DNA of 59,517 nucleotides. It comes from Candidatus Woesearchaeota archaeon. Lineage in GTDB: Archaea > Nanobdellota > Nanobdellia > SCGC-AAA011-G17 > CAYFGV01. Below the pieces are notes generated by a model. That model searched no databases and was not told the origin of the DNA. It saw only the letters and a list, made by a program, of their open reading frames with translations. Positions 1 through 59,517 of this stretch are shown here, one piece after another. How positions within the stretch are numbered: position 1 is the stretch's first letter; each line of letters opens with the position of its first letter. A program made the translations under genes and the position numbers. Location: positions 1 to 59,517 of the forward strand of contig CAYFGV010000001.1 in the NCBI GenBank assembly GCA_964342845.1. The letters run 5' to 3'.

Positions 1-60
1 CCTAAATCTCAAATGATTGCTCACACAGCTTTTTTAAGTGTTTTTAGAAAAATAGAATAA
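1..60 (+). CDS. C-terminal fragment of tRNA (adenine-N1)-methyltransferase TrmI/GCD14-like protein (partial at window edge)
   Basis: Frame 1 reads PKSQMIAHTAFLSVFRKIE-stop. The HTaFL..fRK ending resembles the conserved C-terminus of TrmI/GCD14 (HTGFL..ARK). Only 19 codons are visible. Confidence 0.4.
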   Translation, partial: PKSQMIAHTAFLSVFRKIE

Positions 61-84
61 AGAGTTAATTTAATTGCTCTCTTA

Positions 85-561
85 TCATAAACGAGTAGAA
101 TCTATATCACTAAGTCTTTTTTTTATTCCCGTTAGTACCGAATGATATCTATTCTCTTTAACACTTCTATCCAATATAGTTTCTCCAATGACTGGTAGTT
201 CACTCTCTTTGTAAATCACATCCCCGATTAAAAATTCCCTTTCTCTTCTTGCTGTATGATATTTACTAACTGGTTCTACTTTAGAAGGATTTGCACAAGA
301 TTCCATAATTTTTTCCATTGCTTGGGTTTCTCTTCTTTCTAGATTAACAACATTTCCATGAGAATCAATAACTTCGCCAGCACGAACTTCAACTATCCTT
401 CCGCCATGATTATAAATTTCAACACCATTCTCTCTTGTTTCAACATAAGTCGGAATAAAATTTGAAAAATTGAGTATGGGCGTTACTATTCCTTGTCTTT
501 CTAAGAATTTAATTCTATCAGACATTTCAGTATCATTTATTTTTCTTGTTGGGTAATTCAT
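85..561 (-). CDS. hypothetical protein
   Basis: Long ORF. The track start at 639 is TTG; the first ATG (MNYPTRK...) is at 561. No recognisable motif. Confidence 0.5.
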   Translation of the reverse strand: MNYPTRKINDTEMSDRIKFLERQGIVTPILNFSNFIPTYVETRENGVEIYNHGGRIVEVRAGEVIDSHGNVVNLERRETQAMEKIMESCANPSKVEPVSKYHTARREREFLIGDVIYKESELPVIGETILDRSVKENRYHSVLTGIKKRLSDIDSTRL

Positions 562-677
562 CTTTAATACCTCTAAAATAAATACTTCATTATCCTTTAT
601 AAATCTTTCTATTTTAACTTTTCTATAGTAATAACACAATAATCTTTATATACAACTATTCTATCCAAATTTCTAAA

Positions 678-896
678 ATGAGTTCCAGATGGTACCAAGA
701 TCCATTAAGACTAAGCTATTATATTACTTTTATAAGTTCTTTTATCTCAGAATTAGAATCCTGTCCAAACAATGGGTTAGAAGGAGAACCTTACAAAGAA
801 CCTTTAGATAAAATAAATTCTACATACCAGAGAAGACATATACCAGCCCAACAAGAGTATCTGAATAGAAGAAGGGCAAGAAAGCCAAGAAAATAA
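678..896 (+). CDS. hypothetical small protein (72 aa) or short transcript
   Basis: ATG at 678 lies 26 nt downstream of TTTATATA (645-652), the same spacing as confirmed genes. The ORF ends just before the next TATA (902-909). Arg/Lys-rich C-terminus; amino-acid composition is atypical for this genome. Confidence 0.35.
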   Translation: MSSRWYQDPLRLSYYITFISSFISELESCPNNGLEGEPYKEPLDKINSTYQRRHIPAQQEYLNRRRARKPRK

Positions 897-932
897 AAAC
901 CTTTAATAACTAAAACATTTCTTCTAAAATTT

Positions 933-2723
933 ATGAAATCTTGCGTACCAGACACATCAGTAATTGTAGATAAATTAATCTCTAAATTAATAAAATCTGA
1001 AGAAATACCTAAACATATCTTAGTTCCAAATGCAGTTGTAGCAGAACTAGAAGCACAAGCAAACAGAAACAAAGAAACAGGCTTTCTAGGCTTAGAAGAA
1101 CTACAAACTTTACAAGAATTAAACAAAAATAAACAAATAAAATTAGAATTCATAGGTCCAAGGCCAACTCCAGATCAAATAAGATACGCAAAAGCAGGGG
1201 AAATAGACGCTTTAATAAGACAACTAGCTTATGACTACCAAGCAACCTTAATCACTGCAGATAAAGTCCAAAAAGAGTCAGCAAAAGCCTTTGGCTTAGA
1301 AGTTAAATTCATAGTAACAGAAACACCCAAAGAAAAACTAAAAATAGAACATTATTTTGACGAAACAACTATGTCTATCCATTTAAAAGAAGATTGCCTA
1401 CCAATAGCAAAAAAAGGTTCACCAGGAAACTGGGAAACAGCAGAACTAGCTAAAACGCCATTAACACAAGAACAACTTCAAGAATTTTCAAAAGATATCA
1501 TAGAAAAAGCAAAAATGGATCCAAAATCATTTATAGAGATCTCAAGACCAGGTTCCTCAGTCGTCCAATATAAAAACTACAGAATTGTTATTGTAAGAAA
1601 ACCAGTAGCAGATGGTTTAGAAATAACAGCAATAAGACCAATAAAGAAATTAACTTTAGAAGAATACAAAATACCTACAGAAATACTCACTAGAATAAAA
1701 ACAAAAGCACACGGAATCATCATAGCAGGAGAAACAGGCTCAGGAAAAACTACAATAGCTCAAGCAATAGCAGAAAATTATTCAAAATCTAAAAGGATTG
1801 TAAAAACAGTAGAATCTCCAAGAGACCTACAATTAGGAAATGAAATTACCCAATACTCTAAAAACTTCACATCTTCAGAAGAAATCCATGATATTTTATT
1901 CCTATCAAGACCAGACAATTTAATTTTCGATGAAATAAGAGATACACCTGATTTCAAATTATATATTGATTTAAGATTAGCAGGTTCAAACTGCATAGGT
2001 GTTCTACATTCAGCAGCACCAATAGACTCTATTCAAAGATTTATCTCAAGAATGGACACAGGAATGATTCCTTCTGTTTTAGACACTATCTTATTTATCG
2101 AAGCAGGAAAGATTCATACAGTTCTAACTTTAAAAATGAGAGTTAAAGTTCCTTCTGGAATGACAGAATCAGATTTAGCAAGACCAGTAGTAGAAGTCTT
2201 TGATTTTGTAAAAGATGAACTAATCTATGAAATATATTCTTATGGAGAAGAAACAGTAGTAGTTCCAGTTTCAGAACAAAATGCTTCACCTTTATCTAAA
2301 CTAGCTTCATTACAATTAGAAACACAACTAAGAGACTATGTTTCAGATGTAAAAGTTGAAATGGATAATACAGGAAGAGCAACTATTTATATTCCTGAAG
2401 ATGAAATCGCAAAAATAATTGGAAAAGGTGGAAAAAGAATAGAACAAATAGAAAAAGAATTAGGTGTTAGGTTAACAGTTAAAGAATTAAAAAGAGATAA
2501 AAAAACAAGTGATTTCACAGTTTCTGAAAAGAAAAAATTTATTATCTTCAAAACTTCAAGAACATTATCAGGAAAAACAGCAAGCATTCTAGTAAATAAC
2601 CAATTCTTATTATCCGCTATCATAAGTCCACAAGGGGATTTAAAAGTCAACAAAAAATCCCAAGCAGGAAAATCTTTATTATATGCTCTAGATCATAATG
2701 AAGAGATAGAATTAAGTTATTAG
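933..2723 (+). CDS. PIN-domain / PilT-like ATPase / KH-domain protein (COG1855-type archaeal ATPase)
   Basis: N-terminal PIN-like segment (PDTSVIVD...), Walker A GETGSGKTT, and a C-terminal KH-like IIGKGGKRIEQIEKELG. Confidence 0.8.
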   Translation: MKSCVPDTSVIVDKLISKLIKSEEIPKHILVPNAVVAELEAQANRNKETGFLGLEELQTLQELNKNKQIKLEFIGPRPTPDQIRYAKAGEIDALIRQLAYDYQATLITADKVQKESAKAFGLEVKFIVTETPKEKLKIEHYFDETTMSIHLKEDCLPIAKKGSPGNWETAELAKTPLTQEQLQEFSKDIIEKAKMDPKSFIEISRPGSSVVQYKNYRIVIVRKPVADGLEITAIRPIKKLTLEEYKIPTEILTRIKTKAHGIIIAGETGSGKTTIAQAIAENYSKSKRIVKTVESPRDLQLGNEITQYSKNFTSSEEIHDILFLSRPDNLIFDEIRDTPDFKLYIDLRLAGSNCIGVLHSAAPIDSIQRFISRMDTGMIPSVLDTILFIEAGKIHTVLTLKMRVKVPSGMTESDLARPVVEVFDFVKDELIYEIYSYGEETVVVPVSEQNASPLSKLASLQLETQLRDYVSDVKVEMDNTGRATIYIPEDEIAKIIGKGGKRIEQIEKELGVRLTVKELKRDKKTSDFTVSEKKKFIIFKTSRTLSGKTASILVNNQFLLSAIISPQGDLKVNKKSQAGKSLLYALDHNEEIELSY

Positions 2724-3233
2724 TTATTTTAAAAGTTTAAGTGTCCTCTTTTTACTAACATTGTATCTTTCTTCAGAAGGATCAACAAAAACAGGCATCC
2801 TAGAATCAATATATATCAAAAAACCATCGCCAGTTCTAACAAAATTTCCTTTATAAACATAAAGATCAATTACTAAAGACTTATTTTCTAAAAGCTTTTT
2901 TAAACCAATTTTAAACTTTCTATTTTTCTTTAAATCCACGTAATGTTTAAGTTCTTTTAAAGTATTTATCCTCCTTCCTTTAACATCTTCTTGAATTATT
3001 AATAATATCTCTTTTCCATTTAGATTAAATTTCTCAAATTTTGTTTTTGGCATATGTTTATCAAAATATTTATTTAGAATTTTAAAATACCTTCTATGGT
3101 TTTGATGATTTCCTAAGGAGTAAGATTGATATTCAAATAAAGGTTTTATCCAATATTTCTTATTATTAATAGACTTAGTAAAAATTCTATCTTTCCTAAT
3201 TGACTCTAATTCTTTTGGACTAAACATTAGCAT
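2724..3233 (-). CDS. hypothetical protein
   Basis: 169-aa ORF with ATG start. TTTATAAA at 3256-3263 lies 23 nt upstream. No confident domain. Confidence 0.5.
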   Translation of the reverse strand: MLMFSPKELESIRKDRIFTKSINNKKYWIKPLFEYQSYSLGNHQNHRRYFKILNKYFDKHMPKTKFEKFNLNGKEILLIIQEDVKGRRINTLKELKHYVDLKKNRKFKIGLKKLLENKSLVIDLYVYKGNFVRTGDGFLIYIDSRMPVFVDPSEERYNVSKKRTLKLLK

Positions 3234-3312
3234 CTAAGATAATTTATTTTATAATTTTATAAACTTAACTCTTTTCGATACATTTATATTCCCTTTTCTA
3301 AATTTATGGTCT

Positions 3313-4512
3313 ATGTTCAAAACAAATGAATTAAAATTTCTCTGGAAATTCTATCTAGTAAGCTTCTTACAACATCTATTCGGATTAGCAGCAATAATTT
3401 GGATTGTTTACTTTGCTCAAAAAGGATTCTCGTTCACAGAAATTAGCATCTCTTTAGCCATATTCTCTGCAGGAATTTTCTTATTTGAAGTTCCAACAGG
3501 AGTAATAGCCGATATCTTCGGAAGGAAAAAAAGTGTATTTCTTTCTTTTATCCTCTTAGCACTTCTCTCTTTATTAGCCCCTTTCATTGCTTCATTTTGG
3601 CAATTATGTATATTATATCTATTCTGGGCATTTTCATTAACACTTTCCTCAGGAGCTGATGAAGCCTGGGTAATTGACCATTTACATAAAAATAAAAGAA
3701 AAGACTTAGTTGACCAATATTATTCAAAATCTATAGCTATCAGCCAACTTGGATTGTTTTTAGCAGGGCTATTCTTAACTACTTTGTTATTCTTCTTTAA
3801 AGACTCAACAAACTTTTTAGCTTATGATAAACTATGGTTCGTTCAAGCCGTAGGAATGTTTATAGTAAGCTTAGTTGTGTTATCTATTCCAGAACATTTC
3901 AAAAAACAAAAAACAAAAATTAGCTTATTAAACACCTTACATTTCTCCAAGTCAGGATTCTCTTATATAAAAAATCACAAGACACTATCTAAAATATTTA
4001 TAACAATCTTAATTTTTAGTTTTGCATCATCTATATGGTTTTTCGCTTATCAACCTTTCTTACTTGACAGCGGATTCCAAATTAAAGATTTTGGTTGGGC
4101 AAGAAGCGTCGTAAGTGTGGGCGGAATACTTACAGCTTTATTTGCAGGATATCTTGTATCTAAATTTAAAAACAAACATATATTGCTTGGAGCAGCATTC
4201 TTATTTAGATTTTTACTAGCAACATCTATCTTATTTATTTTTGGTAAAGTTGCAGGTTTTATATTTTATTTCCTACTGTGGAATCATTCTTTGCTTATCT
4301 TCCCCATCTTAAATCCGCTTGTTCAAAGCTACATTCCATCAAAACAAAGAGCCACAATAGGTTCAATTAAATCAATGTTTGTCTCTGTTGGTGATATTTC
4401 AGCTTTAATCATTGCAGGGTTATTAGTAGACTCGTTAGGCACAACCCTTACGATCTTCATTTCAGGGTTATTTATTATTCCAATAATTTGGATATATTTT
4501 AAACTAAAATAA
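3313..4512 (+). CDS. MFS transporter
   Basis: About 12 hydrophobic segments. MFS motif A-like GVIADIFGRKKS between TM2 and TM3. TATA at 3283-3289, 24 nt upstream. Confidence 0.8.
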   Translation: MFKTNELKFLWKFYLVSFLQHLFGLAAIIWIVYFAQKGFSFTEISISLAIFSAGIFLFEVPTGVIADIFGRKKSVFLSFILLALLSLLAPFIASFWQLCILYLFWAFSLTLSSGADEAWVIDHLHKNKRKDLVDQYYSKSIAISQLGLFLAGLFLTTLLFFFKDSTNFLAYDKLWFVQAVGMFIVSLVVLSIPEHFKKQKTKISLLNTLHFSKSGFSYIKNHKTLSKIFITILIFSFASSIWFFAYQPFLLDSGFQIKDFGWARSVVSVGGILTALFAGYLVSKFKNKHILLGAAFLFRFLLATSILFIFGKVAGFIFYFLLWNHSLLIFPILNPLVQSYIPSKQRATIGSIKSMFVSVGDISALIIAGLLVDSLGTTLTIFISGLFIIPIIWIYFKLK

Positions 4513-4562
4513 ATCACAAAAATCAATAAAGATTTAAATCCCAAAATAACTAAAGAGCAAAT

Positions 4563-5300
4563 ATGTCAAAAAAAGAATTCTGGAAAGATTGGAAAAGAGT
4601 AACTAAACTAGAAAAAGAAGCAATAAAATCAATAAAAAAAGCAAAAAAAATCCTATTAGAAAATATCTCGAAAGAAAAAATTGTAGCTATTTACATAAAA
4701 GGAAGTTTTCCAAGAAGAGAAATGAATGAAAAAAGTGACGTAGATATAGTTCCAATAGTTAAAGATAACAAATTATTAAAAGAAATAATAAAATTAGATA
4801 AAGAAAACAGACACTTATACAAACCTTCTGAATTATTACCTTCCTCTTTATGGGAATTTAAACATAATAAAATTTATTTAAAAAGTAAAGATCCAAAAGG
4901 ACGTCCAGACGGATTTATCAGAGATTTAGATAAACATAAACTAATTTTTGGTAAACCCCTCAATCCACAAGAGTTTACTATTCGAAATGATAAAGAAAAG
5001 CTGAAAGGCATGATAAATGCGTTTAAAGAAATTTTTCTTCCATTTTACAAAGAAAAGAAGTTTGGCTTTTCTGAGATTGTTAAACAAGTTTTTTGGTTAA
5101 CTGAAAATGAACAAAAAGTCAAAGGAAAAAATCCGCCACATTCTTGGAAAGAATTAACAAAATCAATTAAAGACAAAAACCACATCATTCATCAAGCATA
5201 TGAATTTAGATTAAAACCAGCAAAAGATAAAAAACAAAGACAAGAATTTATTAAAAAACTAAAAACACACTTAAAAAACCTAGAAAAATTAACCGTCTAA
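4563..5300 (+). CDS. nucleotidyltransferase-domain protein (AadA/ANT-like)
   Basis: GS-x(n)-DxD NTase signature: IYIKGSFPRREMNEKSDVDIVPIV. TATA-like ATTTAAAT at 4532-4539, 24 nt upstream. Confidence 0.6.
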   Translation: MSKKEFWKDWKRVTKLEKEAIKSIKKAKKILLENISKEKIVAIYIKGSFPRREMNEKSDVDIVPIVKDNKLLKEIIKLDKENRHLYKPSELLPSSLWEFKHNKIYLKSKDPKGRPDGFIRDLDKHKLIFGKPLNPQEFTIRNDKEKLKGMINAFKEIFLPFYKEKKFGFSEIVKQVFWLTENEQKVKGKNPPHSWKELTKSIKDKNHIIHQAYEFRLKPAKDKKQRQEFIKKLKTHLKNLEKLTV

Positions 5301-5319
5301 TGTATATTTAACCAAAGCT

Positions 5320-5823
5320 TTATCCTTCTTTAATTATTTCTAATATCTTCTTTGCTGTTTTTTTGGGATTATTGTGGGAATTGTCAATTGCAACAGAATT
5401 TTTGAGATTACACTCTTTCCATTGTTTATTATATTCTAATGCTTTTTTAATATTCTTGAAACCACTATCTCTCGGGATAACTATTCTCTTTTGAAGTTCA
5501 TTTTCTTCAACCGTGAGGATTATTAGGATGAGCTTTTTTTTAGAAAAAATATTCATAAGCTTAACAATTTTATTATATTTTAAATCATTTACCAGAATAT
5601 TCTTGTAGTTGTTTTTTAAGTAATTTTTTATTATAAAAACAAGGTTCTGAAAAGCCATTAGTTCCTCTTTATCATTTGCCTTTTTCCAATACTGATCTAA
5701 ATGAAATTCTCTTAGATTACCAAAATCTATGCAAACATCATTCAATTTCTTTGATATAATATCTTGAATGGTAGTTTTACCACTACTCGGGGCCCCTCCG
5801 ATTATTATAATATCATACACCAT
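5320..5823 (-). CDS. P-loop NTPase / small-molecule kinase-like protein
   Basis: N-terminal Walker A IIIIGGAPSSGKTT. Size and layout resemble AAA_33/adenylate-kinase-like proteins. Confidence 0.6.
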   Translation of the reverse strand: MVYDIIIIGGAPSSGKTTIQDIISKKLNDVCIDFGNLREFHLDQYWKKANDKEELMAFQNLVFIIKNYLKNNYKNILVNDLKYNKIVKLMNIFSKKKLILIILTVEENELQKRIVIPRDSGFKNIKKALEYNKQWKECNLKNSVAIDNSHNNPKKTAKKILEIIKEG

Positions 5824-5911
5824 TAGTCTATTTTAGAATTAACTAGATTATAAAACTTACCAAAATTCTCTTTGAAATCTATAGATGCAACAATACAACC
5901 CTCTAAAAACC

Positions 5912-5919
5912 TTTATAAA
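5912..5919 (+). promoter_or_regulatory. archaeal TATA box for tRNA-Arg
   Basis: TTTATAAA ends 27 nt upstream of the mature tRNA 5' end at 5946. Confidence 0.6.
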
Positions 5920-5945
5920 CAAAAACCATCGTCTCTTTAACAAAT

Positions 5946-6021
5946 GGACCTGTAGCTCAGCTTGGATTAGAGCACAAGCCTCCTAAGCTTGGGGTCGCGG
6001 GTTCGAATCCCGTCAGGTCCG
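5946..6021 (+). tRNA. tRNA-Arg (anticodon CCU)
   Basis: Hand-folded cloverleaf: acceptor GGACCTG/CAGGTCC, D arm GCTC/GAGC, anticodon stem CAAGC/GCTTG with loop CTCCTAA, T arm GCGGG-TTCGAAT-CCCGT. No encoded CCA. Confidence 0.9.
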
Positions 6022-6028
6022 TTTTTTT
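6022..6028 (+). terminator. oligo-T archaeal terminator after tRNA-Arg
   Basis: Run of 7 T immediately after the discriminator base. Confidence 0.5.
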
Positions 6029-6053
6029 AAATAAGTAAAAAACCCTAAAATAA

Positions 6054-6356
6054 TTATTTATAATCCTCTTTCTCATTATCCTCTATAAATCCAAACATCT
6101 CTTTTTTCATCTTAGGATTTAATGAAACGTGCAATTCTCCTGTAGAGGGCTTTATCAAGAGAAAGCCATAATTAACCAATAATTTCATTGCCTTATTTAT
6201 TTGTCTCTTTCCTTTTGCACTCTCTTTAAGATAGCTAGGTAAACTTTTTACAACTCTTTTAAGTTCAGAATGAGCGCCACCCCATTTATCCATATTATTA
6301 AGCCTCTCTAACAACAACTTAGCAATAAGCTTAACTTGTTTATCCTCCATAACCAT
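6054..6356 (-). CDS. small conserved hypothetical protein (WGG...GELHVSLNP family, paralog at 19133-19399)
   Basis: 100-aa ORF. Clear paralogy with the 19.1 kb ORF (DKWGGAHSE.../...STGELHVSLNP versus TWGGKHTE.../...STGEIHVSLNP). Divergent from wHTH genes. Confidence 0.6.
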   Translation of the reverse strand: MVMEDKQVKLIAKLLLERLNNMDKWGGAHSELKRVVKSLPSYLKESAKGKRQINKAMKLLVNYGFLLIKPSTGELHVSLNPKMKKEMFGFIEDNEKEDYK

Positions 6357-6457
6357 AACTTATTTTAAATCATTTAAAAGCTTTCTACTTCTTCTCTAAT
6401 GAAACAATATTATACCATATCGAAAGATTTATAAATAAGTAATTCATACTACTTAAC

Positions 6458-6769
6458 ATGGAACAAACAAAATTTATTAAACATTTAGGAGACTCACCTG
6501 TAATAAGAATTCTAGATTTTTTAATTACTGGAAGAGATTTCGATTACTCTTTAAGTGATATAGCAAGAAATGCTGGAGTCTCATGGACAACACTACACAG
6601 AATATGGCCACAATTCATAAATAATAAGATAGTCATCCAAACAAGAAAAATTGGCCAAGCAAAACTTTTCCAACTTAACAACGAAAACAAAGTGGTACAA
6701 AACCTAGTTAAACTATACAAAACAATACTAAGATCAGACTTAAAGATAACACAAGAAATTAAAGTATGA
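6458..6769 (+). CDS. winged-helix DNA-binding protein (paralog family A/B/C)
   Basis: wHTH-like RILDFLITGRDFDYSLSDIARNAGVSWTTLHRIW...GQAKLFQLN. TTTATAAA at 6428-6435, 23 nt upstream. Confidence 0.65.
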   Translation: MEQTKFIKHLGDSPVIRILDFLITGRDFDYSLSDIARNAGVSWTTLHRIWPQFINNKIVIQTRKIGQAKLFQLNNENKVVQNLVKLYKTILRSDLKITQEIKV

Positions 6770-7080
6770 ACCCAAAATTAGAAGGAAACACAGTAAGAAA
6801 CAGAATATGGAACTTCTTAATAGTCCATTCAGAATTTGATTATTCAATGAAAGACATTGCTAAATTCTCAGAAATAAGCTACACAGCCTTAAAAGAAATC
6901 TGGAAAGAACTCATCAAAAGAGACATAGTAATACATACAAGAGATGTCGGAAAAGCTAAAATGTATAAATTAAACAGAGAAAACCCACAAGTAGAAAAAT
7001 TCGTTGAATTCTATTGGTCTGTCATAAACTCAGAAGCAGATAAAAAAATAAAAGAAGAAATCAAAATTCCTGCAGTATAA
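6766..7080 (+). CDS. winged-helix DNA-binding protein, tandem paralog
   Basis: Aligns with the preceding gene along its whole length (FDYSMKDIAKFSEISYTALKEIW...GKAKMYKLN). ATGA start/stop overlap with the upstream gene. Confidence 0.65.
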   Translation: MNPKLEGNTVRNRIWNFLIVHSEFDYSMKDIAKFSEISYTALKEIWKELIKRDIVIHTRDVGKAKMYKLNRENPQVEKFVEFYWSVINSEADKKIKEEIKIPAV

Positions 7081-7087
7081 ATTAAAA

Positions 7088-7231
7088 ATGAAAGAAATTA
7101 ACTATAAAAGATTACTAAAAGAAATAACAAAACTAAAAGGATCTTCAAAAAGAAAAACTACAAATGAACAATTACACAAAGCAGAAGAAAAAACATTTAA
7201 AATATTAGAAAAGAAATTCGGAATTAAATAA
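7088..7231 (+). CDS. possible 47-aa small ORF
   Basis: MKEINYKRLLKEITKLKGSSKRKTTNEQLHKAEEKTFKILEKKFGIK. It fills the gap between the wHTH pair and the convergent glycosyltransferase. No homology evidence. Confidence 0.25.
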   Translation: MKEINYKRLLKEITKLKGSSKRKTTNEQLHKAEEKTFKILEKKFGIK

Positions 7232-8347
7232 CTATTTCTTAAAAACCCTTTCAAAAACTTTACAAACACCTTCAGAAGTATTTTTCCAACTAAAACTAGT
7301 AGCAGTCTCCCTTGCACCAGAACCTAATTTTAAACGCAACTCATCATCACTCAACAGTTTCTCAATTTTCAAACTCAAATCTCTAACATCTCCTTTCTTA
7401 TACAACCTACAATTAAAACCTTCAATTAAATAATCTTTCATACCACCAACACCTGAACTAACAACAGCTAAACCGCAACTCATTGCTTCCAAAGTACTTA
7501 AAGAACTAGTCTCTGTATGAGAAGGCATCACATAAATATCAGCTGCCTGCAAATAAGGAACCACATTATCAACAAAACCAGTAATAACCACGCCCTCTTC
7601 AGAACTAAACTTTCTCTTCAAACTTTTCAAACCATCTCCAACAAACAACAACACAACATTTTCCAAACCCTTAAAAGCTTCAAACAAATCATCCAGATTC
7701 TTTTCCCTAGCTAAACGACCAACATAAACAATAACTTTTAAATTGCTATCAAAACCTAATCTCTCTTTAGCCTTAGCTTTGTCTCTAACTTGAATAAATT
7801 TATCAGAATCAACACCTAATGGAACAACACTAATTCTGGTTTTAACACCAATATTTTCTAGTTCCTCCTTAATTCCCTCAGAACTAACCAACAACTCATC
7901 AACTTTATTATAATACTTCTTAACTCTTTTCTTAATCAGCCATTTTAAAACAAACAAACCTCTTAAACCAACAGCACCAGTAAACAACTCCCAATCCATT
8001 GTATGAACAGTACAAATAACATTTTTCTTTAATTTTCTACAAATCTTAATAGTCTCCTTACCAATTGGCCCTAGAGCATGTACCCACACAACATCATTAT
8101 TTTTTACCCATTCTTTCAGCAAAGCTTTATCAACTTTAGCCAAGGTATAATCCCCATAACTAATCCTGCTTAATGGCATTCTAGCAACATCTACTTTATC
8201 AACAGCAAATTCTTTTGAACCATTGAAATCAGGAGCAATCACATCTACTTTATATTTTTCTTTCAAAAAAGGAATAACTTCATTCAACATAACAGAAACT
8301 CCGTCTACTCTTGGGAAAAAATTATCAGTTGCTATTAATAAGTTCAT
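7232..8347 (-). CDS. glycosyltransferase family 4 (GT-B, retaining)
   Basis: C-terminal GT1/GT4 signature PSHTETSSLSTLEAMSCGLAVVSSGVGG, plus an N-terminal Glyco_trans_4-like domain. Confidence 0.85.
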   Translation of the reverse strand: MNLLIATDNFFPRVDGVSVMLNEVIPFLKEKYKVDVIAPDFNGSKEFAVDKVDVARMPLSRISYGDYTLAKVDKALLKEWVKNNDVVWVHALGPIGKETIKICRKLKKNVICTVHTMDWELFTGAVGLRGLFVLKWLIKKRVKKYYNKVDELLVSSEGIKEELENIGVKTRISVVPLGVDSDKFIQVRDKAKAKERLGFDSNLKVIVYVGRLAREKNLDDLFEAFKGLENVVLLFVGDGLKSLKRKFSSEEGVVITGFVDNVVPYLQAADIYVMPSHTETSSLSTLEAMSCGLAVVSSGVGGMKDYLIEGFNCRLYKKGDVRDLSLKIEKLLSDDELRLKLGSGARETATSFSWKNTSEGVCKVFERVFKK

Positions 8348-8967
8348 TTTTCTTTATAAAACACCTCTGCATATTTACATTTATTAACATACCCATATAT
8401 TTTAGCCTTTAAGTAAATACTAGGTTTTAACTGAAACATAACCATCTTTTGACTTTTAAACATTTTTAAAGCTTTTAATTTTCTTCTAAAAGTTCCACTA
8501 ACATCTACAATCAACCTTGGTAAATTAGTTTTAATAACATTAATAGGATTCCACACACCAAAAGTATATAACTCTATTTTCTTATTATTTAAAACATTTT
8601 TAACAGTCTTGTAAACCGCTTGATGGTCTTTATGAGGATCAGAAGCAGAATGAGTAAATACTTTCTTAGGTTTATATTTCTTAATCAGTTTTTGAACTGT
8701 TTCAATCTGTTTTTTATCTTTACTATTAATTCTCATATCAGGAATTCCTAAATTAACAATTTCTCGAACACCTAAGAACTTCCCTGCTTTTTCAGCTTCT
8801 TTACCCCTTATATCTTTAATCAACTCTTTCTTTAACAATGGATCACTTCCTTCTCCAGAACTAAAAACTAAAACTACAACATTCTTTCCTTCTTTAGCAT
8901 ATTTATAGATAGACCCACCACAACCTAGTACAAAATCATCATCATGAGCCACACAGACTAATATCAT
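8344..8967 (-). CDS. PIG-L/LmbE family N-acetylglucosaminyl deacetylase
   Basis: AHDDD motif (VCVAHDDDFVLGCGG) and HKDH metal-binding motif. Overlaps the GT4 gene by 4 nt. TATA at 8989-8996, 22 nt upstream. Confidence 0.85.
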   Translation of the reverse strand: MILVCVAHDDDFVLGCGGSIYKYAKEGKNVVVLVFSSGEGSDPLLKKELIKDIRGKEAEKAGKFLGVREIVNLGIPDMRINSKDKKQIETVQKLIKKYKPKKVFTHSASDPHKDHQAVYKTVKNVLNNKKIELYTFGVWNPINVIKTNLPRLIVDVSGTFRRKLKALKMFKSQKMVMFQLKPSIYLKAKIYGYVNKCKYAEVFYKEK

Positions 8968-9017
8968 GAAAATAATAGAAAAATAGCTTTTATAAAACTA
9001 ATGGAAAAAGACTAAAA

Positions 9018-9131
9018 TGCGCCGACTGGGATTTGAACCCAGGTCAAAGGCTCACTTCCACCTTTTTGCTCAAGCTTTTTCTTAAAAAGGTTGTTGGAAG
9101 GCCTCTATCCTAACCACTAGACTACCGGCGC
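9018..9131 (-). tRNA. tRNA-Gly (anticodon UCC) with 42-nt intron at the canonical 37/38 position
   Basis: Reverse complement folds as acceptor GCGCCGG/TCGGCGC, anticodon stem GAGGC/GCCTT, loop CTTCCA|intron|A, and T arm CTGGG-TTCAAAT-CCCAG. Mature length 72 nt plus the 42-nt intron. Confidence 0.85.
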
Positions 9132-9156
9132 CTATAAGAATTAACAATCTAACTCC

Positions 9157-9165
9157 TTTTTTAAA
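9157..9165 (-). promoter_or_regulatory. archaeal TATA box for tRNA-Gly
   Basis: Minus-strand TTTAAAAAA ends 26 nt upstream of the tRNA 5' end (9131). Confidence 0.55.
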
Positions 9166-9187
9166 GATTTCGTATTTAAAGAAAATC

Positions 9188-9484
9188 TTACCTTTTCTTC
9201 TTAACCACTTTTTTCTTCTTAACTTCTTTCCTAACCCTAGTCTCTAAAACAGGTAACTCTTCTTTAATATGATCTAACTTTTCCCTATATTTTTTCATCC
9301 TAATATTATAAACCAGTTCAGAAATCTTATTTTGTTTAAATCTCTCTGTCTGAGCCTTTTTCATCAAGCTTAAAAGAACTTTTTGCTCTGCCTTCATTTT
9401 CTTTATTTTATTCTTCATATGTTTCACATTCAACTTTTTATAAGCAAAAAAACCAATCAAATTAACCAAAACAAACACAACCAA
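9188..9484 (-). CDS. small membrane-anchored coiled-coil protein with poly-Lys tail
   Basis: TTG start in the track. N-terminal TM (VVFVLVNLIGFFAY), charged helical body, C-terminal KKKKVVKKKR. Confidence 0.45.
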   Translation of the reverse strand: MVVFVLVNLIGFFAYKKLNVKHMKNKIKKMKAEQKVLLSLMKKAQTERFKQNKISELVYNIRMKKYREKLDHIKEELPVLETRVRKEVKKKKVVKKKR

Positions 9485-9582
9485 CAGAAATTAAATCTTC
9501 AGAAACACCACAATTAATCAAATACTTACAAGCATCCGAAATACTCAAAAACCTATCAAAAGAATTTTTCAAAATAAAAATC

Positions 9583-9768
9583 TTATTTCCTTTTCTTCCT
9601 AACAACTTTCTTCTTAGCTGGCTTAGATTTCCTCTTACCTAAAGCTCTCAATATCTTCTCTTCTAGAACTTCAATCTTAGTCTCTAGAATTAAAATCCTC
9701 CTTAAACTATAAATCATTCCAGCTACAGCAGCTAAAAGAATATACAATAAATATGTTTCAGTAGTCAT
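9583..9768 (-). CDS. small membrane-anchored protein with poly-Lys tail
   Basis: 61 aa. N-terminal TM (LLYILLAAVAGMIY) and a C-terminal KKKVVRKKRK similar to the neighbouring gene. Confidence 0.45.
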   Translation of the reverse strand: MTTETYLLYILLAAVAGMIYSLRRILILETKIEVLEEKILRALGKRKSKPAKKKVVRKKRK

Positions 9769-9859
9769 ATTATCACCTCTTTTTATATTTGGGAATTAGT
9801 CCTTTATATAATTTTCTAAAATAAAAATTCTTATAAATACAGAATACTTTCTAAAACCA

Positions 9860-10066
9860 ATGAAATATAACCCAAAAAAATCAGAATCACATGATTATCT
9901 AGGAGAAGCACTAGACAGAGTTAAAGGAATTTACCAAAACCTTAAAGATTCTTATTTAGGTTCATTTAATCCATACCAACACTCTAAAAGAAAACTAGAA
10001 TATGACGGAAACTCAGAACAAGAAAAAATAAAAGAATTATTCAAACTCAATTTTGAATATGTTTAA
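9860..10066 (+). CDS. hypothetical small protein
   Basis: 68-aa ORF. TATA-like TTATAAAT at 9831-9838, 22 nt upstream of the ATG. Confidence 0.4.
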   Translation: MKYNPKKSESHDYLGEALDRVKGIYQNLKDSYLGSFNPYQHSKRKLEYDGNSEQEKIKELFKLNFEYV

Positions 10067-11874
10067 CTAACTTTAACCCCTGCCTTAACCTTTTTCTCAG
10101 GACAAACTAAAGTAACTTTATCACCATCTACAGCAGCTAACAACATACCTTCACTTTTAACACCACGCAAAACAGCTGGTTTTAAATTACAAACCACAGT
10201 AATCTCCTTACCAACCAAATCTTTAGCTTTATAATCACTTTTAATTCCAGCAACAACAGTCCTTTTCTCAGCCCCAGTATCAACTTTCATAACAACCAAC
10301 TTATCTGCATTTGGATGGTTTTTAGCCTCCAAAATCTTTCCAACTCTTAAATCCAACTTCCCGAATTCTTCAAAACTTACTTCCATTTTTTTTGAACCTC
10401 CGACATCTTCTATTTTTTTAAATAAAATTTCTTTTTTACCAACTTTACCGCTTTTCAATAAACCAAACTTACAATCTTTCAAATCACCTAATTTAATACC
10501 TAGTTGTTTATTTATCTTCTCAGAAGTATTAGGCATAAAAGGATAAACTAATATGGAAATCACCCTCAAAGAATCCAACAAAGAATATAAAATCTCTTCC
10601 TTCTTATCAGATTCCCAAGGTTTAGATTTATTAACAAACTTATTACACTCATTAACAAATTTCCATATTTCATCTAAAGCATGATGCAACTCTAACTTAT
10701 CCATATAACTATTAACCTTTTTAACATCCAACTTCTTCTGCAAATCTTTAGAAGTTTTACCTTTAGGAATTTTACCCTTAAAATATCTTTCAACCATAGA
10801 TAAAGTTCTAGACAACAAATTCCCTAAATCATTAGCTAATTCGTTATTTAACCTCTCAACTAACCTATTCTCAGAAAAATCACCATCATCTCCAAATGGA
10901 ATTTCTCTAATTAAATAATATCTAATAGCATCCACAGGATATTTATCATTCAACTCCAATGGATCTATTACATTACCAAAACTTTTACTCATCTTTTCTC
11001 CACTAGCACTCCTAATAAACCCATGTACATAAACCTCGGGTAACTTAATCCCAGAAGCTAATAAAATAGAACCCCAGATTACAGTATGATGCCATGTAAT
11101 GTCTAAACCAATATTATGCAAAGCAGGCCAATACTCTTTATATTTTTTATTTGGATAATTAACAGTAGATAGATAATTAATTAAAGCATCCACCCAAATT
11201 GCCAGAATAAATCTATCATCTCCAGGAAAAGGAATTCCCCAGCTAATTTTCTCTCTTGTTAAACTTAAATCTTTCAATGGCTCTTTTAATCTGCTTAAAA
11301 TCTCATTTCTTCTCTTCTTAGGTCTTATATAATTTGGATTTTTCTTAATATAATCAATTAACCTTTTCTGATATTTACTCATTTTAAAGAAATAAGTATC
11401 TTCCTCAAGAAACTCTGTTTTTTTATTATGTGTAGGACAATCTAATCCATTAACTAAATCTTCCCTAGAAAAATAAGTTTCACAATCAGAACAATAATAT
11501 CCAGAATATTTCCCTTCATAAATATCTCCTTTCTTATGAAGATCTTTAACTATTTTAACAACAGTTTTTTTATGTCTTTCTTCTGTAGTTCTAATAAAAT
11601 CATCATAACTAATATTATAATCTTTACATAGTTTTAAAAAGAATTTTTCCATATCTTCAACAAACTTCTTTGGACTTTTTCCTGCTTCTTTAGCATATCT
11701 CTCTATTTTACTTCCATGACAATCTAAACCAGTTGAAAAATGAACTTTTTTCCCTTTAAGTCTTTCCCATCTAGCTATAACATCTGTACAAATCTTTTCA
11801 TATAGATGACCTGCATGAGGTTTTCCAGAAGGATAATCAATTGCAGTACTAGTAAAAAATGTATTCTTTGCCAT
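10063..11874 (-). CDS. metG: methionyl-tRNA synthetase with C-terminal tRNA-binding (Trbp111/EMAPII-like) domain
   Basis: HIGH-type motif PHAGHLYE, KMSKS present, zinc knuckles (YCSDCETYF, CPTHNKK). C-terminal LDLRVGKILEAKNHPNADKLVVMKVD. Confidence 0.95.
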   Translation of the reverse strand: MAKNTFFTSTAIDYPSGKPHAGHLYEKICTDVIARWERLKGKKVHFSTGLDCHGSKIERYAKEAGKSPKKFVEDMEKFFLKLCKDYNISYDDFIRTTEERHKKTVVKIVKDLHKKGDIYEGKYSGYYCSDCETYFSREDLVNGLDCPTHNKKTEFLEEDTYFFKMSKYQKRLIDYIKKNPNYIRPKKRRNEILSRLKEPLKDLSLTREKISWGIPFPGDDRFILAIWVDALINYLSTVNYPNKKYKEYWPALHNIGLDITWHHTVIWGSILLASGIKLPEVYVHGFIRSASGEKMSKSFGNVIDPLELNDKYPVDAIRYYLIREIPFGDDGDFSENRLVERLNNELANDLGNLLSRTLSMVERYFKGKIPKGKTSKDLQKKLDVKKVNSYMDKLELHHALDEIWKFVNECNKFVNKSKPWESDKKEEILYSLLDSLRVISILVYPFMPNTSEKINKQLGIKLGDLKDCKFGLLKSGKVGKKEILFKKIEDVGGSKKMEVSFEEFGKLDLRVGKILEAKNHPNADKLVVMKVDTGAEKRTVVAGIKSDYKAKDLVGKEITVVCNLKPAVLRGVKSEGMLLAAVDGDKVTLVCPEKKVKAGVKVS

Positions 11875-11909
11875 AGAACTTCAATAATACCTTCTCTTTA
11901 AATTATTTT

Positions 11910-12653
11910 CTAAATTGAATCTTTCCAAATCTTCTCAAAAATATTCTTCTGAAGCCCAGCTATGCTCTCTTCTTTTATATAAACACCCAGTTGCTCTTTT
12001 TCATTAGCTTTTAAAATTAATATAGCATCTTTTAAAATATATAAAACAGAATTTAAATTTTTAATCACACCATCATTAAATCTTATTCTTCTTAGCTCTT
12101 CTTTATCTTTTTTCTTTAAATTTAACATAGCTTTTGTTTTCTCAGTAATAACTTTAAGATGTATTTTCTTTTCTTTTCTTTTCCGTCTAAATTGTGGATG
12201 AAATGCTGGAAGAAATTCTAGTATTTTTTCTGGTATATACGCGTATAGCTCTTGATTTTCTTTTTCTACTAATTTAGCTGAAATTGTTTTAAAACCTCCT
12301 ACTCCCTCATAAACTTCTATTTTTGGTCTTGTTAACGCAATCTTTTGTAAAGCTTCTAATTCTGGTAGAATTTCTTTAATTGATTCTGCTTTTTGTTGTT
12401 TTTCTTCTTCTATTATTTCTAAGATTCTTTTAGGTTGAATAGCACTATAGTGTTTAACTCCCGATTTAATAACTTCACTGATAAATCCCTTTTCTTGAAG
12501 AGTTTTTAGAATATAATAAGAAGCCTCTCTTTTAATATTAGCTTTTTGAGCTATTTCACTAGCTTTTGCTATTCCTAATTTTAATGTGTTTAGATAAACT
12601 AACGATTCTTGCTTATTTAGTCCTATTTTTTCTAAATATTGCTGTATTTCCAT
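11910..12653 (-). CDS. TrmB-family transcriptional regulator
   Basis: N-terminal TrmB wHTH (LGLNKQESLVYLNTLKLGIAKASEIAQKANIKREASYYILKTLQEKGFI). About 250 aa with a C-terminal effector-like domain. Confidence 0.8.
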   Translation of the reverse strand: MEIQQYLEKIGLNKQESLVYLNTLKLGIAKASEIAQKANIKREASYYILKTLQEKGFISEVIKSGVKHYSAIQPKRILEIIEEEKQQKAESIKEILPELEALQKIALTRPKIEVYEGVGGFKTISAKLVEKENQELYAYIPEKILEFLPAFHPQFRRKRKEKKIHLKVITEKTKAMLNLKKKDKEELRRIRFNDGVIKNLNSVLYILKDAILILKANEKEQLGVYIKEESIAGLQKNIFEKIWKDSI

Positions 12654-12655
12654 AA

Positions 12656-12699
12656 TATTCTGTAGAACTTTTAGCCTTTTAAATCTTTCTATTCTGTAG
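12656..12699. promoter_or_regulatory. two direct 10-bp repeats TATTCTGTAG bracketing a TATA element (candidate operator)
   Basis: Exact copies at 12656-12665 and 12690-12699. ATTTAAAA (minus strand, 12677-12684) sits between them, 24 nt upstream of the TrmB-like start codon. Confidence 0.35.
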
Positions 12700-12750
12700 T
12701 AATATTTTTTACACCATATCCTTAAGTATAATTTCTTACTCTAAGGTAGT

Positions 12751-13902
12751 ATGAAATACAAAGAACTAAGAGAAAAAGTACAAAATTTAGAAAAATATCC
12801 TGGATGTGTCAAAATAGATAGATCTCCTTTAATTCATAAAGGCTTTCCTGGAACTTTTAATTTAAGTTTTACAGAACATCCTTGGTTAGAAGAACATGGG
12901 AAATATGCTGATTTTGATCATGATTATGTATTCTCAACTATCCAAAGCTGTATCAGGTTAAATGATTTCCCTTTGATGGGCTCTAGTGATTCTTGGAAAT
13001 ATCTTGGGGTCTTTGAGATGGCAGACTTATTTGGTATGGTTAGTCTTAAAGATAGATCAAATTCTGTAGATTTACAAAGAAAACAAACTAAAGCATTATT
13101 TAAATTATTTGAAGATTTAGGCATTAGCAAAAACTCAATATATCCTTCTTATCAGGCCGGAGGAAAAGTAAAAGAGATAATAAATGGAAAATATGATTTT
13201 GATTTTAATATTCCAAAAGATATTATTTCTAAGCAAGTATTCCTAGAACAAGGAGTTCCAGAAGAGAATTTGATCTCAGATACATCTAGATTAACTTTCT
13301 TAGCAACGAATCTTTATAAAAGTATACCTGAAGAAAAAGGTGCAATCCCTATATTAACTCCTTGGGGTTATAGAAGTGAAATTAATGTAAATATTAGTAC
13401 AAAAGAAAGCCCAAAATATATTGATGTTGCCACAATTCAGAGATTCCTTTGGAAACCAATATCAAATTCTGGCCAAACAACTGGATTGGATGAAATAGAT
13501 GATGAAGTTTCAATAGCTGCTACTGGATTAGAAAGGTTATGTATGGTTGCTAATGACCTACAAAAGGTCCAAGATGTAGACTACATTAAACCATTTTATG
13601 AAGTTTTAGGCAAAGAACAGATTTCATGTGGTGAAAGCCTAAGAGCATTGCATAGAATTTACTCAGATATGAAAAAATTTAAAACACCTTCATTAAGTAG
13701 AAATAGAAAACCAAAAATAAGAAAATTACTCCAAAACATACCAAGAGATTTAACTTTAGATAAAATAAAAGACTTATTACAAATCCATTCAGAAACTCAG
13801 CCATGGCACTCAGAACTTAAAGAAGGAATAGAACCAACAATAGAAAGAATAAAAGTATATAGGAATCTTAAAACAAATTCACAAATGTTCTCTAGGAGGT
13901 AA
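12751..13902 (+). CDS. alanyl-tRNA synthetase catalytic-core-like protein (stand-alone, divergent)
   Basis: By-eye matches to archaeal AlaRS class IIc motifs: IQSCIRLNDF...LGVFEMADLFG (QPCIRxxD...FFEMMxHxxF), PWGYRSEINV, IDVATIQRF, SIAATGLERLCMV (VDTGYGLER), SLRALHRIYSD. Only 383 aa. Confidence 0.6.
   Translation: MKYKELREKVQNLEKYPGCVKIDRSPLIHKGFPGTFNLSFTEHPWLEEHGKYADFDHDYVFSTIQSCIRLNDFPLMGSSDSWKYLGVFEMADLFGMVSLKDRSNSVDLQRKQTKALFKLFEDLGISKNSIYPSYQAGGKVKEIINGKYDFDFNIPKDIISKQVFLEQGVPEENLISDTSRLTFLATNLYKSIPEEKGAIPILTPWGYRSEINVNISTKESPKYIDVATIQRFLWKPISNSGQTTGLDEIDDEVSIAATGLERLCMVANDLQKVQDVDYIKPFYEVLGKEQISCGESLRALHRIYSDMKKFKTPSLSRNRKPKIRKLLQNIPRDLTLDKIKDLLQIHSETQPWHSELKEGIEPTIERIKVYRNLKTNSQMFSRR
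13894..13900 (+). promoter_or_regulatory. Shine-Dalgarno AGGAGGT for the methyltransferase gene
   Basis: AGGAGGT lies 5 nt upstream of the ATG at 13906 and is embedded in the last codons of the upstream gene. Confidence 0.6.
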
Positions 13903-13905
13903 TGA

Positions 13906-14538
13906 ATGAAAATAATTGAAATCAGTGATTGGGAGTATCAATCAAAGATGGATAAATCTCAAAAAAAAATCGTTAACGAATTAGAAGCTTCGATAAGATC
14001 TAAAATAACTGATAAATATCTTTACGGGTGTGATAAAACCTACAGGCAGGAGATTTTGTACTATGTTAACACAAAATTAAACCAACTAATTAGTGTAGGA
14101 ATTAAATCATTTGAAGGAAAATCCTTTTTAGATCTGGGTTGTGGAAATACAGGATTTATGGATTATGGTGGTGGAGATATGTTCCGCCCTTGGCTTTGTA
14201 GAACATTAACTGAATTAGGAGCGAAAAGAGTAATCGGGGTAGATATTGGAAAAAATAAAGATAAAACTTACGAGGTTCATAGAGCAGACTTAACTAAAAT
14301 GAATTGTTTAAACTTTTTAGAAACGGCTTCAATAAATGTTGCAACCTCATTTAATCTTTTTGATTCTCCAGACTTCTATGGGGAATGGGACCAAAGATTT
14401 GTAAACGGAGATCTATATTTTTGGAAGTTAAATTCCCAGTTAAAAAAGATTGTGAAGCCAGATGGATTGTTTGTTCACGATTATCCTTTTGCAGATCGTA
14501 ATAACCTAACTAATTGTTGTAATTATTCAGTTCTATGA
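13906..14538 (+). CDS. class I SAM-dependent methyltransferase
   Basis: Motif I FLDLGCGNTGF followed by an acidic-loop VIGVDIG. Starts 4 nt after the AlaRS-like gene. Confidence 0.7.
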   Translation: MKIIEISDWEYQSKMDKSQKKIVNELEASIRSKITDKYLYGCDKTYRQEILYYVNTKLNQLISVGIKSFEGKSFLDLGCGNTGFMDYGGGDMFRPWLCRTLTELGAKRVIGVDIGKNKDKTYEVHRADLTKMNCLNFLETASINVATSFNLFDSPDFYGEWDQRFVNGDLYFWKLNSQLKKIVKPDGLFVHDYPFADRNNLTNCCNYSVL

Positions 14539-14583
14539 CATGTTAAAGACTTTACTAAAAGATATAAATTAAAAGAAAAATTT

Positions 14584-16113
14584 TTAAATAAATACCATTG
14601 CTATCTTCAAAAAGAAGACTTTCACCTTTCCACTAAAACTATCTCCTTTTATTACAATATCTCCGCTATCAATAGCATCTAAAGCAGCCTGCATAGGGTC
14701 TTCAGAGTCAACAATCATATCTAATGTTTCTTCACTTAAATAAACACTAAGAGAAGTCTTATCTATTTCCTTCCCAGAAACTAAGTTAACTTTGCCTTCA
14801 ACAATAATAATACCTATAACCTCGTCATCAATAAATGCATTCATTCTTTCATTTTCACCAATTCCTGGAACTTCAGGCAAATAACTAGAAAACTGGTCCA
14901 TATCCTCTTCAGAAATTTCCATCTTTTGATAATCTTCTTCTTTAACACAAACATAATCAACTATACATCCAGCAGAGTCATAAATAGGCACAGGATACCA
15001 TCCAGCCTCACAATCATCGAAAAACGGAACACAATGTGATGGTTGCTCTTCCTCTGGTTCATCTAAAGGAATTTCAGTTACAGGTGGCTCCCAAATAGCA
15101 AACAAAGGCTCACCATATCTCAAAATATGTCCTTCATCTCCAACAGCCCAACAAACATCACCATCACAATCAATACCTCTCACCATGTTAAAAGGCAAAT
15201 TACCACTAGCATAACTTATGTCAGCCATAGAAACATTCCATTCCAACCCAGAATCACCAGTATATCTAATAACATTCTGTCCTCCAACAAAACCATCAGT
15301 AGTATTAATAAATTCTATAGCTCTTAAACCAGAAACAGCCCCTCCATTACTATAATCTTCCCAGCTACTTCCTCCATCCTCTGTTAAATGAACTATTTCA
15401 TTAGAACCAGCAACCCAACAAGTTTCTTCATCAGAACAATAAATATCATGAAGTATTTTACCACCAACCTCTTCATCTTCATAAAGTATAGTAGATCTTA
15501 ACTCCCAACTTGCTCCACCATCTTCACTTCTATAAAATTCTCCATTAGTTCCTCCTGCATAACCAACATCATCTACAAAGAAAACAGTATTCATTGAAAC
15601 ATCATCAGCTAGCACAGACGGCCAAGTCAAACCACCATTTGAAGTTCTTAAAATTGAATCAACACTAGAATCACCAACAATAACAGCTGTATTTTCGTCA
15701 AAACACCAAACATCCATTAGAGTTCCAGGATAATCTAAAACATCTTGAAGAACCCAACTGTCACCAGAATCATCTGTTTTTAGAATAGTTCCACCAGAAC
15801 CTACAGCCCATCCATCTTCAACACCAGAAAAACAAACCGAATAAATAATATCACTACCTAATAATTCATCTGGAAGTGTTTGTGGCTCCCATGAATCTCC
15901 ACCATCTAACGTTTTTAAAATAGTTGGTTCAGATGTACCTGCAAAACCAATACCTAATCCTCCTGTAGCCCATCCTGTCGCAACATTAAGCATAAAAACA
16001 GAATGTAAGTCTTGTTCTGTTCCAGAATCCATAGATTCCCATTCATCAGCCACTGCAGAAGTTGTCAAAAAAATACTTATAAAAAACATCATTAGAAAAT
16101 TCTTATATTTCAT
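14584..16113 (-). CDS. secreted BNR/Ycf48-like beta-propeller protein with acidic Cys-containing C-terminal domain
   Basis: Signal peptide. Six SxDxGxxW-type repeats (TLDGGDSWEP, TDDSGDSWVL, TSNGGLTWPS, SEDGGASWEL, TEDGGSSWED, TGDSGLEWNV). ATG at 16113 preceded by SD GAGGTGAT (16118-16125). Confidence 0.7.
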   Translation of the reverse strand: MKYKNFLMMFFISIFLTTSAVADEWESMDSGTEQDLHSVFMLNVATGWATGGLGIGFAGTSEPTILKTLDGGDSWEPQTLPDELLGSDIIYSVCFSGVEDGWAVGSGGTILKTDDSGDSWVLQDVLDYPGTLMDVWCFDENTAVIVGDSSVDSILRTSNGGLTWPSVLADDVSMNTVFFVDDVGYAGGTNGEFYRSEDGGASWELRSTILYEDEEVGGKILHDIYCSDEETCWVAGSNEIVHLTEDGGSSWEDYSNGGAVSGLRAIEFINTTDGFVGGQNVIRYTGDSGLEWNVSMADISYASGNLPFNMVRGIDCDGDVCWAVGDEGHILRYGEPLFAIWEPPVTEIPLDEPEEEQPSHCVPFFDDCEAGWYPVPIYDSAGCIVDYVCVKEEDYQKMEISEEDMDQFSSYLPEVPGIGENERMNAFIDDEVIGIIIVEGKVNLVSGKEIDKTSLSVYLSEETLDMIVDSEDPMQAALDAIDSGDIVIKGDSFSGKVKVFFLKIAMVFI

Positions 16114-16359
16114 TAATATCACCTCTCTATGGATTTTATCTTATTACTTATTTAAAAGTTTCTATTTCTAAGAAAAAATAATTAAAAGAAAAATAATAAA
16201 AATACGTTTTGATGAAAACAAAAAGGAATACTTCTTCTAAACTTTAAGAGATTAAGAAAAAGAGTTGACAATATGGTGTAATAACCATATAAGTATGGTA
16301 TTTTAACCAAAACCTTTAAATACTAACTAATAGTTAATATATACTAACAAAAAGTTAAT

Positions 16360-16953
16360 ATGAAACCATTATCAAACAAGGAAACTGAAATTTTATTACT
16401 TTTAACTAAAGATTTTTCCAATGATTACAACTCAAATAACATTACTAAAAAAATAAAAATTACCTCTGCAGGCTCATTCAAGGCAATGAAAAACCTAGAA
16501 AAACAAAAACTAATTACAGGGAAAAAAATGGGTAAAGCCGTCTTCTATAAACCAAACCTAGAAGATTATTACGTTTTTAGATTAATAGAAACCTTACTTA
16601 TAAAAGAAGCAAGAGAAAAAGCCACAAGATGGTTAGAAGAATTTAAGGAATTATTCGAACACGTTGATATTGCAATAATATTTGGTTCTATTATAAGGAA
16701 TTTTAAAACTGCTAATGATATAGATTTATTAATTGTGTTTAAAAAAGAAAAACATAAAACAATAAAACAAATAATTGCTAAAAGGAGGATTATATCTACT
16801 AAAGCAATACATACAGTAAAACAAACCCCCAAAGACTTAACTAAAAATTTAAAAAATAAAGATAAAGTTCTCTTGAATATTATAAAAAGAGGCTACGCCT
16901 TGCATGGTTATGAAAAATTAGTAGAGGTAATAAAGAATGTCACACGCTTCTAA
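16360..16953 (+). CDS. wHTH-fused minimal nucleotidyltransferase (MNT-type antitoxin-like)
   Basis: N-terminal wHTH-like region. NTase signature IIFGSIIRNFKTANDIDLLIVF (GS...DxD). Confidence 0.7.
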   Translation: MKPLSNKETEILLLLTKDFSNDYNSNNITKKIKITSAGSFKAMKNLEKQKLITGKKMGKAVFYKPNLEDYYVFRLIETLLIKEAREKATRWLEEFKELFEHVDIAIIFGSIIRNFKTANDIDLLIVFKKEKHKTIKQIIAKRRIISTKAIHTVKQTPKDLTKNLKNKDKVLLNIIKRGYALHGYEKLVEVIKNVTRF

Positions 16954-17455
16954 TAAGGTTAAATGGTGCTTGAACAAAGCTAAAAGAGAAATAGAAGAGA
17001 TAGGGGCACATAGAGGATTAATCAAAGCAGAGGAAGACAAAAACCTGGTTGAGAAACACATTATAAAAGCAGAACACAACCTAAATGCAGCTCTATATTT
17101 TGATAAAGGAGGATTTTCAGATTGGTCTGCAAGTGCTTTTTTCTATTGTATTTACCATTGTTTTTTAGCTATATCAAGAAAGTTTGGATATGAAAGTAGG
17201 AATCAGGAATGTACTCTTGCCCTAATTGAAGTGTTAAAAGAAGAAGGAAAGTTAGATATTGATGATAAATTTATTGATACATTAAAAATTACAAAAGCAG
17301 AGGAAATGCATGAAAGCAGTATTATAAAGATAAGAGAAGATTTCCAATATGGTGTAAAGATAGAATTTGAAAAAAAGGAAGAATTCGACATGCTAGCTGA
17401 AATGTGTAAGGAAATGATTGAAAAAACAAGAGAAATAATTCATAAAAACATTTAA
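16937..17455 (+). CDS. HEPN-domain protein (partner of MNT)
   Basis: Overlaps the MNT gene by 17 nt. All-helical, with HEPN-like KAEHNLNAALYF...YCIYHCFLAISRKFGYESRNQE. The canonical Rx4-6H is not obvious. Confidence 0.6.
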   Translation: MSHASNKVKWCLNKAKREIEEIGAHRGLIKAEEDKNLVEKHIIKAEHNLNAALYFDKGGFSDWSASAFFYCIYHCFLAISRKFGYESRNQECTLALIEVLKEEGKLDIDDKFIDTLKITKAEEMHESSIIKIREDFQYGVKIEFEKKEEFDMLAEMCKEMIEKTREIIHKNI

Positions 17456-17479
17456 ATTCTCCTAAAACATACCACTTAA

Positions 17480-17893
17480 ATGAACTTAGAAAATATAAAA
17501 AATATCCAAACTCTAATAAACTATTGTAGAGAAAACAACTGGCAAGATTTCGAAAAATTAACATCTTTTATTTTAGAAGAAAATGATTTTAAAGCAAAAC
17601 ACAACATAGTAAAAACATTAAAGAAAACTAAAAGACAATATGACGTCATAGCAGAATCTTCTAATAAAATAATATTAATTGACTGCAAAAAATGGTCAAA
17701 TAACAGATATAAATCTTCAGCTTTAAAAACAGCAATTAAAAAACACATAGAAAGAGCAGAATTCTACAAAAACTTCACAAATAAAGAAATTCTGCCTATA
17801 ATAGTAACTCAACACCAAGAAGATATAACTTCTCACGAAAATATACCAATTATCCCTATAACAAAATTAAATTGGTTTTTGAATGAACTTTAA
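17480..17893 (+). CDS. PD-(D/E)xK nuclease, Mrr-cat/restriction-endonuclease-like
   Basis: WQDFEKLTSFILEE...YDVIAESSNKIILIDCKKW matches the Mrr_cat pattern (FE..., D, (D/E)xK). Own TATA TTTAAAT at 17451-17457, 23 nt upstream. Confidence 0.55.
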   Translation: MNLENIKNIQTLINYCRENNWQDFEKLTSFILEENDFKAKHNIVKTLKKTKRQYDVIAESSNKIILIDCKKWSNNRYKSSALKTAIKKHIERAEFYKNFTNKEILPIIVTQHQEDITSHENIPIIPITKLNWFLNEL

Positions 17894-18660
17894 ACTCTAA
17901 AATATTCCAAAGCCTCTTCAACAGTTCCAACTTCTATAACTTCTAAATCAGCTTCAGATGATAAATCAACAACCACAGGATACTGCTCAACAGTACAAAA
18001 ATCAAAACCACCAATAAGCTCACAATATTCTCTTGTTTCATAAATAACATCTTGACTCTGCAATAAAGGAACTAAGAATACTTCAGCACCAATATCTTTA
18101 GCAGCAGTAGCCTTCTCTAAGATTCCAGAAACAGGACTTATAGTTCCATCATGATTTATTCCGCCTGTGATCATAACATGATCATTTATTTCAAAACCTT
18201 CTAAAGCAGCAACAGTTGCAATAGTAATAGCTGCTCCAGCACTAGGCCCTCCAATAACTGCAGCATCTGCATTTATTTCATAAATCAAATTATAATCAGA
18301 ATCATCTATACCAGTAATATTAGCAGCAACATTTCTAGCAGTTCTTATACTGCTCTGAGTATCTGTCCAAAACAATAAAGTATCAATATCAACTAAAGCC
18401 CTACCTATCCCTTCAGTAACACCAATTGATAAAATAGTTGCAACACCTTTCCCAGCGTCATCAACAGCAGGTATCACAATTTCAGCAGAACTTATCAAAT
18501 CATAATTCTCAACTTGAACAACAGTTTCAACAACAGGCTCAACATCCATAGAACTACCAATTAAATAACCTAAACCCAATAAACCAGCTCCAAAAACCAC
18601 ACCTATTAAAACATATACAAAACTAAAATCTTTTTTAGACCTCTTCTTTTTTCTTGCCAT
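17890..18660 (-). CDS. membrane-anchored Lon-type (S16) serine protease domain protein
   Basis: N-terminal TM followed by a Lon proteolytic domain with the catalytic-Ser motif IGGPSAGAAITIA. TTTATAAA at 18683-18690, 23 nt upstream. Confidence 0.8.
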   Translation of the reverse strand: MARKKKRSKKDFSFVYVLIGVVFGAGLLGLGYLIGSSMDVEPVVETVVQVENYDLISSAEIVIPAVDDAGKGVATILSIGVTEGIGRALVDIDTLLFWTDTQSSIRTARNVAANITGIDDSDYNLIYEINADAAVIGGPSAGAAITIATVAALEGFEINDHVMITGGINHDGTISPVSGILEKATAAKDIGAEVFLVPLLQSQDVIYETREYCELIGGFDFCTVEQYPVVVDLSSEADLEVIEVGTVEEALEYFRV

Positions 18661-18701
18661 TAACTATATTTTAAAAACAGTTTTTATAAACTTTACTAAT
18701 T

Positions 18702-19028
18702 CTAAACTGGAACTTTAATCTCAACTTCTTTCAATCCAGCCTCTGCCTCTTGCTTTAAACAAACATTATACAAATCAATTAATTTCTTCACTTTCAAATC
18801 TTCAATATTTAATTTGTAGAGCATAGCCTTTCCAATAGTTCTATCATACTCTATTAACCTATTTCCTATCATTTCTTTCCAAACCTTAATTACAGTAACT
18901 TTAGAAACCTTACTATTTCTTATAACATCTGATTGATGCACAGGCAACTCTCTAGAAGTTATTAAATACTCTAATACTCTGGCAGTACTACAACCACCTA
19001 AAGTCCTCACAAATATCGAAATTTCCAT
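18702..19028 (-). CDS. winged-helix DNA-binding protein (third paralog of 6458/6766 family)
   Basis: Aligns with the 6.4-7.1 kb paralogs (RVLEYLITSRELPVHQSDVIRNSKVSKVTVIKVW...GKAMLYKLN). The ATG at 19028 gives the paralog-like length and has TTTATATA 25 nt upstream; the track start is 19079. Confidence 0.6.
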   Translation of the reverse strand: MEISIFVRTLGGCSTARVLEYLITSRELPVHQSDVIRNSKVSKVTVIKVWKEMIGNRLIEYDRTIGKAMLYKLNIEDLKVKKLIDLYNVCLKQEAEAGLKEVEIKVPV

Positions 19029-19132
19029 CTTAATAATAGATAAACATGCTAATATATAAACGTTTCTATTCTTTACCATAAAGTATACTTTTTATACTAA
19101 ATATTTAAATAATTCAAAAAACAAAATAATTT

Positions 19133-19399
19133 ATAAAGAATCTAATCAAAAAACAGATATTAAGATCTTTAATTTTATCTAGGACTTGGGGCGGAAAACA
19201 CACAGAAATTAAAAATTTAAGAAAAGGAATTTCAACTTATCTATTAAACACAAAACCTGGAAAAAAAGATTTTAAAAATGCCATTAAAGAACTAATTAAT
19301 GATAGCTGGCTATTAGCTAAGAAATCAACTGGAGAGATCCATGTTTCTTTAAATCCAAGAAAAAAACAAGAAATTATAGAATTTGCCATAGAAACTTAA
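19133..19399 (+). CDS. paralog of 6054-6356 small protein lacking ATG/GTG/TTG start (ATA start or recent pseudogene)
   Basis: Open frame 19130-19399 reads FIKNLIKKQILRSLILSRTWGGKHTEIK...STGEIHVSLNPRKKQEIIEFAIET. TTTAAATA at 19104-19111 lies 22 nt upstream of the ATA codon at 19133. Confidence 0.45.
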   Translation: MKNLIKKQILRSLILSRTWGGKHTEIKNLRKGISTYLLNTKPGKKDFKNAIKELINDSWLLAKKSTGEIHVSLNPRKKQEIIEFAIET

Positions 19400-19449
19400 A
19401 TCTTCAAAACCTTTAAAAAGAACTATTCTTTCCCTTTTTTAAGATAAAA

Positions 19450-20031
19450 ATGTTATTTAGAGACACAGAACCCAAAAAAGAACTACGTGAAACATATAAT
19501 AAAAGAATTTCAAGAGGAAAAAAGATTAGTAATATTCTTGTTTTTGCAAGTTTATCTGCATCAGCATATTTTGGATTATTTGATACAGATAGAGTAGAAC
19601 AAAGATTATCTCCTGAAGCAAACCTTTATCTCTCATTAAGGAATTCACAAATTTTCGAATCTTCAACACAACTAATGAATAAACTACATGGAGCATACTT
19701 AAGCTTAGATAATATCGTAATAGAAGTGGATCCTGTTACTTCTGATTCTACTGCTTATCAAACAAAAAAGTCTTTAAGAGGAAACATATCTAGATCAGTG
19801 AGCGAATTAGGAATATCTGCTTCTGGGCTAACAATGCATTCAGAAAAATTAAGAGAATTAGTTAAAGAAGAGATTAATGAGTACGATGCTAGAAAAAGTA
19901 GAAACTCTACTATAACTATTTTATCTTTAATTCTAGCAGCTCTTTCTTATAAGGTAGCTCCTACTATAACAGAAATATATGCAGAACGGAAAAGAGAAAA
20001 AGACACAATCAAATTAATCCCAAGGACATAA
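19450..20031 (+). CDS. hypothetical membrane protein
   Basis: 193-aa ORF with two hydrophobic segments, one near each terminus. Confidence 0.45.
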   Translation: MLFRDTEPKKELRETYNKRISRGKKISNILVFASLSASAYFGLFDTDRVEQRLSPEANLYLSLRNSQIFESSTQLMNKLHGAYLSLDNIVIEVDPVTSDSTAYQTKKSLRGNISRSVSELGISASGLTMHSEKLRELVKEEINEYDARKSRNSTITILSLILAALSYKVAPTITEIYAERKREKDTIKLIPRT

Positions 20032-20043
20032 AAACTAATCCTC

Positions 20044-21441
20044 TTACTTCTCCATCATCTTTCTTAAGGCAGGATGCATATCCATCATATGCTGTTGAGC
20101 TACTTCTTCATACAACTTATACACAATCATAACAGTCAATAATATACCAGTCCCATTAGCCAAAGCACCTGTTAAATCTGCTAAAGCAGCTAAGAATCCA
20201 ACAGCTAAAGCACCCATAATAGTTAAAGGACCAATATATCTTTTCAAAATTCTCTCAAGTACTCTTTCATCTCTTCTAAAACCAGGAATTTGCAAACCAG
20301 AACTCATAATTTGTTTAGCCTGACTCTTAGCATCCATACCAGCAGTCTGTACCCAAAAAACACTAAAAAGAGTAGCACCAGCCATCATAAATAAAGCATA
20401 TACTGAAGCTCTCAAAATAATTGAAAAAGTAAATTGATTATTAACTATAACAGAAACAAGATTCGGAGGATAAACCCACATTACAAAACCCGATATAGGA
20501 ACACTTCCTGAAAAAGTTCCAAGTAAAGGATGACCCCAATTTTCTAATAATCTAGCCCAAAGTTGTACATTAGCTAACAAAGCAGCAACTAAAATAACAG
20601 GGATGTTTGAAGTATAAATAAATCTTAAAGGCCATCTCATTCCATAACCACGAACCCTTCCAAATGACAAAGGAATTTCTACTTTCATAGCCTGTGCATA
20701 AACAGATATAGCAAATACAGCCACAGTAAAGAATATCGCAAAAAATGCTAAAGATGCAGTCTGTAAATCTTGTCCTAATACAGAAGAAATAAATACCCAA
20801 ACTTGTCCAACAGGAGCCAAACCAGTTCCCCAAGCAATACTACCTGCTTGAGTCAAAGGACTAAACGCTCTAACAAAAATCTGAGATGAAACACCTGCAG
20901 CAATAAATAATGAAACACCAGAACCAAAACCCCATTTACTAACAACTTCATCCATAAATAAAACCATCAAACCACCTAAAAACAACTGAAAAATCAACAA
21001 AAATTGTAAAGTACCATAATTATGTAAACCAGCCTCTGGACTTAAACCACCCATCATAACATACACAATAGCTTCAAAAATTATAAAGAAAATAGCCAAA
21101 ATCTTTTGCAATCCCTGAAAAAAACTTTTACCATCTGGAGTACTTAAATCTATATTTAATAATCCAGACCCAGTCAGCAACTGTAATACAATAGAGGAAG
21201 TTACAATAGGCCCAATACCTAAAGATAAAATTGAACCAAAACTTGCACCTAAGATAATAGATAACTGTTCAAAATTCTCTAAATTATTAACACTTAAACC
21301 ATACAAAGGAATAATACTTAAAACAAAAAAAGCAACTAAAATAATCAAAGTCCACTTTAATTTTTCTTTAAAACTTAATTTTTTCTGTGCAGGACCTTTA
21401 ACTTCTGGAAGATAGCCCATTAATTTTCTAAGTACTGACAT
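20044..21441 (-). CDS. secY: preprotein translocase subunit SecY
   Basis: 10-TM protein at the canonical position after L15. Archaeal SecY/Sec61alpha-like sequence. Confidence 0.95.
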   Translation of the reverse strand: MSVLRKLMGYLPEVKGPAQKKLSFKEKLKWTLIILVAFFVLSIIPLYGLSVNNLENFEQLSIILGASFGSILSLGIGPIVTSSIVLQLLTGSGLLNIDLSTPDGKSFFQGLQKILAIFFIIFEAIVYVMMGGLSPEAGLHNYGTLQFLLIFQLFLGGLMVLFMDEVVSKWGFGSGVSLFIAAGVSSQIFVRAFSPLTQAGSIAWGTGLAPVGQVWVFISSVLGQDLQTASLAFFAIFFTVAVFAISVYAQAMKVEIPLSFGRVRGYGMRWPLRFIYTSNIPVILVAALLANVQLWARLLENWGHPLLGTFSGSVPISGFVMWVYPPNLVSVIVNNQFTFSIILRASVYALFMMAGATLFSVFWVQTAGMDAKSQAKQIMSSGLQIPGFRRDERVLERILKRYIGPLTIMGALAVGFLAALADLTGALANGTGILLTVMIVYKLYEEVAQQHMMDMHPALRKMMEK

Positions 21442-21838
21442 TTACCTCTCCACCAGCATTTTTTATCTTTTCTTCTGCTGATTTAGAAACTTTAGAACAA
21501 TTAACTTTAAATTTTTTACTAACAGCACCTTTTCCTAATAATTTAAATTCTTTAATATCAACTAAATAAAAATCTCCTTCTTTCTTACCTAGATACTTAT
21601 CTAGCTCACATACATTAACTGTTTTATACTCATTAGCATTAGGTCTTTTAAACCCAAACTTACCAAAGTAATTCTTTCTAAACTTAAGAATATATCCTTT
21701 TTTATGATTAGCTCTTTTACCAGTACCAGCCATACCTCTTCCACCTCTATTACCTGCTCCTCTATGTTTTTTCTTAGCACCCCAACCATGGCTGCTTCCT
21801 CCTCTTAACCTAACATTCTTTTTTCTTTTAAATTTCAT
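21428..21838 (-). CDS. rpl15: 50S ribosomal protein L15 (uL15)
   Basis: RGGSSHGWGAKKKHRGAGNRGGRGMAGTGKR motif and its position in the cluster. Confidence 0.9.
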   Translation of the reverse strand: MKFKRKKNVRLRGGSSHGWGAKKKHRGAGNRGGRGMAGTGKRANHKKGYILKFRKNYFGKFGFKRPNANEYKTVNVCELDKYLGKKEGDFYLVDIKEFKLLGKGAVSKKFKVNCSKVSKSAEEKIKNAGGEVNVST

Positions 21839-21936
21839 TTAACATAATCCTCAGATACTTTTTCAAGATAAAAATAAGATAACAAATGATGACAATCAAC
21901 AAGACTATCCTTTAGTGTAACTACTTTATATTCCAT
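21835..21936 (-). CDS. candidate 33-codon micro-ORF between L30 and L15
   Basis: ATG lies 2 nt after the L30 stop. Its TGA overlaps the L15 ATG as ATGA. Hand translation: MEYKVVTLKDSLVDCHHLLSYFYLEKVSEDYVK. Confidence 0.25.
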   Translation of the reverse strand: MEYKVVTLKDSLVDCHHLLSYFYLEKVSEDYVK

Positions 21937-21938
21937 TT

Positions 21939-22409
21939 TTATACCATCTTCCTTATCAATTTATTAATGCCATCTTTTCTATAACCTAAAGCACCGCCAC
22001 TAGCATAAACAATTTTAATACCTTTTCTTTCAAAACCACCAACAGGAGGGTTCAATCTAAAAAACTTTTTCAAACCAGGAACATCTTTTAAATTCTTCTT
22101 ACCTTCAAAAACAGCTGAAGTAAACTCATCAAATCCTAATTTAACATGTTCTTTTAAATATTTCTCATCTAATTTGGATTTTCCAGGTAATAAACCTCTT
22201 TTCTCTAACAACAGTTTAAAAGTTTCTTTATCCAACTCACCCCAAGTAACATAATCTTTAACTTTAGTCAACATACCAATAAGTTCTTTTTTAGCATCCA
22301 TAATCACACAAGTATTTTTTCTATACAACCTAAGCATAGCTAGTGTATCCTTAATACCTTTTCTAATCTTGGTATCTCCTCTAACTCTCACTATTGCTAT
22401 CTTTTCCAT
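21939..22409 (-). CDS. rpl30: 50S ribosomal protein L30 (uL30)
   Basis: IAIVRVRGDTKIRKGIKDTLAMLRLYRKNTCV, typical of archaeal L30/L7e. Confidence 0.9.
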   Translation of the reverse strand: MEKIAIVRVRGDTKIRKGIKDTLAMLRLYRKNTCVIMDAKKELIGMLTKVKDYVTWGELDKETFKLLLEKRGLLPGKSKLDEKYLKEHVKLGFDEFTSAVFEGKKNLKDVPGLKKFFRLNPPVGGFERKGIKIVYASGGALGYRKDGINKLIRKMV

Positions 22410-23100
22410 TTTCTATCATTCCCTCAACTAATCCACTTTTTTTTGCATATTCTTCAGTAACTTTTATTTTTTCAAGTTGCCCCAGTGCATAAAAACATGC
22501 CTTAAACAAATTAAGTTTAGTCTTGCTTTTATAAGTTTTCGAATAAATATCTTTAATACCTGCAGCTTTCAAAATCTTTTTCAACTCATCTTCTACACAT
22601 AAACCAGTTCCTTTAGGAGCAGGAATCAATTCAACAATCGAACTACCACATTTACCAGAAACTTTAAACGGAATAGAATGTGTTTCAGCACAACCACAAG
22701 CCCAATCTCCACAACCTCTAACAATTTTAATTATACTTAGCTTAGATTTACGAATAGCTTTTTCTCTTGCAGGAACAGTCTCTTTACTTTTTCCAAAACC
22801 AATTCCAACATAACCATCTTTATTTCCAGAAACAGCAGCTGTAGCAAACTTCGGTTTATTTCCTTCTTTTGTCTTTTTCTGAGTCTGTCTCCAAATACTG
22901 CTCTTTCCCCCACCAAACTTTCCTTTAGATTGTCCAACAGAAACTAATTCAGTCTCTAATCCAGGAATTAAAACTTCTACAATTTCAGACTCTAATATTC
23001 TTATACCTTTGTTTAATACCTCGCTAATATCAGTAATCTCTTTAGCTAAAACTTGTTTACCTAAAAGAGTTCTAGGCTTCCAATTTATTTCTTCAGTCAT
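22381..23100 (-). CDS. rps5: 30S ribosomal protein S5 (uS5)
   Basis: S5 dsRBD and C-terminal domain motifs, plus cluster position. Confidence 0.95.
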   Translation of the reverse strand: MTEEINWKPRTLLGKQVLAKEITDISEVLNKGIRILESEIVEVLIPGLETELVSVGQSKGKFGGGKSSIWRQTQKKTKEGNKPKFATAAVSGNKDGYVGIGFGKSKETVPAREKAIRKSKLSIIKIVRGCGDWACGCAETHSIPFKVSGKCGSSIVELIPAPKGTGLCVEDELKKILKAAGIKDIYSKTYKSKTKLNLFKACFYALGQLEKIKVTEEYAKKSGLVEGMIENGKDSNSES

Positions 23101-23624
23101 TTTATCTTATCCCTCACTGTTTCAAAATCCTTTACCATACCTATAGGGGGAGTTTTGTATTGTTTTTTAATCTTTTCATAATTTTTTTCAATAACATTTC
23201 CTTTAATAATATCTTCTTTAGGGAAAACACCCTCTGAACAAGGAACATTTAATCCACCATCAACAACCCCTTTAATAGCAGCAAATAACCTTGAACCTTT
23301 AGTAGCAACACTTAAACCTAAGTCAACAACAACTTCTTTAACTTTAGCTTTTTTACCTAACATATATCCAGTTAAATAAGCACTTGGAATATTACCTGTA
23401 TGATGTTTCCACCCTAGTTTTTTTAATCCAGATGAATGAGCAGTAGAAACAACTTTGTCACCAGTTGGATGAAACTCAACAACTTGTAATAAAATATTAT
23501 TCAAGCTACCTCTAACAACTAACCTAGGCTTCCCAGAACTTAAATAGCCTTTCCTTTTACTATAATCGGTTTTACTCAACCTTTTTCTCTTATACCTTAC
23601 AGTGTAATTTTTATTTTTTGCCAT
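23097..23624 (-). CDS. rpl18: 50S ribosomal protein L18 (uL18)
   Basis: Archaeal L18/L5e-like sequence. ATG at 23624; the track start at 23633 is TTG. Confidence 0.9.
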   Translation of the reverse strand: MAKNKNYTVRYKRKRLSKTDYSKRKGYLSSGKPRLVVRGSLNNILLQVVEFHPTGDKVVSTAHSSGLKKLGWKHHTGNIPSAYLTGYMLGKKAKVKEVVVDLGLSVATKGSRLFAAIKGVVDGGLNVPCSEGVFPKEDIIKGNVIEKNYEKIKKQYKTPPIGMVKDFETVRDKIK

Positions 23625-24072
23625 CTTTCTCAATTAAATTATATTCTTTTACATAAACCTGAATATGTCTCTTGCTTCTAAAAAATCCTGATTTTGATAA
23701 AACATATAATCTTCTATAGTTTTTAGCATTAATTAATTTTTTATCTTTCAACATCTTAATAAATTCTCTTTGAAGTCTAATCTTTATCATCCAAGCCTTT
23801 TTATTTCCTAATCTTGCTGTTTTTTTCCCTTTCCTTGAACCAGCACCAGTTCTTCTTCCTTTTCTTTTCTGAACTAGATTCTTATTTGCTCTTACTCTTG
23901 AAACACCTTTTTCTTGTTTTTCAACAATAGCTTTATCTTTAACCAATGATCTTATATCAGACGAAGTAATAGCTTCTTTTATCTCCTCTAATCTACTTGA
24001 ATCAAACTTTACTCTTTTAACTCCCACATTCATTAATCTAGAAGCCAACCTTTTTTTCAAATCTAATTTCAT
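23611..24072 (-). CDS. rpl19e: 50S ribosomal protein L19e
   Basis: LKKRLASRLMNVGVKRVKFD...GVSRVRA, typical of L19e. Confidence 0.9.
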   Translation of the reverse strand: MKLDLKKRLASRLMNVGVKRVKFDSSRLEEIKEAITSSDIRSLVKDKAIVEKQEKGVSRVRANKNLVQKRKGRRTGAGSRKGKKTARLGNKKAWMIKIRLQREFIKMLKDKKLINAKNYRRLYVLSKSGFFRSKRHIQVYVKEYNLIEKDGKK

Positions 24073-24704
24073 TGTTTAGCTCCAGGCACACTACTAGCCA
24101 TATGACCTGCCTTTTGTCTTGTTGTATCTTGTTTTTTAAGATCTTGTTTAGGAACATCCTTTCTTTCTACTTTTGAATCTAAAACTTCTTTTTTAATATC
24201 TCCTTCTTTCTTTTCATCCTTCTTTTCTTCTGCTTTTTTCAACAATTTAGCCTTCTCTTTCTTCTTCTTTTCTTTTCTAGCTACACCTTCTTTTTTCTTC
24301 TTAGCTAATTTATCTTTAACATCATTCAAAAACTTACCAGCATTTTTCAAATTAACAATTTCAATTTTATTTTTAACACATTCATTTACAATTTTAACTT
24401 TAGTTCTCATACCAACACTAGAGCTTATTTTCGCTACACAACCATCAACAACACTTCCCAAATCATTAACATTAAAAATCAAAATTTCTTTTTTACCATC
24501 TCTGTTTAGACCTCTAACTTTGCAAGGAGATCTATAACCATCTTTTACACATTTCTGATGTCCTTTTTTCTTTAATCTTCTTTTATTATGTAGTCCACGA
24601 GGCTTAGCCCATTTTTTATTAAATTTATATTTATTAGAATCCGTCCTCTTAAAATCTGGCTTTTTCTTTTTTGCAATATTCCTTTGTTCTAATAATCTTT
24701 TCAT
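24069..24704 (-). CDS. rpl32e: 50S ribosomal protein L32e with long Lys/Glu-rich C-terminal extension
   Basis: L32e core (KPDFKRTDSNKYKFNKKWAKPRGLHNKRRLKKKGH...) followed by a low-complexity K/E tail of roughly 80 aa. Confidence 0.9.
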   Translation of the reverse strand: MKRLLEQRNIAKKKKPDFKRTDSNKYKFNKKWAKPRGLHNKRRLKKKGHQKCVKDGYRSPCKVRGLNRDGKKEILIFNVNDLGSVVDGCVAKISSSVGMRTKVKIVNECVKNKIEIVNLKNAGKFLNDVKDKLAKKKKEGVARKEKKKKEKAKLLKKAEEKKDEKKEGDIKKEVLDSKVERKDVPKQDLKKQDTTRQKAGHMASSVPGAKQ

Positions 24705-25237
24705 ACTTCTTTACCTGCTTTAACAGTTATATAACAACCATCTTGAAATTTTCTTCTATCTTTATTAGTAATCCTTGTTGATTGTTCAATATTTGCAGCT
24801 GTTTGTCCAGCAAATTCCTTATTTATAGAGTTTACTATAATCTCATCTCCTTTTATTTCAACTTTCACATCTTCCATTATCCTAGATTTCCTAGGAACCT
24901 TTTCTCCTAAGAAATTTTTAATAACTATATTATCGCCTTCTTTCGCAACAGTCATAGGAAAGTGTCCCGAACATATTTTCAATTTGTAAACAAACTCTTC
25001 ATTAACTCCTTTAAACATATTACCTATATGTTTAGAAAGTGTGCCAATTAAGCACTTTTCTTTTTTCGATATCTTTTCTGCATGAAAAGTTATTTTATTT
25101 TCCTTTTGCATAATTCTAACTCTTGGATGAAATAGTTTTCTTTTTATTTCTCCTTTAGGACCACTAACTATCGCATTCTGTCCTTCATGCTTAAAATTTA
25201 TACCTTCCGGAATATCCAAAACAACTTTTGATTGCAT
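24701..25237 (-). CDS. rpl6: 50S ribosomal protein L6 (uL6)
   Basis: Two-domain L6-like sequence and cluster position. Confidence 0.9.
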   Translation of the reverse strand: MQSKVVLDIPEGINFKHEGQNAIVSGPKGEIKRKLFHPRVRIMQKENKITFHAEKISKKEKCLIGTLSKHIGNMFKGVNEEFVYKLKICSGHFPMTVAKEGDNIVIKNFLGEKVPRKSRIMEDVKVEIKGDEIIVNSINKEFAGQTAANIEQSTRITNKDRRKFQDGCYITVKAGKEV

Positions 25238-25239
25238 TT

Positions 25240-25632
25240 TTAATAACAGTAAGCTAATAACTTTCCTCCTAATTTTTTATCTTTAGCTTCAATATGTGTC
25301 ATTATTCCTTTATTTGTTGAAACAATAATAACACCAAAATCTTTAGCTGGTAAAAACCTTTTTTCAAACTTCTCATAATCTTTTAGTTTAACAGAAAATC
25401 TTGGTTTTATAACACCACATTTGTTTATCATACCTGCCAAAGTAATCTTTGCTAAATTGTCTTTTGTAGTTTCTATAACTTCAATTTCTTTAATATAGCC
25501 TTTGCTTTTTAATATTTCTAAGATACTTAAAGAAACCTTAGATAGACTTCTAACTACACAATCTTCTCTACCTTTTTTCTCACAATTCAACATGTGAGAT
25601 AAAATATTTGCTAATGTATCGTTTAATGCCAT
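25240..25632 (-). CDS. rps8: 30S ribosomal protein S8 (uS8)
   Basis: LANILSHMLNCEKKG... and C-terminal GGKLLAYCY, typical of S8. Confidence 0.95.
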   Translation of the reverse strand: MALNDTLANILSHMLNCEKKGREDCVVRSLSKVSLSILEILKSKGYIKEIEVIETTKDNLAKITLAGMINKCGVIKPRFSVKLKDYEKFEKRFLPAKDFGVIIVSTNKGIMTHIEAKDKKLGGKLLAYCY

Positions 25633-25634
25633 TT

Positions 25635-25862
25635 TTAATTATATTTTTTGAATCCCAATTTTTTTGCTATTTCTCTAAAACATTGTCTGCATAAATGTAA
25701 TCCATACTTCTGTATGTGTGAACCATATTTTCCACACCTTTTACATCTTCTTGAACCAATCCCAAACTTCCTTTCTTGAGGTTTGTTATGCTTAATGTAT
25801 TTCTTTTTCTTATCTTCTATTTTCAATTGTTTAAACGCCTTTTCAAAATTTTTTGATGTCAT
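25635..25862 (-). CDS. rps14: 30S ribosomal protein S14 (uS14, zinc-binding type) with N-terminal extension
   Basis: [25 protein letters not shown] zinc ribbon. 75 aa. Confidence 0.9.
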
Positions 25863-26377
25863 TCTTCTTCCTCTTCCTTAATTTTTATTTTAAAATTTGA
25901 TTTGAAATATTCTGCAGATTCTTCTCTTGTAATAAAATTTCTTTTAGACACTTTTGATTTAATTCTTCTTCTCTTTATTCTAAATCCAGGCCTCTCTACA
26001 GTTACAGCACACTCTAATCCAATAATCCCAATATCAGGATCATAATTAACTCCTGGAATGTCAATGTATTCAGCAATACCAAACGACAAATTTCCAAATT
26101 TGTCAAAGGAATTTAAACTAATTAATTTATCTTTAGCAGATAATAACCTAACTAAAAGCTCTTTAGCCTTCTCTCCTCTTAGAGTTACTTTACATCCAAT
26201 ATTCAATTTAGGTCTCAAACCCCAAGTAGGGATTCTTTTCATAGTCCTAGTTTGAACTGGTTTAGAACCTGAAATCAAGCCAAGCAATTTTGTAGCTTTC
26301 TCTAATTTATCTCCTGCTTGCCCAACTCCTATATTGAGTGTTAATTTCTCTACCCTTATTTGTTTCATCACATTCAT
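25859..26377 (-). CDS. rpl5: 50S ribosomal protein L5 (uL5)
   Basis: [13 protein letters not shown]... L5 signature and cluster position. Confidence 0.95.
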
Positions 26378-27078
26378 ATTGTAATTAAAGCCTTAGCCTT
26401 TCCAATTACTAAAGCATATTCCTTTTTTGTTTTTAAAACCTCTTTACCAACCTTAAACTCTATTTCAGGAGAGATAAAGCCTTTTCTGTCTTCAATATTA
26501 CTTAGAATACCAACTTTACCTTGTTGTCTTCCATCTGTAATATATATTGTGTTTCCCTTTTCAAAATCAATAACTTCCTTTACTTTATTAGTTGATAAAT
26601 CAAACATAACTGTTTGTCCTAGTTTAATATTATCTTTAAGGTTCAACACATTATGACCATCATAAAAAGTAATTTGTGTCTTTTTTCCTTTGATAATTGT
26701 TTTTCTAATAGCTTTCCTAGGTTTAAGCAGTGCCTCTTTGTCTGTAATTTTCTTAAGAGTAAATTTACCTCGATTATTTAACAACAATCTATAATATTCT
26801 TTCACACCTTCAATAGAAATTGTATCAAACAAACCAACAGGAAATTTAATATCTTTTCTTATTTTATTATCTACTTTAATCTGACCTTGAGAAAGTAGTT
26901 GCTTACTCTCTTTAGTTGTTTTTGATATTTTCAAAAAATCTTTAAGTAAGATATTCAAAGGAATAGATCTCTTTAAAACATGAGGCCCAGAGCTAGGTCT
27001 AGTTACCCACTTTGTTCCTTTCCTTGGTAAACCCCATATTTTAGGGCTATTTAGTCTTTTTAGATGGTTCTTTCCCAT
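26374..27078 (-). CDS. rps4e: 30S ribosomal protein S4e
   Basis: MGKNHLKRLNSPKIWGLPRKGTKWVTRPSSGPH, typical of S4e. Confidence 0.95.
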   Translation of the reverse strand: MGKNHLKRLNSPKIWGLPRKGTKWVTRPSSGPHVLKRSIPLNILLKDFLKISKTTKESKQLLSQGQIKVDNKIRKDIKFPVGLFDTISIEGVKEYYRLLLNNRGKFTLKKITDKEALLKPRKAIRKTIIKGKKTQITFYDGHNVLNLKDNIKLGQTVMFDLSTNKVKEVIDFEKGNTIYITDGRQQGKVGILSNIEDRKGFISPEIEFKVGKEVLKTKKEYALVIGKAKALITI

Positions 27079-27457
27079 TTTTTGTCTCCAAACTTTTTTT
27101 CCTCTTTTTATCTCCTAAATTTAATTCAATTATTTGTAAATTTGATGGATGAATCGGATAAAATGCCTTGCTTCCATCCTTTTTAATGTTTTCAATTCCT
27201 TGAATATACACTTTTTCTTCTTTAATATTCATTTTTTCAACTTTACCTATTTGTTTTCTAAATTGTCCTCTCATGATTTTAACTTTATCTCCTGTCCTCA
27301 CACCAAAATTTCTTCTTCCATATTTTTCCTTTAATTCTTTTGAAAGATTCGCACTTACAAATTTCCCCAATATATGAAAAGGAGCATTATGTCTATACTT
27401 CCTTTGCTTTCTTGGTTGTTTACTTGATTTCCATGTTCTTGAAAATAATTTTTTCAT
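27047..27457 (-). CDS. rpl24: 50S ribosomal protein L24 (uL24)
   Basis: KOW motif GDKVKIMRGQFRKQIGKV. ATG at 27457, 2 nt after the L14 stop; the track start is GTG at 27472. Confidence 0.9.
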   Translation of the reverse strand: MKKLFSRTWKSSKQPRKQRKYRHNAPFHILGKFVSANLSKELKEKYGRRNFGVRTGDKVKIMRGQFRKQIGKVEKMNIKEEKVYIQGIENIKKDGSKAFYPIHPSNLQIIELNLGDKKRKKSLETKNGKEPSKKTK

Positions 27458-27458
27458 T

Positions 27459-27860
27459 TTAAACCACAACACTCGCTACTTTTGATATTGGTGACCATCT
27501 TTCTGTCGCCTCTTTAGCAACCGGCCCCTTAAATATAGTTCCTTTCGGGTTTCCTTTTTCATCTTTACATACAATTACTGCATTATCTTCAAACTTTATT
27601 CTAACTCCGTTCGGTCTTCTATATTCTTTCTTTTGTCTAACAACAATTGCAGGAACAACTTGTTTTCTCATTTCCTTTGTTCCTTTAATAACTGAAACCT
27701 TAACCAAATCCCCTATTCCAGCTGCAGGATATCTTCCTTTAACAGTTTTAGATCCCTTTATAGATATCAAGAACACAACCTTAGCCCCTGAATTATCACA
27801 AACAGGCATTCTTGATCCTCTTGGAATACTTTTTGGAATTTGAGATTTTATCGCTTTCAT
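27459..27860 (-). CDS. rpl14: 50S ribosomal protein L14 (uL14)
   Basis: Conserved L14 sequence (VCDNSGAK..., RKQVVPAIVVRQKK). Confidence 0.95.
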   Translation of the reverse strand: MKAIKSQIPKSIPRGSRMPVCDNSGAKVVFLISIKGSKTVKGRYPAAGIGDLVKVSVIKGTKEMRKQVVPAIVVRQKKEYRRPNGVRIKFEDNAVIVCKDEKGNPKGTIFKGPVAKEATERWSPISKVASVVV

Positions 27861-28186
27861 TTTAGTACTTGTAATATTACAAAATTTTTAGTCTTACTTA
27901 ATTTTCTACATTCTGCAATCTTAACTTTGTCTCCTATTTTAGCATTTATACATAAAGGATTATGAGCTTTTAATTTGGTTCTTCTTTTCTCAAACCTTTC
28001 ATATTTTTTAACCTTAACTAACCTTGACCACGTAACAACTGCAGTCTTGTTAGTATCTTTTGACTTTATAGTGCCTGTAAATATCCTTCCTTTAATAGAT
28101 AAACTACTATGAAAAGGACATTTTTTATCATCACATTTCTGTTTAGGAAAAACAACTTCAATTCCGATTTTTTTTGTTTTTTTCAT
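27857..28186 (-). CDS. rps17: 30S ribosomal protein S17 (uS17)
   Basis: KCPFHSSLSIKGRIFTGTIKSKDTNKTAVV, archaeal S17. Confidence 0.9.
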   Translation of the reverse strand: MKKTKKIGIEVVFPKQKCDDKKCPFHSSLSIKGRIFTGTIKSKDTNKTAVVTWSRLVKVKKYERFEKRRTKLKAHNPLCINAKIGDKVKIAECRKLSKTKNFVILQVLK

Positions 28187-28419
28187 TTTTTTATTCTATC
28201 TTCTGGCCTTCCAACCAATTTTTCTCCTTTTACCAAATAATCACCAATTTTAAGCACAATCTGGCTTTTTATTAATCTTTTCATCTTGTCTTTTGTCTGA
28301 ATTTTTAGCGTAAACTTTGTTTCATCTACAACTTTCCCCTTTAAACCTAAAAGGGTTTTATTTTTTGAGTCAACTACCTCTATCCAAGAGCCAATTAACT
28401 CTTTTTTTACCAAATACAT
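28183..28419 (-). CDS. rnp1: RNase P protein component 1 (Rpp29/Pop4), minimal 78 aa
   Basis: ELIGSWIEVVDSKNKTLLGLKGKVVDETKFTLKI...GRPEDRIKK matches the Rpp29 Sm-like core. Canonical location between SUI1/L29 and S17. Confidence 0.8.
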   Translation of the reverse strand: MYLVKKELIGSWIEVVDSKNKTLLGLKGKVVDETKFTLKIQTKDKMKRLIKSQIVLKIGDYLVKGEKLVGRPEDRIKK

Positions 28420-28718
28420 TATGCTACATATACTGAAACAAAGCCTAGTTTTTCTAATTCTTCTTTAACTTTTTGTCTATGATCTCCTTGCAGCTCAATA
28501 ACATTATTTTTTAATGTTCCACCACAAGCAAATTTTGACTTAAGCTTTTTTGTCAATTCTTTAAGGTTTATATCTGAATCAAAACCTTCAACTATTGTCG
28601 TCAATTTTCCAAAACGTCTTTTAACTATCTTCACTTTAATTTGTTGTTCTTCCTTAGCTATAGTTTCGCAAACACATAGATCTTTGGGTAGACCACATTT
28701 ATGACATATTTCACTCAT
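28419..28718 (-). CDS. sui1: translation initiation factor aSUI1 (eIF1 homolog)
   Basis: N-terminal CxxC...CxC knuckle. [14 protein letters not shown]...[25 protein letters not shown]1 core. Confidence 0.9.
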
Positions 28719-28927
28719 TGCTTTTTTGACATACCTCCTTGGTTTTTATATGTTAATATTTTTGAAATAGTTCTTTTAATTTCTTTAATTCTTCCAGGAT
28801 TTTCAGGAGCAGATCCTCCAGATACTTGTGACTTGGATTTAATTAATTCTTTTTTCAAATCTTTAAACTTGCTTTCCAAATCCTTTAGACTTAAATTTTT
28901 AATATCTTTATACTTTAATATTGCCAT
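28715..28927 (-). CDS. rpl29: 50S ribosomal protein L29 (uL29)
   Basis: [23 protein letters not shown] helical L29 pattern and cluster position. Confidence 0.85.
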
Positions 28928-29678
28928 CTTTCTTCTTAGTTTCCTTTTTTACTTTTGTTGTTTTTTTCTTAGTCTCTTTTTTCTTCTTAGTTGTTTTTTC
29001 CTTAACTTCTTTCTTTTCTTCCTTTTTTTCTTTAGGTTCTTCTTTTACTTCAACTACTTCCTTTTCTTCTTCAACTTCTTTTTCAATAAACACAATTTCA
29101 TCTGGAAGTTTAACATCAGGTGTTAATATACTAACTTTAATACCTACAGATCCAGACTTTAAATTAGCAACAGCAAAACCCTTTCTAATTAAAGATTCAG
29201 CAACATCTCCTGACTTCTTTAAATGACCTTTTTTAAATCTCCAAGATTTAGCTCTACTTCCCGGAACCCCTCTTCCTGAGATAACAATCTCAGCACCTCT
29301 TGCTCCAGCACTCAACATAGTTTGTAAAATCTTATGCCCCATAAATTTAAACCTAGACGGCCCAAACCTTTCAAAAGTATGAGCAATATGTTTTGCAACC
29401 GAATGAGGGTTTAAGTCAGGATTAGGTATTTCAGATACCTCTATTTGTGGATTCTCTAAACCAAAATCTCTTTTTAGTACCTCTGTCAGACTATGAATAT
29501 TTTCTCCCTTTCTTCCAACAATTAAACCAGGCTTAGACGTAAAAACTATAATTCTTTCTCCTAAAGGTGTTCTTTGTATCTCTGTATGACTATATCCTGG
29601 TTTGTTTAGCTTTTCAGCTATATATTCCTGGATTTGATGCTCTTTTACCTTTTTATCTAAAAATTTTCGTTCTATCAT
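28908..29678 (-). CDS. rps3: 30S ribosomal protein S3 (uS3) with Lys/Glu-rich C-terminal tail
   Basis: KH domain (IIVFTSKPGLIVGRKGENI) and S3 C-terminal domain, followed by a K/E/T low-complexity tail of about 55 aa. Confidence 0.95.
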   Translation of the reverse strand: MIERKFLDKKVKEHQIQEYIAEKLNKPGYSHTEIQRTPLGERIIVFTSKPGLIVGRKGENIHSLTEVLKRDFGLENPQIEVSEIPNPDLNPHSVAKHIAHTFERFGPSRFKFMGHKILQTMLSAGARGAEIVISGRGVPGSRAKSWRFKKGHLKKSGDVAESLIRKGFAVANLKSGSVGIKVSILTPDVKLPDEIVFIEKEVEEEKEVVEVKEEPKEKKEEKKEVKEKTTKKKKETKKKTTKVKKETKKKDGNIKV

Positions 29679-30154
29679 TTTTCCTCTAATTCAACCTCAA
29701 TATTAGTATTTTTCATTAATCTTCTTCTTTTCCTTCCAGGGTGGAAGTTCTTAGTCCCTTTGTTTGCTTTTATTAATTTTATAACTAAGTTCTTTGAATC
29801 TAATCCTTTATTTTCTGCATTTGATTGTGCAGTATTCAATACATTCAACACCTCTTTAATAGATTTTATCGGATATCTTCCAGAAGCAACCTTTCCTCTT
29901 CTATGTGGCATATCTTTGTTATATCTTTTAAAAGGAACTGCTATCTTTTTTTCTAAAACAAGATTCAACAATCCTCTTGCTTTTTCTAGATTTTTCCCTC
30001 TTACAAATGAACAAATTTCAACACATTGTTTTGTTGAAACTGAAAGATTATAAGAAAATGCCTTTGCAGAGTGATCTTTAGTTGTTTTCTCTTTAGAAAC
30101 ATTCTTAGTTTCTTTCTTTACTGGTACAGTTTCCTTTTTAATCTTTTCATCCAT
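29675..30154 (-). CDS. rpl22: 50S ribosomal protein L22 (uL22)
   Basis: L22 core (VSTKQCVEICSFVRGKNLEKARGLL...PFKRYNKDMPHRRG) with a K/E-rich N-terminal extension. Confidence 0.9.
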   Translation of the reverse strand: MDEKIKKETVPVKKETKNVSKEKTTKDHSAKAFSYNLSVSTKQCVEICSFVRGKNLEKARGLLNLVLEKKIAVPFKRYNKDMPHRRGKVASGRYPIKSIKEVLNVLNTAQSNAENKGLDSKNLVIKLIKANKGTKNFHPGRKRRRLMKNTNIEVELEEK

Positions 30155-30156
30155 TT

Positions 30157-30555
30157 TTATTTAACTGATGCTGAAGCACTTGACTTAGTAGCACCAATAC
30201 CTGGAGCAGAGTGTTTTATTCTTTTCCTTGTATCTGCAAATTCACCTAACCTATGTCCAAGCATCTCTTCTAAAATCACAACCTTTTCAAAAGTTTTTCC
30301 GTTGTGTACAAATATTTCCATCTCCAACATATCAGGTATTACAACAATATCTCTACAATGAGTCTTTATTATTTTTTTATAAGTTCCTTCCTTTTTTGCT
30401 TTAATCTTCTTCAATAAAGTTTTTTGGGAATCTGTAAATCCTCTTTTTAAGGATCTTCTAGTTGTTGAATCTAACAGTCCAATAAATTCTTTTAATGATA
30501 TACTCTTCATTTCTTCAAGTGTTTTTCCTTTAAATGTAAATTCTTTTTTTGCCAT
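30157..30555 (-). CDS. rps19: 30S ribosomal protein S19 (uS19)
   Basis: IVVIPDMLEMEIFVHNGKTFEKVVILEEMLGHRLGEFADTRK, S19 signature. Confidence 0.95.
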   Translation of the reverse strand: MAKKEFTFKGKTLEEMKSISLKEFIGLLDSTTRRSLKRGFTDSQKTLLKKIKAKKEGTYKKIIKTHCRDIVVIPDMLEMEIFVHNGKTFEKVVILEEMLGHRLGEFADTRKRIKHSAPGIGATKSSASASVK

Positions 30556-30557
30556 GT

Positions 30558-31283
30558 TTATTTCCTCTTACCTGTTCTTTTAGCCTTTAATAAACCAACA
30601 TTTCTTCCAGGAGGAGCATGTCTTGGTGGTATTTTAGGTTTACCAATATGTCTTCCTCTTCCAGAACCAAAAGGATGGTCAACAGCATTCATTGCAACAC
30701 CAGATGTTCTCGGATAAAGTTTATTCTTAGCTTTCATTGCGTGATATCTATTCCCTGCTTTAACAAATGGTTTTTCTCTTTTACCTGCACCGCTTAATAT
30801 ACCAATACAAGCCCTACAATTAGGATTAAAATCTTTTAGTTTTTTTGAAGGTAATTTAATTTTTATTTTATTAGTAGTTTTCGAAGTAATTATAGCAGAA
30901 GTACCAGCACCTCTAACCAACTTCCCTTTATCCCCTGGCAAAGTTTCAATATTAAAAATAGAAACACCAAGAGGAATATTTTTCAAAGGCAAAACATTTC
31001 CAATCTTTACTTCTGCCTTAAAACCAGAGCTTATCTCTGATAAATTACTTAGCTTTTCAGGAGCAAACATTAGGTGCTTTTCTCCATTTTCAAATAAAAC
31101 TTTAGCTAATGGAGCCGAATGTCCAGCACAATGAATTAAATCAATAACTTTTCCTTTAATTAAACCTTCTTTTTCTATATTGTCATAAACTCTATGTCCT
31201 GGTTTTCCTTTAAATTTGAAACTAACAGCCTTATAAGTACTAGTTCCTCTTCCACGCCTTTGTTGAATTATTCGTTTTCCCAT
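30558..31283 (-). CDS. rpl2: 50S ribosomal protein L2 (uL2)
   Basis: GVAMNAVDHPFGSGRGRHIGKP signature. Confidence 0.97.
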   Translation of the reverse strand: MGKRIIQQRRGRGTSTYKAVSFKFKGKPGHRVYDNIEKEGLIKGKVIDLIHCAGHSAPLAKVLFENGEKHLMFAPEKLSNLSEISSGFKAEVKIGNVLPLKNIPLGVSIFNIETLPGDKGKLVRGAGTSAIITSKTTNKIKIKLPSKKLKDFNPNCRACIGILSGAGKREKPFVKAGNRYHAMKAKNKLYPRTSGVAMNAVDHPFGSGRGRHIGKPKIPPRHAPPGRNVGLLKAKRTGKRK

Positions 31284-31285
31284 CT

Positions 31286-31546
31286 TTACATCAATCCTAA
31301 TTGTGTTGCTATATCAATAGCAGGTGTATCTGGATGTAACTTAATATAAGCCTTCTTTACACCTTTTGGAGTAAACAAAGTTGTAACTTTTAACACCTTA
31401 ACCTTGAAAACCTTTTCCAAAGCCTCCTTTATCTCTCCTTTTTTAGCTTTATTTGAAACTATAAATGTAATTTTATTCTCTGTTTCCATTATTCTAACAG
31501 ATTTTTCTGTTGTTAAAGGAAATTTAATTATGTTATACACATCCAT
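31286..31546 (-). CDS. rpl23: 50S ribosomal protein L23 (uL23)
   Basis: [29 protein letters not shown]23 pattern. Confidence 0.9.
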
Positions 31547-31547
31547 T

Positions 31548-32339
31548 TTAAATAAACAACTTCTCCTTTTCTATCTTTTCTAAAGCTTTTTCACTCCAAA
31601 TTGTCAACCTTCCAGGCACACAACCAGGAGCTAGCAATTCAGCATTTAATGAATTAACAGCACAAATATCAAAACCTTGTAGGTTCTTAGCAGATTTAAC
31701 TAATTTACAATCACCACCAACAACAATTAAAGGACCTTTCACTCTTCTATATCTTCTTCCTCTTAATTTTCCTATACCTGATCTCATTCTTTTAATAAAA
31801 CTTCTTTCAACATCTTTATCTAATTTTAAATCATTTAAAACCTTAATAACATCTTTAGTCTTGTCCAAATTCTCAAAATCATTTACAACAACCAAAGATT
31901 CTGCTTTATAACCTCTCTTCTCTAATAATTCTTTTTGTAAAGTAGCAGTTAAAGCACTTCTTATAGCCATTCTTCTTTCTTTTTTATTCATCTTTTGTTC
32001 CCAAATCTTTTCAGACTTAGGTGGGTGTGCTATTCTTCCGCCAACAGTACCCGGTGCTTGAGCTCCAACCCAAATAAACTGGGTTCCTCTTCTCAAAACA
32101 GTTTTTCTAGGCATTCTTGCAAGACTTCTACCATAACCAGTCTTATAATTTTTTCTTCTTCTTGATATTTTAGTAGAATGTCTCATCCCAGCCTCACTAG
32201 AAGCCCCATACCTCTGTCTTTTATTAGCTTGAATCGCTAAAACAGCCTTTTTAATCAAATCTAATCTTAATTCTTCAGAAAATTGTTTAGGTAACTTGAT
32301 CTGTTTTTCAACTTTCCCTTGTAAATTATATAGTTTCAT
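31548..32339 (-). CDS. rpl4: 50S ribosomal protein L4 (uL4)
   Basis: Archaeal L4/L1e-like sequence and cluster position. Confidence 0.9.
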
Positions 32340-33310
32340 TGTTTTGAGCTCGTACTAATATATTCTATATTCATTAATTGTTCAGCCTTTTTATCCCTAA
32401 TTGTAGGAATTAATTTAATTAATCTCTTCCTAGGTCCAGGAACAGAACCCTTGATCAACAAATATTCATTTTTTATCTCTCCATATCTCTTAATTCCGCC
32501 TTTTTGATTAATCTTTTTAACATCTTGCTCTACAGCAAAAATTAAATTATTATAAGCTGTCCTAGTATGGAAACCATGTTGACCATGCTGAGGCACAGTT
32601 GGTGATACCTTGGATGGAGTCCATGCACCTAAATTACCAGCAGATCTTCTCTTCTTCTCTGATTTATGACTTTTCAAAGAAATTCCAAATCTTTTAATCG
32701 GACCAGTAAAACCAAAACCTTTTGTAACACCATGAACATCTATATATTCTCCTGCTTTAAAAATTTCAGAAACTTTTATTTCCTTTCCTATAATAGATTT
32801 AGCAAAATTATGAGCTTCTTCAACATTTTCACTAGGTAAACTTAATTCAAAAACTTCTGGTTTTTTCTTTCCAATTCCAGTTAGTTTAGGTAATGTTTGC
32901 ACTAAAACTCTAACTTCTTTAATATTATCTAACTTAACTTCCTTTTCTTTAACCTCTTTCTTAGGTAAACTTAATTTCCTTTTTAGACTCTTATCAAAAT
33001 CTTTTAAAGGTGTAGAATAAGAAAGCTTTAATCCATAAGCATCAGAAGAATAAAAGTGAATAGAAATAGGTTTTATTGGCGGACACTCAATAATCGTCAC
33101 AGGAACAGTAACTTCAAGGCCCACAGTCGGTGAATTTTTTTTAGTATCTGTATACATAATGTGTGTCATACCAGCCTTATATCCAGCAAAGCCCAAAACC
33201 CTTTGTTCTTTTGATTTAGGCCAAGACCTAACTCTAGTATGAATTCGTTTAGCCTTACATCTAGGCCAAAACTGCATCGTCCCTGCTCTTGGTTTATTTA
33301 CATGTCCCAT
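32336..33310 (-). CDS. rpl3: 50S ribosomal protein L3 (uL3)
   Basis: MGHVNKPRAGTMQFWPRCKAKR..., archaeal L3. ATG at 33310 with TTTAAATA 26 nt upstream; the track start at 33322 is TTG. Confidence 0.95.
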   Translation of the reverse strand: MGHVNKPRAGTMQFWPRCKAKRIHTRVRSWPKSKEQRVLGFAGYKAGMTHIMYTDTKKNSPTVGLEVTVPVTIIECPPIKPISIHFYSSDAYGLKLSYSTPLKDFDKSLKRKLSLPKKEVKEKEVKLDNIKEVRVLVQTLPKLTGIGKKKPEVFELSLPSENVEEAHNFAKSIIGKEIKVSEIFKAGEYIDVHGVTKGFGFTGPIKRFGISLKSHKSEKKRRSAGNLGAWTPSKVSPTVPQHGQHGFHTRTAYNNLIFAVEQDVKKINQKGGIKRYGEIKNEYLLIKGSVPGPRKRLIKLIPTIRDKKAEQLMNIEYISTSSKQ

Positions 33311-33335
33311 TCTCTTTTTCAAGCTTCATAACTCT

Positions 33336-33343
33336 TATTTAAA
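33336..33343 (-). promoter_or_regulatory. TATA box of the L3-to-SecY ribosomal protein operon
   Basis: Minus-strand TTTAAATA, 26 nt upstream of the L3 ATG at 33310. Confidence 0.55.
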
Positions 33344-33511
33344 GTTTGTGTTTCTATCTAACCAGAATCAGCGACTTTACAATCAGTAGGGTAATCTTTT
33401 TGAGTTTATTTTATATTTATATAGGTTTCTATTTTCAAAGTCTCCATGCAAATCCCCAACAATTAAAAATTTCATAACAAATAACTCATACTTACAACTT
33501 ATAAAATTATC

Positions 33512-33844
33512 CTATTTATCTCTTGTCGACTCTCTGATAATACCTTCAAATAAATCCATTTTTTGTTTAACTCTATTTCTTGCTTCTCTAGCTCCAAGAC
33601 CATTATTAATCAAACAAGTTGTTTTTAAAACCATTAAACTCTTAACTAAACTACTCATGTACTCTTTAAGTCTAACATCAGTAATAAATTCCACATCAGA
33701 TTCAAGAGAAGAAACAAGATTTTCTAATTCTAAACCAACATTTGCATAAACTTCTTTCCCTTTCCAATCTCTTCCTTTTATTTTAGGTAAAACTACAACC
33801 GAATAATAATCTAATGCAGTTTTTATATTGCCCATATATTCCAT
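33512..33844 (-). CDS. hypothetical protein
   Basis: 110-aa helical ORF. T/A-rich TATA-like element about 22 nt upstream. Confidence 0.45.
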   Translation of the reverse strand: MEYMGNIKTALDYYSVVVLPKIKGRDWKGKEVYANVGLELENLVSSLESDVEFITDVRLKEYMSSLVKSLMVLKTTCLINNGLGAREARNRVKQKMDLFEGIIRESTRDK

Positions 33845-33960
33845 AAAAAAAGGAAAATCAGATGTTTTTTAAAACTATCGAAACTTTGAACTCTTAAATT
33901 AAGACCGGGTTTAGATATAGAAATTTTGATTTTTGTTTGAGTAGAAATAAAAAGAAAGTT

Positions 33961-34398
33961 TTATTTTTCTTCATTACCACCAAAACCAAGATTTAATCCT
34001 ATTCCTCTCTTAAGATTTCCTCTGCTCATTGCTTCATTATATGCTCCAATTTGTAATCCATTAAGATTCACTGGTTTATACGTAATACCTTTATCATTTA
34101 CTGACATGTTTACAAGACCTGCTTCTAAACCAGTTACTTTTCCGTCTTTAGAAGCATTTGCTACAGCAAGATTAACACCGTTTATTTCACCAGCATTATC
34201 TGTCGCAACAGAAATACTTATACCATAAAATCTTGATCCAGATTCATAAGAATTTAAGATTCCTATACAGATTCCACCACTTGCCCCTACTTTTCTATTG
34301 TAAAGGGGCGTAAGTCCTTCTTTATTTCCAGTACATGTTCCAGATATAGTTGCAAGAGTTAAACCTGCAATCGTAGCATATTTTAAAATCTTTTTCAC
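33961..34398 (-). CDS. small secreted/anchored Gly/Asn-repeat protein
   Basis: GTG at 34398 preceded by GGAGG (34406-34410), giving an N-terminal signal peptide (KKILKYATIAGLTLATISG). The track ATG at 34443 adds an odd 15-aa leader. Repeats of G-(L/V)-x-x-G/A-x-x-N. Confidence 0.45.
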   Translation of the reverse strand: MKKILKYATIAGLTLATISGTCTGNKEGLTPLYNRKVGASGGICIGILNSYESGSRFYGISISVATDNAGEINGVNLAVANASKDGKVTGLEAGLVNMSVNDKGITYKPVNLNGLQIGAYNEAMSRGNLKRGIGLNLGFGGNEEK

Positions 34399-34480
34399 TT
34401 TTATTCCTCCAAGATTTGGATAAAAAAAGAAATAATCACTCACTTATAAACCTTCCGTTTTTGTCATCACTTACAAATAA

Positions 34481-35701
34481 TCATTCATACCTCAAAGCAT
34501 CCACTGGTTTCATTTTAGCAGCTTGCATAGCAGGAAATACACCAGAAATACAACCAACAAAAAAACCAAAACCCAAAGCAAAAACAATCAAACCAACACT
34601 AACACTTGCTTGCAATAACTCAGTCCCTAAATAAACAAAAGCAACATACTCCACTGATTTACTAATCAAAACACCTATAACAACACCAATAAATCCACCA
34701 GCCAAACCCAAAACGCCACTTTCAACCAAGAACAAAAGTAAAACATCTTTATTCCTAGCACCAATAGCTTTCATAATTCCAATATCTTTTGTTCTTTCTA
34801 AAACAGAAGTATACATTGTATTCATAATACCAATTCCTCCAACTAAAAGAGAAATAGCAGCTATACCAATTAAAACAGCCTGCACAATCCCAAAAATATT
34901 ACTAAAAGTTTCTAATAACTCTTCAGAAGTTTGAACACTAAAAGTTTCTTCACCTTCTTCTTCATCACGAAAATCTCTTAATTCTTCTTCAATATCCAAA
35001 GCAACTTCAGAAGCATCATAACCCTCACTAGATTTAACAAAGATCATACTTTCTTCTTCTGAAATATCAAATAACTCTCTCAAAATATCTTTAGAAATAT
35101 AAACAGTAGAATCATCATTTGGATCTCCAGTCCTCTCCATAATCCCAACAACCTTAAGCTCAACACCTTCTACAGTAATAACGTCTCTTAAACCAACTTC
35201 TTTAGAAAAAACATCTCCAGTAGCATATCTAGAACCAACAACAGCTTTATAACTTTCTCCTTCTTCAAAAACTCTTCCTTCTTCCATTATTAAAAAATTA
35301 AAATCTTCCTGCCAAAAAGAAATATCTTCCTCAGAAACACCACCGACATAACCTACATAACTTTCATCCTTAAATTCAGTCTGTCCTATCTTAGTAACAT
35401 AACCTACAGCTTCTTTAACACCTCTTAACCCAGAAACAAATTCTAAATCATCACTAGTCAAAATTAAACTCTCAGAAACCACAGTTCCAGGAGGAGCAAA
35501 AATATCAGGCATAATAATTATCTTATCTTTACCAATAGCTTCAAACTCCCCCTCAATAGCATTTTGTAAACCTTCACCTAAAGAAATCAAAGAAACAACT
35601 GCAGCTATACCTATAAAAATCCCAAGCATAGTTAACCAAGCTCTTAATCTCCTATGTTTTATACTCTTAAAAGATAAAACAAAATAATCTTTTACATTCA
35701 T
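34481..35701 (-). CDS. ABC transporter permease, FtsX/MacB family
   Basis: N-terminal TM, large extracytoplasmic domain and a C-terminal FtsX 3-TM bundle (MKAIGARNKDVLLLFLVESG...). Confidence 0.85.
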   Translation of the reverse strand: MNVKDYFVLSFKSIKHRRLRAWLTMLGIFIGIAAVVSLISLGEGLQNAIEGEFEAIGKDKIIIMPDIFAPPGTVVSESLILTSDDLEFVSGLRGVKEAVGYVTKIGQTEFKDESYVGYVGGVSEEDISFWQEDFNFLIMEEGRVFEEGESYKAVVGSRYATGDVFSKEVGLRDVITVEGVELKVVGIMERTGDPNDDSTVYISKDILRELFDISEEESMIFVKSSEGYDASEVALDIEEELRDFRDEEEGEETFSVQTSEELLETFSNIFGIVQAVLIGIAAISLLVGGIGIMNTMYTSVLERTKDIGIMKAIGARNKDVLLLFLVESGVLGLAGGFIGVVIGVLISKSVEYVAFVYLGTELLQASVSVGLIVFALGFGFFVGCISGVFPAMQAAKMKPVDALRYE

Positions 35702-36828
35702 CTTCTTTTTCTTTTACGAACCTTATAAACAATATAACCAATCACTAAAATCACTATCAAATAAACCCAATAACTAACAGTAGAACTTTCGACCAATCCA
35801 AAACCTTCTGCATCTTCACGAGTATAACTATCTAAGCTAACCTCATAAACTTCAGAAAATTCAGAATGATCAACATCTTTATACTCTATTAAAAAGAATA
35901 AAGTAACATCATCTTTCTCAGTCACCAAATTAAACTCAACAGTCTCATAATCTTCCTTGTCAACATCTCCCACATAAACCTTGTCATTACCAATTACGTC
36001 ATACCAATTCATGTCAAGTAGTTTAATATCTAAAAACTTTAAATCTCCTAATCCTTTGTTAACTAAACTTACTTTAATTTCAGAAACTTCTCCAATAATC
36101 CCAAAACTATCTTCTATAATTACTTCTAATTCTGGAAAAACAACAACTTCCAAACTTAATTCAGTCTCTTTCTCAACACCGTCATAAATAATGTTAAAAG
36201 GAACTTTATAAACTCCTTGTTCTGCATCATTCAAAGCCAGTAATTTAAACTTAATTGTTTCAGTCTCTCCACCATCTAAAGAAGATATAACTTCATAACC
36301 AACACCATCTACAAAAGCAAATGGAACTTCAGATAAATCTAAAGAAACTTCAACATCATTTAAAACACCAACACCAGAGTTTTCAACAGTAATTTTAACA
36401 TAATCTTCTTCACCTATATTAAAAGAATCTGCATCTACTTCTTTAACACTTAAATAAGCACTTGTATCAATCAAAACTAAAAACTCTTCTACTTCTTTAT
36501 CTCCATCAATCTCATATTCTAATTCTAAAATCCCATCTTCTTCAGAAACATCAGCATCAACTCTAACAAAAAAACTAATAGTCTCTTCTTCACCAGCATC
36601 TAATGTAATTTCAACATCACTAGTATCACTAAAATCAAACATATCATCCCCACTTAATTCAAACTCAACTTCTACACTTTCACCTAATTCATTATAAACT
36701 AAAAATTCAACTTCAAAGCTTTTTCCTGGTTCAACTGGTTTTGGATCATAATTTTCTAAAGAAATATCCAACCCACTAACCATGCTCAAACTCAGCAAAA
36801 AAACAAATAAATAAATTATCTTTTTCAT
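35698..36828 (-). CDS. highly acidic secreted protein with Ig-like/CARDB-type repeats and C-terminal TM anchor (COG1361-like)
   Basis: Signal peptide, repeated beta-rich acidic modules, and a C-terminal TM plus KVRKRKRR stop-transfer. Sits between the ABC ATPase and permease with 4-nt overlaps. Confidence 0.55.
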   Translation of the reverse strand: MKKIIYLFVFLLSLSMVSGLDISLENYDPKPVEPGKSFEVEFLVYNELGESVEVEFELSGDDMFDFSDTSDVEITLDAGEEETISFFVRVDADVSEEDGILELEYEIDGDKEVEEFLVLIDTSAYLSVKEVDADSFNIGEEDYVKITVENSGVGVLNDVEVSLDLSEVPFAFVDGVGYEVISSLDGGETETIKFKLLALNDAEQGVYKVPFNIIYDGVEKETELSLEVVVFPELEVIIEDSFGIIGEVSEIKVSLVNKGLGDLKFLDIKLLDMNWYDVIGNDKVYVGDVDKEDYETVEFNLVTEKDDVTLFFLIEYKDVDHSEFSEVYEVSLDSYTREDAEGFGLVESSTVSYWVYLIVILVIGYIVYKVRKRKRR

Positions 36829-37499
36829 TCTTTTCCTCCTGTCATTTCACCATCTTTTAAAAACACCTGTTTTTTTGTTTTCTTTGCTATCTTTCTATCA
36901 TGAGTAATTATAACAACAGTCTTACCCCTTTCATTCAACTCTTTTAACAAATTCATTATAATCTCTCCTGTTTTACTATCTAGGTTTCCAGTTGGTTCAT
37001 CAGCTAAAATAATATCAGGATCATTTGCCAAAGCCCTTGCTATTGCAACTCTCTGCTGCTCTCCACCAGATAACTCATTAGGTTTATGATTCTCTCTTTT
37101 ACTTAAACCAACACTTTCTAACAACTCAGAAGCTCTTCTCTTCCTTACTTCTAAAGGAATTTCTTGAAAGCCCATTGCTAACATAACATTTTCTTTTGCA
37201 CTCAAATTTTTAATTAAATTAAAAGCCTGAAAAACAAAACCTAGTTTCTTTCCTCTTAACACAGCTAAGTCAGACTCTTCTAATTTAGAAATATCTTCTT
37301 TAAATAAAAATATCTTACCTTTACTAGGAACATCCAAACAACCAATTAAAGTTACTAAAGTAGATTTACCTGATCCAGAAGGCCCTAAAATTGAAAGAAA
37401 ATCACCTTGATTAATCTCTAAACCAATATTTTTTAGAACAGCAAGCTTTCTATCTCCAATCTCATACTCTTTAGAAACCTGCTCTAATTGTATCTGCAT
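36825..37499 (-). CDS. ABC transporter ATP-binding protein (MacB/LolD-like)
   Basis: Walker [10 protein letters not shown], signature LSGGEQQRV, Walker B ILADEPT. Confidence 0.95.
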
Positions 37500-37604
37500 T
37501 TTACCACTCTAGGATAATGTAATTGCTTATAAAGCTTATTATTTAGGAGAAATTTTGCCTTACTAATAGAAAACTTTATTAAAAAAGAACAAATCCCATA
37601 AAAA

Positions 37605-37922
37605 ATGGAAAAAGAAATATTATTAGAATGTATTGAAGATGCATTTAAAGTCGTTTTTGATAATAAAAATCCACCTCCCAAAATAAGAAGAAAAGGAGAA
37701 GAATCTGCCTTACGCCATGCAGTAAACAATAAAATTCAAAGCAGAGGGATTAAACCAATGGAAAAAGCAAGACACGCAATTCGAAAAGCAACAAGAGAAT
37801 GTCTTTTAAACAAAGGGTACCAACTAGAATACGAAGAACAAGGATGGGTTTATATTCTCCCTAGTCATCCTTTAATGTTTTATAGTGGTGTTGCAGTATC
37901 TATCTACAAAGGCCTACACTAG
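37605..37922 (+). CDS. hypothetical protein
   Basis: 105-aa ORF. TTTATTAAA at 37575-37583 lies 22 nt upstream of the ATG. Confidence 0.4.
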   Translation: MEKEILLECIEDAFKVVFDNKNPPPKIRRKGEESALRHAVNNKIQSRGIKPMEKARHAIRKATRECLLNKGYQLEYEEQGWVYILPSHPLMFYSGVAVSIYKGLH

Positions 37923-37938
37923 GGGAAAAAGATAATAG

Positions 37939-38559
37939 TTATATCGCAAACTCAACTTCTTTAATAGTCTCTCTCTTCCCATCTAAAAGAATCTTACGAA
38001 CTAACTTCCCTTTACGAATAGCCATCTTTCTAGCCAATAAAGGATCACTTTTATATTCGTCAGGAACCACAATATCATCTATAACAAAATCATGAGCAAT
38101 CTCAGCTCTCTTAAAATCCTCAGAAACATCAAAAACAAATTCTTTCAACAATTTCAAAGGTAAAAAAACAGTACAAAAATCAGCCTTTAATTTCTTTCCT
38201 GGTTTAGGCAAAGAAGGTTTACATTTCAAAGAAATATCTTCCCCTTCCATGTTCAACAATAAAAAATCATATTCATCTTTAAACCCTTTCAACTCAGTAG
38301 ATGTAACCAAAGTAGAAACCTCTTCTTTTTTACGATTCCTAACTAACTTCCCATTAACTTCTATCTCTTCAATATTATCTGCAATTAATAAAACCAACTC
38401 ATTAATATATTCAAAACTTGTCTGCAACTTAAATCTATCTTCTTCTACTCTTATTTTCACCATAGCTCTATCTTCAAAAACACCTTTGCTAAATCTAGCA
38501 AAGTGCTTTTTTACTTCTTCATCTATTTTACCTTCAAATATTTTTTTTATAAATGACAT
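37939..38559 (-). CDS. hypothetical protein (last gene of the sigma-factor gene string)
   Basis: 206-aa ORF overlapping the upstream PLP-enzyme gene by 13 nt. No motif recognised. Confidence 0.5.
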   Translation of the reverse strand: MSFIKKIFEGKIDEEVKKHFARFSKGVFEDRAMVKIRVEEDRFKLQTSFEYINELVLLIADNIEEIEVNGKLVRNRKKEEVSTLVTSTELKGFKDEYDFLLLNMEGEDISLKCKPSLPKPGKKLKADFCTVFLPLKLLKEFVFDVSEDFKRAEIAHDFVIDDIVVPDEYKSDPLLARKMAIRKGKLVRKILLDGKRETIKEVEFAI

Positions 38560-39341
38560 TCTAATCTTTTCAGCTCAATTGAAATTGCTTTCTCCACCAC
38601 CTTTGTATAATTGGGACATTCAACAAAAGGATAATTATTTTTTTTACAATAATCAATAACCTCTTTTTTGTGTTCTATTAATATATTTAAACCTCTTTTT
38701 TCCCCATGAAATATTTTAAATTTTCTCAACTCTTTTTTAACTTGTTTTTGTTTTTTTAACAAACAATCTAATCTATTTGAATTTAATTTAGGAATTAAAT
38801 CTTTATAAAGATTGTTGTGAACCTTCGCAATAGACAATGCAACCTTTAAATCTTTAAAATTTGTACTTAAAAAACCACCATAACCAACATCAACAGCCTT
38901 CCACCTACCAAAACTTCCTATAATAATGTCAGAATATTTTCCATCAGCTAATTTTTTATCTGTAACAGAACCAGAAGCATCTTCTATCAATAACACATTC
39001 TTTTTCTTTAAAACTTTAGAAATGCCTTTTATATTTTGTTCAGCAGCATAACCTGCAAAAGAACAAACCAACAAAGCAGAAACATCATCTAAATTCTTCT
39101 CCAACTCTTTTAAATTCACTAAACCCCTATCAGTCTTCAAATACTTAACTTTAAAACCCAGCAACTCTGGATAATTTTCATAAGTAAACCAGCCTCCTTG
39201 ATCAGGGATTAAAATATACTTCTTTTTATTCTTCTGCTTAGCTAAAATCAAACTAGATAAAATAGCAGAATTCCCACTACAAGTTAATCTAACATTTTCA
39301 TGACCAGTAAACCCTTTTAATAATTCTATTGCTTTTTGCAT
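38547..39341 (-). CDS. short PLP-dependent fold-type-I enzyme, DegT/DnrJ/EryC1-like
   Basis: SGNSAILSSLILA, LIEDASGS and SFGRWKAVDVGYGG (candidate PLP-Lys in an SFxxxK context). 264 aa is short for the family. Confidence 0.55.
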   Translation of the reverse strand: MQKAIELLKGFTGHENVRLTCSGNSAILSSLILAKQKNKKKYILIPDQGGWFTYENYPELLGFKVKYLKTDRGLVNLKELEKNLDDVSALLVCSFAGYAAEQNIKGISKVLKKKNVLLIEDASGSVTDKKLADGKYSDIIIGSFGRWKAVDVGYGGFLSTNFKDLKVALSIAKVHNNLYKDLIPKLNSNRLDCLLKKQKQVKKELRKFKIFHGEKRGLNILIEHKKEVIDYCKKNNYPFVECPNYTKVVEKAISIELKRLECHL

Positions 39342-39363
39342 AAAATCTTTTTAAATCCCAGCT

Positions 39364-40194
39364 TTATAAATATTTTTCTTTTAATAATAATCTAGCATAA
39401 CCAGAACGTCTAAGTTTTTCTAATGCTAGTTTTTCAATCTGTCTTACCCTTTCCCTTGTTATAGAAAATATCTCACCAACTTCTTCCAGTGTTTTTGAAT
39501 ATCCATCTAGCCCATACCTTTGTCTAATAACTGTTGCTTCCCTTTCATTTAACTTATCTTCAATTGCTTTTCTCATCCCTACTCTTATATCTTCTTTTCT
39601 AATAACTTTAGTAGGATCATAAACTTCCTTAGTTGCAGGAATTTCAATTTTTTCAAAAGGACAATCAATATTTACAAAACCATAATCTTCCCTCAATTTC
39701 AATAAATATTTAACCTCTTCGTCATTTAAATTTAATTTAGTTAATAATTCCTCCATATCTGGTTTTCTAGCCAATTTTTGGCTTTCTTCATTAACCAAAT
39801 TCTCTAGTTTATTTAAAGTATTTAATTTATTAATAGGAAGCCTTACAACTTCTTTATTGTTTGAAATATATCTAGTTATTGCCTGTCTTATCCACCAAAC
39901 AGCATAAGTCGTAAATCTATACCCTCTACTACTATCAAATTTATCAACAGCCCTTATCAAACCAGTATTCCCTTCATTAATTAAATCTTGATTAGAAAAA
40001 GACCCATCAATATTAAAATATTGGGAAGCAATCAAGAAATTAAAACGAAGATTACCCTTAATTAATTCATGTTTTGCTCTTTCATCTCCATTTTCAACTC
40101 TCTTTACTATTTTATATTCTTCTTCTTCAGAAAGCAAAGGAAATCTACTAATATCCTTAACATATGCTTCTATACTTTGTTCACTATGTCTCAT
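39364..40194 (-). CDS. bacterial-type RNA polymerase sigma-70 family factor (group 1/2-like, no region 1.1)
   Basis: Region 2: DLINEGNTGLIRAVDKFDSSRGYRFTTYAVWWIRQAITR. Region 3: VRLPINKLNTLNKL. Region 4.2: TLEEVGEIFSITRERVRQIEKLALEKLR. Region 1.2-like N-terminus. Confidence 0.9.
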   Translation of the reverse strand: MRHSEQSIEAYVKDISRFPLLSEEEEYKIVKRVENGDERAKHELIKGNLRFNFLIASQYFNIDGSFSNQDLINEGNTGLIRAVDKFDSSRGYRFTTYAVWWIRQAITRYISNNKEVVRLPINKLNTLNKLENLVNEESQKLARKPDMEELLTKLNLNDEEVKYLLKLREDYGFVNIDCPFEKIEIPATKEVYDPTKVIRKEDIRVGMRKAIEDKLNEREATVIRQRYGLDGYSKTLEEVGEIFSITRERVRQIEKLALEKLRRSGYARLLLKEKYL

Positions 40195-40215
40195 GAAACT
40201 TAGAAAAATAAATAA

Positions 40216-40223
40216 TTTATAAA
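40216..40223 (-). promoter_or_regulatory. archaeal TATA box in front of the sigma-70-like gene
   Basis: TTTATAAA lies 22 nt upstream of the ATG at 40194, immediately after the TrpRS stop codon. Confidence 0.55.
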
Positions 40224-40224
40224 C

Positions 40225-41334
40225 CTATTCTTTCAAGAATTTATTAACATTAACTTTCTTCCTTTTCTTTTGATGTTCTTTCAAAAACTTACTCATCTTC
40301 TTAATTAAAATCTCTTTCAACTCTCCAGTCAACAACTTACCTGATTTATAATCTTCATAAATTCTCTCTAATTTCTTATCATCTGGCTCTAAACCATACC
40401 TCAACATCTGAAAAGAAACATCTATCTCAGGATTACCGCCTTTCTCCCTATGTTCTTTCAAAGTAGCCTGTCCACCAGAAAAAGCATATTTCCTAATTTT
40501 CTTAGCAGCTTCTTCAGGAGAATCAGTTAAAGCAATATAAGAACTATCATCACTACTAGACATCTTTCCACCTTTCAAACCAGGTAAAAACATATGATAA
40601 GTAGAACTTAATTGTAAAAACTTAAACATCTTAATTCTCTGTGAAATATCTCTAGCAATTCTTAGATGAGGATCTTGGTCTGCACCAACAGGTATAACAG
40701 TTGGAATAGATTTTCCTTCAAACTCTTTTAACTGAGGATGTAACATATCTGCTGCTTGTAACAAAGAAGAAGACATCTTTCCTGGAGACAAATCTCCATA
40801 AATAGATTTAAACTCATTAAAAGTAGCATGCCTAGCCAACACACCAGCCAAACTATAATAAGCACCTGCTTTTCTCCCATCTTTAGACCTAGAAGATTGA
40901 AAATAAAAATCACAATTTTTAGGTTTTAAACCTAAAGCAATATAATTTTTCAAATATTCTTCAATAGCAACATCTCTTAATTCATTTAAATTAGGATGTC
41001 TAGAATTATAAGCTTCAACATCTGCAACAGCAATATAAATCTTAGCACCTAATGACTGATAAAAAATAATTTGATCAGCAACAAGTTTATGCCCAAAATG
41101 AAATTTCCCAGAAGGCATCAAACCAGTCATCATCACAAAAGGTTTTTTCTTTTCTACAGATTCAACTATTCTCTTAAAATCCCTATGAGCAAAAACAATC
41201 TTCCTTCTAAACAAAACATTTTTCTCAAAACCAGGAGGAACAGAATGTATTGGCTTTAACCCAAAATCTTTAACCAATTTACTATAATCTATATCACCTT
41301 TAACTTCCCAAGGATTAACAATAAACTTAGCCAT
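40225..41334 (-). CDS. trpS: tryptophanyl-tRNA synthetase (archaeal/eukaryotic type)
   Basis: N-terminal NPWEVKGDIDYSKLVKDFG, HIGH-like GKFHFGH, KMSSS loop. Confidence 0.85.
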   Translation of the reverse strand: MAKFIVNPWEVKGDIDYSKLVKDFGLKPIHSVPPGFEKNVLFRRKIVFAHRDFKRIVESVEKKKPFVMMTGLMPSGKFHFGHKLVADQIIFYQSLGAKIYIAVADVEAYNSRHPNLNELRDVAIEEYLKNYIALGLKPKNCDFYFQSSRSKDGRKAGAYYSLAGVLARHATFNEFKSIYGDLSPGKMSSSLLQAADMLHPQLKEFEGKSIPTVIPVGADQDPHLRIARDISQRIKMFKFLQLSSTYHMFLPGLKGGKMSSSDDSSYIALTDSPEEAAKKIRKYAFSGGQATLKEHREKGGNPEIDVSFQMLRYGLEPDDKKLERIYEDYKSGKLLTGELKEILIKKMSKFLKEHQKKRKKVNVNKFLKE

Positions 41335-41374
41335 AACTTAATTTATTTTAAGAAGTTTATATGCTTTTTGGATT

Positions 41375-41584
41375 TTAACTCTTCTCAACCAATTCATTCA
41401 TCTCTTTAATAACCTTCTCAACTTCTTCATCAGAATACCCATGAGCTTTAAAACCTTCTTCTAAAGTTTCAGAAGCAGCCATAGCACAACCTAAACAATG
41501 AAATCCCTTTTCCATTAAAAACTCCGCAGCCTTAGGATACTTCTCCAAAACTTCTCCAATTGTATTTTCTTTTGTAATTTTCAT
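41375..41584 (-). CDS. DUF1858 / hybrid-cluster-protein-associated redox disulfide domain protein
   Basis: TIGEVLEKYPKAAEFLMEKGFHCLGCAMAASETLEE, typical of DUF1858. Confidence 0.7.
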   Translation of the reverse strand: MKITKENTIGEVLEKYPKAAEFLMEKGFHCLGCAMAASETLEEGFKAHGYSDEEVEKVIKEMNELVEKS

Positions 41585-41618
41585 AAAAAGAATAAAAAAC
41601 CTCTCTTAATAAATTTTA

Positions 41619-42860
41619 CTAATCTAAAAACTCCTCCCCCATCCTCTCATTAAACTCTCCTCGAAAATCAACCATAAACATATCCTTAACCTTCTTAGGA
41701 TAATTACTCAACAACCAAGCCAACTTAATAAAACTAGTTTCAGGAGTCATATCATTTAAATTACCAAAAATAAATTCCTGCAATTTTCTTCCAGTTGAAT
41801 AAACGTTCATATTAACTCTTCCAAAAACACACTGACTGCTCATAACAATAGGAATCTTCAAACTCTTAAAAGCTTTCAAAACTTCTAAATTATCATTAAC
41901 CCCAACATGACCTAAACCAGTACCTTCAACAACCAAACCATCAAACTTTTTAAAACACAAAACCTCTTCTTTACACATTTGAGGATGAACTTTCAAAAAC
42001 CCAACTTTCAAACTTTCCTTAAACAACCTCAACTTAAACTTTTCTCCTTTAACTTTAAAACCATCCAAAATCTTAAACTTACCACCACTAACCCTTGCAA
42101 CAGGCTTACAATTAACAGCCTTAAAAGCATCCCTTCTAGAGCTATGTAATTTACGAACCTTCAAACCATTAAAAATCAAACAACTATCATCTCCCATTCC
42201 CTCATGCATACAAACAAAAACACCAGCCAAACCAGATTTAACTATAAAATCACAAGCACTAACTAAATTTAATCTAGCATCAGAACTTCCCCTATCAGAA
42301 CTTCTCTGACTACCAACAAAAACAACAGGAACCTTTAAACCTTCTAAAATAAAACTTAATGCAGCAGAACTATAGTGCATTGTATCAGTCCCATGAGTAA
42401 CTATCACACCATCTACTTTTTTCTTAACCTCTTTTTCAATCTCTTTAGCAATTAAATTATAATGTTTAAACCCTAAATCCTCAGAAAAAACATTTAGTAT
42501 TAATTTAGACCTAATATTCACTCTTTCTCCTAATTCAGGATACATCCTAAGTAAATCCTCTGGAGTAAATTGAGAAGAAACACCACCAGTTTCATAATCA
42601 ACACGAGAAGCAACAGTACCACCCGTATGTAAAATAGCAATAGTTTTCAAACTTTTTTTACTTTTAACCTTCTTAACAATTTTTTTAACATTCCCCTTAC
42701 CCTTCAAAGTCTTAAAACTCTTAATCTTAGCTTTCTTAATTCCCATATTATACCCAGAATCTAACTTTAAAACAAGTATATCTTTATCCAAAGAAGGCAT
42801 AACCTTTCCTTTAATCTTTTCTTTTCCAACCTTAGCTTCAACTAAAGAACCCTCTTTCAT
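41619..42860 (-). CDS. gatD: Glu-tRNA(Gln) amidotransferase subunit D
   Basis: N-terminal GatD-specific domain plus an asparaginase fold with HTGGTVAS and HGTDTM motifs. About 410 aa. Confidence 0.85.
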   Translation of the reverse strand: MKEGSLVEAKVGKEKIKGKVMPSLDKDILVLKLDSGYNMGIKKAKIKSFKTLKGKGNVKKIVKKVKSKKSLKTIAILHTGGTVASRVDYETGGVSSQFTPEDLLRMYPELGERVNIRSKLILNVFSEDLGFKHYNLIAKEIEKEVKKKVDGVIVTHGTDTMHYSSAALSFILEGLKVPVVFVGSQRSSDRGSSDARLNLVSACDFIVKSGLAGVFVCMHEGMGDDSCLIFNGLKVRKLHSSRRDAFKAVNCKPVARVSGGKFKILDGFKVKGEKFKLRLFKESLKVGFLKVHPQMCKEEVLCFKKFDGLVVEGTGLGHVGVNDNLEVLKAFKSLKIPIVMSSQCVFGRVNMNVYSTGRKLQEFIFGNLNDMTPETSFIKLAWLLSNYPKKVKDMFMVDFRGEFNERMGEEFLD

Positions 42861-42924
42861 ACCTTTACTTTATTTTAACTGATTTATATAATTTACTAAG
42901 AATTCCAACAAGTTTAAAATCTCT

Positions 42925-44250
42925 CTACAAATCTATTTTCTTTCCATTACTCAAAATAAAGAAATTCTCTTCATAACCCATCATCTTACCCAAATCTTCC
43001 ATTTTAGAAGTAATATCTCTTCCACCATGTCCAGGAATTAACTTTTTAGGTTTCAAATAATCAATCAAATCCCTCAAATCTTCCCTAGAAGCATGACCAG
43101 AAGCATGGATATCAGTAAACAATCTAACACCTTTAGCACTCAACTCTTTCTCCAATTTTCCCCTAGCTTTAATATTAGCCTCAACAGGAATCACAGAACA
43201 AGAAAAAATAACATGATCATCATATTTAAATCTAAAAGGCAACTTACCATTACCAATTCTAGTTAAAATAGCTCCTGGCTCTGCCTGTCCTCCAGTACAA
43301 ACAACTAAATACTTACTACGATTCTTCTCAACTTTCTTCAACATACCTTCAACCTCTCTGCCATAAGACAAAGTCTCAACATCATGAAAATCAACTAACC
43401 CTAATCTTTCAGCAGCACCAACATACTTCCTCAAAGACCTACCTAAAAAAACAATCTTACGATTCAACTTACGACCAAAATCTACCATGCTCTTTAACCT
43501 ATGTATATGACTAGCAAAACTTGTAACAAACAAACCGTGTCCATAATTATCAGCACCAAACATAACATCTCTCAACATTTCCCTAGCAACTCTTTCAGAC
43601 GGAGTCTTCATTGCCCTATCAGCATACAGAGAATCAACAATCAAACCTAATACTTTTTCACCACGGCCAATTTCTTTTAAACGAGTATAATCTGGTTTTC
43701 TTCCAATAACAGGATGATTATCTAACTTAAAATCATTAGCATAAACTACAACACCATCAGGCGTTCTAATAACAATCAAAACACAATCCAAAGTAGAGTG
43801 AGTCACATTAATAAACTCAATCTCAATATTCTTAGAAACTTGCATAGTATACCCTGCTTTCATAACTTCTAGCTCATTTTCAATCTCAATACCTTCATCT
43901 TTATACAAACCTCTTAAAACTTCAATAGTATAAGGCGTTCCAACAACAGGAGCATTATAATCTTTAGCTAAATAAGGTACACCACCAATATGATCCAAGT
44001 GACAATGACTCAAAACAATAGCTTTTATTTTTCCTTTCAAACTTTTAACAAAATCATCATCAGGAATAGCACCTATTTTAATTAAACCCTTAGGAGTTAA
44101 ATTCCTTCTATCACCGCCCCCTTCTTCAAAACCCATTAAAGCAGGCAAATAAAAACCCATATCAAGAATAACAGCTTCATCCTTATACTCAAGAACACTC
44201 ATATTCTTTCCAACTTCACTGTATCCACCAACAGTCCACAACTTTATCAT
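42925..44250 (-). CDS. rnj: archaeal RNase J (metallo-beta-lactamase/beta-CASP ribonuclease)
   Basis: HCHLDHIGG motif and beta-CASP-type downstream motifs. About 440 aa, as in archaeal RNase J. Confidence 0.8.
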   Translation of the reverse strand: MIKLWTVGGYSEVGKNMSVLEYKDEAVILDMGFYLPALMGFEEGGGDRRNLTPKGLIKIGAIPDDDFVKSLKGKIKAIVLSHCHLDHIGGVPYLAKDYNAPVVGTPYTIEVLRGLYKDEGIEIENELEVMKAGYTMQVSKNIEIEFINVTHSTLDCVLIVIRTPDGVVVYANDFKLDNHPVIGRKPDYTRLKEIGRGEKVLGLIVDSLYADRAMKTPSERVAREMLRDVMFGADNYGHGLFVTSFASHIHRLKSMVDFGRKLNRKIVFLGRSLRKYVGAAERLGLVDFHDVETLSYGREVEGMLKKVEKNRSKYLVVCTGGQAEPGAILTRIGNGKLPFRFKYDDHVIFSCSVIPVEANIKARGKLEKELSAKGVRLFTDIHASGHASREDLRDLIDYLKPKKLIPGHGGRDITSKMEDLGKMMGYEENFFILSNGKKIDL

Positions 44251-44281
44251 ATTAAAAATATTAGAAACAGTCTTTATAAAT

Positions 44282-46489
44282 CTATTCTTTCAACAATCTA
44301 TTAATTTTTGATTCACTCCATCCTGCTTTCAACAACCCTCTTTTTATTTTCTCATTAGAATAACCTGCCTTTCTAGAATCCAAAACAAACTTAGCTAATT
44401 TTCTATCTTCGTCACTAGCACCACTAGCCAACCTATCTCTATTAGATTCAAGTTCGCTTTTCTTAGATTTACTACTTGATGCAGATTTTGTTAGACCTAA
44501 CTCATCTTTATATTTAATTACCAATACAACCCCTAAAACAAGAACAAACACCAACAAAGGAATCAAAATTATCCAAAATAAGCTAACTCCTTCATCATCA
44601 TCTTCAATATCTACTATAGGTGCCAAAACACACACATTACTACTACATTCATAACCACTTAAACAATGAGTATCATAAGCACATTGCACACAATTACCAC
44701 CCACACAATATTCATTAATACAATCAGAATCAAAACTACACTCAGTCTCATAACAACTTTGATTTAAAACAGGTATACTTTCATCAGTTCCACACTTATT
44801 CAAATCAGTACAATTCCTAGACTGAACACCACCACCACATTCATCCCATCCTGTACAATTCCAACTCTCTTTACATATATAATGTCCTGCCCCAGAAGAA
44901 ACATATTCTTCATTCAACCATGGAGAATAATCTACCACTCCTAAACTCTGATCATCTTCATAATCATATATATCAATCCGAATATCAACTTCATCAGCAG
45001 ATCCCCACCAGTTATTTTCAGCACTAACATTATCTGTCTGGTTATTATACATATTATAAGCAACACTATCAATTATATTATTATAAGAAAAAACATTATC
45101 AAAAGAACCTTCATCCAAATAAATACCAAATTCCGAACTATTCTCAATTATGTTATAGCTTAATGTATTATTAGTAGATTCATTTAAGATATTTATGCCT
45201 CTTCCAGCAGAATTATTTATTGTATTATAATTAATCTCATTACTGTCCGAACCCTTCCATATCTCTACTCCAAACAAACAACCATCTAAAACATTTTCTT
45301 TAAAGATATTATCATCACTTTCTTGATATAAGCCAACACAAGCATTCTCATCCATACCATTAATAATATTACCTTCAACAGTATTAGAATTACTATCATT
45401 AATAATAACAATCCCTATCCTGCCGTTATCACTAACAACATTACCCTCAATAATATTATAAGACGAATCCTTTAAATAAATACCATCTTCCAAACTATCA
45501 ACAATTTCATTGTCATAAACATTATTAGAATCCGCTCCTTCTAAAAATATTTGTCTTTTAAACCCTTTAAATTTACAATCTTTTATCTCAACACCATTTT
45601 GATTAGCTATGTATATCCCATATGTTCTACTGCTTCCTGTAAGAGTATAACCTCCACAATCAATTGTTATATCATCAGCACCAATAATCAAACCTTCTCC
45701 AAAACAAGAAATATCTTCTGTTAATTCAAGATCATCAGTTATAGTTGTTCCACATAAAGAAGAAGACTCATCTTCTTGACAATAATTATAATCTTCTCCA
45801 TAGACAGGCCAACCATTAAAACACCCAACCACATTATCAAACTTATTTCCAGTACCATCTATATTTGAATTAGAATCAGCTCCTGTACACTCAAAATCAA
45901 TATCTCCATTATCACAAACAATATTATCATTCATTTCAACCCAAGAAGTACCCTCAACTAAAATACCTGTATCAGAAGCACCACCAGAAAAAGATTCAAT
46001 ATAATTATTTCTAATCTCATTATCTTCCAAAATAATAAAACTATCACCAACATAAATCCCTTCTCCAAAATTCTCAATTTTACAATTCTTAACTTCAACT
46101 CCAGAAAAACCATCAACTTTAATACCTATTTGATCTCCATTATTTCCTTGTAATAAATTATCACCACAATCTAAAATAATATTGTCAGCACCAATAATCA
46201 AACCATCACCAGAACAAGTACTTCCAACAATAGGATCAGAAGTACTTAACGTATACTCAAAACCACCAGCATAAGAAAATAGAGTATCTCCACAATCACA
46301 ACCAGGAAGTTGTCTCCCTGAAAGATCATATCCACCACAATAAGTAGTAGTACTAAACCTCAACTCTTCACCAAAAAAACCTTCCTTAACAATAAAAACC
46401 CCAGAAAACACCAACAAAACAACAACTAAGTATAAAACAGCATGATTTCCAGTAAGCTCTCTTCTTCTCTTCACTCTCTTTTTTACCAT
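44282..46489 (-). CDS. large surface protein: parallel beta-helix (NosD/pectate-lyase-like) repeats, Cys-rich modules, C-terminal TM and cytoplasmic tail
   Basis: N-terminal anchor or signal. Repeated GLIIGADxIxLDC...CKIENF...NNxI beta-helix units, a W-C-x2-W-x2-C...CGT Cys module, a TM near the C-terminus and a basic tail. Confidence 0.7.
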   Translation of the reverse strand: MVKKRVKRRRELTGNHAVLYLVVVLLVFSGVFIVKEGFFGEELRFSTTTYCGGYDLSGRQLPGCDCGDTLFSYAGGFEYTLSTSDPIVGSTCSGDGLIIGADNIILDCGDNLLQGNNGDQIGIKVDGFSGVEVKNCKIENFGEGIYVGDSFIILEDNEIRNNYIESFSGGASDTGILVEGTSWVEMNDNIVCDNGDIDFECTGADSNSNIDGTGNKFDNVVGCFNGWPVYGEDYNYCQEDESSSLCGTTITDDLELTEDISCFGEGLIIGADDITIDCGGYTLTGSSRTYGIYIANQNGVEIKDCKFKGFKRQIFLEGADSNNVYDNEIVDSLEDGIYLKDSSYNIIEGNVVSDNGRIGIVIINDSNSNTVEGNIINGMDENACVGLYQESDDNIFKENVLDGCLFGVEIWKGSDSNEINYNTINNSAGRGINILNESTNNTLSYNIIENSSEFGIYLDEGSFDNVFSYNNIIDSVAYNMYNNQTDNVSAENNWWGSADEVDIRIDIYDYEDDQSLGVVDYSPWLNEEYVSSGAGHYICKESWNCTGWDECGGGVQSRNCTDLNKCGTDESIPVLNQSCYETECSFDSDCINEYCVGGNCVQCAYDTHCLSGYECSSNVCVLAPIVDIEDDDEGVSLFWIILIPLLVFVLVLGVVLVIKYKDELGLTKSASSSKSKKSELESNRDRLASGASDEDRKLAKFVLDSRKAGYSNEKIKRGLLKAGWSESKINRLLKE
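46059..46217. repeat. nucleotide-identical blocks shared with 47816-47974
   Basis: 49-nt exact block 46059-46107 = 47816-47864. 40-nt exact block 46178-46217 = 47935-47974. Both have the same offset of 1757 nt. Confidence 0.85.
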
Positions 46490-46530
46490 TGTACTAAAAA
46501 TAGGAACACTCCTTTATAAATATTTCCTCT

Positions 46531-48135
46531 TCATCCAACTATCATTTCTTCTCTTCTTCTATACTTAAAGAACAAAATAACACCTAAAATAGCTAAAAAT
46601 ATAAGTAAAGGAATTGTAATTACCCAAAACAAACTAGTTTCTTCATCTTCAATAATTTCTTCCAGAATACATTCTCCTTCAATACAATCATAACCAGTTT
46701 CACAATCTTCAGCACCAGTACATCCAGTTTCTACAATTATAACCTCACAACTTTGACTTAAACTAGGCATATCATCTTCAGTACCACAACTATTCAAATC
46801 AATACATTCCCTAGTTTGAACACTACTTACACATTCACCCCATCCCGCACAACTCCAATCTTCTTCACAAACCTCATCTTCATCATCATCGCCACCATTA
46901 CCACCACCACCGTTACCAGAATCATCTTCACCTTCATCATCAGCATAACAATAAGTATAATCATCAGAATAAACAGGCCAATCACCATGAACATTTACAT
47001 CTTCTCCGCAGATTTCAACAACATCAAACTCATTTCCAGCTCCAGAAATAGCAACAAGTCTCCCAGGAGATAATTCACCACCAAATCCTTCTTCCTCAGC
47101 TATAATCTTTGAACAATCAAAATCAATATTATTATCACAAACAATATTATTATCTATAAAGACCTCAGCACCATCCTCAATAATAGAAATACCAGCACCA
47201 TACTTAGTACCTAACTCTTCCCAATAATTATTAAGAATTTCATTATTTTCCATATAAACCTCACCAGCAGTATCTACAGTAATACCATCTCTAAAATTTT
47301 CTATTTTACAATTCTCAACCTTGGCACCATCCACAATATATAATCCAACAGATTCTTCTCCATTAACACCTTTAAGAGTATAACCGTCACAATCCAAAGT
47401 AGCTCCATCTCTATCAATAATCAGACCAATCTCATCACATGCTGCCCAAGTAATTGGATCAGCATCACTTAAAACATGACTATCAGCTAAAGTAGCACCA
47501 CACCCACATACTCCTTCATCTCCTCCACAAACATAATCTTCTTCACAATGTCTATAATTATCCTTATAAACAGGCCAACCATCACCACATTCAACAAAAT
47601 CAGCAAAAGTGTTTCCTCCACCAGAAAGAACAGAATCAGCACCACAACTAAAATCAACATCATTATCACAGACAATATTATCATTCATTTCAACCTCAGA
47701 AACACCTTCAACAAGAACTCCTGTAAAAGATTCATCCCCATAAACGAGCTCCCACACATAATTATTTCTAAGTTCATTATCTTCTAAAACAACTTCAGCG
47801 TCATTAATATATATACCTTCTCCAAAATTCTCAATTTTACAATTCTTAACTTCAACTCCAGAAACATCTTCAACCTTAATACCTATTTGCTCAACATTCT
47901 CACCTGTAAGTGTATAACCATCACAATCTAAAACAATATTGTCAGCACCAATAATCAAACCATCACCAGAACAAATACTTCCAACTATAGGATCAGCATC
48001 ACTCAAAACATAATCAGTAATTAAAGTACCTCCGCAGTCTTTTCCACTAATATCAGAAAGCCTTAAAGTAGACTCACACCCACTTAATAAAAGAACAATT
48101 AATACAAAAAACCATAAACCTCTTTTTTCAATCAT
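46531..48135 (-). CDS. paralogous beta-helix / Cys-rich surface protein with C-terminal TM
   Basis: Same N-terminal module as 44282-46489, duplicated internally. LLSGC lipobox-like signal. ATG at 48135 with TTTATAAA 23 nt upstream; the track start at 48141 is TTG. Confidence 0.7.
   Translation of the reverse strand: MIEKRGLWFFVLIVLLLSGCESTLRLSDISGKDCGGTLITDYVLSDADPIVGSICSGDGLIIGADNIVLDCDGYTLTGENVEQIGIKVEDVSGVEVKNCKIENFGEGIYINDAEVVLEDNELRNNYVWELVYGDESFTGVLVEGVSEVEMNDNIVCDNDVDFSCGADSVLSGGGNTFADFVECGDGWPVYKDNYRHCEEDYVCGGDEGVCGCGATLADSHVLSDADPITWAACDEIGLIIDRDGATLDCDGYTLKGVNGEESVGLYIVDGAKVENCKIENFRDGITVDTAGEVYMENNEILNNYWEELGTKYGAGISIIEDGAEVFIDNNIVCDNNIDFDCSKIIAEEEGFGGELSPGRLVAISGAGNEFDVVEICGEDVNVHGDWPVYSDDYTYCYADDEGEDDSGNGGGGNGGDDDEDEVCEEDWSCAGWGECVSSVQTRECIDLNSCGTEDDMPSLSQSCEVIIVETGCTGAEDCETGYDCIEGECILEEIIEDEETSLFWVITIPLLIFLAILGVILFFKYRRREEMIVG
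47816..47974. repeat. nucleotide-identical blocks shared with 46059-46217
   Basis: Partner copy of the repeat above, checked by direct comparison of the two stretches. Confidence 0.85.
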
Positions 48136-48158
48136 CAACAATATTATAGACTACACCT

Positions 48159-48446
48159 TTATAAATATTTCCCTAAAAAACTCAAATCATCTCCAACTTC
48201 ATACTTTAAATCTTCTCCTTCCAAAACATACTTCCCTCTAAAACTTTTCCCAAAATTAAATGGTTTAAACCTTTTCTTAGCAACAACTTTAAAAGAAGAA
48301 TCCAACCATAAAACATCAAAACAAAAAAACACAAAAAAACTATGAATTGAAATTCTTCTCACTTTCTTAAAAACAAATAATAAATCTTCACACTCAAACC
48401 TAAACATCAACCCAACAAACCTCATTAAACCCTTATAAACCTTCAT
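48159..48446 (-). CDS. DUF192-like small protein
   Basis: KGLMRFVGLMF...FDVLWLDSSFKVV...YVLEGE resembles the DUF192 (COG1430) pattern GLM...F.F...DiiFld...V...yVLE. Confidence 0.5.
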   Translation of the reverse strand: MKVYKGLMRFVGLMFRFECEDLLFVFKKVRRISIHSFFVFFCFDVLWLDSSFKVVAKKRFKPFNFGKSFRGKYVLEGEDLKYEVGDDLSFLGKYL

Positions 48447-49237
48447 TCAAAAACACCAGCCAAATAACTAATAAAATTTTCATAATCTTGATCAACCTCT
48501 CCAGAATCATGATGTACTAATTTTCTAAAGCCTTTAACTTCCAATCTATTCATCAAACTAATAAAACTCAAAAACAAATCAGTATTATAATTTTTACCTT
48601 TACAATACTCTTTAATCTTTTCATAATCTAAAAAAGCATCAATCAAACCTTCATCCATCCTTAAAACTTCTTCTCTTTTATTAAATTTAAAAGGCTCATA
48701 TTTAAAACCCTTCCCAAATTTAGTTAAATTACTTGCCAAAATAACAGAAATATCTTTCTTAACAAGCTCCTTAATCAAATTTTCATCATATTCATTAATA
48801 CTAATACAAAGTACCTTAAGATCTCTTAAATTATTCTTACAAACAAACTGTAAAAAAGGTAATTGTAATCTAGCCTCTTTTCCTAATGTTATATTTTCTT
48901 TAAAACCAGTATTTTTAATCAATAATCTAGCAAAATCAATATCAGTCCTAACAAAACCAAAAGGAGTTTGAGAATTTCCAACAAAAATACTATTTTCTTC
49001 CCCTTTAGTCAAAATAACAAACAGCTCAGGAAATTTACCTTCGCCAATTTCCTTATAAGCCCAAGCCATTGCTTCCCCACAATATTTATAATCAAAACAA
49101 GGGCCTATAACTCCAAAAATCTTCTTCTCACTCCTAGAAACAGGTAAATCTCCTGGTCCTCTCTCTCCATAAAAGCAGTCCTTTATTTGCTTATTCAAAG
49201 CAGCAAAATCATTTTTATATAATTCCACTAAACCCAC
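48443..49237 (-). CDS. Memo-like (AmmeMemoRadiSam B family) protein with degenerate metal-site motifs
   Basis: GVIGPCFDYKYCGEAMAWAY (family: PHAGYxYSG), ARLQLPFLQF (family: EHSxExxLPFLQ), C-terminal FISYLAGVF. Confidence 0.5.
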   Translation of the reverse strand: MGLVELYKNDFAALNKQIKDCFYGERGPGDLPVSRSEKKIFGVIGPCFDYKYCGEAMAWAYKEIGEGKFPELFVILTKGEENSIFVGNSQTPFGFVRTDIDFARLLIKNTGFKENITLGKEARLQLPFLQFVCKNNLRDLKVLCISINEYDENLIKELVKKDISVILASNLTKFGKGFKYEPFKFNKREEVLRMDEGLIDAFLDYEKIKEYCKGKNYNTDLFLSFISLMNRLEVKGFRKLVHHDSGEVDQDYENFISYLAGVFE

Positions 49238-50124
49238 CGTTTTTTCTTAAAAAACAAGAACATAATCAGCACACTTACAAACATAATTACTATAGGAAAA
49301 TAAAACCCATAAGCATTATCAAACCAAGGAATTACAGCAAAATTCATCCCCCAAATACCTGAAATAAGCATAGGTAATAACAACAAAGAAGCAATAACAG
49401 TAAATCCCCTCATAACATCACCTAATTTATTAGAAACAGAACTCATATACATGTCCATAACCTCTGTCAGTCTCTCTCTAAAAATCTCTTGAGTATTCTC
49501 TATCTGTTTAACCTCTAAATATAAATCACTCAAACCCTTAATTCTAGACAAACCTTTAGCCTTAGCTAGTCTATAAATAACATCCATATCAGCCTTTAAA
49601 GATTTTCTAAAAAATAATAGCTTCTTTTTTAAAGCAAAAGCTTCTTCTAAATCCCTATCATTTGCATGTTTTAATATACTATCTTCTAGTTTATCTAATT
49701 TATCTCCGATAGAATCTAAGTTTGAAGAAAAGTCCTTTACAATATTTAACAGAATCCTATAAAATATAGAACCTACTCCTTCTTTAAAAGAGTTTTTATC
49801 TAAACTCTTACTAACAGCCTTTAATGCTTTAACACCATCTTTATGTACAGTTAAAATAAAGTTTTTACCTAAAAAAACCCCTAAAGTCGTACCATTCTTA
49901 TTTGAAGGAGCCTTTAAAACCACAAAAATATAATCTTTTTTTTCTTCTATTCTTGGTAGCTCTCTCACATCTAAAGAATCTAATAAATCATCATGGGTAA
50001 TTTTTAGTTTTTTAGTTAACTCTTTTAATTCATTTTTATCAGGTTTATTAACATCAATCCAAGAATTTTTAAAGCTATTTCTAAGACTAGTCTTTACACT
50101 TCCACCAGAATAAACCTTAATCAT
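49228..50124 (-). CDS. corA: magnesium/cobalt transporter CorA
   Basis: GMNF signature (GIWGMNFAVIPW) before the last TM, and two C-terminal TMs. Confidence 0.9.
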   Translation of the reverse strand: MIKVYSGGSVKTSLRNSFKNSWIDVNKPDKNELKELTKKLKITHDDLLDSLDVRELPRIEEKKDYIFVVLKAPSNKNGTTLGVFLGKNFILTVHKDGVKALKAVSKSLDKNSFKEGVGSIFYRILLNIVKDFSSNLDSIGDKLDKLEDSILKHANDRDLEEAFALKKKLLFFRKSLKADMDVIYRLAKAKGLSRIKGLSDLYLEVKQIENTQEIFRERLTEVMDMYMSSVSNKLGDVMRGFTVIASLLLLPMLISGIWGMNFAVIPWFDNAYGFYFPIVIMFVSVLIMFLFFKKKRWV

Positions 50125-50157
50125 GTTTCTAATTTAAGGATAAGAAGTTTATAAAGA

Positions 50158-51144
50158 TTATTGTTTTTTAAGTATTTTTTTAATTAAGTCCCAATAAGAG
50201 TCAGTTGCAATATTTTTAGCTTTTCCATCAAAAACCCGTGTGTACATCCCTAAAGAAGATAGTGTAACTTCTCCTAATAAAGGATTACACCTATCACCTA
50301 TCAAATCCACTCTAGCTAACAAAGATTCTGGAGCAACAAACTCTCTAACTTCTTCAGCAAGTTTCTCCTCCTCTTGGGTCGGATTAATTAAGGTCCTCTC
50401 AATAGAGTCGCCTCTACTTATTATAAATTCATCAGATTCCTTTAGTACTGTATATTTTAATTCGCCGTCAAAATAAAAAAGAGACCTCTCCCCAAGAGTA
50501 TATATTTCAGGCACAAACCCCTGAATAAGAACTTCAGAATCATTTTTAATTATATCTTCAACAACACTTAAATTACCTCCAGGAAATTTCTCAACACCAA
50601 ATCCACGAAAACCATTTATTGGTTTAGTTACATAGCCTTCATACTTTTCTAACAAGTCATGAGAAACAGTATATAAATCTTCCAAAGAAGTAACCAAAAA
50701 AGTATCAGGAATAGGAAATCCTTGTTCATACAAGTCAATTAAATACTTCTTCTTTTTCTTCCTAGCTCTTAAAACAGTTTCTGTAGGATTAATAGTAAGC
50801 ACTTCTGAATTTTGATGCAATCTATCAACCATCTCAGTTATTTTTTCATCAGAATCTCTAACTTCAGAAATATCACCAAAACCTAGAAAACATAAAACAT
50901 CTAAATAATTTATAGACTTACCCTCTAAACATCTTCCATTAGATAAACCATACATCTTATCCACGAAAAGGTCTCTTCCCACCCCACCCCATTTTAAATT
51001 ATAAATCTCTACATTATGTTTAATTAGCTCAAGAATAATATTTCTATAATTTATCGAACCAGGCCAACCAAATTGTATATTAGAATCTAAAGGAGAACCA
51101 CATTCGTTCTCAGAATACATCAAACCTACTTTAACTTTTTTCAT
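50158..51144 (-). CDS. ATP-grasp ligase (RimK-like)
   Basis: ATP-grasp layout: YLIDLYEQGFPIPDTF, VTKPINGFRGFGV, LIQGFVPEI...GERSLFYFDGE, RVDLIG...LGEVTL. Confidence 0.7.
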   Translation of the reverse strand: MKKVKVGLMYSENECGSPLDSNIQFGWPGSINYRNIILELIKHNVEIYNLKWGGVGRDLFVDKMYGLSNGRCLEGKSINYLDVLCFLGFGDISEVRDSDEKITEMVDRLHQNSEVLTINPTETVLRARKKKKKYLIDLYEQGFPIPDTFLVTSLEDLYTVSHDLLEKYEGYVTKPINGFRGFGVEKFPGGNLSVVEDIIKNDSEVLIQGFVPEIYTLGERSLFYFDGELKYTVLKESDEFIISRGDSIERTLINPTQEEEKLAEEVREFVAPESLLARVDLIGDRCNPLLGEVTLSSLGMYTRVFDGKAKNIATDSYWDLIKKILKKQ

Positions 51145-52183
51145 TTTTCAAAGAATACAATTCTTCTGCAAATTCAATTATTCTATTATTAACTCTATCG
51201 ATCTCATTTCGCTCGATAATAGGAGTTATCCATTCCGGACATCTAACATTAATTTCCAATAACTTTGTATTATCTAAGCTAGCTCCTTCTTTAGGACCCA
51301 TAATATCTGCAGCAACCAAATACAAACCATCATTCTGTAATTGTGGAGCAATTCCTGAAACAATTTGAAGGTCCTCTTCAGTAGGGGTATGCTTAGTAAA
51401 AATGGCACCAGCTCCTTCATTTCCTCTAATATCTTCTTCAGAATGAATTTTTGCATAAGAAGTTAAAATCTCTGATCCATTCAACAACACCAATCTTCTT
51501 TCGATTCCTTGTGCTTGTTCTTGCAATATAAAAGGCCTAACTCCAGAAGTAGAAGAATGAAAATCCTTTAAAAGTAGCTCAATCAAAGGAGTAAGACTCT
51601 TTTTATAATCTTTACTAATACCTATGACGCCTTTTCCACCTAAAGCATCCACTGGTTTAGCAATCCATTTCCCTCCTTCTGTTACGATCTTCCTTATCCT
51701 GCTTTCATCTTTAGTTATATGAGTAACAGGAAGGCAATCTTTCAAAACAAGAGTATCATAAATTTTAGAACCAGCCTTAGAAACGCCATCAGGATCATTA
51801 ACGAAGACAATATCTGGATAAAGTGATTTAATACATCTCAAATAATCTATCGCATTCTTATCATACAATTCATCTTCTCTATTTTTAGAAACAGTTCTAA
51901 GAAAAATTATGTCAAAGTTTTCTACAGGTTCACTTATATTAGTAGTAAATCTAGGCTCAGCAATATAATCCAAATAAGACTCCAAACTACTAATCTTTTC
52001 AGCATTTGGCTTTCTTGTTATTGCATAAAGTCCTCTTTTTCCAATAAAAAAATCCATCGGATAAACAACACGTAAATCATGGCCTCTCGTATAAGCAGTA
52101 AAAATTAAATTAAGTTCTGTCGAATTTACAGAAGTAAGATCTCTTGGTTTAACTACATACAAAGACTTGATTTTTCTTTTCAT
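51131..52183 (-). CDS. ATP-grasp ligase, prokaryotic glutathione-synthetase (GshB)-like
   Basis: FDIIFLR (pre-ATP-grasp), WIAKPVDALGGKGV, ERRLVLLNG, IRGNEGAGA, LLEINVRCPEW; these parallel GshB motifs. Confidence 0.7.
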   Translation of the reverse strand: MKRKIKSLYVVKPRDLTSVNSTELNLIFTAYTRGHDLRVVYPMDFFIGKRGLYAITRKPNAEKISSLESYLDYIAEPRFTTNISEPVENFDIIFLRTVSKNREDELYDKNAIDYLRCIKSLYPDIVFVNDPDGVSKAGSKIYDTLVLKDCLPVTHITKDESRIRKIVTEGGKWIAKPVDALGGKGVIGISKDYKKSLTPLIELLLKDFHSSTSGVRPFILQEQAQGIERRLVLLNGSEILTSYAKIHSEEDIRGNEGAGAIFTKHTPTEEDLQIVSGIAPQLQNDGLYLVAADIMGPKEGASLDNTKLLEINVRCPEWITPIIERNEIDRVNNRIIEFAEELYSLKNEKS

Positions 52184-52887
52184 TTTATAATTCTCCTTAA
52201 GTTATTTCCTAAAATATCCTTTATTAACTCCCGTTTATTACAAGCTTCACAGGCATACTTAACCTTTTCGATTTCAAGTTTAGGATGATGATACGGTGCA
52301 TCAGACCCAAATAATATTTTTCTCTTATCAACTACTAGATCCAGTACTTTTCTCGTCCTCATCAAAGATAGCAAAGACAGCTCAATATAGAAATTAGGCC
52401 TATCATTCACCAAAGAAATAGCATCATTAAAATAATCTTTACCTCCATGACCAATAATAATCGGACTAGAAAAACAAGGCAAGTCTTTTAGATATTCAAC
52501 TCTTTGGCTTTGCAGATTCCCTGTATGTACCAATATAGGCAAACCTAACTCATCTAATTTCTTAAAAAATTCAGGATATTCCGAAAAATTTTCATTTAAG
52601 GTGTTATGTAATTTTACTCCTTTCAAATTCAAAGAAGATATGTGATCTATTTCATCCATATAGTCAGAAGACAACAAATTTATTCTTCCAAAAGGGATAA
52701 AAGGGTTATTAAGTTTTGCAATTTCTTCATTTTGACCGTAGTAAGAATCTGAATGACTTAATGGTGCAAAAGGAAAAATAACACATTTATCAACTTTTGC
52801 TTCACTCATTTTTTTAAGCAATAATTCAACATCTTGTTGTTCATAATCATTCTCATATCCTATGTGTGCATGGCAATCTATTATCAT
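52180..52887 (-). CDS. metal-dependent amidohydrolase (Amidohydro_2/TIM-barrel)
   Basis: N-terminal IIDCHAHIG, internal VHTG and GHGG, C-terminal FGSDAPYHHP. Confidence 0.75.
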   Translation of the reverse strand: MIIDCHAHIGYENDYEQQDVELLLKKMSEAKVDKCVIFPFAPLSHSDSYYGQNEEIAKLNNPFIPFGRINLLSSDYMDEIDHISSLNLKGVKLHNTLNENFSEYPEFFKKLDELGLPILVHTGNLQSQRVEYLKDLPCFSSPIIIGHGGKDYFNDAISLVNDRPNFYIELSLLSLMRTRKVLDLVVDKRKILFGSDAPYHHPKLEIEKVKYACEACNKRELIKDILGNNLRRIIK

Positions 52888-52917
52888 TGTATATATTTAT
52901 TATAGCTTAAATTTTCT

Positions 52918-53499
52918 CTACTCCAAAACAAAATCATCAACTTTATACTTAAAATCCAAACCTAAATGTTTCACATACTCTTTAGCCATAACCCAGAATA
53001 ACAAACCTAAACTTTTCTTCCCTTTATTATTACAAGGAACAACCAAATCAGTATTTTTAGCCTCATTATTAGTATCACAAAAAGCAATAACTGGAATACC
53101 TAAACGAGAAGCATCCTCTACAGCATTCTTATCAGGTCCAGAATCAACAACTATAATTAGTTTAACTTCCATAAATTCTTCTAAATCAGAATTAGTTAGG
53201 ATTCCAGGAGGATATCTTCCAGCAAAAACACTAACACTTGTCAATTTAGAAAACAATTTAACAGCTTTCCAACCATTCTCTCTTCTACAAACAACCAAAA
53301 TCTCATCAGGTTTATAGTTTTTCATCATATTTATAGCTAAAACTAGCCTTTTGTTTATATCTTCAACATTTAATACAGGCAAACCATCAGGCCTAACTTT
53401 GTAAATAAAAGGAGCCATATCAGCAGTCTTATACTTATTACCAATATGTAAACCAACTTTTAAATAATCATCCAATGGAACTAATAATTGTTCTGTCAT
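52918..53499 (-). CDS. rps2: 30S ribosomal protein S2 (uS2)
   Basis: LLVPLDDYLKVGLHIGNKYKT...IPVIAFCDTNN, archaeal S2/SA. TTTATAAA 26 nt upstream. Confidence 0.9.
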   Translation of the reverse strand: MTEQLLVPLDDYLKVGLHIGNKYKTADMAPFIYKVRPDGLPVLNVEDINKRLVLAINMMKNYKPDEILVVCRRENGWKAVKLFSKLTSVSVFAGRYPPGILTNSDLEEFMEVKLIIVVDSGPDKNAVEDASRLGIPVIAFCDTNNEAKNTDLVVPCNNKGKKSLGLLFWVMAKEYVKHLGLDFKYKVDDFVLE

Positions 53500-53554
53500 T
53501 TTACAAAAAAGAATAAATCATACCTTTATAAACCTTTTTATCAACACTAATAAA

Positions 53555-54457
53555 TTAAAAAAATACAAGAATAATACTTGCAACTATAACCCCTATAGGA
53601 AGTGCTAAAGATAAATAATTAGCAACAAATTTTTTATTTAATTCTTGTTCAGAAGCAAAAACATAAATAACAGCAGGTGCAGGCAATGTTGCAGCAACAA
53701 TTGTAACAAGCCTCCATAAATCAGTAAAATTAAATATATTTGATACCAAAATACCTAAAATACCTCCAATAATTGTTTTTAAAACAATCGTCATTACAGG
53801 TATTTTCATTGCCTTAAAAGACGGTTCCATAGCAATCCCCAATGTTAACATAATAATTGCAGGAGTAGCAGCACTAAAATAAGATATTAAATTATTTAAG
53901 AATATGAAATTGATATTCAACATATTAAATAATAGTCCCAAAAACATGGCAATAGGTATCGGACAAGTCAATACTTTCATAATTGCATCTTTCATTTGAA
54001 CTTCTCTTAAACCACCATACTTACACGCCCAAAAATAAAGAAGCGTAAAAACAATTATTGTATTTGCTATATCCCATAAAGCTATTGTTGCCAACCCTTC
54101 TTGTTCAAATAAAATAAAAAATAAAGGATATGCAATAAGCCCTCCTTCCATTGAAGAAAAAATTATTGTGAAAGCCCCTCTTAATTTTTTACTCCACCCA
54201 AATATCTTGCCAATAATTATACTAATGAGAAAAAGAGATAAGATTATAATAAACCCACTTAAAGGTAAAAGCAATAATTCTTTTTTTAGTTCTAATTGTA
54301 AAAAAGCACCAAATAATACCGCAGGCAATAACAAGTTTATAATTATTTTATTTAGTATATTCGTATCATCTGTTTTAAATATACCTACTTTTTTTAATAT
54401 ATAGCCTAAGGGAATTATTAGTAAAACAGGAATTAACGTATTTAGTATTACACCCAT
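53555..54457 (-). CDS. AEC (auxin efflux carrier) family transporter
   Basis: About 10 TM. N-terminal ILNTLIPVLLIIPLGYILKKVGIF...LNKIIINLLLPAVLF, typical of AEC/Mem_trans proteins. Confidence 0.8.
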   Translation of the reverse strand: MGVILNTLIPVLLIIPLGYILKKVGIFKTDDTNILNKIIINLLLPAVLFGAFLQLELKKELLLLPLSGFIIILSLFLISIIIGKIFGWSKKLRGAFTIIFSSMEGGLIAYPLFFILFEQEGLATIALWDIANTIIVFTLLYFWACKYGGLREVQMKDAIMKVLTCPIPIAMFLGLLFNMLNINFIFLNNLISYFSAATPAIIMLTLGIAMEPSFKAMKIPVMTIVLKTIIGGILGILVSNIFNFTDLWRLVTIVAATLPAPAVIYVFASEQELNKKFVANYLSLALPIGVIVASIILVFF

Positions 54458-54501
54458 AAAAAGGAGTCCAACATATTATATATAAACCTTTTTATCAATC
54501 A

Positions 54502-54810
54502 TCAAACCAAACCAAAAACCTCACAATAACTTTGAAGTCTTTTCAAAGATTCTCTCTCTTCACCTTCATTAATTTCAACAACTAATCCATCCTCTTTTTT
54601 AAAAAGTGAACGATCAAGAAAAATTCTATATAATCCATCTCCCCACACATAAGCAAGGGACAATAAACCAATTGCAGCCAAAGTAGGAGGATCCTTGGGT
54701 TCATAAATTCTATCAACCAAACCAATAGCACCATAAAAACCAGCTATTTCAGAAAGCCCAACATAAAAATTGGATCTGTTTAATTTTCCTTTAATATCTT
54801 CTAACCCCAT
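54502..54810 (-). CDS. hypothetical membrane protein
   Basis: 102-aa ORF with two hydrophobic segments. Confidence 0.4.
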   Translation of the reverse strand: MGLEDIKGKLNRSNFYVGLSEIAGFYGAIGLVDRIYEPKDPPTLAAIGLLSLAYVWGDGLYRIFLDRSLFKKEDGLVVEINEGEERESLKRLQSYCEVFGLV

Positions 54811-54865
54811 AAAGAACAGAATTAAATACTGCTTAATAAATTTTTCTCAAAAAAAATAAAAAAAA

Positions 54866-55531
54866 TTAAAAGTTTTTCTTTAGCTTATTAAACCATTCTT
54901 TTGAACCACCTTTAGCACTTAAACCAAATCCAAGACCTATAGCAAGTGCAATACCTAAAGCAAGTCCACCAATTAGTATCAAGAAAGTATTCTCTAAAAT
55001 ACTAATATCAATGCCTATTTGGCTCAAAGCAACAACAATAATCATAATTACTATAACTGCTTTAACCAGCCACACTAAAGAATAAAGACCTTTTGATTTT
55101 GTATGCTCTTTAATCACAATCTCAACATAATGTGCAACCATTAGCCCAAATATCATCACTAAAACAGCAGCAATTACATTAGGTAGCCACAACACAAATT
55201 GTGTCAACAAATCACTTAAAGTCCCTAGTTGTAATAAATCAACTGCAGCTTGTAAAAATATTATAAATACATACCACTTTGTAATCTCACCAAAAACAGC
55301 TGGCAAATGCACATGCCCCATCACTTTCATTATCTTAGCTTCTTTTGCTTTAGCATCTAATTTTAGCTTTTCTAATGCAACTCTAACAGCATGACCTAAT
55401 ATCCAAGCAATCAAAAAACCAACAACCAACAAAATCAAAGCACCAATAAGCCCAGGAACCAATTGAACAGCACTCAGCCATAATTGTTCTAAAGGACTAA
55501 TCATACTTATTCCAAATTCTCCTAACGTCAA
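54866..55531 (-). CDS. integral membrane protein (conserved-TM-helix / MscS N-terminal-like repeats)
   Basis: Multi-TM ORF. A 9-nt SD GGAGGTGAT (55537-55545) lies 5 nt upstream of an in-frame TTG at 55531. The track GTG at 55540 lies inside the SD. Confidence 0.5.
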   Translation of the reverse strand: MTLGEFGISMISPLEQLWLSAVQLVPGLIGALILLVVGFLIAWILGHAVRVALEKLKLDAKAKEAKIMKVMGHVHLPAVFGEITKWYVFIIFLQAAVDLLQLGTLSDLLTQFVLWLPNVIAAVLVMIFGLMVAHYVEIVIKEHTKSKGLYSLVWLVKAVIVIMIIVVALSQIGIDISILENTFLILIGGLALGIALAIGLGFGLSAKGGSKEWFNKLKKNF

Positions 55532-55685
55532 ACAAATCACCTCCCTTTAAATTTTTAACATACTAATTTATACTTAATTTTTGATTTAAACATTTAAATA
55601 AGTTTCGTTATTTTTTCGTTCAAAATAATATTTAATACACTTCTTAAAAGCAGCCAAACTATTCTCTTTCTAATACCTACAGCCT

Positions 55686-56645
55686 CTATGTCTTATTCTT
55701 AGCATTTTTCAACAACTTTTTAATCTCAGAAATCTTCTCCTTAGCAGCTGTCTCTCCTCTCCCAATAATATATTTAGCCCTTGTAAATTCAAGCTCCTTA
55801 ATATTTTTCAAACTAGGATTAATAACCATATCTATATCTTCTTTAGAAATTCTCCTGGATAATTCATTTATCAACAAATAATTAGATGCCCATGTTATTT
55901 TAAGTAAAGGTGGGAATTTCCCAGTACTATTCTTAATTAGTTTAGCTAATTTAACAGGATTAAATATTAGCTGTAAAATAAGTGGAATCTCAAAAGATTT
56001 CTTTTCAAGATATTTCTCTAGATATTCAACTTCTTGATATAACAAAGAACTCTTAAAAATATTTTCAAATCCTTTAGTCTTTTGGGGAACAGTAGTAAAA
56101 ACCTCTTTGTATGGTTGGAATAAATTAACACCTATAACAACATCAGCTCCCATCTCTCTAACAACACTCCCTGGAACAGGATCAACAACACTCCCATCAA
56201 CTAAAACCAAATTCCTTAATTTAACAGGAACAAACACCCCCGGAATAGAAATACTCGCTCTAATAGCTTTAGCAACATCCCCTTTTTTAAACACAACTTT
56301 ATTTCCTGAGTTCAGATCAACAGCAACCAATCCACAAGATACATTCAAATCTTCAAATCTCTTATTATTTAATAAAACTCTTAAATATTCTTCAATTTTA
56401 TCTCCTTTTAAAAATCCGTCTTTTGGAACAACAAAATCAATTAAATTTTTCCACTTAGTTTTTGTAGCTATTTTCTCTAATTGCTTAACACTCATCCCAG
56501 AAGCATACAATCCAGCAACAACAGCACCAATACTTGTCCCAGAAATATAATCAATCTTTATTTTATGTTTCTCTAAAACTTTTAGTACACCAATATGTGC
56601 TAATCCCTTAACACTTCCACCTCCTAAAGCTAATCCTACTTTCAT
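55686..56645 (-). CDS. patatin-like phospholipase
   Basis: Oxyanion GGGSVKG, nucleophile elbow GTSIGA (GxSxG), catalytic DGS (VDGSVVDPVP). Confidence 0.85.
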   Translation of the reverse strand: MKVGLALGGGSVKGLAHIGVLKVLEKHKIKIDYISGTSIGAVVAGLYASGMSVKQLEKIATKTKWKNLIDFVVPKDGFLKGDKIEEYLRVLLNNKRFEDLNVSCGLVAVDLNSGNKVVFKKGDVAKAIRASISIPGVFVPVKLRNLVLVDGSVVDPVPGSVVREMGADVVIGVNLFQPYKEVFTTVPQKTKGFENIFKSSLLYQEVEYLEKYLEKKSFEIPLILQLIFNPVKLAKLIKNSTGKFPPLLKITWASNYLLINELSRRISKEDIDMVINPSLKNIKELEFTRAKYIIGRGETAAKEKISEIKKLLKNAKNKT

Positions 56646-56648
56646 ATT

Positions 56649-57278
56649 CTAAGGAATAAAATCTCCATCACCCCCTCCTTCATAAACCATCACACTTTCG
56701 TCAGTATCAGCAGTCAAATAATACTCAAATTTTGGACCAATAACTCCTGGAGTAATATCAAAATTATGAACTATACCTCCAATGGACACATCAACCACAT
56801 CTCCTGCAGTAAAAAACCCATCCCCAAAATTCTTTAATTCTAATGGAAATTGAAATATAAATTCATTCCCATTAATATCAACATTAGCTTCTTGTAACGA
56901 ATCAGCTTGAGCACTAAATATTTCATCTAAACTTGAATCAAGGAGCTTAACAGGAGTAGTAGGATCTAGCCAGTTAGCAAGAGTCACAACACCACTTTCA
57001 TCAACATAAACAGTAAGCAAAGCAAAACTAGGATTCTTTAAATGCGCATAATCTAAAAAGTTCTCATTATAAGAATTAACATTATCTTGAACATCAACCT
57101 CTTGCCTCAAAGCATAATTAACAACAGCATTGCTTTCTGTAATATAATTCTTGCTTAAATCAGAAAAATCATAGAATATTTCAGGTTCTTTAATACTATT
57201 TGTCTCTATCACCAACCCATACATTAGCACACTAGCTATAAATATAGCTAAGATATAAAACTGACCTCTTTTATTCAT
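56649..57278 (-). CDS. secreted protein with class III (type IV pilin-like) signal peptide
   Basis: MNKRGQ|FYILAIFIASVLMYGLV: short basic n-region, Gly-Gln, then a hydrophobic helix as in archaeal prepilins. TTTATAAA 23 nt upstream. Confidence 0.5.
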   Translation of the reverse strand: MNKRGQFYILAIFIASVLMYGLVIETNSIKEPEIFYDFSDLSKNYITESNAVVNYALRQEVDVQDNVNSYNENFLDYAHLKNPSFALLTVYVDESGVVTLANWLDPTTPVKLLDSSLDEIFSAQADSLQEANVDINGNEFIFQFPLELKNFGDGFFTAGDVVDVSIGGIVHNFDITPGVIGPKFEYYLTADTDESVMVYEGGGDGDFIP

Positions 57279-57341
57279 CTATAAACTTTAGAATTTTAAT
57301 TTTATAAACCTTTCTTATTTGTAGAATCTTTTATAATAGTA

Positions 57342-57950
57342 TCAATAAGCCAAAAGGTGATTTATAATTTCAATAAATCTTTCATTATCCATAACTCCAA
57401 AATTATAATTGATTGCATCTTCTTGATTAAATTTACCAGGCCTTTCACCAACAAAAGAAGCAAAACGATCACAAAAATCTTGTGTATCAAACCAACTATC
57501 ATCCAAATAAATTGAGTTATCCTCATTACAGTTACTTAAGTGAGCTTCCATAACACCTTTTAACGTTATATGAACAAAATGAGATCCTAATTTATCGTCT
57601 TTATACTTATCAAGAAGTAAATCTAAAGGATAATATGGTTGATCATGAAACCAAGTAATTTCATTAGAAACAAAATCACTTCCTGTATGTTTATTCTTAT
57701 AATGTTCTGGTCCGTCCAAAGTACGATGATAAAAAACATTATTTACTGAATCTAAAGAAGGATAGTAAGATCTAACCAAAAATAAATCAGATCCAATCGG
57801 GCTGACTTCTTTTCCATTTAATTCTAAACCATTATTCTTCAAACAATTATCTATTGCCAAACCTAGCTCAGAAAAAGGCCAATCAACTTCAGCCATACCT
57901 AATTCAGGATTCACAGCATACTTTGGAATTATAATTTTTTCTTTAGACAT
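57342..57950 (-). CDS. hypothetical protein
   Basis: 202-aa ORF. TTTATAAA at 57974-57981, 24 nt upstream. No motif recognised. Confidence 0.45.
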   Translation of the reverse strand: MSKEKIIIPKYAVNPELGMAEVDWPFSELGLAIDNCLKNNGLELNGKEVSPIGSDLFLVRSYYPSLDSVNNVFYHRTLDGPEHYKNKHTGSDFVSNEITWFHDQPYYPLDLLLDKYKDDKLGSHFVHITLKGVMEAHLSNCNEDNSIYLDDSWFDTQDFCDRFASFVGERPGKFNQEDAINYNFGVMDNERFIEIINHLLAY

Positions 57951-58009
57951 ATTAAGAATAGAACAATCACGCCTTTATAAACCTTTCTGAATTAACTACT
58001 CTAGAATAA

Positions 58010-58324
58010 TTACTTCATATAACCCCACAAAGGATATTTTTCCTTAGAATAGGGTGATTCATTCAATAATTCTTCTACTATTCCTTCTTTAACACTCAAT
58101 CTTATGAATGTAGCATATAGCTTATCTTTAACATTATACTGTATCTCATACACACCAGAACTCCAAAACTTTGTATAATTTTCTAAAAAACACTTAAACT
58201 CTTTTTTATTCTTCAAATGTTTTTTTTTAATATGTAAAAACCTCGTTTTATGATATGGAGCTTTATAAGTCTCCCTGACTTTGAGAACTAGCATTGGTTT
58301 AATAAAACTTATTTTAATAGACAT
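58010..58324 (-). CDS. hypothetical protein
   Basis: 104-aa basic ORF downstream of the Rpp30-like gene. It does not resemble Pop5 by eye. Confidence 0.4.
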   Translation of the reverse strand: MSIKISFIKPMLVLKVRETYKAPYHKTRFLHIKKKHLKNKKEFKCFLENYTKFWSSGVYEIQYNVKDKLYATFIRLSVKEGIVEELLNESPYSKEKYPLWGYMK

Positions 58325-58345
58325 ATACTAATACTAAAGAAACTC

Positions 58346-58765
58346 CTATTTAAATCTTTCCCGAAAAACAGAGTTTTTTACCTCTTTCCCATTCATTCCA
58401 AGCACATTTCCAAAAGATTTAAAAACCATCCTATCAGCTTCAAATAAAAACATTCTGACTTTATATTTCCTACATAATCTAACATTTTGCATCATTTTTC
58501 CCAATAAAGCTCCTTTATCCTTAGAGTTTAATAAATCTTTAAAACTAAAACCAATAGCAACATCATTTTCTTTAGCTAATTTACATAAAACTTGATTCAA
58601 CCCTGAATTTCTCTGAAACATAAAATCCCTACCAACAACCTCAGCTCCAACTAAGACATCTACTTTTCGATTAGAAACAATCTTTCTATTAGTTTCCTCA
58701 TTGCCCCCTCTAACAACCACAGCTCCTTTAGCCTTGCCGATTTCCTTTAAATTAACTTCTTCCAT
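58346..58765 (-). CDS. rnp3: RNase P protein component 3 (Rpp30) homolog, N-terminally truncated (139 aa)
   Basis: GLNQVLCKLAKENDVAIGFSFKDLL and LLGKMMQNVRLCRKYKVRMFLF parallel my recollection of Pyrococcus Rpp30 ([48 protein letters not shown]). Confidence 0.6.
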   Translation of the reverse strand: MEEVNLKEIGKAKGAVVVRGGNEETNRKIVSNRKVDVLVGAEVVGRDFMFQRNSGLNQVLCKLAKENDVAIGFSFKDLLNSKDKGALLGKMMQNVRLCRKYKVRMFLFEADRMVFKSFGNVLGMNGKEVKNSVFRERFK

Positions 58766-58844
58766 ATCTTAAAAATAAAAAATAACCTTTAAATATCTTT
58801 TCATAAAGTATTTAAATAAACTAAAAGCATAAAAATCAGAGAAA

Positions 58845-59517
58845 ATGACCCAAACAAATGTTTTACATCATTTAGGAATTATTTTAGATGGTAACAGAAG
58901 ATTCGCAAAAAAACTAATGCTCCAGCCAAGCAAGGGTCATGAACTAGGATACGAAAAAATAAAAAAACTATTTAATTGGTGTAAAGATCTAGACATAAAA
59001 GAATTAACATTATACACATTTTCTATAGAAAATTTCAACAGACCAAAAAAAGAATTCGACTACTTAATGAATCTCTTCAAAAAAGCATTCAAAGAACTAT
59101 TAACAGAAAAGGAACTAAAAAACATAAAAATAGATTTTATAGGAAGAATAAAACTATTTCCAAAAGAGATACAAGAAAGAATAAAAGAACTAAAAGAAAA
59201 AACAAAAAACAACAAACCTTACAAAGTAAACTTTGCCATGGCTTATGGCGGAAGAGCAGAAATAGTAGATGCAACAAAAAAAATAGCACAAGATTTTAAA
59301 GACAATAAAATAAAAGACATAACAGAAGAAACATTCAAAAACTATTTATATTTACAATCAGAACCAGATCTAATAATAAGGACATCAGAAAGAAGATTAA
59401 GTGGTTTTTTACTTTGGCAAAGCTCATACTCAGAAATTTTATTTCTACCAAATAAACTTTGGCCAGAATTTGAAAAACAAGATTTAGTAACTGCAGTACA
59501 AGACTTCAATAATAGAC
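58845..59517 (+). CDS. uppS: cis-prenyltransferase / undecaprenyl-diphosphate synthase (partial, runs off window)
   Basis: HLGIILDGNRRFAKK, LTLYTFSIENFNRP and MAYGGRAEIV motifs. No stop codon before the window end. Confidence 0.9.
   Translation, partial: MTQTNVLHHLGIILDGNRRFAKKLMLQPSKGHELGYEKIKKLFNWCKDLDIKELTLYTFSIENFNRPKKEFDYLMNLFKKAFKELLTEKELKNIKIDFIGRIKLFPKEIQERIKELKEKTKNNKPYKVNFAMAYGGRAEIVDATKKIAQDFKDNKIKDITEETFKNYLYLQSEPDLIIRTSERRLSGFLLWQSSYSEILFLPNKLWPEFEKQDLVTAVQDFNNR

Follow-up and report, generated by a model that had tools for sequence, protein, structure and literature searches.

The contig CAYFGV010000001.1 of a Candidatus Woesearchaeota archaeon, analyzed here over positions 1 to 59,517 (59,517 nucleotides, hereafter the window), carries a gene for a free-standing protein that resembles the core of alanyl-tRNA synthetase (AlaRS). 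The question raised by this locus is what such a core does when it stands alone. It may be one half of a split AlaRS, a small second AlaRS, or an enzyme recruited for another substrate. Paralogs of aminoacyl-tRNA synthetases (aaRS) with new chemistry are rare; they include HisZ, AsnA, PoxA/EpmA, GluQRS, MshC, the amino acid:carrier-protein ligases, and AcmF, and each of them has opened new biology. The reading that we favor, with a probability of slightly more than one half (about 0.55), is that the protein is an accessory, TrmB-coupled, adenylate-forming ligase predicted to act on a substrate other than alanine.

The gene occupies positions 12751..13902 on the + strand, starts with ATG, and encodes 383 residues; the protein is identical to member P0001 of the family described below. 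These coordinates, already given in the initial annotation, are exact, and the protein is full length with respect to about 150 homologs. Its homologs (n=155) are all labeled “hypothetical” and none has a Pfam domain. Searches of Pfam, NCBIfam, and the PDB (phmmer) with the window protein alone return no match, and Pfam tRNA-synt_2c (PF01411) is reached neither at its gathering score nor even at E<=1. The initial annotation had suggested this HMM as a check; it is silent for the window protein but matches 25 of 79 family members at E<=0.1, the best at E 1.3e-27. PF02091 is weakly matched by three of the 79, and one family member has been auto-annotated as “alanyl-tRNA synthetase.” The family escapes standard annotation.

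The likeness is brought out by structure and by profiles. The AlphaFold (AF2) model of the window protein has a pLDDT of 93.4, and the top 26 PDB matches found with it by Foldseek are all catalytic fragments of AlaRS (E 1.5e-15 to 4e-13; TM 0.66-0.71 over the whole chain), followed by GlyRS-alpha (3e-7) and then by other class II enzymes (about 1e-4). The fold is therefore that of an AlaRS-type class II catalytic domain. When the profile of the 79 members is compared with AlaRS by hhalign, a probability of 99.3% is obtained (E 9e-21, 321 columns), and hmmsearch of the same profile against the PDB finds AlaRS at 5e-17. A narrower profile, built from 39 close relatives, reaches AlaRS in the PDB only at E about 1.5, and its hhalign comparison with AlaRS gives a probability of 69% and is out of register around FFEM; adding divergent members corrected this. 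One candidate member, P0243, a 1029-residue NB-ARC/TPR protein, was discarded as a spurious repeat match. The AlaRS resemblance is thus real and far above chance level, and profile-profile alignment recovers the motif correspondences that the initial annotation had drawn by eye. Score-wise, archaeal AlaRS is more distant from the family than the bacterial and eukaryotic enzymes are.

The catalytic domain (residues 1 to ~265; 12751..13545, + strand) has a beta-rich core according to DSSP, is acidic (pI 5.5), and aligns to E. coli AlaRS residues 2 to ~245 in profile-profile comparison. Motif 2, SCIRLND (residues 66-72; 12946..12966, + strand), corresponds to AlaRS QRCVR...ND; its R69 and D72, equivalent to AlaRS R69 and D76, are found in 79/79 members. 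The VFEM segment corresponds to AlaRS FFEM, and the motif 2 Phe, F88, is kept in 78/79. The AlaRS loop GPCGPCTE is represented by PWGYRSE (residues 204-210; 13360..13380, + strand), with G206 in all 79 members and E210, equivalent to AlaRS E183, in 76; R208, new relative to AlaRS, is present in 78/79. In IDVATIQ (residues 224-230; 13420..13440, + strand), the counterpart of AlaRS IEIWNIV, D225 stands for AlaRS E209 and an acidic residue (D/E) occupies the column throughout (79/79). Motif 3, SIAATGLER (residues 254-262; 13510..13536, + strand), matches AlaRS VDTGMGLER, with R262 (E. coli R242) in 79/79 and E261 in 78/79. The residues predicted to carry ATP binding and adenylate chemistry, including the arginines of motifs 2 and 3, are thus invariant or nearly so across the family.

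The residues that recognize alanine show the opposite pattern. In AlaRS, Trp170 is absolutely conserved and engages the amino group of the substrate by a cation-pi interaction, while Asp235 holds its alpha-amino group (PMC4938167). In the segment DTSRLTFL (residues 177-184; 13279..13302, + strand), the family has D-T-F-L in place of AlaRS D-N-F-W, so that the class IId Trp becomes Leu184, with Leu in 71/79 members. The Asp235 column holds Ile255 in the window protein and I, L, V, G, A, or P across the family. The initial annotation had suggested from the DTGxGLER motif that this Asp is replaced, which it is, and had invoked a one-residue deletion, which is not needed. The alanine pocket is changed as well. 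AlaRS N212 is replaced by T228 (Thr in 78/79), the Gly237 column is a mixture of G, A, and V, and the position of V214, residue 230, is Glu in 68/79 and Gln in 7/79; the window protein, with Gln, belongs to the minority. Scored by sequence alignment, the active site shows that the motif 2 Arg is universal and that the residues expected to clamp the alpha-amino group and to line the alanine pocket (Asn212, Val214) are replaced family-wide. In a related Pacearchaeota locus (L014), the true AlaRS encoded on the same contig retains DNWW, EIWNDV, and VDTGMGVER.

The C-terminal part of the protein (residues ~266-383; 13546..13899, + strand) is all-helical according to DSSP, basic (pI 9.8), and related by homology to the tRNA-recognition (ATL) domain of AlaRS, of which it represents the N-terminal half. 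Across the family, the median pI of this domain is 9.0 vs. 6.0 for the catalytic domain. The hhalign and HMMER alignments extend to AlaRS residue ~347-370. They pair ESLRALHRIYSD (13633-13668, + strand) with AlaRS DHIRS...IADG and the basic cluster SRNRKPKIRKLL (13696-13731, + strand) with AlaRS NxRGYVLRRIxRR; the K/R cluster at residues 317-328, aligned to the RGYVLRRIxRR helix, is conserved in the family. Judged from these alignments, about the first 100 residues of the tRNA-recognition domain are present. The initial annotation was thus right that there is neither an editing nor a C-Ala domain, since the chain ends at 383 residues and has no tRNA_SAD match, but not that tRNA recognition is missing altogether. 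The complete domain with its Asn and Asp readers of G3:U70 is not found: the Asn position is not conserved in the family, and the Asp400 region is absent because the alignment stops near E. coli residue 350. Therefore, any binding of tRNA should differ from the recognition of tRNA-Ala by AlaRS.

Class IId comprises AlaRS and bacterial GlyRS's alpha subunit and is marked by an Asp, rather than a Glu, after the motif 2 Arg (PMC4938167). The family belongs there by its nearest relatives (AlaRS, then GlyRS-alpha) and by its motif 2 Asp, even though both positions of the class IId amino-group strategy, the Trp and the acidic residue, are changed. With canonical AlaRS (PF01411), especially the bacterial-type small AlaRS of CPR and DPANN made up of catalytic, ATL, and editing domains, it shares the catalytic fold, the first ATL half, the motif 2 Arg/Asp and Phe, the Gly and Glu of the GPxGxxxE loop, and the GxER of motif 3. 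The short R-x-x-D spacing of motif 2 is identical in the small AlaRS of L014 (CIRTTDID). In contrast to canonical AlaRS, the family has neither editing nor C-Ala domain, has about half of the tRNA-recognition domain, has other residues where the alanine site of AlaRS has Trp, Asp, Asn, and Val, occurs alongside a real AlaRS, and is tied to a TrmB-like regulator. GlyQ, the bacterial GlyRS alpha subunit, is also a small stand-alone class IId catalytic subunit, one that needs a separate partner for full function (PMC4938167). Foldseek ranks it second among structural matches (3e-7), although far below AlaRS (TM 0.35-0.46); unlike the family, it keeps the Trp and Glu that hold the amino group (PMC4938167) and has no ATL-like helical domain in cis. 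The family is thus a new clade of the AlaRS/bacterial-GlyRS-alpha (class IId) superfamily, composed of a catalytic domain and half an ATL domain without editing or C-Ala domains.

The distribution of this clade bears on whether it could serve as the AlaRS of its hosts. A scan of 185,579 species genomes yielded 38 family loci, a lower bound because the scan was pattern-limited; it used the narrower alignment, and the 38 loci are biased toward the clade of the window. The distribution is patchy: few DPANN genomes have the family, which extends to CPR phyla and to unrelated bacteria, namely Rokubacteria (one member on a contig of 4.05 Mb) and Delta- and other Proteobacteria, with multi-Mb genomes, and Pseudobdellovibrionaceae. 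In the orthologous locus L014, which has a TrmB-like partner 66% identical to that of the window and the same operator, an AlaRS of 597 residues is encoded 5 kb from the family gene (PF01411 E 1e-138, with a tRNA_SAD editing domain). No AlaRS C-terminal fragment is found among the conserved neighbors of the family loci. Judged on L014 and on these neighbors, the family protein is neither a split half nor the sole AlaRS. Of the two readings offered by the initial annotation, the split AlaRS half is thus contradicted by the intact AlaRS of L014, by the presence of the family in bacteria with large genomes, by the missing C-terminal neighbor, and by the loss of the alanine residues. Its headline of a stand-alone, divergent AlaRS catalytic-core paralog is supported.

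If not charging tRNA-Ala, what does the protein work with? The window gene is divergent from a TrmB/TrmBL2-like gene (11910..12653, - strand) encoding 247 residues and matching PF01978 above cut-off (E 8e-12). This partner is made up of a winged helix-turn-helix (wHTH; residues 7-75), a coiled coil, and a C-terminal domain (residues ~107-247), and its profile aligns over residues 6-248 with TrmBL2 (PDB 5bpd, E 1e-7) and also matches TrmB (PDB 3qph, 7e-12). It therefore has both the winged helix of TrmB (PF01978) and a TrmB-type C-terminal domain, and its alignment to TrmBL2 is full-length. A divergent TrmB-like gene lies at most 800 bp upstream in 15/38 loci, archaeal and bacterial, and TrmB-like is the sole neighbor family common to more than three loci; within the reach of the HMM, no such gene was found in about half of the 38. 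Where loci are orthologous, the partner is better conserved than the enzyme (61-68% vs. about 54% identity). The small ORFs between the TrmB-like and family genes are not conserved across loci and were discarded as parts of the module. Moreover, in the fused members P0133, P0153/L043, P0163, and P0192, the enzyme carries an extension homologous to the C-domain of the partner (E 4e-29 to 1e-18) and no HTH, and L043 has no separate TrmB-like gene nearby. Because the fusions hold the C-domain without the HTH, the link between enzyme and TrmB may be physical or allosteric rather than transcriptional. We found no description in the literature of a TrmB-family protein associated with or fused to an aaRS-like enzyme.

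The divergent intergenic region (12654..12750, 97 bp) has TATA-like boxes on either side of an operator-like imperfect palindrome, TGTAGTAA-N6-TTACACCATA (12695..12718, + strand), which is conserved across loci. In nine loci this region has 25 invariant columns, and 10 distinct orthologous loci each have one copy of the 12-mer TTTTACACCATA in the corresponding position. Loci L006 and L019 have cleaner palindromes (TTGTTG...CAACAA) at the equivalent place. Since the full site occurs once in the window (0.16 occurrences expected by chance), at the promoter of the module, any regulon looks limited to the module itself. The initial annotation had noted the divergent placement of the regulator correctly and had taken it for an odd context, whereas it proves to be the decisive conserved partner.

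The other neighbors vary. A class I SAM-methyltransferase of 210 residues, with borderline FtsJ/Methyltransf_23 matches, is encoded downstream (13906..14538, + strand), and the two genes are probably co-transcribed in the window genome. The tight packing previously claimed is there, as the methyltransferase ATG at 13906 lies 3 nt past the family-gene stop codon, but the weight placed on the pairing is not borne out elsewhere: methyltransferases near other members are non-homologous and lie on either strand. The role of conserved partner falls to the divergent TrmB/TrmBL2-like gene rather than to the methyltransferase. Genes for aaRS or tRNA modification are frequent neighbors (MetRS in the window; AspRS, HisRS, LeuRS, PheRS, and MiaA elsewhere), and in genomes of 1 Mb, chance alone will place an aaRS gene nearby not infrequently. 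Genes of HIT-family hydrolases are modestly enriched nearby (five loci in 587 kb), at variable distances. Bacterial members are surrounded by genes of amino-acid transport and metabolism. In five loci a tRNA gene abuts the family gene, with different isoacceptors (Ile-UAU three times, Val-UAC, Leu-CAA). A specific link to tRNA-Ile(UAU), seen in three CPR/bacterial loci, was downgraded because isoacceptors vary, a close relative having tRNA-Val(UAC) at the same spot and another tRNA-Leu(CAA), and because locus L032 has a repeat of the 3' end of the tRNA that resembles an att site; the abutting genes may mark integration sites rather than function. The window also contains, at 9018-9131, a tRNA that reads as tRNA-Gly(UCC) with an intron; it has no relation to the family gene.

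Taken together, the retention of the ATP machinery, the loss of the alanine residues, and the tie to TrmB make a new ligase job, rather than ordinary charging, probable; the second reading of the initial annotation, a repurposed aaRS-like ligase, fits these observations. In this ligase model, drawn from conserved residues and gene context, the enzyme would be accessory, horizontally mobile, and ATP-dependent. It would activate a carboxylate other than alanine as an acyl-adenylate and then acylate an acceptor. Since the family keeps the basic helix that in AlaRS faces the acceptor stem, this acceptor would most likely be a tRNA-like RNA, acylated at its 3' end. The TrmB-like partner would bind the operator and couple operon expression or enzyme activity to the ligand of the enzyme; alternatively, its C-terminal domain might respond to the enzyme itself. 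No earlier description of such an AlaRS-derived family was found in the literature.

Several other explanations have to be weighed against a ligase. That the protein is a working second or mini AlaRS, if not the N-terminal half of a split enzyme as in Nanoarchaeum, is largely refuted and very improbable. The adenylation residues are intact, and a catalytic and tRNA-recognition core can function alone: Tupanvirus TuAlaRS (461 residues; PMC10036535) also lacks editing and C-Ala domains as well as the canonical Asn/Asp readers of G3:U70. However, TuAlaRS is a proven AlaRS that keeps motifs 1-3 and whose tRNA-recognition domain is intact (PMC10036535), whereas the family proteins are about 80 residues shorter, miss the G3:U70-reading Asp region, and have lost the alanine-binding equivalents of Trp170, Asp235, Asn212, and Val214; the coexistence, neighborhood, and distribution described above also stand against this explanation. 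The only characterized AlaRS catalytic-core paralog that we found in the literature is AcmF, which acts in ascamycin biosynthesis as an AlaRS-like, aminoacyl-tRNA-dependent transferase (Zheng et al., 2024; review, PMC12945691), and a similar transferase would bind a charged tRNA and move its aminoacyl group to a small molecule or other acceptor without any activation of its own. AcmF, compared here by description only, is likewise truncated to the aminoacylation and tRNA-recognition domains, is repurposed from tRNA-Ala charging, and is reported to carry substitutions at the Asn and Asp positions of AlaRS that have also changed in the family (N219Q, D232E; PMC12945691); the basic acceptor-stem helix of the family would also suit this role. 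But AcmF is reported to have lost most ATP-binding residues and belongs to a Streptomyces natural-product cluster (PMC12945691), whereas the family strictly keeps these residues (motif 2 and 3 Arg 79/79, motif 2 Phe 78/79) and no biosynthetic gene cluster is seen at its loci, which makes an AcmF-like role improbable.

The association with TrmB suggests yet another role, that of a sensor or co-regulator. The AlaRS-like protein would bind an amino acid and ATP, or an uncharged tRNA, and form with the TrmB-like protein a two-component analogue of BirA whose output is at the operator. In BirA itself, a catalytic domain of the class II aaRS-like kind is joined to a wHTH, and the adenylate serves as corepressor; E. 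coli AlaRS represses its own promoter, and HisZ and GCN2 are further analogues of aaRS-like sensors or regulators. These precedents, the conserved divergent pairing with its palindromic operator, the Rosetta-stone fusion of the regulator C-domain to the enzyme, and the stronger conservation of the partner all speak for a sensor. Yet over half of the loci have no partner, the fused forms lack the HTH with no separate TrmB-like gene nearby (L043), and an operator confined within the window to its own promoter is just as well explained by ordinary local control of an enzyme gene, while the strict conservation of the adenylation residues is compatible with sensing and not specific to it. We regard this role as doubtful on balance. 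The likeness to BirA is functional, the proteins being unrelated: BirA has both functions, an adenylate-forming class II aaRS-like domain and a winged-helix domain acting on a palindromic operator, on one chain and belongs to another fold subclass, whereas the family uses two genes, or an enzyme fused to the non-DNA-binding domain of the regulator, and an adenylate would be its effector only by analogy. A cargo of mobile elements or of defense, that is, a tRNA-targeting toxin or immunity enzyme with the wHTH partner as an autoregulating antitoxin-like repressor, is still less probable than an AcmF-like role. Such cargo would agree with the patchy spread over DPANN, CPR, and unrelated bacteria, with the abutting tRNA genes and the att-like repeat of L032, and with the neighbors of some loci: L005 has a recombinase and an OLD nuclease, L003 has ParE together with flanking ORFs that are duplicated, L050 has BrnT/CopG, and L047 has a STAND NTPase. 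Against it, many family loci sit amid ordinary housekeeping genes, a divergent layout is not usual for toxin-antitoxin pairs, PADLOC models match neither the enzyme, the fusions, nor the paralog and give the partner only generic HTH matches, and PHROGs models find nothing beyond generic wHTH similarity.

The accessory ligase thus remains our preferred reading, and the hypothesis is directly testable because the protein is small and confidently predicted. What sets the family apart is that it keeps the predicted adenylation chemistry, drops the amino-group clamp common to all AlaRS and bacterial GlyRS, and is connected, in Rosetta-stone fashion, to a TrmB-type regulator whose operator is recognizable, and that its members are widely spread among DPANN archaea and CPR bacteria, the microbes that are understood least. 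A two-domain core of catalytic and ATL domains has been proposed as the ancestor of AlaRS and bacterial GlyRS (bioRxiv 10.1101/2023.05.29.542759), and the family bears on this proposal because here such a core is free-standing. A bolder possibility, which we consider unlikely, is that the family is a third functional branch beside AlaRS and bacterial GlyRS: a free-standing core that would acylate an RNA 3' end with a non-alanine substrate, perhaps not a standard alpha-amino acid, in a physical complex with a TrmB-type factor. If this is true, a BirA-like enzyme/repressor system of DPANN archaea and CPR bacteria would link an acyl-adenylate or tRNA state directly to transcription.

The gene under study lies at 12751..13902 (+) and, as read in the initial annotation, encodes 383 aa from an ATG start. 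It is divergent from a TrmB-like gene (11910..12653, -; 247 aa), with 97 bp between the two, and a MetRS gene is found just past the latter. A class I SAM-methyltransferase gene (13906..14538; 210 aa) begins 3 nt after the ORF. The close packing with a methyltransferase put forward earlier is confirmed, but the pairing is particular to the window's genome. The window is AT-rich (~30% GC) and archaeal in character, codes for GatD and an intron-containing tRNA, and has its closest relatives in Woesearchaeota and Pacearchaeota MAGs. The tRNA (9018-9131, -; Rfam tRNA, 54 bits) was missed by ARAGORN; its anticodon loop, CTTCCAA by eye, corresponds to tRNA-Gly(UCC), and an intron of ~40 nt follows position 37/38. 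Also present are a 596-aa protein with PIN, PilT/T2SSE-type ATPase, and KH domains (933-2723, +), and three small paralogous ORFs of 103, 104, and 125 aa that share 33-43% identity, two being arranged in tandem (6458-7080, +, and 18702-19079, -).

Taken alone, the window protein has no match in Pfam (at E<=1), in NCBIfam, or among PDB sequences. In large protein collections, it belongs to a compact family (155 matches, 136 clusters at 50% identity) whose members are nearly all 360-410 aa long, labelled “hypothetical” and devoid of any precomputed Pfam domain. The 26 best PDB structural matches of its AlphaFold2 model (built on 39 relatives; pLDDT 93.4, pTM 0.91) are all AlaRS. Catalytic fragments of the human, E. 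coli, and A. aeolicus enzymes are matched with E-values of 1.5e-15 to 4e-13 and TM-scores of 0.66-0.71 (either-chain normalisation), and weaker matches are archaeal AlaRS (~1e-8), GlyRS-alpha (3e-7), and other class II enzymes (~1e-4). At the sequence level, a narrow family profile barely reaches AlaRS. With a 79-member alignment including divergent relatives, the similarity to the AlaRS core is clear. hhalign against three bacterial AlaRS fragments, with sequences verified against the PDB, gives a probability of 99.3% (E 9e-21, 321 columns), the corresponding HMMER profile reaches PDB AlaRS chains at 5e-17, and 25 of the 79 members individually match Pfam tRNA-synt_2c (best E 1.3e-27). The profile alignment gives the same motif pairs as the earlier alignment by eye, and the likeness to AlaRS is confirmed.

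The AlaRS alignment begins at the N-terminal helix and ends near residue 350 of the E. coli enzyme, or at residue 364 of a 597-aa small AlaRS described below. The window protein therefore consists of a catalytic domain (aa 1 to ~265) followed by a helical region (aa ~266-383) equivalent to about the N-terminal half of the tRNA-recognition (“ATL”) domain. Of the three domains said earlier to be lost, editing and C-Ala are indeed absent, but tRNA recognition is in part retained. The helical part is basic, with a pI of 9.8 in the window protein and a family median of 9.0 vs. 6.0 for the catalytic part; corresponding AlaRS segments have pI values of 9.3, 8.8, and 6.8. A conserved K/R cluster (aa 317-328) aligns with RGYVLRRIxRR, a helix of AlaRS. 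Of the two readers of G3:U70, the Asn is not conserved and the Asp falls in a segment that is missing.

Four residues, R69, D72, G206, and R262, are strictly invariant in the 79 diverse members and correspond to AlaRS R69 (motif 2), D76, G179, and R242 (motif 3). F88, E210, G259, E261, and D/E225 are nearly invariant and are equivalent to the motif 2 Phe, E183, the motif 3 GxE, and E209. Because of this conservation, the adenylation machinery is, as far as alignments tell, under strong constraint. The class IId amino-acid-recognition residues are replaced family-wide. In E. coli numbering, AlaRS Trp170 (DNFW) becomes Leu in 71 members (DTFL), Asn212 is Thr and Cys181 a new Arg (R208) in 78 members each, Val214 is Glu in 68 (Gln in the window protein), and Asp235 gives way to I/L/V/G/A (Ile255 in the window protein). 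The Trp and the acidic residue form the alpha-amino-group hold shared by all AlaRS and bacterial GlyRS (Valencia-Sanchez et al., 2016, PMC4938167). The replacement of the DTGxGLER Asp had been noticed before; the loss extends to the Trp, but the one-residue deletion invoked at this motif is not needed. Since the Asp235 equivalent is missing even from the most AlaRS-like members, the family is a coherent clade and does not grade into AlaRS. Overall, the family shares the AlaRS-type fold and ATP motifs, and departs from AlaRS in substrate-recognition residues, Pfam threshold, and domain completeness.

A pattern-limited scan of GTDB species genomes found 38 family loci, a lower bound biased towards the window's clade. 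The family is rare among the genomes scanned; it also occurs in Rokubacteria (one copy on a 4.05-Mb contig), Deltaproteobacteria, Pseudomonadota, Pseudobdellovibrionaceae, and several CPR phyla. No alaS is found in the 59,517-nt window. A Pacearchaeota contig (L014) carries a family gene with an orthologous TrmB-like neighbor (66% identity) and the same operator-like element and, 5 kb from the family gene, an intact 597-aa AlaRS gene (13830-15623, -; tRNA-synt_2c 1e-138, tRNA_SAD editing domain). As judged from this orthologous locus and from the bacterial occurrences, the family is an accessory paralog, neither a split nor a sole AlaRS, and the split reading entertained earlier is set aside. 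With a catalytic, a tRNA-recognition, and an editing domain and no C-Ala, this AlaRS belongs to the “small-AlaRS” type described from DPANN and CPR (bioRxiv 10.1101/2023.05.29.542759). It retains DNWW, EIWNDV, and VDTGMGVER. In motif 2 it reads CIRTTDID, vs. CVRAGGKHND in bacteria, with the short R-x-x-D spacing of the family. This shared spacing, together with scores that are better against bacterial and eukaryotic AlaRS than against the archaeal enzymes, suggests that the family descends from the small-AlaRS lineage.

All-vs-all comparison of genes within 3.5 kb of the 38 loci gave a single neighbor family common to more than three loci, the TrmB-like gene (16 loci). In 15 of the 38, archaeal and bacterial, it is divergent and at most 800 bp upstream. 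Within the window's clade, this partner is 61-68% identical between orthologs, a higher conservation than that of the enzyme. Full-length alignment of its profile is obtained with TrmBL2 (5bpd, 1e-7); with TrmB (3qph, 7e-12), the alignment covers the N-terminal half. In family members of ~525 aa (P0133, P0153 at L043 of Berkelbacteria, and P0163) and in the fragment P0192, the C-terminus is extended by a stretch homologous to partner residues about 107-247, the non-DNA-binding domain (BLASTP E 4e-29, 2e-22, and 1e-18), which by homology makes a Rosetta-stone fusion of enzyme and partner C-domain in at least two subclades. In locus L003, a free-standing copy of this C-domain lies 2 kb upstream of the family gene. 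There, two 100% identical 80-aa ORFs (DUF7557; 7114-7356 and 11297-11539) bracket a 4-kb cassette containing the stand-alone C-domain protein, NUDIX, YjbQ, a 177-aa ORF, and the family gene; a ParE toxin gene follows the second ORF and an integrase fragment is nearby. In Rokubacteria (L026/L027, 7533-10001, and the context of P0119), a large gene without Pfam domain (513 aa as predicted in one metagenome) occupies the usual place of the TrmB-like gene and overlaps the family-gene start by 4 nt.

Between the divergent genes, a strongly conserved palindrome-like element, TGT(T/A)GTAA-N6/7-TTACACCATAA, is found at 12695-12718. It has 25 invariant columns over nine loci, where the flanking intergenic DNA has diverged, and each of ten distinct loci has a single copy of its 12-nt core, in the same position. 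The full site has one copy in the window (chance expectation 0.16). More distant loci have cleaner palindromes, TTGTTG...CAACAA, at this position, and TATA-like boxes flank the element on either side. The element has the form expected of an operator for a dimeric wHTH protein placed between two divergent promoters of archaeal type. A core copy with one mismatch, TATTACACCATA (- strand), adjoins a perfect inverted repeat, ACCATA-N4-TATGGT, at 16260-16300 (intergenic 16123-16359); it lies upstream of the gene at 16360-16953 (197 aa), which in turn overlaps one of 172 aa, and could be a second regulatory site or a chance occurrence.

Frequent neighbors of the family are related to aaRSs or tRNA: MetRS, AspRS, LeuRS, PheRS, MiaA, tRNA-splicing endonuclease, and HisRS directly upstream in L042. 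HIT-family genes (aminoacyl-adenylate/dinucleotide hydrolase type) lie 2-10 kb from the family gene in five distinct loci (L001, L003, L013, L050, and L053) in about 587 kb of context, vs. ~0.6-1.2 expected at one or two copies per Mb. In L006 (= L016; 4871-7194), two tandem paralogs from different subclades (377 and 397 aa, 30% identical, 4-nt overlap) follow one TrmB-like gene, possibly forming a heteromer or serving two substrates. Bacterial members lie beside genes for the transport or metabolism of amino acids; one closes a Liv-type ABC transporter operon, and another adjoins aminotransferase, arginase, and peptide transporter genes.

The homology and architecture, the conservation of adenylation residues, the loss of alanine- and amino-group-binding residues, and the coexistence with AlaRS are established, as is the genetic, fusion, and operator link to the TrmB/TrmBL2-like protein. 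The enzyme would bind ATP and make an acyl-adenylate from a non-alanine substrate, the new Glu230, Glu42, and Arg208 being candidate recognition residues. The acyl group would then go to an acceptor, for which an RNA 3' end is the most plausible choice because the basic helix is retained. The TrmB-like protein would control the divergent promoters, its C-domain sensing the enzyme's ligand or binding the enzyme. The main rival to a ligase of this kind is that enzyme and partner act primarily as a BirA-like sensor/repressor. Less weight is given to an AcmF-like aminoacyl-tRNA-dependent transferase, disfavored by the intact ATP site, and a second AlaRS is largely refuted.

Carriage of the gene as mobile-element cargo is likewise a lesser alternative. 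At some loci, the surroundings are variable and include toxin-antitoxin, recombinase, OLD, or STAND genes; searches against known defence and phage families gave no match. tRNA genes abut the family gene in five loci (Ile-UAU in three, Val-UAC, and Leu-CAA). In L032 (3808-4075), the tRNA-Ile(UAU) 3' end, GAGTCCAAGCATGCGCA, is repeated ~190 nt downstream, just before the family gene, and the two copies are separated by a GC-rich insert that is probably structured. The arrangement resembles an att scar left where an element inserted into the tRNA gene. As the isoacceptor varies and this repeat is att-like, the abutting tRNA genes may mark integration sites rather than substrates. In L033, the family gene is followed by a cluster (11150-11413) of tRNA-Ile(UAU), in which position 33 is apparently G rather than U, an odd 83-nt tRNA with unassignable anticodon, and tRNA-Val(UAC); a second pair, Ile(UAU)/Val(GAC), is found 4 kb away (15612-15780).

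Full-text literature searches found no description of the family. The nearest known entities are canonical AlaRS, small AlaRS, AcmF, GlyQ, and the viral mini-AlaRS, which is a true AlaRS of 461 aa. The family is an aaRS catalytic-core paralog within class IId whose linkage to a regulator is, as far as the literature searched shows, unprecedented. It is well defined, widespread in DPANN and CPR, and directly testable.
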